DNA of 26,476 bases, from the NCBI GenBank assembly GCA_013375475.1, contig JABXKD010000051.1, positions 1 to 26,476 on the forward strand, in the 5' to 3' direction. The number at the start of each line of letters is the position of its first letter. Position 1 is the first letter of the stretch. Source of the DNA: Promethearchaeota archaeon (GTDB lineage Archaea; Asgardarchaeota; Lokiarchaeia; Sigyniarchaeales; SOKP01). The notes under the pieces were generated by a model. It made no database searches, was not told where the DNA came from, and saw only the letters and a program-made list of their open reading frames with translations. Shown piece by piece: positions 1 through 26,476 of the stretch. The position numbers and the translations under genes were made by a program.

Positions 1-33
1 ATTTAACGTCTTATACATTCTAAATTTTTTCAT
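1..33 (-). CDS. 5' end of a gene running off the left edge (MKKFRMYKTLN...)
   Basis: ATG at 33-31 on the minus strand, open to position 1, divergent from the ORF at 127. Only 11 codons are visible. Confidence 0.35.
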   Translation of the reverse strand, partial: MKKFRMYKTLN

Positions 34-126
34 GTTAATTTTGAAAAAGAGTTTTCCCTTTGATTTGATAACTTCCTCTAAATATTTTAGAAAATAACTA
101 TAATACATTCTATCCTCAATGAATCT

Positions 127-478
127 ATGAAAAAAGAACCTTTAGAAGATTTTGTTGTCGATAAAGAAAGAGTTAACGCCTTAAAGATTTTATTGGAAGC
201 CAATTCTGAATTTATAACCTCTAAAGAGAAAAATAGTATAATTCAAGCATTTAAGGTTAATCACTACGCAGCTTTTATTAAGTTGTACAGCAGAGAAGAT
301 TATGTAAAAAACGGTAAAAAATGCAATGGAACAAGGAAATCCTTTTATTCTTGATAATTTTGACGATTCAACAAAAAAGATGGCAGAAGGATTCATGGTG
401 AGCTACAAATATTGGAAACAGAGCAGTAAGCTAATTAATTTCATTAAAACCCAGAGAACAATAGATAATTTTTTATAA
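127..478 (+). pseudogene. Small hypothetical protein (~116 aa) interrupted by an apparent +1 frameshift
   Basis: Frame 1 runs 127-354. The +1 frame is open 308-478 and reads protein-like (TVKNAMEQGNPFILDNFDDSTKKMAEGFMVSYKYWKQSSKLINFIKTQRTIDNFL*). Removing one A from the A6 run at 306-311 joins them. Confidence 0.5.
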
Positions 479-549
479 GGTCTCTAATTCTAAATTTTAA
501 GTTATTCTTATCTTTGTTTAAATCTTTAAGGAATTGGTGAGATACCAGA

Positions 550-1407
550 TTGATTATTGATATGCATGTGCATGCTTTTTGTAAAGAGGCTTATTGGGGC
601 AATGATCTTCACTATGTAGCTGATGCTCTACTTGGTAATAATAAGAAAGGGCGTCGTGCGATGCTTAAATTTTATGAAGTCCTACAGACAAAAATATCTA
701 TTGACGATTATGTTACTCAAATGAAACATCATGGAATTGATAAAGCCGTGATTGTATCATATAACCTTACTACAGCTTATGGCGTATGTATTGTAACAAA
801 TGACAACATCGCAGATTTTGTTAAGAAATTTCCAGATAAATTTATAGGATTTGCGTGTATTGATGTTCCTGCACCTGACGCTTTGGATCAGCTTGAATAT
901 GCTATAACATCGCTAGACCTTAAAGGCATTAAACTTGTACCGCCAGCGCAGAAATTCGATATTTCTGATAAAAAATACGACCTTCTATGGAAAAAAATGA
1001 TAGATTTTGACATTCCTCTTTGGACTCACACATCGCATTTAGTTTCAATAATAGGATCGATAACCAAATACGGTCATCCCATGTTAGTAGACGAATTAGC
1101 ATCGAGGCATCAAGATTTAACAATCATAATGGGGCATATGGGGGTTCCATGGTTTTGGGATGCATGGAGTGTAGTTCTTAGAAATCCTAATGTCTATATT
1201 GATATTTCTACGTATTCTGACCTGTATCCGTGGTTTCCTTGGGATGCGTATTCTAAATATAATATCGAACACAAAGTTCTATTTGCTTCAGATCACCCAT
1301 TAGAACATTGGAATAAAATAGTTCCCGCTGCGCAAAATTTACCGATTTCAGAAGGATTTAAGGAAGCTATCTTATATAAAAATGCTATGAAACTTTTAAA
1401 ATTATAA
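550..1407 (+). CDS. Amidohydrolase family 2 (TIM-barrel metal-dependent hydrolase/decarboxylase, COG2159-like)
   Basis: Metal-ligand motifs DMHVH, WTH, GHMG and FASD; TTG start 9 nt after the GGTGA SD at 536-540. Confidence 0.9.
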   Translation: MIIDMHVHAFCKEAYWGNDLHYVADALLGNNKKGRRAMLKFYEVLQTKISIDDYVTQMKHHGIDKAVIVSYNLTTAYGVCIVTNDNIADFVKKFPDKFIGFACIDVPAPDALDQLEYAITSLDLKGIKLVPPAQKFDISDKKYDLLWKKMIDFDIPLWTHTSHLVSIIGSITKYGHPMLVDELASRHQDLTIIMGHMGVPWFWDAWSVVLRNPNVYIDISTYSDLYPWFPWDAYSKYNIEHKVLFASDHPLEHWNKIVPAAQNLPISEGFKEAILYKNAMKLLKL

Positions 1408-1425
1408 TTTATTTTATAGAATTTA

Positions 1426-2409
1426 ATGAAAAGGAGTTATTTGGTAATAACAAAAATCGTAGTAATTTTTACTTTATCTCTCATAATCTACTTCTCTTTA
1501 ACAGAATATTTGCTAAATAAACAATCATATGAATGGTATTCCTATGAATTAAGTGTCATGCGAGCTACCTCGCTTATATTGTTAAATATCTACTTTTTTA
1601 TTTTAGTATTTATAATTAAAATCAGCGTTTTTAAAAAGTTGTATCTAATTCTTATTATTTTTGGAATAATTGCATGGAATCTCTCTCATTTTCACTCCAT
1701 TCTTGAATTAAATTTACTTTCAAATACGGTTGATGATTTTCTAGAAATTATATTGTTTATCTCAACCTCCATTGTAGCTCCGGGGTTATTGATTGTAATC
1801 GTTTACTATATCAAGAAATTTAGTTCAAAATTTGAAGGAAACTTTATTGGCAAATACCATTTACACGAGGGATTATTTGGAATAATATTAGTCGGATTAG
1901 CTATCCTTTTTTTTGCAATCCGTACGTATGTAATTCAATTTGACATTTTTTTGAAGGAATTTAAAGTCTACTTAGCTATAATAATGATCTTTCTGTATTT
2001 TTTCTTATTTTTTGGTGGATTTTTCATTCTTAGAGATTTCAATGACATTATCCACCTTAAATTTGTAAAAAAAATACCACCCTCTCAGAAAATTTCGAAA
2101 CAAGATGGAGTAATCTTCAATTCATTGAGTCACGATAACCTTTCTTTTTTCAAATTTTCAAAATTATATCTTTTTCCATTAGGCGCATTTTTAACTGGAA
2201 TCTCATTTAGTATGGTAATTTATAGCACTAAATTCATTCCTAGAGATGTGTTAAGTTCGAGGGATACAATCAATTTTGGTTATTTATTAGGTTTCTTAGC
2301 AGGTGCGTTAATTGGTTATGATTGGGTTAGAGTTTTTAAACAGTTCTTCCCTAATCAATATGAAGAAATCGAGTTAAAAATAATAGAATTACAAAAAAAT
2401 GATGTTTGA
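1426..2409 (+). CDS. Hypothetical polytopic membrane protein (~8 TM)
   Basis: 327-aa ORF with many hydrophobic segments and a GKYHLHEG motif. Confidence 0.8.
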   Translation: MKRSYLVITKIVVIFTLSLIIYFSLTEYLLNKQSYEWYSYELSVMRATSLILLNIYFFILVFIIKISVFKKLYLILIIFGIIAWNLSHFHSILELNLLSNTVDDFLEIILFISTSIVAPGLLIVIVYYIKKFSSKFEGNFIGKYHLHEGLFGIILVGLAILFFAIRTYVIQFDIFLKEFKVYLAIIMIFLYFFLFFGGFFILRDFNDIIHLKFVKKIPPSQKISKQDGVIFNSLSHDNLSFFKFSKLYLFPLGAFLTGISFSMVIYSTKFIPRDVLSSRDTINFGYLLGFLAGALIGYDWVRVFKQFFPNQYEEIELKIIELQKNDV

Positions 2410-2423
2410 TTTATTTGATTACT

Positions 2424-3314
2424 ATGATTTGGAAAACTTCTATAAATAAGATGACGGGTACTAAGTACCCATTAATTATGGCCGCATTTGCTGGCTTAGG
2501 TAGAACCGAATTTGCTTCATCATTTTCGAATGCTGGGGGTTTGGGGATTATTACTGGTTTAAATTATAAAATTGGTAATTTCAAATCAGAGCTTATAAAG
2601 ATGAGAGAATTGACAGATAAACCTTTTGGGGTTAATTTTACCGTCTTACCTCCGGGAGTAAGAGAATTCGATCCTCTTAGCAATATTTCCAAAGAAGATT
2701 ACTTAAAATATCTGGAAATTGCTATTGATGACGGTGTAGAAGTTTTTACTACCTCTGCGTATCAAGCAAATCATCTAGGGGAAAGAATAAAAGAAGCAGG
2801 GTGTTATTGGTTTCACAAATGTGCTTTACTTAGGCATGCAATTACGGCAGAAAGAGCTGGAGCAGATGCTGTTACTTTGATAGGAATGGAATCATCGGGA
2901 TTTAAAAACCCTTTCCAACATACTACTTTAATCAATATCACTTTAGCTAAACGACTACTAAAAACACCATTAATTGCAGCAGGCGGAATCGGTGATGCGC
3001 GTGGATTCTTAGGGGCATTAGGTATGGGCGCTGAGGGGGTTTGTTTAGGTTCAGCGATTCTTACGACGAAAGAAAGCCCTGCTTCTCAAGAAAGGAAAGA
3101 AGGATGGCTAGAATCAGATGTACTTTCTGAAGAATACCATAAACAATTATATCATCGAGAATTAAAAGGTACGAGAGTACTCTCAGTAGCTACCGCACAC
3201 CAGAAAAAAAGTATCTCCATTCATGAATTCATTGAGGGCATGATGGTTGAAGCCTCAGAAATATTAATATCATGGGGCTTTAAAGAAGATCAATTTACGA
3301 TTCTACCAGAATAA
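2424..3314 (+). CDS. Nitronate monooxygenase / FabK-like FMN-dependent oxidoreductase
   Basis: KYPLIMA, SNAGGLG, LTDKPFGVN, AERAGAD, PLIAAGGIGDARG and GAEGVCLGS motifs. ATG 2424 preferred over TTG 2406 because it avoids overlap with the upstream gene. Confidence 0.88.
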   Translation: MIWKTSINKMTGTKYPLIMAAFAGLGRTEFASSFSNAGGLGIITGLNYKIGNFKSELIKMRELTDKPFGVNFTVLPPGVREFDPLSNISKEDYLKYLEIAIDDGVEVFTTSAYQANHLGERIKEAGCYWFHKCALLRHAITAERAGADAVTLIGMESSGFKNPFQHTTLINITLAKRLLKTPLIAAGGIGDARGFLGALGMGAEGVCLGSAILTTKESPASQERKEGWLESDVLSEEYHKQLYHRELKGTRVLSVATAHQKKSISIHEFIEGMMVEASEILISWGFKEDQFTILPE

Positions 3315-3437
3315 ATAAAGAAGATTGGACTAACTTTTTTTATGCCTTTAATTTGATTAGGATTAATTATAAATAGAAATAAAAAGTAAACTATGTAAAT
3401 CTATGCATTAAGATTGATATTAGATTAATGAGGTAAG

Positions 3438-4649
3438 ATGAAAATGTCAAATGAGTCAAAAGTATATTGGGCATCACCAAATGAAGTTGCGGCATTGAAT
3501 AACAATTCAAAAAATATGGTTACTAATAAATTAGTAAAAACTCGATTAATTTTAGATAAAATATTAGATAACATTAACCCTGGAGATCAGGTTGCTATTA
3601 AAGTTCATGTAGGAGAGGCTCAAAATACACATTATTTACGTCACGATTTTATTCATGAAACAGTCAAAGCAGTTAAATCATTAGGTGGAATTCCAACCTT
3701 GATTGAGACTCAAGGAGGAGGAAATCATCTTCAAAGTATTGAAATCTGTGAGAATTACTCAATTTGTATTGGACATCGAAAAAATGCTATAGAGCATCAA
3801 GAAATTGCTAAGTTGCACGGATATGATGAATCAATCGTTGGCGCTCCACTCAAATTTATTGATGGGGAAAAAGGAATTAAAGGAGAAATTGTAGAAATAG
3901 AGGGTATCACCTTAAAAAAAGTTTCAGTTGGGAAGGATCTCTTTAACTACGATAAACTTGTTGTTGTTTCTCACTTTAAAGGTCACCCTCAAGCAGGTTT
4001 TGGTGGCGCTTTGAAACAACTTGGAATTGGATGTGTAACCAAACACAACAAGCACTTAGCCCACATGGTAGAAATGCTGACGATTAACGAACGAAGATGC
4101 GATATTTCTCAGTGCAAACAGGAATGTGTTGGTTCGTGCCCGGTACAAGCAATTACTATTGAAAATGAGAAAGCTGTAATAAACTCTGATCTATGTTATG
4201 GATGCTTTATATGTACCCAGCATTGCCCAGTTAAACGTGCCATTAAAAGACCAAAGATGAATGAGATTGATGAATTTATCGATCGTTTCATTGATAGTGC
4301 AACAGCAGTTATTAATTCTTTCCATTCAGAAAATATTCGCTATATTAATTTTGCCTTGGATATACCTCTAATGTGTGATTGTGTAGCAAATCCAGGGATG
4401 GCTGTTGTGCCGGATCTAGGAATATTTGGGTCTTCTGATCCTGTTGCGATTGATAAAGCTTGTTTTGACGCGGAAATTGAAGCTCCTGGGCTCCCAATTT
4501 TAAAAGAGGATGGACAATGGACAAAGCCTATAGAGCAGGGTGTTGAGAAGTTCAAAGCAATGATGGGAACGTTACACCCTATTCGTCAATTTGAAGCCGC
4601 TGTACAAAATAAAATCGGCTCAACTACTTATGAATTAATCCAGATTTGA
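3438..4649 (+). CDS. DUF362 domain protein with inserted 2x[4Fe-4S] ferredoxin
   Basis: VAIKVHVGE, SHFKGH..GFGGALKQLGIGC, CDC and SSDPVAIDKA motifs; Cys clusters CDISQCKQECVGSCP and CYGCFICTQHCP; GAGGT SD at 3430-3434. Confidence 0.9.
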   Translation: MKMSNESKVYWASPNEVAALNNNSKNMVTNKLVKTRLILDKILDNINPGDQVAIKVHVGEAQNTHYLRHDFIHETVKAVKSLGGIPTLIETQGGGNHLQSIEICENYSICIGHRKNAIEHQEIAKLHGYDESIVGAPLKFIDGEKGIKGEIVEIEGITLKKVSVGKDLFNYDKLVVVSHFKGHPQAGFGGALKQLGIGCVTKHNKHLAHMVEMLTINERRCDISQCKQECVGSCPVQAITIENEKAVINSDLCYGCFICTQHCPVKRAIKRPKMNEIDEFIDRFIDSATAVINSFHSENIRYINFALDIPLMCDCVANPGMAVVPDLGIFGSSDPVAIDKACFDAEIEAPGLPILKEDGQWTKPIEQGVEKFKAMMGTLHPIRQFEAAVQNKIGSTTYELIQI

Positions 4650-4779
4650 ATGAAAATACTTTTAAATAACGGAGTAGTAAATTATTATTATTGAACATCA
4701 TTTCGTAAAATCTTCAATAAATTGTTATTTTTATTATAAATCTGTTATTAAATACAAAAAATGAAAATTAGGTGAAATT

Positions 4780-6015
4780 ATGGCCTTAGCTGGCGAAAAA
4801 GTTGGAATTCCTAGCGCAGATGAAGCCCCTATGATTGTAATGGCACGATATAAGCAACCACTAGCGGGAATTTTATCAATTGCTCTTGTTTTTGTAATCA
4901 GCATTTTGACTTGGTGGATTTTTTTTGATCCACGGTGGCACAATCCTAATCCTAACCCTGATATAGTAATGGAAGTTACAGCATGGGCAACAGTTATTGG
5001 CGGTTTTGGATTAATTGGAGTAGTGTGGGCAATATGGTTTGAAAATTGGCCTTATTATAATTGGTTCAAAACTCCATGGAAAGTTGGATTAGTAGGAACT
5101 GCATTAAATTTTGTGATCATCTTAATTTTTTCACTTTTACTTTTACCATGGTTTACATCATTGTATGGTAGTGAAATTCTCGCAAGAGGTCTTCCAGATG
5201 ATCCTTATATTGCATGGTTCCTTGGGGCTTCTATTTTTGGTGCTTTGAGTGGTTCTTGTTTTTCTTTTGCAGTGTTATGGGTTGCTGGGACTATGTATTG
5301 GCCATTCTTTAAGATCAAACAACCTAAACGCGGAATTATCGTCTGGATTATTGGTAATGCAATCACGATCTTGGCTTGGTTTTTATTATTTTTTCCAGCA
5401 GGTGAACGCACAGCTCCTTCTGAAGTTGATGCGGTTAAACCTATAACTGGTTTCCCCAGTTATGCTTTTTCACTCGGGTGGACCCAATGGTTAATTTTTT
5501 TCTCATTATTAACGATGATGGTATTTGAATATTGGCCGTGGAGTAAATTGGGTAGAAAACAACCATTTATTGGTATGATCGCGACGGGAGCTTGTATAGT
5601 TTTGGGCTTAATCGTTTCGGTATTGTTTCCTTACATTGCTCAATATATTTTTGATCCATTTTTTGTAGCGATTGGAGGAATACCTCCTGGTCCAGTACCT
5701 AGACTTAAAGGGTGGTATATGATGAGTATTACTTATGCTATATTTCTAATTTGCGCTGTGGTATTAGTTTCTTTATTCTTTGACAACTGGCCAAAAAAAT
5801 ATACTCAATGGAAGAATTTTCTCTATAGATTTCTGTTGGTTATTGGTATTGGAACAGTAACCTTTTTCGCTTATTATCTCTTATCACCATTCGTGTTTGG
5901 AGATAACACGAATTTCTGGTCGATGAATCCTACTCCATTTGTACTGTGGTTCCTTTGGATTGAAATATTATTTGCGTATGTTTGGAGAAAATGGCCTATA
6001 TATCGAGCAGTTTAG
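4780..6015 (+). CDS. 10-TM membrane protein with five internal repeats, putative transporter/channel
   Basis: GGTGA SD at 4771-4775; repeated KQPxxG...(F)ExWP units; first gene of an operon with the acyl-CoA ligase and FabH-like enzyme. Confidence 0.8.
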   Translation: MALAGEKVGIPSADEAPMIVMARYKQPLAGILSIALVFVISILTWWIFFDPRWHNPNPNPDIVMEVTAWATVIGGFGLIGVVWAIWFENWPYYNWFKTPWKVGLVGTALNFVIILIFSLLLLPWFTSLYGSEILARGLPDDPYIAWFLGASIFGALSGSCFSFAVLWVAGTMYWPFFKIKQPKRGIIVWIIGNAITILAWFLLFFPAGERTAPSEVDAVKPITGFPSYAFSLGWTQWLIFFSLLTMMVFEYWPWSKLGRKQPFIGMIATGACIVLGLIVSVLFPYIAQYIFDPFFVAIGGIPPGPVPRLKGWYMMSITYAIFLICAVVLVSLFFDNWPKKYTQWKNFLYRFLLVIGIGTVTFFAYYLLSPFVFGDNTNFWSMNPTPFVLWFLWIEILFAYVWRKWPIYRAV

Positions 6016-6027
6016 GTGATTTCCACA

Positions 6028-7578
6028 ATGTTTAAAGCTGGAGATTTTTCAATTTCAACTGAATTTAATTGGATAGGTGATTGGGCTGGGCGGCGTGCTG
6101 TTTTAACGCCAAACCGGGAAGCCTTATTTGATAACATTGAAAAAAACCACTATACCTTTAAAGATCTAAACATAAGGGCAAATAGACTTGCTCGCGTTTT
6201 ATTAAACGAGGGTATTTCGAAAGGTGATCGTGTTGCAATGTTCTCTACAAATCGACTTGAATGTATAGATTTGTTTTTAGCAACGGGAAAAATTGGAGCG
6301 ATTCTCGTTCCATTCAATATACGATTATCTACTCCAGAACTTGAATATTTAATTAAAAAAACTTCTCCCTCCATTTTTTTTTATGAACCAAGATTAGAGG
6401 AGAAAGCTTTAGAAATTAAGAATTTGAATTTAATTAAAAACAACGTTGTGATGGGCAACAAATCAATTTTAAATGATACAACAACTCAAAAATTGACAGA
6501 GAAAATATCAAGTTCTAAAGTTGAGCGTCCAATTATAAATTTTGAGGATCCTCATCTAATATTATTTACAGGGGGCACTACTGGACTCCCTAAAGGGGCT
6601 ATTATTCCTCATCGATTAATCTTTTGGAATTCTGTGAATACAATTTTGTCTTGGAGTTTAACACCCGAGGATATTCAACCTCTATTATTTCCTCTGTTCC
6701 ACACTGGGGGTTGGAATGTTCTTGTTGTTCCTTTTTATCATCTTGGAGCAAAAACGATATTGATGGGAGATTTTGATCCAGAAGAAACAATTAAAGTGAT
6801 TAAGCGTGAAAAAAGTACAATTGTAATAGGAGTCCCTACAATGTTTCATGCTATGGCGAATTTACCATTGTTTAAAGAAACAAATTTCGATTCCGTCAAA
6901 GTATTTATTTCTGGAGGCGCTCCTTGTCCCGTCGCAATTATGGAAAGATACTGGGCAATGAATAAACCTTTTAAAATGGGGTATGGATTAACTGAAGTAG
7001 GACCAAATAATTTTTACTTGCCAGAACAAGAAATTAAAAAACGACCAACTTCAGTAGGATTACCTGTTTTCCACTGTGATACGAAGATTATAGACACCAA
7101 AACAAATCAAGTTGTAAAAAAAGGAGATGTGGGTGAACTTTTACTAAAAGGGCTTCATGTATTTTCTGGGTATTGGAAAGAACCGGAAGAGACCAAAAAA
7201 ACTATTGAACAAGATGGATGGGTTCATACGGGCGATTTGGTCATGCAGGATGAGGATGGATATTATTACATTGTAGGCCGTAGAAAAGAAATGTATATTA
7301 GTGGGGGAGAAAATATTTTCCCTATCGAAATCGAAGAAATTCTCTTTAAACATCCAGCGATCGATCTTGCTGCGGTCATAGGCGTTCCTGATGAAAAATG
7401 GGGCGAAGTAGGTAAGGCTTTCTTAACGCTAAAACCGGGTAAATCTCTAAAATCCGAAGAAATTCGAGAATATCTATTGAATAAGCTCGCAAAATATAAA
7501 GTTCCTAAATATTTTGAAATAAGGGATTCATTACCTCTAAGTGCAACTGGAAAAATTTTAAAAAGAGAATTAAAATAG
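6028..7578 (+). CDS. Acyl-CoA synthetase / long-chain fatty-acid-CoA ligase (ANL superfamily)
   Basis: AMP-binding FTGGTTGLPKG, GYGLTE, HTGD, GRRKE..ISGGENIFPIEIE and TGKI. ATG 6028 lies 7 nt after AGGTGAT (6014-6020); the ORF track uses GTG 6016. Confidence 0.93.
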   Translation: MFKAGDFSISTEFNWIGDWAGRRAVLTPNREALFDNIEKNHYTFKDLNIRANRLARVLLNEGISKGDRVAMFSTNRLECIDLFLATGKIGAILVPFNIRLSTPELEYLIKKTSPSIFFYEPRLEEKALEIKNLNLIKNNVVMGNKSILNDTTTQKLTEKISSSKVERPIINFEDPHLILFTGGTTGLPKGAIIPHRLIFWNSVNTILSWSLTPEDIQPLLFPLFHTGGWNVLVVPFYHLGAKTILMGDFDPEETIKVIKREKSTIVIGVPTMFHAMANLPLFKETNFDSVKVFISGGAPCPVAIMERYWAMNKPFKMGYGLTEVGPNNFYLPEQEIKKRPTSVGLPVFHCDTKIIDTKTNQVVKKGDVGELLLKGLHVFSGYWKEPEETKKTIEQDGWVHTGDLVMQDEDGYYYIVGRRKEMYISGGENIFPIEIEEILFKHPAIDLAAVIGVPDEKWGEVGKAFLTLKPGKSLKSEEIREYLLNKLAKYKVPKYFEIRDSLPLSATGKILKRELK

Positions 7579-7589
7579 GTGTATCTTAA

Positions 7590-8618
7590 GTGGAATATCG
7601 TCCCGTTGGATTAGAAGCTTGGGGAGTATATATTCCTAAAGAAAGACATACTAGTGAATATATATCTAAAGAGACTGGAATACCCAAAAACATAATTGAA
7701 GAAAAATTCGGACTTTTAGGAAAAACAGTTCCAGGACCAGAAGATCACACTGTCCAAATGGGTGCTAATGCTAGTTTTCAAGCCCTCAAAAGAGCTAATA
7801 TTACGCCAGAAGATTTAGATGTAATAATTTGGGCTGGAGAAGTCCATGCTGAACGACCGATGGTAGTAAATGGTATAAAACTTCAACAATTACTAGGAAA
7901 CCCAATGAAATCATGGGCTTTTGATGTTAATCAACGATGTGGAACTTTTTTAGTAGGGATGTTGGTTGCAAAAAGTTTAATACAAACAAACCCGAAAATC
8001 AATAGAATATTAGTAGCAAGCGGTTATAGGAATTGTGATTTGATTAATTATAAAAATCCGAGATCCAGATTCATGATTGGTTTAGCAGCAAGTGGTGTAG
8101 CTGCTATTATTCGTGCCGATTATAAAAGAAATGAAATTTTAGGTATCAGCGCAATTTCAGATGGTAGATTTGCCGATGATGTCTACGTTCCAGCAGGAGG
8201 CACAATTCAACCTATTACCCCAAAAGCATTGGATGATGGATTGCTTTATTTGGACGTTCCTGATTCTGAGGGTTTGAAGGATAGATTAGATAAATACTCT
8301 ATGGATTCATTTGTACGAGTAATTGACAATGCCTTAGCACAATCTGGTTATACGCGTAAAGATATTAATTATTTAGCTTTATTACACATGAAAAGAAGTG
8401 CATTTGAGTACGTAGCTAAAACTGTTGGTGTAGATCCTTATACTCAATCGACCTACTTTGAAGATATTGGTCACAATGGACAAAATGACGGAATAATTTC
8501 TATCGAATATGGAATTAGGGATGGAAAAATCAAAAATGGAGATATTGTTGTTATTGTATCAGCAGGAATTGGGTGGGCGTGGAATGCTGGAGTTATTAGG
8601 TGGGGTTCTTCAGACTAG
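7590..8618 (+). CDS. 3-oxoacyl synthase III (FabH)-like condensing enzyme, Cys-His-His subtype
   Basis: Catalytic Cys in FDVNQRCG; LLHM; IGHNGQND (His where FabH has Asn); C-terminal SAGIGWAW; GTG start after GGTGT. Confidence 0.9.
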   Translation: MEYRPVGLEAWGVYIPKERHTSEYISKETGIPKNIIEEKFGLLGKTVPGPEDHTVQMGANASFQALKRANITPEDLDVIIWAGEVHAERPMVVNGIKLQQLLGNPMKSWAFDVNQRCGTFLVGMLVAKSLIQTNPKINRILVASGYRNCDLINYKNPRSRFMIGLAASGVAAIIRADYKRNEILGISAISDGRFADDVYVPAGGTIQPITPKALDDGLLYLDVPDSEGLKDRLDKYSMDSFVRVIDNALAQSGYTRKDINYLALLHMKRSAFEYVAKTVGVDPYTQSTYFEDIGHNGQNDGIISIEYGIRDGKIKNGDIVVIVSAGIGWAWNAGVIRWGSSD

Positions 8619-8644
8619 GTTTACTCATTAGCTAGTGTTTCTTA

Positions 8645-9421
8645 TCACTTTTTCCAAAAAGAAAGTACGAGATTATTAAATTCATCAGGATGATCAAGTA
8701 TGGTTAAATGACCTGCGTCTGGTATGATTGTTAATTCAGATTGTGGTAGCCATTCATGAATCATCTCGCTTGCCCATACTGGAGTAGTAATGTCTTTTTT
8801 TCCTACTGGAATTAAAACTGGAATGGTGAGGGATTTTAAGTTTTCACAAATATTAAAACCAGCTGAAGCTGCCGTTGCTTGTAAACAATCCTGTTTTGTC
8901 ATGTGATCTGTTACTAACTTAGCCACAAATTTTGCTTTCTCGCCATCATAAGGAACCATACCTCTAACACTAATCCCTACTGCAAATTGTTCCAGCTTAC
9001 TATTATTGACTCGTCCTAATACATCCGTAATTGCTTCTTGGCTAATAAAACAGAAACTATCTGCTACTACCATTTTACTCACATGTGATGGATTTTCAAG
9101 ACCATAAACTAAAGCAATCATACCTCCTAATGAATGTCCTACCAAGTAAAGTTCTTTAGTCCAATTAATATGATTCAATAGACTAAACATATCATCTACA
9201 TAATTACGAATCGTAAATCGCTTCTTCGGTTTGGTCGATCTTCCGTGACCGCGGAGATCAAACCGCAACACATGAAATTTTGACTCGAAAAAAGCAAGTT
9301 GAAATTTCCAGCAATCGCTATTTAAGAAAAGACCGTGAATTAAGACCATTTTAGGGCCATTTTCATTTCCACTAATTTGATAGGAAATTTCTATGTTTTT
9401 TTCTGGAGAATAGTATTCCAT
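8645..9421 (-). CDS. Alpha/beta-fold hydrolase (PcaD/enol-lactonase/esterase-like)
   Basis: LIHG, DLRGHGRS, nucleophile elbow GHSLGG, GKKD acid and AGH His. Confidence 0.92.
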   Translation of the reverse strand: MEYYSPEKNIEISYQISGNENGPKMVLIHGLFLNSDCWKFQLAFFESKFHVLRFDLRGHGRSTKPKKRFTIRNYVDDMFSLLNHINWTKELYLVGHSLGGMIALVYGLENPSHVSKMVVADSFCFISQEAITDVLGRVNNSKLEQFAVGISVRGMVPYDGEKAKFVAKLVTDHMTKQDCLQATAASAGFNICENLKSLTIPVLIPVGKKDITTPVWASEMIHEWLPQSELTIIPDAGHLTILDHPDEFNNLVLSFWKK

Positions 9422-9597
9422 ATACTAAGATACGCCCCTTTTATTTAATAATTTTTTCTTTCAAAAAAGATGATAGTGTTATTTTTCCATATTCTATAGT
9501 TACTTCTTTAACTAGAGTAAGATTTATATAGATAACCAGTAAAATATAGATTGATTAATTACAAATTTAAATACAAAATAAAAATTTAGGGTTAAAA

Positions 9598-10452
9598 ATG
9601 AAAAAAACGAAGATAATATTATTGATTTTAATTGCATTTTCAATTGCTTTTTCGTTTATACCATCCGCTACTCCGCAAATTGGCACATACACATTCCACG
9701 GCGCTTCAGGAAATGAAAAAACATTAGTTGTAAGGACAGCAAATAATGCTAGTTTGGAAATAGTTTTTGGACCGGGATATGTTGGAGTATTGGAAACTGC
9801 TTTTGGAGTAGGAGCCTTACAAGTGGGCGCCAAGAAAAAATCTCTAGTGACTGATGTTAATTTTACTTATAAAGAAGATTTAACATTTTTAGGTCTAGGA
9901 ATTTATGATGCAACACGATATAATACCAGTAACTGGGGATGGACATTAGATTCTTTTGCCTCTAATCCCGATACCACAGGGGACTTAGTAACTTCATTAT
10001 ATAATCCAGTGAATCTTACTCAAATTGTCCAGGCACTCTGGATAGCCTTAACTATGGATGTTACTATTCAGAATGGAGCTGCTTATTTTGCCCAACTGCC
10101 CACATCTGTTGCTCAATATTTAGGTGCAATAGTATGGGAGCCAAAATGGGAAAATGTAGGAAATACAGTAGTACATAATGCCGTTTTAGGAGATTTTGGA
10201 ATTCTCCCCACATTAGCTTTCTTTACCTATTTCCATAATTGTACTGAAACCTGGACATATGATAGCACATATGGATCATGGATTGGATATAAAATAGTGG
10301 CTAATAGTACCACCATTTACGAATTTTCTATAGAATTAACGACGGCCGCTGAGATTCCTGGTTTTGAACTTTCAGTACTAACAGTTACTTCACTAAGCGC
10401 GACGGTAGTTCTGATTTTTGTAATAATGAAAAAGAAAAATAAAATTATTTAA
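9598..10452 (+). CDS. Secreted surface (glyco)protein with Loki-CTERM/PGF-CTERM-type sorting signal
   Basis: N-terminal signal peptide (MKKTK + hydrophobic stretch); C-terminal IPGF + TM helix + KKKNK; six N-x-S/T sequons. Confidence 0.85.
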   Translation: MKKTKIILLILIAFSIAFSFIPSATPQIGTYTFHGASGNEKTLVVRTANNASLEIVFGPGYVGVLETAFGVGALQVGAKKKSLVTDVNFTYKEDLTFLGLGIYDATRYNTSNWGWTLDSFASNPDTTGDLVTSLYNPVNLTQIVQALWIALTMDVTIQNGAAYFAQLPTSVAQYLGAIVWEPKWENVGNTVVHNAVLGDFGILPTLAFFTYFHNCTETWTYDSTYGSWIGYKIVANSTTIYEFSIELTTAAEIPGFELSVLTVTSLSATVVLIFVIMKKKNKII

Positions 10453-10462
10453 TTTTTTTTTT
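10453..10462 (+). terminator. Oligo-T (T10) archaeal-type terminator
   Basis: T10 immediately after the stop codon, between convergent genes. Confidence 0.5.
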
Positions 10463-10518
10463 ATTTCTAATTTTTAATTTGAGAATTTTAAGCATAAAGA
10501 ATAAGAAAATACAATTAT

Positions 10519-11289
10519 TTAGAGATCTTCCTTTTTAGAAAAGAGGTTTCCTAGAAGATTTATCTTTCCATTAATTATCCAGCGCGAAAGGTACATGAAT
10601 GGGGTGTCAATGGCTCCAAAGAACCATTTTGTAAGCAGTTGACCCCAAATCATTAGTAATATAACATCAAGGGGAAATTCACCTCCAAAAGCTATGCTAA
10701 TGAATAATAAGCTATCTAAAGCTAATGTTGGTATATCGCTGAACACATTTCTTATCCAGAGATTTTTATCCTTTGTTAATTTTTTAAGCTTAGCGTATAA
10801 AATGGCATCTAAATTTTCGGTTATAATAAAGGAAATCCAAGAAGCGATAGTAATTCGAACAGTCGATCCTAAAAAGTTTAACCAATATTGTTGAGCTTCA
10901 GCAGGGGTGCTTCCCCAATCAAACCCCCAAAATGGAGCAGCACGAACTTCGATGCTAAACCATATAAAGATGGCCATGAATATTTGAGTCACAAAAGCAA
11001 TAAATATCATTCTGTGAGTTCTTTTTCGCCCAAAATTCTCATTAACCATGTCCGTTATTTGAAATGTGAAAGGAAATATAAGAACCGCCACTGGTGCAGT
11101 GATTTGATACCCAAATATGCTAAAATCCCCGATTTTTGCTGCCATTATTTGCGACATCGTAATGAACAAAACATAGAATGCTATAGCAACATCCTCTCGG
11201 TTTTGCATCTTAATATACTGACTAATTAGCGTTGTAGAAACGAAAATAACAACAATCCATATCAGAAAGACTAACCACATATATTTCAC
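10519..11289 (-). CDS. yhhQ: Queuosine/archaeosine precursor (preQ0/preQ1) transporter, YhhQ/VUT family
   Basis: FPFTFQITDMVNENFG, RITIASWISF, LWIRNVFS, DSLLF and DTPFMY motifs typical of the VUT (DUF165) family. Confidence 0.88.
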   Translation of the reverse strand: MKYMWLVFLIWIVVIFVSTTLISQYIKMQNREDVAIAFYVLFITMSQIMAAKIGDFSIFGYQITAPVAVLIFPFTFQITDMVNENFGRKRTHRMIFIAFVTQIFMAIFIWFSIEVRAAPFWGFDWGSTPAEAQQYWLNFLGSTVRITIASWISFIITENLDAILYAKLKKLTKDKNLWIRNVFSDIPTLALDSLLFISIAFGGEFPLDVILLMIWGQLLTKWFFGAIDTPFMYLSRWIINGKINLLGNLFSKKEDL

Positions 11290-11465
11290 TTAATACTTAT
11301 TTGAAATTTAATATAATCATTTTAAGTATTCATGCCCTTAAAAACTATATACATAACTGAAAAAGAATTAGCAGAATTCGGATCTTTTTTCCAAATACTC
11401 ATTCTTTTTTTTAGCATAAACATTATTGAAAAATAAAGTTCTAAAAATAAACATCTTACTGGAGA

Positions 11466-12785
11466 GTGTCTAATATCAATCAAAAAGTTATTGATAGCTT
11501 AATTAAATTATTAACTCAATTTATTGAGCGAAAGACTGGCACTTTCTCTATTAAAAATCGCAGTAATGCTGAGTTAGTTCATTATTATTACGAGATCCTC
11601 CGATATTGGAACAAAATCAATTTCATTTTAAAGCGAAAGCTTAAATTTTCTAAAAATTCACATGTTTCTAATAGGTATAGTATTGCTAAGTATCTAATTG
11701 CTATTTATCGAATCGTCTGGGAGAAGGAAAATGTTATAAAAGTAGGTAAAGAACTTAAATTCATTGAAGCGGAACTAAATCTTATAAAAAACCTTAAATC
11801 TTTTTCTTGGGAGCAAACATTAATTGGAGTAAAAGAGATTGAAAGGTTAAGTCTAGAAATCGCAATTCCAACTTTTTTAATTAATAAACTAGCAACTGTA
11901 ATGGATTTAGAAACTATTAGAGCAAATATTAAATCAATGGATGGTAGGGAGAGGAAAGAACGATTATATTTTCGATTTAATGATTTACTTTTTGATAAAA
12001 ACCTACAAGATTCATTAGACTTTTTTTTGCAGAATTTAAAAGAACAAGGAATTAAGGCTAAACTCGATACACATTTCTCAAATATTTTTTATACAACATT
12101 AAAAAATAAAAAGAAAATCCTTCTGAACAGATTTTATAAAGAAGGAAAACTCGTTATACAGGATAAGGCTTCTTTTGCGGTAGCCCAACTTTTAGAACCT
12201 CAAGCAAATGAGTTGATATGCGATATATGTGCTGCTCCTGGAATAAAGACTAGTATAATTGCTCAACTTTCTCAAAATCAGGCAATAGTTATAGCTAACG
12301 ACTTCAACAGATCGCGAGTAAGTGTAATGAAACCGCTTTTAAGAAAGTTAAACGTATCAAACACTAATCTATTGAATTCAGATGGTATTAAATTACCCAT
12401 TAGATTTACCAACTTCTTCGATAAGATTTTATTAGATGCACCTTGCACCGGAAGTGGAACATTTTCGACAAATCCCGAACTTAAATGGCGACAAAACGAA
12501 GGATTCCTACACCAAAATCTTGTGCTCCAAGAAAAGTTACTTAAAAGCGCTACTAATTTATTAAAACCATCTGGAATTCTTGTTTATTCTACATGTAGCC
12601 TTTATCCCGAGGAAGGAGAGTATCAAGTTTTAAAAATTTTAAACCATTTTAAGCCAATGGAGCTTCCAGAGTGGATATCTCCTAGCTACAAGATTGACCT
12701 ACAGCACATTCCTGGAACAGGAAGATTCTTTCCGGCAATCCACCAGACGAAAGGATTTTTTATCGCAAAATTCAAAAAAAAATAA
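11466..12785 (+). CDS. RsmB/NOP2/Fmu-family RNA m5C methyltransferase
   Basis: IQDKAS, DICAAPGIKT, FDKILLDAPCTGSG, LVYSTCS (both catalytic Cys present) and GFFIAK; helical N-terminal domain. Confidence 0.92.
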   Translation: MSNINQKVIDSLIKLLTQFIERKTGTFSIKNRSNAELVHYYYEILRYWNKINFILKRKLKFSKNSHVSNRYSIAKYLIAIYRIVWEKENVIKVGKELKFIEAELNLIKNLKSFSWEQTLIGVKEIERLSLEIAIPTFLINKLATVMDLETIRANIKSMDGRERKERLYFRFNDLLFDKNLQDSLDFFLQNLKEQGIKAKLDTHFSNIFYTTLKNKKKILLNRFYKEGKLVIQDKASFAVAQLLEPQANELICDICAAPGIKTSIIAQLSQNQAIVIANDFNRSRVSVMKPLLRKLNVSNTNLLNSDGIKLPIRFTNFFDKILLDAPCTGSGTFSTNPELKWRQNEGFLHQNLVLQEKLLKSATNLLKPSGILVYSTCSLYPEEGEYQVLKILNHFKPMELPEWISPSYKIDLQHIPGTGRFFPAIHQTKGFFIAKFKKK

Positions 12786-12827
12786 ATTCTATCATATTAA
12801 AAGAACTGTATCTAAGGTGAAACTAAA

Positions 12828-13637
12828 ATAACTGGAACTAAGTATTGGACCGTAGGACAAATTGACGCGACAGGAGTTAGAGGACCCCACGAGAAGGAAT
12901 TTGAAGATATTAGTAAATCAAAATATTCCCTTTTCGTTGATATTAACATGGCTACGCTGAAAAAGATAATAACTGAAGATATTGGAGGGAAAATTGAAAA
13001 CATTGGATTAAACGAAGATTGGACGATCACCTTAGAAATGTTCCCTGAAGTAAATATTCATTTAGCCTATTCGTATTTTGGCGATGAATTTGGGGATGGC
13101 ATTACAGCTGAGTTTAAGTGTTATTTTTCTGGAGAAAGAGCGATAATCGTACCCGGTGAAGATAGCGTAACATATGTTGACATTATCTTTGATTTTATAG
13201 AACGAATGATTAATCATAAAGATCCTTTTGAGAAATCTTATGCGACAAAAACAGATTTAATGAAGAAGGTATTAATCCAACGCATCGAGCCGTTTACCTT
13301 ATTAAAAGATAGCGATCAGAACAAACTTGCTTCTTTTCTAGGTGCTAAAGTCTGGAATACAGAAAATGGCTGGAGAATCAAAAAAGAGGTTTTTCCGGGA
13401 ATTTTTATTGAACTAACATACGATATACAAGGGAAACTAGATATCGCATATAAAGGTGTAACTCTTTCAAAAAAAATTGGTAGTTATCATATGGAATTTT
13501 TAGGTATTTTCCTAATCAATCATGTTCTTCGATATATTACGTTAAATAATCTAGATAAGAAATTGCCAGATATTTGCTATATTATGTTTTCGAGGTATTT
13601 CACAAAAATGAAGAATTGGAAACATAACCTTATGTAA
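12828..13637 (+). CDS. Protein with two tandem DUF3786-like repeats; probable ATA start
   Basis: LEMFPEVNIHLAYSYFGDEF...ED matches my recollection of the DUF3786 pattern; a second copy reads KEVFPGIFIELTY. The frame is open from 12816 and ATA 12828 lies 7 nt after AAGGTGA. The first ATG is at 12948. Confidence 0.65.
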   Translation: MTGTKYWTVGQIDATGVRGPHEKEFEDISKSKYSLFVDINMATLKKIITEDIGGKIENIGLNEDWTITLEMFPEVNIHLAYSYFGDEFGDGITAEFKCYFSGERAIIVPGEDSVTYVDIIFDFIERMINHKDPFEKSYATKTDLMKKVLIQRIEPFTLLKDSDQNKLASFLGAKVWNTENGWRIKKEVFPGIFIELTYDIQGKLDIAYKGVTLSKKIGSYHMEFLGIFLINHVLRYITLNNLDKKLPDICYIMFSRYFTKMKNWKHNLM

Positions 13638-13673
13638 ATAATTCATGAAAAATATAAAAAATTAGAAAAAAAA

Positions 13674-14228
13674 CTAGTTAACTGTCCATAAAACAGTTCT
13701 ACCTTGTTTTCTTGCGCGTTTAACTTTTCTAGAACTCTCTAAGTCTGCCATGACCTTCCAAATCTGTGAATTACTTAGTTTAAAATACTTTCTTAATTCT
13801 GGGGTAGACATTTCTACACCGCTCAGTAGATTTACGATTAATCGTTTCATTTCTTCAATCGTGTTTTCATTAGATTCAACTGGGACATCGTTTTCTACTT
13901 CGGTAATATCCATCTCGTGAATAATTCTAGTTGCAATCTTGTTAAGTTGTTTAATACTATTATCAATTCCTTGTGGTTTCATAAATAAACAACAGAGTTC
14001 TAAGTCATTCGGGAATGCCACGATGTAAAACTTATCGTACAAAATCGCTCTTGGTTTTTTTCCCGCGTTACCTCCTCGAAAAGCTAAATAAAAATTCATT
14101 GCAAAATCATCTAATTTCATGAGATTTGTAGAGCTTCCATATTCTTTTTTCCATTTAAGGAAAGGGCCGTCTATCATATCGAATCCTATTAAAGCTGCGC
14201 CAAAAAGTTCATTTTCATTGAAATTCAT
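13674..14228 (-). CDS. Longin (uDENN-like) domain fused to a C-terminal winged helix-turn-helix
   Basis: N-terminal LIGFDMIDGP hairpin and a predicted beta-beta-alpha-beta-beta-beta-alpha pattern; acidic linker; wHTH MSTPELRKYFKLSNSQIWKVMADLESSRKVKR...GRTVLW. GAGGT SD lies inside the GTPase gene. Confidence 0.72.
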   Translation of the reverse strand: MNFNENELFGAALIGFDMIDGPFLKWKKEYGSSTNLMKLDDFAMNFYLAFRGGNAGKKPRAILYDKFYIVAFPNDLELCCLFMKPQGIDNSIKQLNKIATRIIHEMDITEVENDVPVESNENTIEEMKRLIVNLLSGVEMSTPELRKYFKLSNSQIWKVMADLESSRKVKRARKQGRTVLWTVN

Positions 14229-14754
14229 CTTTTTTTGACCTCTTTCTTATTACAATTTGATTTAATTCTTTTCTTATAATATCCATTAATTTAAGTCTTT
14301 CACTCGGGTTAATAGCTGTAAGCCCATACGTTTTAATGTGAAGAATATTTTCCACTCTTTCGGGAGTCATTCGACCATCGTTTTTTTTAAGATCTTGTTT
14401 ATTTGCGATTGCAACTATTGGACATTCTTCATCAACAAAATGAGTAGCGTAATTGATTAATTCTCTAGAATTTAAAACATTCCTAGGAGTAGAATCAGTT
14501 ACTACAAAAAGGACATCTGAGCCTAATAGATAATCTCTGGAATAAGTTTTTAGGTAGCTTTGTTGACCCCCAAAATCCCAAATACGGATATTAAAATCGT
14601 CTAGTTTAATGGTCTTTAAATCAAATCCATGAGTGGGAAAATAAAATTTATCAATAAAATCTTTTGAAAGGAGCCTTAACATAGTAGTTTTTCCAACTGC
14701 GGGCGAACCTATGAATGTAACTTTCATTAATTTTGAAATTTCCGAACTTAGCAT
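14215..14754 (-). CDS. Ras-superfamily small GTPase, Arf-related
   Basis: G1 GSPAVGKTT, G2 PTHGF, G3 WDFGGQ, G4 NKQD, G5-like LTA. Confidence 0.93.
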   Translation of the reverse strand: MLSSEISKLMKVTFIGSPAVGKTTMLRLLSKDFIDKFYFPTHGFDLKTIKLDDFNIRIWDFGGQQSYLKTYSRDYLLGSDVLFVVTDSTPRNVLNSRELINYATHFVDEECPIVAIANKQDLKKNDGRMTPERVENILHIKTYGLTAINPSERLKLMDIIRKELNQIVIRKRSKKDEFQ

Positions 14755-14760
14755 TACTTA

Positions 14761-14773
14761 TTTCGTTACGAAA
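14761..14773. promoter_or_regulatory. Palindromic candidate operator TTTCGT-T-ACGAAA upstream of the GTPase operon
   Basis: Perfect 6-1-6 inverted repeat 7-19 nt upstream of ATG 14754, downstream of the TATA-like TTTAAAAA (minus strand, 14780-14787). Confidence 0.5.
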
Positions 14774-14861
14774 AGAATATTTTTAAAGAAAAAATGTGAA
14801 GTCATCTAGATATATCCAAGTAATATATAGATCATATGTTAAAAAATTGAGATTTCTTACC

Positions 14862-16769
14862 TTAGAGAATCGTACTAAATGTAATATTGTAAAAGAATAT
14901 AAGCAAAATAATTGAAAATAATGCTGGGATAATTAAACTGTAAGTAAATAGCCCTTGAGAAACTTTTATGCATTTAAAAAGAGTATTCATAATGACTTCG
15001 AAATATTTCGGATCTCCCCAAATTTTAACCTTTTCGACAACTGAATCATGGTAGTAAAATTCAACTTCTTCTAAATTGTTCTCTGCTTCAACGAGTAAGG
15101 TATCAATTTTTTCTAAAATTTTTTCTAAAGTTATCTTATCCCCTATTGGGCTGTAACCTCGCGGAGAAAATTGTCTTGCAACACTATGAGAATCCGAAGT
15201 TGTTATTTCTCCCCATTCTATTCCTCTATTTTGCAATTTATTAAGTACAAATGAACGAATATCTACATAAGCATTATTAGCATCAAAGTGGATAAGCACT
15301 GTTTTTTGGTTTGAAACGACATCCTTAAAAAGATGAACTACCAAACCACCAGTACCTATTCCATCCTTTTCTGAATATTCAAGCATTAAATCTTTTGCAA
15401 CACCGTATTGGACTGAAATCTTGTTAGAACGATCACTTTTTTTATTAGAAACTAAAAATTTTTCAGAAACAGAGATGAGATCTTTAGCTTCTAGTGATCT
15501 ATTTCTTATTAAGACTTCATCCCCAATTATGGAATTGTGAGAGTCGATAATAATGATTTCTCGATAACCTTTTGCTTTAGCTATTTTCCTAATTTCTTCT
15601 CCAACTTGCATTTGAATATCATCAGAAGGTAAAGGATGTCTTGTTAAAAATACAATAGCAATGTTATTTATATCGATACCTAATAATTTAGCGGAATTAG
15701 ACATATTTCTCGATGTTGTGTTTACTTCTTTGATCCATTCGTTCTTTGAATCTTCTTGAATATACTTTACATCGCTTTCTATTTTGCTCAAAACCTTTTC
15801 AAGTTCTTTCTGAGAGGTTAGATTCAGAGTGTGATCGTTGGTTGTATGGTAAATTGTTGTACCTTTAATGTTCTTGAATAAATCATAAATATGAGCTGGT
15901 AGATCAGAAGAACCACAAGTTTTAAAAGGTCCAAAATGGACTTGAGGAATAACAAATAAACCTTTGATTTTTTTAGTTTTTTCACTTCTTATCGCTAAAT
16001 ATTGGATTTTCACATTTGAATCTACTCCAATTTTATCAAAAAAACTTTCTAGCAACTCATCGTTGCCTTCCGTTAACATGGAAAGCACAAAAGCTCGAAT
16101 GAAAGGATATCCCCCAATCCCAGTTGCTTGTCTGTATATATTACTTACTCGAGATAAACTTCTTGCGTAAGGAATTGCAAAAATAACAGCACACACAGTA
16201 AAAAATAACATAGCTCTAAGGAAAAAAAAGAAGGGGAGTTGTGATGCGAAAATACTATAAAAAGTTATTTCTATAGCAGGTTGTACAAACGCTAATATAA
16301 AGTTGCCATATTTTCCAACTGTAGTGAAAGAAAAATATACTACATAGGTGATGATAAAAGAAATTATTGTGCCAAGAATAAGAAAAACTTCTTGAAAGGC
16401 TGCGTTTCTTAGGAAAATTGCAATAGTTTGACCGATTAAAAGTGAAAGTCCCATTACCCCAGTAAAAAGAGAATTCATTTGAAGTGCCCATCCTTTTGGA
16501 GGTAGAGTTAAGAGAGGTGATTTTTTTGAGTAAAATATAACCGATATTAATACTCCTCCTCCAGAAGTAAAATATATTGTAAGTAAGACATTGGATAAAT
16601 AAAAAAAGTTCCAAATATTGGTTAAAAGTGAATTTAAAATAAAAGATAGGAAACTTATTATACCAGGTAGGCAGAAAAATAATAATAGCGCTGATTTTTT
16701 TGAAGAGAAAAAATCTAAATACGATAAAATCCCGGGAATATGGCGAGTTGGTGGTTGTTGTGCATACAT
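14862..16769 (-). CDS. DUF2070 family membrane protein (predicted membrane-associated hydrolase, neutral-ceramidase-like)
   Basis: ~6 N-terminal TM helices and a C-terminal TM helix; HFGPF..GSSDLP, HTTNDH, DSHNS, FDANN and TSDSH motifs. Confidence 0.88.
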   Translation of the reverse strand: MYAQQPPTRHIPGILSYLDFFSSKKSALLLFFCLPGIISFLSFILNSLLTNIWNFFYLSNVLLTIYFTSGGGVLISVIFYSKKSPLLTLPPKGWALQMNSLFTGVMGLSLLIGQTIAIFLRNAAFQEVFLILGTIISFIITYVVYFSFTTVGKYGNFILAFVQPAIEITFYSIFASQLPFFFFLRAMLFFTVCAVIFAIPYARSLSRVSNIYRQATGIGGYPFIRAFVLSMLTEGNDELLESFFDKIGVDSNVKIQYLAIRSEKTKKIKGLFVIPQVHFGPFKTCGSSDLPAHIYDLFKNIKGTTIYHTTNDHTLNLTSQKELEKVLSKIESDVKYIQEDSKNEWIKEVNTTSRNMSNSAKLLGIDINNIAIVFLTRHPLPSDDIQMQVGEEIRKIAKAKGYREIIIIDSHNSIIGDEVLIRNRSLEAKDLISVSEKFLVSNKKSDRSNKISVQYGVAKDLMLEYSEKDGIGTGGLVVHLFKDVVSNQKTVLIHFDANNAYVDIRSFVLNKLQNRGIEWGEITTSDSHSVARQFSPRGYSPIGDKITLEKILEKIDTLLVEAENNLEEVEFYYHDSVVEKVKIWGDPKYFEVIMNTLFKCIKVSQGLFTYSLIIPALFSIILLIFFYNITFSTIL

Positions 16770-16896
16770 AAACGGTATGATTAATATAATTATTTCTTAT
16801 TAAAATTTTTTCAATTCCTACTTTTAATTTAATGAAGTATCCTTATAATTAAATGTGTTTAAAAAATTATAAATAATTAAAAAAATATTAGAAATT

Positions 16897-17904
16897 ATGT
16901 CAGATGATAATCCAAAACTGAACAGCTATTCAAGTAAACGATTTAGCGTTATTATAGCTGAAGGTTTTTATTTATTTGGCAAAAATTGGTTGACTTTAAT
17001 CCTACCTATAGGCTTATTTTTTATAGTTTCGTTAATAATTAAAAATTTAGTAATTGTCGAACTTGAATGGCAAGTAATTACTATGACCCCCACTATTGGA
17101 GTTATCCTTGAAGGGGATCCAACTCTGCTAACACCCGCAGAATTTCAACTATTGTTTAGATTCTTGTTTTTTGGGCTTTCTATTATTTTCTTAGAAAGTC
17201 TTATTTCAACTGTATTCACAGTAATACCATTATGCTTAGTAAGTAATTATTTATACAACAAATTTATTGGAAAAGAGACAAGTCTAATCTCTGAATTAAA
17301 AAGAGCTTTGAATGGGAGGTTCTTCTTAGTGTTACTTTTATTAGGAGTTGTATTTTCTGTAGGATGGGTGTTGTTTATACCTGGAATAATTCTCTTTGGA
17401 TTTTACATATTTTATCTCTTTACATATCATTCTGAGGATTCTGAACATCCTATAAAGGACGCTCGCCGTGTCGCAAAAGGAGAATTCTGGAAAATCATTG
17501 GTCTATTTATCCTCTATAATCTGATAATTATCATATGCGATACTATTTATCGCAGTATTATAGAAAATTTCGTAGACTTTTTTGACCCTTTTTTCTACAA
17601 TCCTTTAACTAGAGATTATGGAGTAATTATCCTTTATGATTTCATTCAGAGTATTGTTCCTTTTCTATTTTCACCATTATTAATTTGTTTACTAACGTCT
17701 CTATATGTTAATTTAAAGAAGAAAAAAGACCAATCTTCACTGTACAAATCCTCTTACCAAGAAGGCCCTCAGAGTTATAAAGCGACGCACTATGAAGCTG
17801 TAAGTGGTTCTGGGATTTATTGTCCCTTCTGTGGGAATTTTATGAGAACTAAATTCGATTTTTGTCTACATTGTGGAGAAAGCCTAAATTTTGAAATAGA
17901 ATAA
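16897..17904 (+). CDS. Membrane protein with C-terminal zinc ribbon
   Basis: 5-6 TM segments; terminal YCPFCG...FCLHCG. Confidence 0.85.
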   Translation: MSDDNPKLNSYSSKRFSVIIAEGFYLFGKNWLTLILPIGLFFIVSLIIKNLVIVELEWQVITMTPTIGVILEGDPTLLTPAEFQLLFRFLFFGLSIIFLESLISTVFTVIPLCLVSNYLYNKFIGKETSLISELKRALNGRFFLVLLLLGVVFSVGWVLFIPGIILFGFYIFYLFTYHSEDSEHPIKDARRVAKGEFWKIIGLFILYNLIIIICDTIYRSIIENFVDFFDPFFYNPLTRDYGVIILYDFIQSIVPFLFSPLLICLLTSLYVNLKKKKDQSSLYKSSYQEGPQSYKATHYEAVSGSGIYCPFCGNFMRTKFDFCLHCGESLNFEIE

Positions 17905-17921
17905 AAAATTAGTGATATATA

Positions 17922-18713
17922 ATGTATATAAACATAACTCAACAGTTTGAATTAAATCCAGACGATTTGCATGATCCTATTGTCTTAATCGGGTGGCCTG
18001 GAATTGCTTTAGTAGCTCAATTAGCGATTACATCTATTAAAGACTCGATTAGTGCTAAAAAGTTTTTAGAGATTGAATATTTTGATTTTCCGCCAAAATC
18101 AAATGTTGAAAAGGGGAAAATGGAACTTCCATCAGCTAAAGTTTATTTTAAATCCAGAAAACAAAAGAAAAAACCAGATTTATTTATTTTAACCGCGAAT
18201 TATCAACCTCAAACCTCAGCAGGGGTATTTGAGTTTTCGCAAAAGTTTTGTGAAGAGATGGATAAGTTAACAGAAGGTAAAATCAAAATGTATATCAGTG
18301 CTGGCGCTATGGTAACTGATAAAATAAGAGATGTACCTCTGGTTCATGTTTGCGGGACAGATCAGGAAATTGTTAATTCGTTTTTAAAATATGAAAATAC
18401 GATTCTAATGGAAGTTGGAGTTATTGCGGGAGCAAATGGAATATTACCTGCATGGGCGGGCCAAAAGGGTTATGCTCCCGGTGTATGTTTGTTAGCAGAA
18501 ACATTGCCCCTCCCGATGATGGCTCTAGACCCTCGAGCATCTAAAGCATTACTTGTAATTTTGAAGGAATATTTTAATATTGAGATGAACTTCGACGAGT
18601 TAAATTCAAAAATCGACGAAATGGAACACGTACTTGATACATATAGAAAACAAGCAAATCAATTTATGAAAGGACCTCAAGAGGATCCTGGTTCCGATTC
18701 TTATTTTAGATAA
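17922..18713 (+). CDS. Proteasome assembly chaperone PAC2 family protein
   Basis: LIGWPGIALVAQLA, DFPP, YQP, IAGANG, CLLAET, DPRAS and a C-terminal coiled region ending SYFR. Confidence 0.9.
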   Translation: MYINITQQFELNPDDLHDPIVLIGWPGIALVAQLAITSIKDSISAKKFLEIEYFDFPPKSNVEKGKMELPSAKVYFKSRKQKKKPDLFILTANYQPQTSAGVFEFSQKFCEEMDKLTEGKIKMYISAGAMVTDKIRDVPLVHVCGTDQEIVNSFLKYENTILMEVGVIAGANGILPAWAGQKGYAPGVCLLAETLPLPMMALDPRASKALLVILKEYFNIEMNFDELNSKIDEMEHVLDTYRKQANQFMKGPQEDPGSDSYFR

Positions 18714-18724
18714 TTTTTGTATTA

Positions 18725-18733
18725 TTTTTTTTT
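18725..18733 (+). terminator. Oligo-T (T9) terminator after the PAC2 gene
   Basis: T-rich tract just downstream of the stop at 18713. Confidence 0.4.
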
Positions 18734-18823
18734 GGAATAACCCAAAAGTTAAAATTTATTTGGTTAAGGATAATTTTAATTTATTAAACTATATAACAAT
18801 AAATTCAGTGAAAAAGGTTAAAT

Positions 18824-20833
18824 ATGAAGTTTTATAAATTGTTTACCCCATTTAAGATTGGAAAAATGAGCGTTTCAAATCGTATAGTTATGCCCGCAAT
18901 AAATCTCAATATGGCTAACGATGGGTATATAACTCAAAAGTTAATTGATTTTTATGTAGAAAGAGCAAAGGGTGGTGCTGGAATGCTTATTGTAGGAGGA
19001 TGTTACGTAGATCTTTATGCAAAAGGACATCCGATGATGATCTCCATTGATAGTGATGATTATTTACCAACTTTGACCCAATTAACACAAGCAGTCCATG
19101 ATGCGAGGGATGATGTAAAGATATGTGCTCAAATGTACCATGGTGGTGCATACACTATGCCTTTAGTAATTGGTAAAGCCCCAATTGCCCCTTCGGCAGT
19201 ATATAGTAAATTTAGTAAAACTACACCCCGAGAAATGACTCTTGAAGACATCAAAAATGAACAACAAGCATTCGCCGATGCTGGTTTGCGCGCTAAAAAA
19301 GCGGGTTTCGATGCGGTCGAAATTTGTGCTAATGCTGGCTACTTAATGACTCAATTTATATCCCCAAAAACGAACAAACGAACTGATAATTACGGTGGTG
19401 ACCTTGAAGACCGACTTAGATTTCCTATTGAAACTATGGAGTTAATGAGATCTAAGTTAGGGGATATTCCACTTGGTTATAGGATATCTGGGGATGATTT
19501 TGTACCGAATAGTAATACGTATAAAGAGAAGGCGGTTATAGCTGAAGAACTCTCCAAATATCTAGATTATCTCAATGTAACTGGGGGGTGGCATGAAACT
19601 AAAACCCCTCAAACAACAATGGACGTTCCAGAAGGATGTTATTCCTATTTAGCAGAAAATATAAAGAATCATGTTTCTATACCAGTATTTTCTTCCAATA
19701 GAATAAACACAGCAGAATTAGCTGAGAAGATTTTAATGACTGGAAAAGCTGATGCTGTATGTATGGGTCGAACTTTAATTGCTGATCCCTATCTCCCTGA
19801 GAAGGCAAAGAGAGGAGAATTAAACGATATTATGAATTGTATTGGCTGCAATCAAGGATGTTTTGATGCTATCTTTAACATGCAGTCAGTTGGTTGTTTA
19901 CGAAACGCGAGAGCTGGTAGAGAAGCTAAAACTGAGTTAAATCCACTTGAAACCAAGAAAAATGTCATGATAATTGGAGCAGGCCCGGCAGGATTAGAAG
20001 CAGCTCGCGTTGCCGCCATGAGAGGTCATGAAGTGCATTTATATGAAAAGGATGATAAAATTGGTGGATTATTAAATATAATATGGATTCCGCCAGGGAG
20101 GAACGAATTTAAGAGAATTATTGAAAGCTACAATTATTGGATTCAGAAACATAATATTCGAGTTCACCTACAACAAGAAGTAACAATTGATAGAGTTAAA
20201 GAAGTAAATCCCGATGTTGTGTTTGTAGCAACTGGTTCCACTCCTATTAAGCCTAAAATTGCAGGAATTGAAGGAGATAATGTATTTTGGGCAAACGATG
20301 TGTTTAAAGGAGATGCCCCAGTAGGGAGAAATAACGTAATCATTGGGGGGGGATCTACAGGTATAGAATTAGCTATATATATCGCTAAATACGGATCTAT
20401 GGATACTGACTCGTTTAATTTTCTCACCCTTTATAAAGCATTAGAGCCAGAAGTAGCATTAAAAATGATGCAAGAAGGCAGGAACAAAGTGACTGTTCTA
20501 GAACAACTACCTAAATTAGGAACTGCACTCGGTAAGACGACTAAATGGGTCCTTTTAGACAAGTGCGATTATCTTGGGGTGAAAAAGTATACTAGTGTAA
20601 AAGTGACTGAAATAGGTAAGGATCATGTGTCTTACATAGACGCTAACGACACTGAACAACAAATCAACCATGTTGATTATGTCTATTATGCCACAGGTGT
20701 TAGACCGAACGATTCTCTTTTTAAAGAGATAAAATCTTTGAAAATACCTGTTGAAAAGCTTGGGGATGCTAAAAAACCGCAGACAGTTCTAGAGGCTATT
20801 AGTAGAGGATATAATCTAGGTAACCGAATTTGA
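18824..20833 (+). CDS. fadH: 2,4-dienoyl-CoA reductase (old yellow enzyme barrel + 4Fe-4S + FAD/NADPH domains)
   Basis: NRIVMP, ERAKGGAG, AGFDAVEI..GYL, NKRTDNYGG, GGWHE, CIGCNQGC...C, GAGPAG and GGGSTG; FadH-type Tyr/His pair retained. Confidence 0.88.
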   Translation: MKFYKLFTPFKIGKMSVSNRIVMPAINLNMANDGYITQKLIDFYVERAKGGAGMLIVGGCYVDLYAKGHPMMISIDSDDYLPTLTQLTQAVHDARDDVKICAQMYHGGAYTMPLVIGKAPIAPSAVYSKFSKTTPREMTLEDIKNEQQAFADAGLRAKKAGFDAVEICANAGYLMTQFISPKTNKRTDNYGGDLEDRLRFPIETMELMRSKLGDIPLGYRISGDDFVPNSNTYKEKAVIAEELSKYLDYLNVTGGWHETKTPQTTMDVPEGCYSYLAENIKNHVSIPVFSSNRINTAELAEKILMTGKADAVCMGRTLIADPYLPEKAKRGELNDIMNCIGCNQGCFDAIFNMQSVGCLRNARAGREAKTELNPLETKKNVMIIGAGPAGLEAARVAAMRGHEVHLYEKDDKIGGLLNIIWIPPGRNEFKRIIESYNYWIQKHNIRVHLQQEVTIDRVKEVNPDVVFVATGSTPIKPKIAGIEGDNVFWANDVFKGDAPVGRNNVIIGGGSTGIELAIYIAKYGSMDTDSFNFLTLYKALEPEVALKMMQEGRNKVTVLEQLPKLGTALGKTTKWVLLDKCDYLGVKKYTSVKVTEIGKDHVSYIDANDTEQQINHVDYVYYATGVRPNDSLFKEIKSLKIPVEKLGDAKKPQTVLEAISRGYNLGNRI

Positions 20834-20899
20834 GTATTTTACTCAACTTTTAATTTTCACTTTAAATTTTTATTATAGGAAATTGTATTTCAAGAAAAG

Positions 20900-21889
20900 A
20901 TGCAAGATATCGATTCGAGTAGCTCTAGAGAAACAAATGATAAAATAAAGCATTATATCTCTAGTAATCTAAAAGGTTTAAATGAACAATCACGTAATTA
21001 CATTAAAGACATCGTAGTTTTAATCAATAAAGAAATTGGCATTAATAAAATCATATCTCTTCTTTTATTTGGAAGCCAACAAGAAGAATCAGAAAGCACT
21101 ATTGTGTCTGATTGCGATCTGCTCTTCATTTTTAAAAATCGAGTCTCAAGCCATCATATTAAAGAAATCGAAAGGTATTTTCTGGCACTAGAAATTAAGC
21201 ACAGTTTTAAAGAACCAACAGCTAAGCTAACCAGCGAAGTACTTAGTGTCATTCAGCAATCAACGGGAATGTTTATGAGTCATTTTCTAACTAAGCAAAA
21301 ATATTGGGAACAGGCGATTTTTTATAAGATTTTTCGGGTAAACCGCGTGTTTTCAGCATTATTTGCGCCTCGAAATATTGTTTTAGGTAATGTTATTCAA
21401 AACAGTACTATTTTATACGGTGATGATCTCAGAAATGACCTCAGGAAAAAAATTAAAATTTCTATTCGTGAGATGATTAGAAGTAGTGTCATGAATCTCT
21501 TTATTTCTTTTTTTGCGCTACTCATTGGACCAATTAAAGAATTGAATTCAATAAAATACCAACTAGAAGCTATCAAATGGTCGTTAAAAGCTTCAAATTA
21601 TTATTGCTATGAAGATTCAGTATTGATAGATAAAATCGTTGATAGATTCATTTCATTTGAAAAACCTAAAAAAAGAATGAATGCTGAGAAATTTTACCGA
21701 AGATTTATCAAACTAAGACGAAATCCATCCAATGATCTAAAGTTTATGATATATACACCTATTAGAATTCTGAAGATTCATGTGAAAGCAATACTCTTCA
21801 GAAAGCTGATAAAAAAAAAAATAAGCGGAAAGCCATCGCAATCTAAAAAACAGATTCCAGAGCCAAGATATTTTCCATTGACTTATTAA
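20900..21889 (+). CDS. Pol-beta superfamily nucleotidyltransferase domain protein with helical C-terminal domain
   Basis: hLFGS-x9-SDCDLL signature; ILYG at the end of the NTase domain. Confidence 0.78.
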   Translation: MQDIDSSSSRETNDKIKHYISSNLKGLNEQSRNYIKDIVVLINKEIGINKIISLLLFGSQQEESESTIVSDCDLLFIFKNRVSSHHIKEIERYFLALEIKHSFKEPTAKLTSEVLSVIQQSTGMFMSHFLTKQKYWEQAIFYKIFRVNRVFSALFAPRNIVLGNVIQNSTILYGDDLRNDLRKKIKISIREMIRSSVMNLFISFFALLIGPIKELNSIKYQLEAIKWSLKASNYYCYEDSVLIDKIVDRFISFEKPKKRMNAEKFYRRFIKLRRNPSNDLKFMIYTPIRILKIHVKAILFRKLIKKKISGKPSQSKKQIPEPRYFPLTY

Positions 21890-22058
21890 CTAAGAGTAAT
21901 AGTGTAAGCTTATACATTCTTAACTTTAGATGGAATGACTAACCTTAAAAATTATATTAATTGGTAAATTAGAATTCTTTAGATAGGATATTTTTATATT
22001 ATCAAAGGTATATTAGTAATTAGAAATAAAAATTCACTTACGATTAACTTCTATTAAA

Positions 22059-22613
22059 ATGGAAAAAGAGATTATTGATATTAAGGAATTATTTCTCGAT
22101 ATCTTAGCTATTGTTAAGTTTGAACTGAGGTTTTATAAAGATAAAGAGAGCCCGATGTTTACGAGAATCGTTAAAACACGCGTATTTCAGCAAAAACTCC
22201 AAAAATTAAAAGATTTCATCAGCGCCTATTTTGAGATTATGTATAGCGACGATAGTCCTATAAGTCAAGCTGCGTTACAAGCACAGCTAGATAATATTGC
22301 TCGTATAACAAATTATTACAACGATCTTTCCGGATTTTACAAAGACCAGACTAAAACTCTGATCACGAAAGAGAAACTTCTTAGTATGATAGACTACAGT
22401 CATATTGAGATACTTTTCTTGGTGTTTACTAATATATTAGATTACGAGCATTACAAAAGTAGTTTAATCTTTCCTCAAGATAAAGAGAAAGAAAAGCTTT
22501 TAAAGGAATTTCTAAATAGAATTGCGAGTTCTGATATAAAAGAAGTCGAGGATTTAATTGATCTTGAACAGGCTATTGATAATTTTATAGAACGAGTCGA
22601 AGTAGGCATATAA
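22059..22613 (+). CDS. Hypothetical alpha-helical protein
   Basis: 184-aa ATG ORF filling intergenic space; no motif recognised. Confidence 0.75.
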   Translation: MEKEIIDIKELFLDILAIVKFELRFYKDKESPMFTRIVKTRVFQQKLQKLKDFISAYFEIMYSDDSPISQAALQAQLDNIARITNYYNDLSGFYKDQTKTLITKEKLLSMIDYSHIEILFLVFTNILDYEHYKSSLIFPQDKEKEKLLKEFLNRIASSDIKEVEDLIDLEQAIDNFIERVEVGI

Positions 22614-22731
22614 AAAAAATATCCAAATTTAGAGCTCTTCGAGTAATATTGGGTTATCTTCTTTTTTCTCTTGCGACATTTAGTCAAGAATATTTTTATA
22701 CTCGAATTATCATGTATCAGTAAATAAAATA

Positions 22732-23112
22732 TTGAAGATTAAGAGATTTTCAAGAGCGCAAATTTATGTAATTCTTGAACTCTCACAAGGGTATAGGAAT
22801 AAATTTAAAATGGATTGCGTAGCAAATATCTTAGATTTTTACAATAGAAAATCTAAGGATGAGGAGATCGACATATCTCAATGTCGCAAGGTTTGGTTAA
22901 GCAATCTCCTTATTAAAATTATGAATGACTTTAATTCGGGAAGAACAAACGATTTAGAACTCAAAAATTGTTTAATTTTACTTGTAAATTTATTCTCAAA
23001 TAATGATAGTCCCGATAACTACAATCATAAAGGAAAAAGCACCAAGGAGTTAGTAAATAACGAAAGAGATGATTATAAAGAGATTTTAAAATCAGAATTT
23101 TTAAACAACTAA
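22732..23112 (+). CDS. Hypothetical protein
   Basis: 126-aa TTG ORF with a TATA-like TTTTTATA at 22693-22700; no motif recognised. Confidence 0.65.
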   Translation: MKIKRFSRAQIYVILELSQGYRNKFKMDCVANILDFYNRKSKDEEIDISQCRKVWLSNLLIKIMNDFNSGRTNDLELKNCLILLVNLFSNNDSPDNYNHKGKSTKELVNNERDDYKEILKSEFLNN

Positions 23113-23132
23113 TGAATTAAATATTAATAATT

Positions 23133-25415
23133 TTAGAACACTTTCAATTCTAATTCCTTCAAATTATCATAATCGTTAAAAATAGCATCAATTTCGTCCA
23201 ATACTTCCAAAATTGTGTCTTTAGTCTTCTTATCCTGACCAAAAGTTTCCACAATTACTTTAAAGAGGTTAATATTATACTCAAGCGTTAACTCAGATAT
23301 TTTTATTAAATCCTTTTCAGTAATCCCTTTTTCTTCTAATTTTTCGAATATCCCTTCGAATTCCTCTTTCAAATTATTTGTCGCTGTTAAGGCTTTGGAA
23401 CATTTTTCTAATAGTTCTTGTTCTTTATCGTATACAAACTTATCCTCGTCACGTAGCTCTGAATTGTCTAAAATGACATCTAATCGCTCATTTAATAGGT
23501 TTTTTACTCTCTCGTAGATTTTGATTGAGTCTAAAATTTTACCCCTGCTCTTAATTAAATCGTTTTTTCTTAGTAGCCGAGCTTCTATTATTTTCAAATA
23601 AGCATCTTCATAAAGGATTTGAAGATCTCCAAAAGTACTTCTTTCTCCTTCCGCAATTTTTAACCTAATCTGTCTTAAATCTTCGTTAAACATGTCTATT
23701 TCTTTAGCGGTTAAATCCTCTAACTCAAGAATCTTAAAAATTTGATTAGCCATATTTTTGATTGAGTTTGCCTTAACATTAAGTTTGTGTGCTCTTTTCT
23801 CTATTTTGGTAATGCTCCTAAATTCTCCTTCCTTTTCACAATAACTTAAAATTGCAATAGCTTCTTCTAGCAATTTATTAAATTTCAACGTATCTGATAA
23901 GATGTAGTACTTTGAATCTTGGACTTTTTGAGTAGCTCTATCCATTTGAATTTCTAATTCAAAGATAAAATCCAACAAATTTATCTGCTTTCTTTCCGAA
24001 AGAATCGTAGATTTATATTCCATGTCGGCTTCAACAGATCTACCAGCGAGGAACCATAGTAAAGCGGAAGGTACCCAAAGAAATACCGAAAAGAGCATCA
24101 TATTAAACACACTTCCAAAAAATGAGATCAAAGAAAAGGATATCAATAGCGTAATTCCTTTTCCCACTTGCTCTGCTAGACTAAAAAAGGAAGTAGAAGT
24201 TCCTTTGTGCTCAGGAAGATTAACATCCACCATAACTGCATTCTTGTTTGACACCCAACCTGTACTAAACACTGCTCCTATAAATCCAAATACGAAATAA
24301 TAAATATAATTTGGAGAAACTTTAAAAATCTCTATAATCGTTAAAATTACATATTCTGCCATCTCTCCGGGAGGTATTGGAGTTGGATAATTTAGATTAG
24401 TTACCACTTCGTTGCTAATAGGTTGTATAGAAAATAACATTAAAAGTACAAATGGAATACTGAGGAGCATACAAGCTGTTGCTAATCGAGTTCGATTTTT
24501 TTTGTTTTTTCGAAATAAAATATCGCCTATATATGACATAATTGCATTTCCTAACAAATAACCAACTCCTAAAAGACCAGCAAATATCGCGGCGGTTTGA
24601 AGTTTTATATCAATTGGTAGTATATAGAAATAATGAGTTGAGAGCATAGAAGTCATAAAGTAAACGAAAAGCGTTCCTGGGATTATCGCGAAAAAGCCCT
24701 GGATGATTAAATATTTGTTTGTCTTCTTTTTTAGTATATTACCTAAATCTTTTTTTGATATTTTATAACTATATTCTAAATTCAATTCGACGAGATCTAA
24801 TAACTCGTTCTCACTGGCTCCCCGTTGAGGGATTTTGACAAAAAATAAGACACATACTATCACTATACTAATTCCCGATAACAAAAAGAATGGAAATCTC
24901 CAACCCAATATCGGTCCTATGAAGGAAGACAAGGCTTGACCACTACCGTTAGAAATTGAGCTCAAAATCGCGAGCGTGCCGAACCAGCCGGATCTTTCAT
25001 CAGGAGGAATCGCATCGGAGATAATGGAATAGCCAACTGGTATTACACATCCCAATCCGATTCCGCTTATCATTCTCGAAATCAGTATTACTACGAATGA
25101 TGTTGAAAAACCCGTCAACATCATACCGAGAGTCCAAGAAAACGCACCTGCGATTATTACTTTGGTTCTATCAATTCTATCGGTATAATATCCCCAAATT
25201 AAAGCAAAGGTGGCACTCGTCAACAAAAAAAACGAATCTGGAATTGCTATGAGCGCCTCAGGAATACCAAACTCAAATTGAATAACGCCATAACTTGGAA
25301 TTAGCATATTGGCGCAGGCAATTGACACGAATAGTAATAACATGACTAAAATAATTGGAGCTAAATCCTTTACTTTAATCCTCGTTAGCTTAAAGCGCAC
25401 TATAGAAATTACCAA
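23133..25415 (-). CDS. MFS transporter (Spinster-like) fused to a ~290-aa soluble helical C-terminal domain
   Basis: MFS motif A WGYYTDRIDR, SRMISGIG, ISDAIPPDERS, GWRFPF and DVNLPEHKG; charged all-alpha tail. The start may be GTG 25400. Confidence 0.88.
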   Translation of the reverse strand: MVISIVRFKLTRIKVKDLAPIILVMLLLFVSIACANMLIPSYGVIQFEFGIPEALIAIPDSFFLLTSATFALIWGYYTDRIDRTKVIIAGAFSWTLGMMLTGFSTSFVVILISRMISGIGLGCVIPVGYSIISDAIPPDERSGWFGTLAILSSISNGSGQALSSFIGPILGWRFPFFLLSGISIVIVCVLFFVKIPQRGASENELLDLVELNLEYSYKISKKDLGNILKKKTNKYLIIQGFFAIIPGTLFVYFMTSMLSTHYFYILPIDIKLQTAAIFAGLLGVGYLLGNAIMSYIGDILFRKNKKNRTRLATACMLLSIPFVLLMLFSIQPISNEVVTNLNYPTPIPPGEMAEYVILTIIEIFKVSPNYIYYFVFGFIGAVFSTGWVSNKNAVMVDVNLPEHKGTSTSFFSLAEQVGKGITLLISFSLISFFGSVFNMMLFSVFLWVPSALLWFLAGRSVEADMEYKSTILSERKQINLLDFIFELEIQMDRATQKVQDSKYYILSDTLKFNKLLEEAIAILSYCEKEGEFRSITKIEKRAHKLNVKANSIKNMANQIFKILELEDLTAKEIDMFNEDLRQIRLKIAEGERSTFGDLQILYEDAYLKIIEARLLRKNDLIKSRGKILDSIKIYERVKNLLNERLDVILDNSELRDEDKFVYDKEQELLEKCSKALTATNNLKEEFEGIFEKLEEKGITEKDLIKISELTLEYNINLFKVIVETFGQDKKTKDTILEVLDEIDAIFNDYDNLKELELKVF

Positions 25416-25513
25416 TTATTCATTATTATCTTAATTATTAAATAGCAGTTGGGAATTAAAAAAGCTTTCAAACAGTTGGAAATTTACAAAAAAAACTTCG
25501 GAAAGTATGATAA

Positions 25514-26218
25514 TTACAGCGATCCTCTCTTTTCTAGGCAATATTTTAAGGCGGCATCTACATGAATTTCAACTGTATCGAGCAAAATTACATCAATATC
25601 ATTTTGTTGGAGTATTAAAGGCAATTCGGTGCATCCAAGAATAACCCCATCTACAACGTAGTTGTTTATTATTTTTAAGAGCGTTTCTTTGCTCTTTTTC
25701 GTAAACTTACCGATTACTAACTCATCAAAAATAATTTGGTTTATTTTATCTTGTTCTGATTCTAAAGGAGTTATAACCTTCATATCTAATTTCGCAAAAT
25801 AGTCTTTATAGAATGAAGATTGCATCGTATATTTGATTCCCAATAATAAAAGTTTACTCAAATTCTTGCGTTTCGCTTCCGTTGCTGTAGCTTCTACAAT
25901 ACTCAGTATTGGGACTTCTGATTTTTGAACCAATTTATTATAAACTGCATGAGGCGAATTTGCCGCCATAATAATGAATTCTGATCCCCCCATTTTTAAA
26001 GAGTTAATCCCTTTCATTAAATAATCCACATAAATACCTTCATCGTCACCCAATTCATAATCAATTACTTCTTGAAAATCAAGACTATAAATTAACACTT
26101 CTGGATAATGATAGTCTTGGTATCTATCGTAATACTTCTGAAGAAGCAAATCATAATATTTTATTGTCGATTCATATGACATTCCGCCTAATATTCCAAC
26201 TTTTTTCATTTCCATCAA
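25514..26218 (-). CDS. Aspartate/glutamate racemase family protein (first catalytic Cys replaced by Ala)
   Basis: GILGGMSYEST..YY, AANSPH, LLG..TM and ILGCTELP. Start is TTG 26218, ATG 26215 or ATG 26209. Confidence 0.92.
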   Translation of the reverse strand: MMEMKKVGILGGMSYESTIKYYDLLLQKYYDRYQDYHYPEVLIYSLDFQEVIDYELGDDEGIYVDYLMKGINSLKMGGSEFIIMAANSPHAVYNKLVQKSEVPILSIVEATATEAKRKNLSKLLLLGIKYTMQSSFYKDYFAKLDMKVITPLESEQDKINQIIFDELVIGKFTKKSKETLLKIINNYVVDGVILGCTELPLILQQNDIDVILLDTVEIHVDAALKYCLEKRGSL

Positions 26219-26257
26219 ATTAAATTAAGTCTTGCTAATTTATAAATGCATAAAATC

Positions 26258-26281
26258 TTCGTGAAACCGAAATTTCACGAA
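26258..26281. promoter_or_regulatory. Perfect inverted repeat TTCGTGAAA-N6-TTTCACGAA, candidate transcription-factor site or hairpin
   Basis: 9-bp arms in the divergent intergenic region, next to TTTATAAA at 26239-26246. Confidence 0.55.
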
Positions 26282-26354
26282 TTATCAAACCTATATGAAT
26301 ATATTCTTATTTATACATAACTCACACCTATTAATTAAGTCTCAATAAATTAAG

Positions 26355-26476
26355 ATGAATCAAATGGTTGTTAAAGGAAAATTACTAGTTGTACCAATTT
26401 TAATTTTAATTGGAGGAACTATTTTCCTTTTTTCAAGCGCTTTAGTTTCTGAAGCATTAATCGAAATCGGACATAT
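26355..26476 (+). CDS. 5' end of a secreted/membrane protein, truncated by the window edge
   Basis: ATG 26355, open to the end: MNQMVVKGKLLVVPILILIGGTIFLFSSALVSEALIEIGH (hydrophobic N-terminus). Confidence 0.6.
   Translation, partial: MNQMVVKGKLLVVPILILIGGTIFLFSSALVSEALIEIGH

Follow-up and report, generated by a model that had tools for sequence, protein, structure and literature searches.

How is a given small GTPase matched to its regulator in Asgard archaea, whose genomes encode dozens of small GTPases and dozens of longin or roadblock proteins? Tran et al. (PMC10933270) state that the genes of both groups generally lie outside operons in MK-D1, a cultured strain, which makes it impossible to match GTPases and regulators from genome layout. 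The 26,476-nucleotide stretch of a Promethearchaeota genome analysed here (the window) holds an operon that provides one explicit and conserved match, present in a single copy, in which an Arf-like GTPase is paired with a longin carrying a Gly-Pro (GP) hairpin; a candidate DNA site accompanies it. Given the pair and the site, a single oligonucleotide and the two small proteins in recombinant form would suffice to address both binding questions.

The pair may link an Arf-like GTPase to DNA. Our preferred reading, to which we give a probability of about one half, is that the GTPase and the longin are cognate, that the winged helix (wHTH) fused to the longin binds an element of the operon's own promoter, and that the state of the GTPase is coupled to the transcription of the pair. 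The gene anatomy, the predicted folds, the conservation of motifs, the gene order, and the cis element with its uniqueness in the genome are directly established. Binding between GTPase and longin, binding to DNA, and the direction of regulation are what we infer from them.

A gene pair conserved across three orders

The gene of the Arf-family GTPase (14,215-14,754, minus strand; 179 aa) overlaps the partner gene (13,674-14,228, minus strand; 184 aa; longin-type domain followed by wHTH) by 14 nt (14,215-14,228). A GAGGT Shine-Dalgarno sequence (14,238-14,242, minus strand) is embedded in the 3'-terminal part of the GTPase gene, with 9 nt separating it from the partner ATG. The overlap and the embedded signal described in the initial annotation are both confirmed. 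In most fetched loci of the window's family, the partner start has a Shine-Dalgarno sequence of the GGAGG type. Our reading of the sequence found none before the GTPase ATG, which suggests that the GTPase gene is the leaderless first gene of the unit. The TATA-box-like TTTAAAAATA (14,778-14,787, minus strand; -33 to -24 from the GTPase ATG), also a reading of the sequence, is a putative promoter element, and aligned upstream regions keep a T-rich run followed by TTAA/TAAA at this position. Runs of T8, T6, and T5 (13,648-13,673, minus strand), read immediately 3' of the partner stop codon, look like an archaeal oligo-T terminator and might end the transcript. The locus would then be a single transcription unit that opens with a TATA-like box, runs through the leaderless GTPase gene into a partner gene coupled through its Shine-Dalgarno sequence, and closes with an oligo-T stop. 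RNA libraries from three studies yielded contigs over portions of both genes, one of which spans the junction with no difference in sequence; as they may stem from DNA carry-over, their support for expression is weak. None falls on 13,400-13,684 or 14,597-15,100, which, for contigs, carries no information on the transcript end.

The synteny survey bore out the expectation that the two genes are conserved together. Among 50 fetched loci, 39 have them head-to-tail, separated by -29 to +49 nt. They are also adjacent in all 12 further loci and, out of 80 named MAG loci, in 79, a contig end cutting the remaining one; these three sets are not independent counts, because genomes overlap and loci are related. 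Wherever the partner bears the wHTH, the pair is head-to-tail, in loci from three orders within a single Asgard class. Since this order is conserved across loci, the arrangement reflects more than chance. The full-length fusion was found in families of the window's own order and of other orders of the same class, namely in 120 of 134 genomes of f1, 13 of 14 of f2, the single genome of f28, two of four of f29, and all genomes of f30 (three), f31 (two), and f32 (two). In f9, f10, and f16 the GTPase gene also adjoins a partner, which has a different C-terminus. Alternative tails elsewhere include poly-Arg (L035, P0146) and, weakly, an HhH-like tail; the alternative C-terminus of P0141 scored 0.77-0.82 in the ESM Atlas, under the level that counts, and gives a lead only. 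The partner is single-copy in the window's genome, where the Arf model of Pfam has 72 matches, which argues for one specific pairing and not for a general habit.

An Arf-family GTPase and a longin with a Gly-Pro hairpin

Arf proteins are recognized by motifs G1-G5, with WDxGGQ in G3, and by a VVDS-like motif after strand 4. The GTPase has all five G motifs intact (GSPAVGKT, PTHG, WDFGGQ with Q64, NKQD, and TAI) and also VVTDS; positions G16, K22, T23, T41, D60, G63, and NKQD are invariant among 24 sequences. It scores 68.7 bits against Pfam Arf (cut-off 22.3) and 20.4 bits against Gtr1_RagA, under the cut-off of 22. Its best solved relatives among PDB sequences are Arl3 and Arl2 (4.8e-16), and Arf/Arl proteins fill 59 of the best 60 rows obtained with the family profile. 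On the strength of the curated model, the solved relatives, and the motif set, we assign it to the Arf family. The feature named as defining for Arf proteins is an N-terminal amphipathic helix freed by the interswitch toggle (bioRxiv 10.1101/2024.02.28.582541). Judged from the sequence, only ~10 residues (MLSSEISKLM) precede strand 1 here, a stretch that members of the window's family conserve. A reading of the locus as a defence system was dropped on the PADLOC results, which gave three weak P-loop rows for the GTPase and no defence family for the partner or for the neighbouring 229-aa protein.

The partner's N-terminal domain (aa 1-112; 13,893-14,228, minus strand) was delimited from AF2 models, VIA-align neighbours, and residue conservation. 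A longin-type fold is modelled over aa 8-112, with strands at 8-17, 21-29, 61-63, 68-74, and 77-83 and helices at 39-51 and 89-111. The resulting order, strand-strand-helix-strand-strand-strand-helix, without an N-terminal helix and with the C-terminal one, is the topology of the superfamily. Mean confidence (pLDDT) was 74.5 for the whole partner and 80.2 for the domain alone. When the domain was searched alone with VIA-align, 41 of the best 50 rows were roadblock or longin complexes, judged from titles, and five more were ~95-residue chains of dynein or axoneme entries. The Z-scores of its neighbours range from 5.6 to 7.9, which is moderate at most; synbindin reached 9.4 against the whole partner model. 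The longin fold proposed at the outset is thus sustained by the modelled topology and by nearly all structural neighbours. In the separate-domain search with Foldseek that had been suggested as a check, the domain alone had no match at E 1e-3.

Sequence models do not reach this domain. Pfam has no family for it, with the single protein or with 22 members to E 10, save three chance rows, and NCBIfam has no match. Among PDB sequences, phmmer with the domain retrieved nothing, and the profile nothing but one MarR chain (E 0.13). No model of the longin, roadblock, NPR2, or C9orf72 families matches it. The ESM Atlas score of the domain, 0.77, is under the level that counts.

The FDxxxGP hairpin noted initially is present as F16-D17-x3-G21-P22, and so are the acidic linker and the basic C-terminus ending in GRTVLW. 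D17, G21, P22, and P59 are invariant in 22 diverse sequences. G21-P22 is invariant in both alignments (A1 and A2) and lies at the turn from strand 1 into strand 2, as the GP motif does. The hairpin has the spacing of W33-D34...G38-P39 in C9orf72 (numbering of PMC12290439). The structural match to 7o2w_A, an entry of C9orf72-SMCR8 (Z 6.8), starts at model residue 6, paired with chain residue 23; provided that chain A is C9orf72, this offset would set D17 on 34 and G21-P22 on 38-39. Eukaryotic longins with this aromatic-Asp...Gly-Pro hairpin (C9orf72, SMCR8, FLCN, NPRL2) lie against the nucleotide pocket of Arf or Rag GTPases, and the partner's domain, as a member of this class, would read its cognate Arf-family GTPase.

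The beta4-beta5 loop, FPNDLE, has no arginine, which had been held to speak against a GAP of the arginine-finger type; in the family, the loop's columns vary (N/K/H/R/Q and others) and hold no conserved Arg. At the position of R60, GTPase-linked homologues have L, T, M, or V. No conserved arginine finger was found near the GP motif in the alignments, with the finger's position in the beta4-beta5 loop taken from fold topology. Hence, the domain is most likely a nucleotide-state-dependent binder, which might serve as effector, as GEF, or, in the manner of MglB, as a GAP without arginine finger. A complex prediction of two longin domains with the GTPase, each with its own alignment, gave an ipSAE of 0.00 in both runs (mark 0.32); it was run without controls and counts neither way.

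From the winged helix to a conserved upstream element

An acidic linker with a net charge of -8 (aa 105-125) leads to a basic C-terminus (aa 126-184, net +8, pI 10.7) that ends in GRTVLWTVN. The wHTH (aa 121-184; 13,677-13,868, minus strand) was delimited from AF2, structural neighbours, Pfam matches of homologues, and charge. It is modelled as a winged helix, with helices at 121-135, 142-149, and 153-165 and wing strands at 169-175 and 178-183. The winged helix first read from the sequence finds counterparts in PH1932, NolR, MarR/ArsR proteins, and Z-alpha domains (Z 9-11.3 over 57-66 residues); protein-binding winged helices score nearly as high (ESCRT-II 9.1, APC2 9.2, Rpa2 9.7). The partner itself reaches 11.9 bits against HTH_11 (cut-off 25). 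Its divergent homologues P0129, P0131, and P0133 exceed Pfam gathering scores for HTH_DeoR (31.7 and 29.9; cut-off 21), HTH_11 (27.4 and 32.6; cut-off 25), HTH_5 (32; cut-off 22, ArsR type), and HTH_24 (24.4; cut-off 21.9). Homologues of other orders have a DeoR-like 'TIRRYL..LE..G..KR', of which the window's partner, with the recognition helix SQIWKVM, has lost the TIRR. The wHTH is most likely of the prokaryotic DNA-binding type, and this reading gains support from the matches of the divergent homologues and from an upstream element that tracks the wHTH.

This 30-nt element (14,808-14,837, minus strand; -83 to -54 from the GTPase ATG) is a candidate wHTH binding site. Its family consensus is approximately RTAATAY-N4-ATATTAY-N3-GATTCATAT, in which roughly one helical turn separates the AT-rich half-sites. 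It aligns in 27 of 29 upstream regions of the window's family and is kept whichever gene lies upstream. When all 3.92 Mb of the genome were scanned with a PWM, the element scored 21.8 bits, with a runner-up at 15.8 and only nine windows reaching 12 bits, the matrix having been trained on related sequences. In held-out loci it was recovered at -73 to -83. It was the top match at 12 bits or more, upstream and on the gene's strand, in six of 12 held-out loci with a wHTH partner, and in none of five whose partner lacks the wHTH. In the other six wHTH loci, no match on the expected strand reaches 12 bits: L031, L032, L134, and L136 have nothing, L132 scores 9.2 bits, and L033 has 13.6 bits on the opposite strand. 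A lookalike in f16 (L036-L038) scored at most 3.6 bits and was therefore rejected as chance in AT-rich DNA. The element is new here: it is conserved, unique in the genome, and found in held-out lineages only with a wHTH partner. There is no second site in the genome, and thus no regulon is visible. In the proposed mechanism, the wHTH would bind the element, which precedes the TATA-like box of the same operon by ~20 nt, and the state of the GTPase would feed back on, or couple to, the transcription of the pair. The element may instead be bound by a different factor.

The strongest competing explanation, which we find rather unlikely, is that the partner does nothing but regulate the GTPase, as NPRL2/NPRL3 do. 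The longin would be a GAP co-factor or a GEF, and the wHTH would serve protein-protein contacts or dimerisation, like the C-terminal wHTH domains of Npr2/Npr3 or those of ESCRT-II, and bind no DNA. The whole partner model had its best Foldseek matches in the PDB with chains of GATOR1 entries (9v0j_A at E 2.5e-4, 9o5d_D, and 9o5d_C; subunit not named by Foldseek), of 363-461 residues, that align over ~190 columns with both domains in the same order. Npr2 and Npr3 likewise combine a longin with wHTH domains (PMC3521125), and the Z-scores of 9-9.7 with protein-binding winged helices are in line with this explanation. The nearest ESM Atlas cluster of the N-terminal domain points the same way, with Pfam NPR2 on 19% of members, though at 0.77 it is only a lead. 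Yet, a wHTH without DNA binding would leave several observations aside, namely homologues above the thresholds of bacterial and archaeal DNA-binding HTH families, a strongly basic C-terminal domain with a basic wing, and a genome-unique conserved element that tracks the wHTH. Moreover, the partner has one wHTH, not the three of Npr2/3, and no match to Pfam NPR2/NPR3.

The same element could instead mark a chromosomal site for a partition-like tether, the partner being an adaptor linked in a GTP-dependent manner to the Arf-like GTPase, for example at the membrane, with autoregulation as a by-product. An NTPase gene, a gene for a DNA-binding adaptor, and a unique upstream cis site recall ParMRC, TubZRC, and SegAB. 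The one strong site in 3.92 Mb with its half-site spacing, the single-copy and highly conserved operon, and the polyanion-binding tails of other longins, including the weak HhH-like one, would suit such a role. Against it, no Arf-family GTPase is known to form filaments or gradients, the site is short and not part of a repeat array, and the GTPase, with its short N-terminus, shows no sign of membrane binding. A lone site upstream of its own operon is equally well explained by autoregulation, and we regard the tether as improbable.

Least probable of all is a one-component regulator in which a GAF- or PAS-like domain senses a small molecule and controls the wHTH, as in CodY, with the GTPase merely co-regulated and not the ligand of the sensor: full-length Foldseek matches to CodY (5ey2_C, 1.2e-3), CprK, and CRP-type regulators with sensor and wHTH, and the PAS chain 7jl6_B, a structural neighbour of the N-terminal domain (Z 5.6), are outweighed by the 41 neighbours from GTPase-binding complexes, by the invariant D...GP hairpin, which is the GTPase-facing motif of eukaryotic GAP longins (PMC12290439), and by genes that overlap or abut across three orders with a link to the GTPase that outlasts replacement of the C-terminal domain.

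Relation to known GTPase modules

The initial annotation knew of no description of the pairing. Its novelty is smaller than assumed there, since several of its ingredients are published: GP-motif longins of 'FLCN/SMCR8-type' in Asgard archaea (PMC12290439), NPRL2-like longin asCOGs of these archaea (bioRxiv 10.1101/2020.10.19.343400), the longin and wHTH architecture of Npr2/Npr3 (PMC3521125), and bacterial operons of GTPase, roadblock, and HTH-protein genes, the conservons (PMC11343762). No description of the GTPase/longin-wHTH pair was found in the literature passages covered; the asCOG tables and Data S1 of PMC12290439 may list the family.

Like the GP-motif GAP longins of C9orf72-SMCR8-WDR41, FLCN-FNIP, and GATOR1 (NPRL2), the partner has a longin-type fold with Gly-Pro at the turn into strand 2, and, as in C9orf72, its aromatic-Asp stands four residues ahead. 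The proposed client is an Arf-family GTPase, as for C9orf72-SMCR8. Unlike these longins, it has no DENN domain, no match to a sequence model, and a fused wHTH. A conserved arginine finger is present in SMCR8, FLCN, one GATOR1 subunit, and the Asgard GP longins of PMC12290439, whereas the partner has none. That study left open the GTPase partners of the Asgard proteins, whereas the operon here indicates one.

With NPRL2/NPRL3 of GATOR1/SEACIT the partner shares an N-terminal longin followed by a wHTH. It differs in having a single wHTH and not three, in size (184 aa against roughly 400-600), in a wHTH that resembles prokaryotic DNA-binding families, and in a proposed client that is Arf-like and not Rag, with no DEPDC5 partner known here. 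If the wHTH binds DNA, a GTPase/longin module of eukaryotic type would be wired into transcription control of prokaryotic type, and this would bear on the origin of the NPRL2/3 layout. It is possible, as a tentative extension of our preferred reading, that the archaeal lineage closest to eukaryotes has a one-step switch from GTPase to DNA, in which a longin of the C9orf72/NPRL2 class and a working, sequence-specific wHTH represent an antecedent of NPRL2 and NPRL3, whose winged helices later lost DNA binding.

Bacteria provide parallels with other components. In MglA-MglB and in the conservons or mfp operons of actinobacteria (CvnD/MfpB GTPase, CvnB/MfpD roadblock GAP, CvnC/MfpC DUF742 HTH-containing GEF), a small Ras-superfamily GTPase lies beside a regulator of the roadblock/longin superfamily. 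Conservons also share with our operon a predicted DNA-binding HTH protein and the interpretation as a module for G-protein signalling. Our operon differs in that a single polypeptide unites the roadblock-like and HTH parts, the fold is longin-type with a GP hairpin, and the GTPase is Arf-like instead of MglA-like. No histidine kinase or DUF742 protein of the four-gene conservon set occurs among the window's ORFs, and the likeness is one of logic only. Neighbourhoods of group 3 MglA (PMC4316618) similarly tie a small GTPase to a transcription regulator with an alpha/beta domain and a wHTH; this link, a prediction like ours, concerns bacterial proteins with a receiver-like domain in place of the longin.

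GTPase gene and conservation of the pair

The GTPase gene (14215-14754, minus strand) encodes 179 aa and, as the initial annotation stated, an intact Arf-like protein: Pfam Arf (68.7 bits, cut-off 22.3) outscores Roc, Ras and a sub-threshold Gtr1_RagA, and the G1-G5 motifs are invariant across a 24-orthologue alignment. The closest solved relatives are Arl3 and Arl2, and Arf/Arl proteins account for 59 among the best 60 rows when the profile of these orthologues is compared with the PDB. T41 and D60 are 19 residues apart, like T48 and D67 of Arf1, a spacing that is longer in Ras. Strand 1 begins after only about 10 residues; an N-terminal amphipathic helix is the hallmark of the Arf family according to Vargova et al. 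(bioRxiv 10.1101/2024.02.28.582541). The Arf model gives 72 matches in the genome holding the window and also fires in 12/14 control genomes, so these matches represent small GTPases in general. Many of them sit in open frames of 300-590 aa, which are multidomain small-GTPase proteins, a large repertoire typical of Asgard genomes.

The partner gene (13674-14228, minus strand; 184 aa) shares 14 nt with the GTPase gene, the overlap described initially, and a GAGGT (14238-14242, minus strand) lies 9 nt ahead of its ATG. At E <= 1e-3 the partner has 499 relatives, nearly all of about 184 aa, which collapse to 28 representatives at 50% identity. The full-length fusion was looked for in 400 genomes of the phylum: it occurs in 120/134 genomes of the window's family (f1), in the same order in 13/14, 1/1 and 2/4 genomes of families f2, f28 and f29, and in other orders of the class in 3/3, 2/2 and 2/2 genomes of f30, f31 and f32; the rest of the phylum has matches to the N-terminal domain only. 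The pairing pointed out in the initial annotation is conserved: a GTPase orthologue lies directly upstream of the partner, overlapping or at most 49 nt away, in 39/50 loci, and it is likewise the adjacent upstream gene in 12/12 further loci (including 7/7 from f30-f32) and in 79/80 named Promethearchaeota-type MAG loci, these sets being overlapping and made up of relatives.

The 11 loci lacking an adjoining GTPase gene (L039-L049; f8, f15, f18 and f19) encode longin-only proteins of 112-150 aa. In f9, f10 and f16 the longin gene is still coupled to a GTPase gene, and the protein ends differently from the winged helix (wHTH). A poly-arginine tail (a run of about 10 Arg) replaces the latter in L035 (3290-3682, minus strand) and in the homologue P0146, and an unassigned domain of about 70 aa with a helix-hairpin-helix-like GLGxKR motif does so in the other GTPase-linked homologues (L034, L036-L038, P0141 and P0143). 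In the ESM Atlas, the clusters nearest to the GLGxKR domain belong to helix-hairpin-helix or RNA-polymerase alpha-CTD families, with scores of 0.77-0.82 that serve as a lead only. The partner family is single-copy in the window's genome. At one locus (L141, G259:C141) the first partner copy (670-1215, plus strand), downstream of the GTPase gene, is followed by a second, shorter one (1489-1953, plus strand; E 1.2e-40), a local duplication. Another contig (DATKTW010000082.1), labelled as a Nanopelagicaceae bacterium MAG, encodes a partner with 85% identity to the window's archaeal protein and is probably mis-binned or mislabelled.

Architecture of the partner

The partner sequence had no match in Pfam, NCBIfam or PDB accounting for the protein. 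AlphaFold2 modelled it whole (21 sequences, pLDDT 74.5) as two domains: an N-terminal one with strands 8-17 and 21-29, helix 39-51, strands 60-63, 68-74 and 77-83, and helix 92-112; and a winged helix (aa 121-183, helix-helix-helix-strand-strand), separated by a poorly modelled acidic linker. We compared the N-terminal domain, modelled alone from 22 diverse sequences (pLDDT 80.2), with 48,161 chains. Judged by entry title, roadblock or longin complexes make up 41 of the best 50 neighbours (LAMTOR, MglB, Asgard roadblocks, Mon1-Ccz1, BLOC-3, TRAPP, adaptor sigma/mu, C9orf72-SMCR8, CPLANE, VAMP7), and another 5, each about 95 residues long, come from dynein or axoneme entries. Z spans 5.6-7.9 over these 50, none reaching 8, and Foldseek with this domain returned no match at E <= 1e-3; the longin-type fold proposed initially is thus supported by a uniform but moderate list. 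The model is without the roadblock N-terminal helix and ends in a long helix, a combination that PMC10933270 describes for the longin variant.

Over 22 sequences with identity down to 17%, D17, G21, P22 and P59 never vary, and Y47, F50 and G53 hardly do. G21-P22 falls exactly at the turn leading into strand 2, and F16-D17-x3-G21-P22 is spaced as W33-D34...G38-P39 of C9orf72. The alignment with 7o2w_A, for which the structure tool gives only the entry name (C9orf72-SMCR8), begins with model residue 6 at chain residue 23; judging from this start of the aligned range rather than from a residue-level alignment, the offset would superpose both hairpin motifs if chain A is C9orf72. The D...GP hairpin faces the nucleotide pocket in eukaryotic GAP longins, and the GP motif also occurs in a group of Asgard longins with an arginine finger of their own (PMC12290439). 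By topology, the beta4-beta5 loop should adjoin the hairpin. In alignments of homologues, neither this loop nor position 60 holds a conserved arginine, so a GATOR1/FLCN-type arginine-finger GAP is unlikely, as anticipated in the initial annotation.

The basic C-terminal wHTH described there is borne out (net charge +8, pI 10.7, basic wing), and its fold alone is compatible with DNA binding as well as protein binding: aa 120-184 give Z 9-11.3 against PH1932, NolR, MarR/ArsR proteins and Z-alpha domains, and Z 9.0-9.7 against the winged helices of ESCRT-II, APC2, cullin and Rpa2. At about 35% identity, homologues pass the Pfam gathering scores of HTH_DeoR, HTH_11, HTH_5 and HTH_24, and those of other orders have a DeoR-like TIRRYL..LE..G..KR. 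The window's own partner has a diverged helix 3 (SQIWKVM) and reaches only 11.9 bits against HTH_11.

Upstream element and proposed regulation

A TATA-like sequence, TTTAAAAATA, lies at -33 to -24 from the GTPase ATG (minus strand), and no Shine-Dalgarno sequence precedes this ATG, pointing to a leaderless first gene. A conserved 30-nt element, absent from the initial annotation, lies about 20 nt farther up than the TATA-like box (14808-14837, minus strand; -83 to -54); it is alignable in 27/29 upstream regions of f1, with AT-rich half-sites about 10 nt apart as its best-conserved positions. The DUF2070 membrane protein gene (14862-16769, minus strand; 2.6e-86), 107 nt ahead of the GTPase gene in the same orientation, is found there in only 13/30 related loci and is therefore probably outside the unit. 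We scanned both strands of the 3.92 Mb genome with a PWM built from 27 sites, the window's own among them: this site scored 21.8 bits, the runner-up 15.8, and only 9 windows reached at least 12.

Seventeen loci outside the training set, a small sample of related loci, included 12 with a wHTH and 5 without. In 6/12 wHTH loci the locus-wide best match reached at least 12 bits, lay upstream and had the orientation of the gene: L050 (16.8 bits, -73), L141 (16.1, -76), L133 (12.8, -79), L135 (12.3, -74), L137 (12.5, -83) and L131 (15.6, -28 relative to the called start). In L033 a match of 13.6 bits lies on the other strand, within an over-long ORF call, and L132 has 9.2 (-91) and L136 5.1 (-86); the PWM found nothing in L031, L032 and L134. 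The 5 loci without a wHTH (L034-L038) gave at most 6.1 bits anywhere and 3.6 upstream. The element is kept across orders whose proteins have only 30-40% identity, and its presence only where the wHTH is present is what autoregulation by the partner predicts, even if another factor could bind it.

We propose that the two proteins form a cognate GTPase/longin pair whose wHTH probably binds the upstream element, so that the state of the GTPase would be coupled to transcription of the pair; we give this whole reading a probability of about 0.5. The pairing itself is predicted with good confidence. All characterised roadblock/longin platforms touch the switch face of their GTPase (PMC3521125, PMC10933270). 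Because it lacks an arginine finger, the partner would more likely serve as effector, as GEF or as a GAP of the MglB type, which acts without one. In archaea, the position of the element would suit an activator better than a repressor.

The partner might instead be a scaffold of the NPRL2/3 kind, with a protein-binding winged helix. The top Foldseek matches of the whole model are chains of GATOR1 entries, over both domains (E 2.5e-4, subunit not named), and the published layout of Npr2/3 is a longin with three wHTH domains (PMC3521125). The HTH matches of the homologues, the basic charge and the element tracking the wHTH lean towards DNA binding, which we find slightly the better bet, and make such a scaffold rather unlikely. 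A partition-like tether is improbable, and a CodY-like, ligand-sensing one-component regulator at least as improbable.

Related systems and genomic context

Several components have precedents: NPRL2-like longins in Asgard archaea, some fused to two-component domains (bioRxiv 10.1101/2020.10.19.343400), Arf-related GTPases of these archaea (bioRxiv 10.1101/2024.02.28.582541; PMC11914678), bacterial conservons combining a GTPase, a roadblock and an HTH protein (PMC11343762, PMC13343842, PMC13621833), and MglA linked, as a prediction, to a wHTH protein (PMC4316618); Asgard longins with the GP motif are also published (PMC12290439). In the literature passages covered, we found no description of the longin-wHTH family, which supplementary tables may already list, of the operon that joins it to an Arf-like GTPase throughout the class, or of the element. 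According to Tran et al. (PMC10933270), GTPase genes of MK-D1 are generally outside operons with roadblock or longin genes, and the present pair is therefore an exception.

Contigs of four metatranscriptome libraries (three studies) cover parts of both genes (13721-14574), one of 112 nt spanning the junction without differences (14142-14253); they neither prove a single transcript nor exclude DNA carry-over. Convergent to the partner gene is a gene for a 229-aa protein (12948-13637, plus strand) with no match in Pfam, NCBIfam or PADLOC, which tblastn found in 28/30 loci of f1, always beyond the partner gene, and not in more distant loci. An RsmB/F-type methyltransferase (11466-12785, plus strand; 6.3e-52) and a PAC2-family protein (17922-18713, plus strand; 1.3e-20) are encoded further out, and the remainder of the window holds ordinary metabolic enzymes and transporters.
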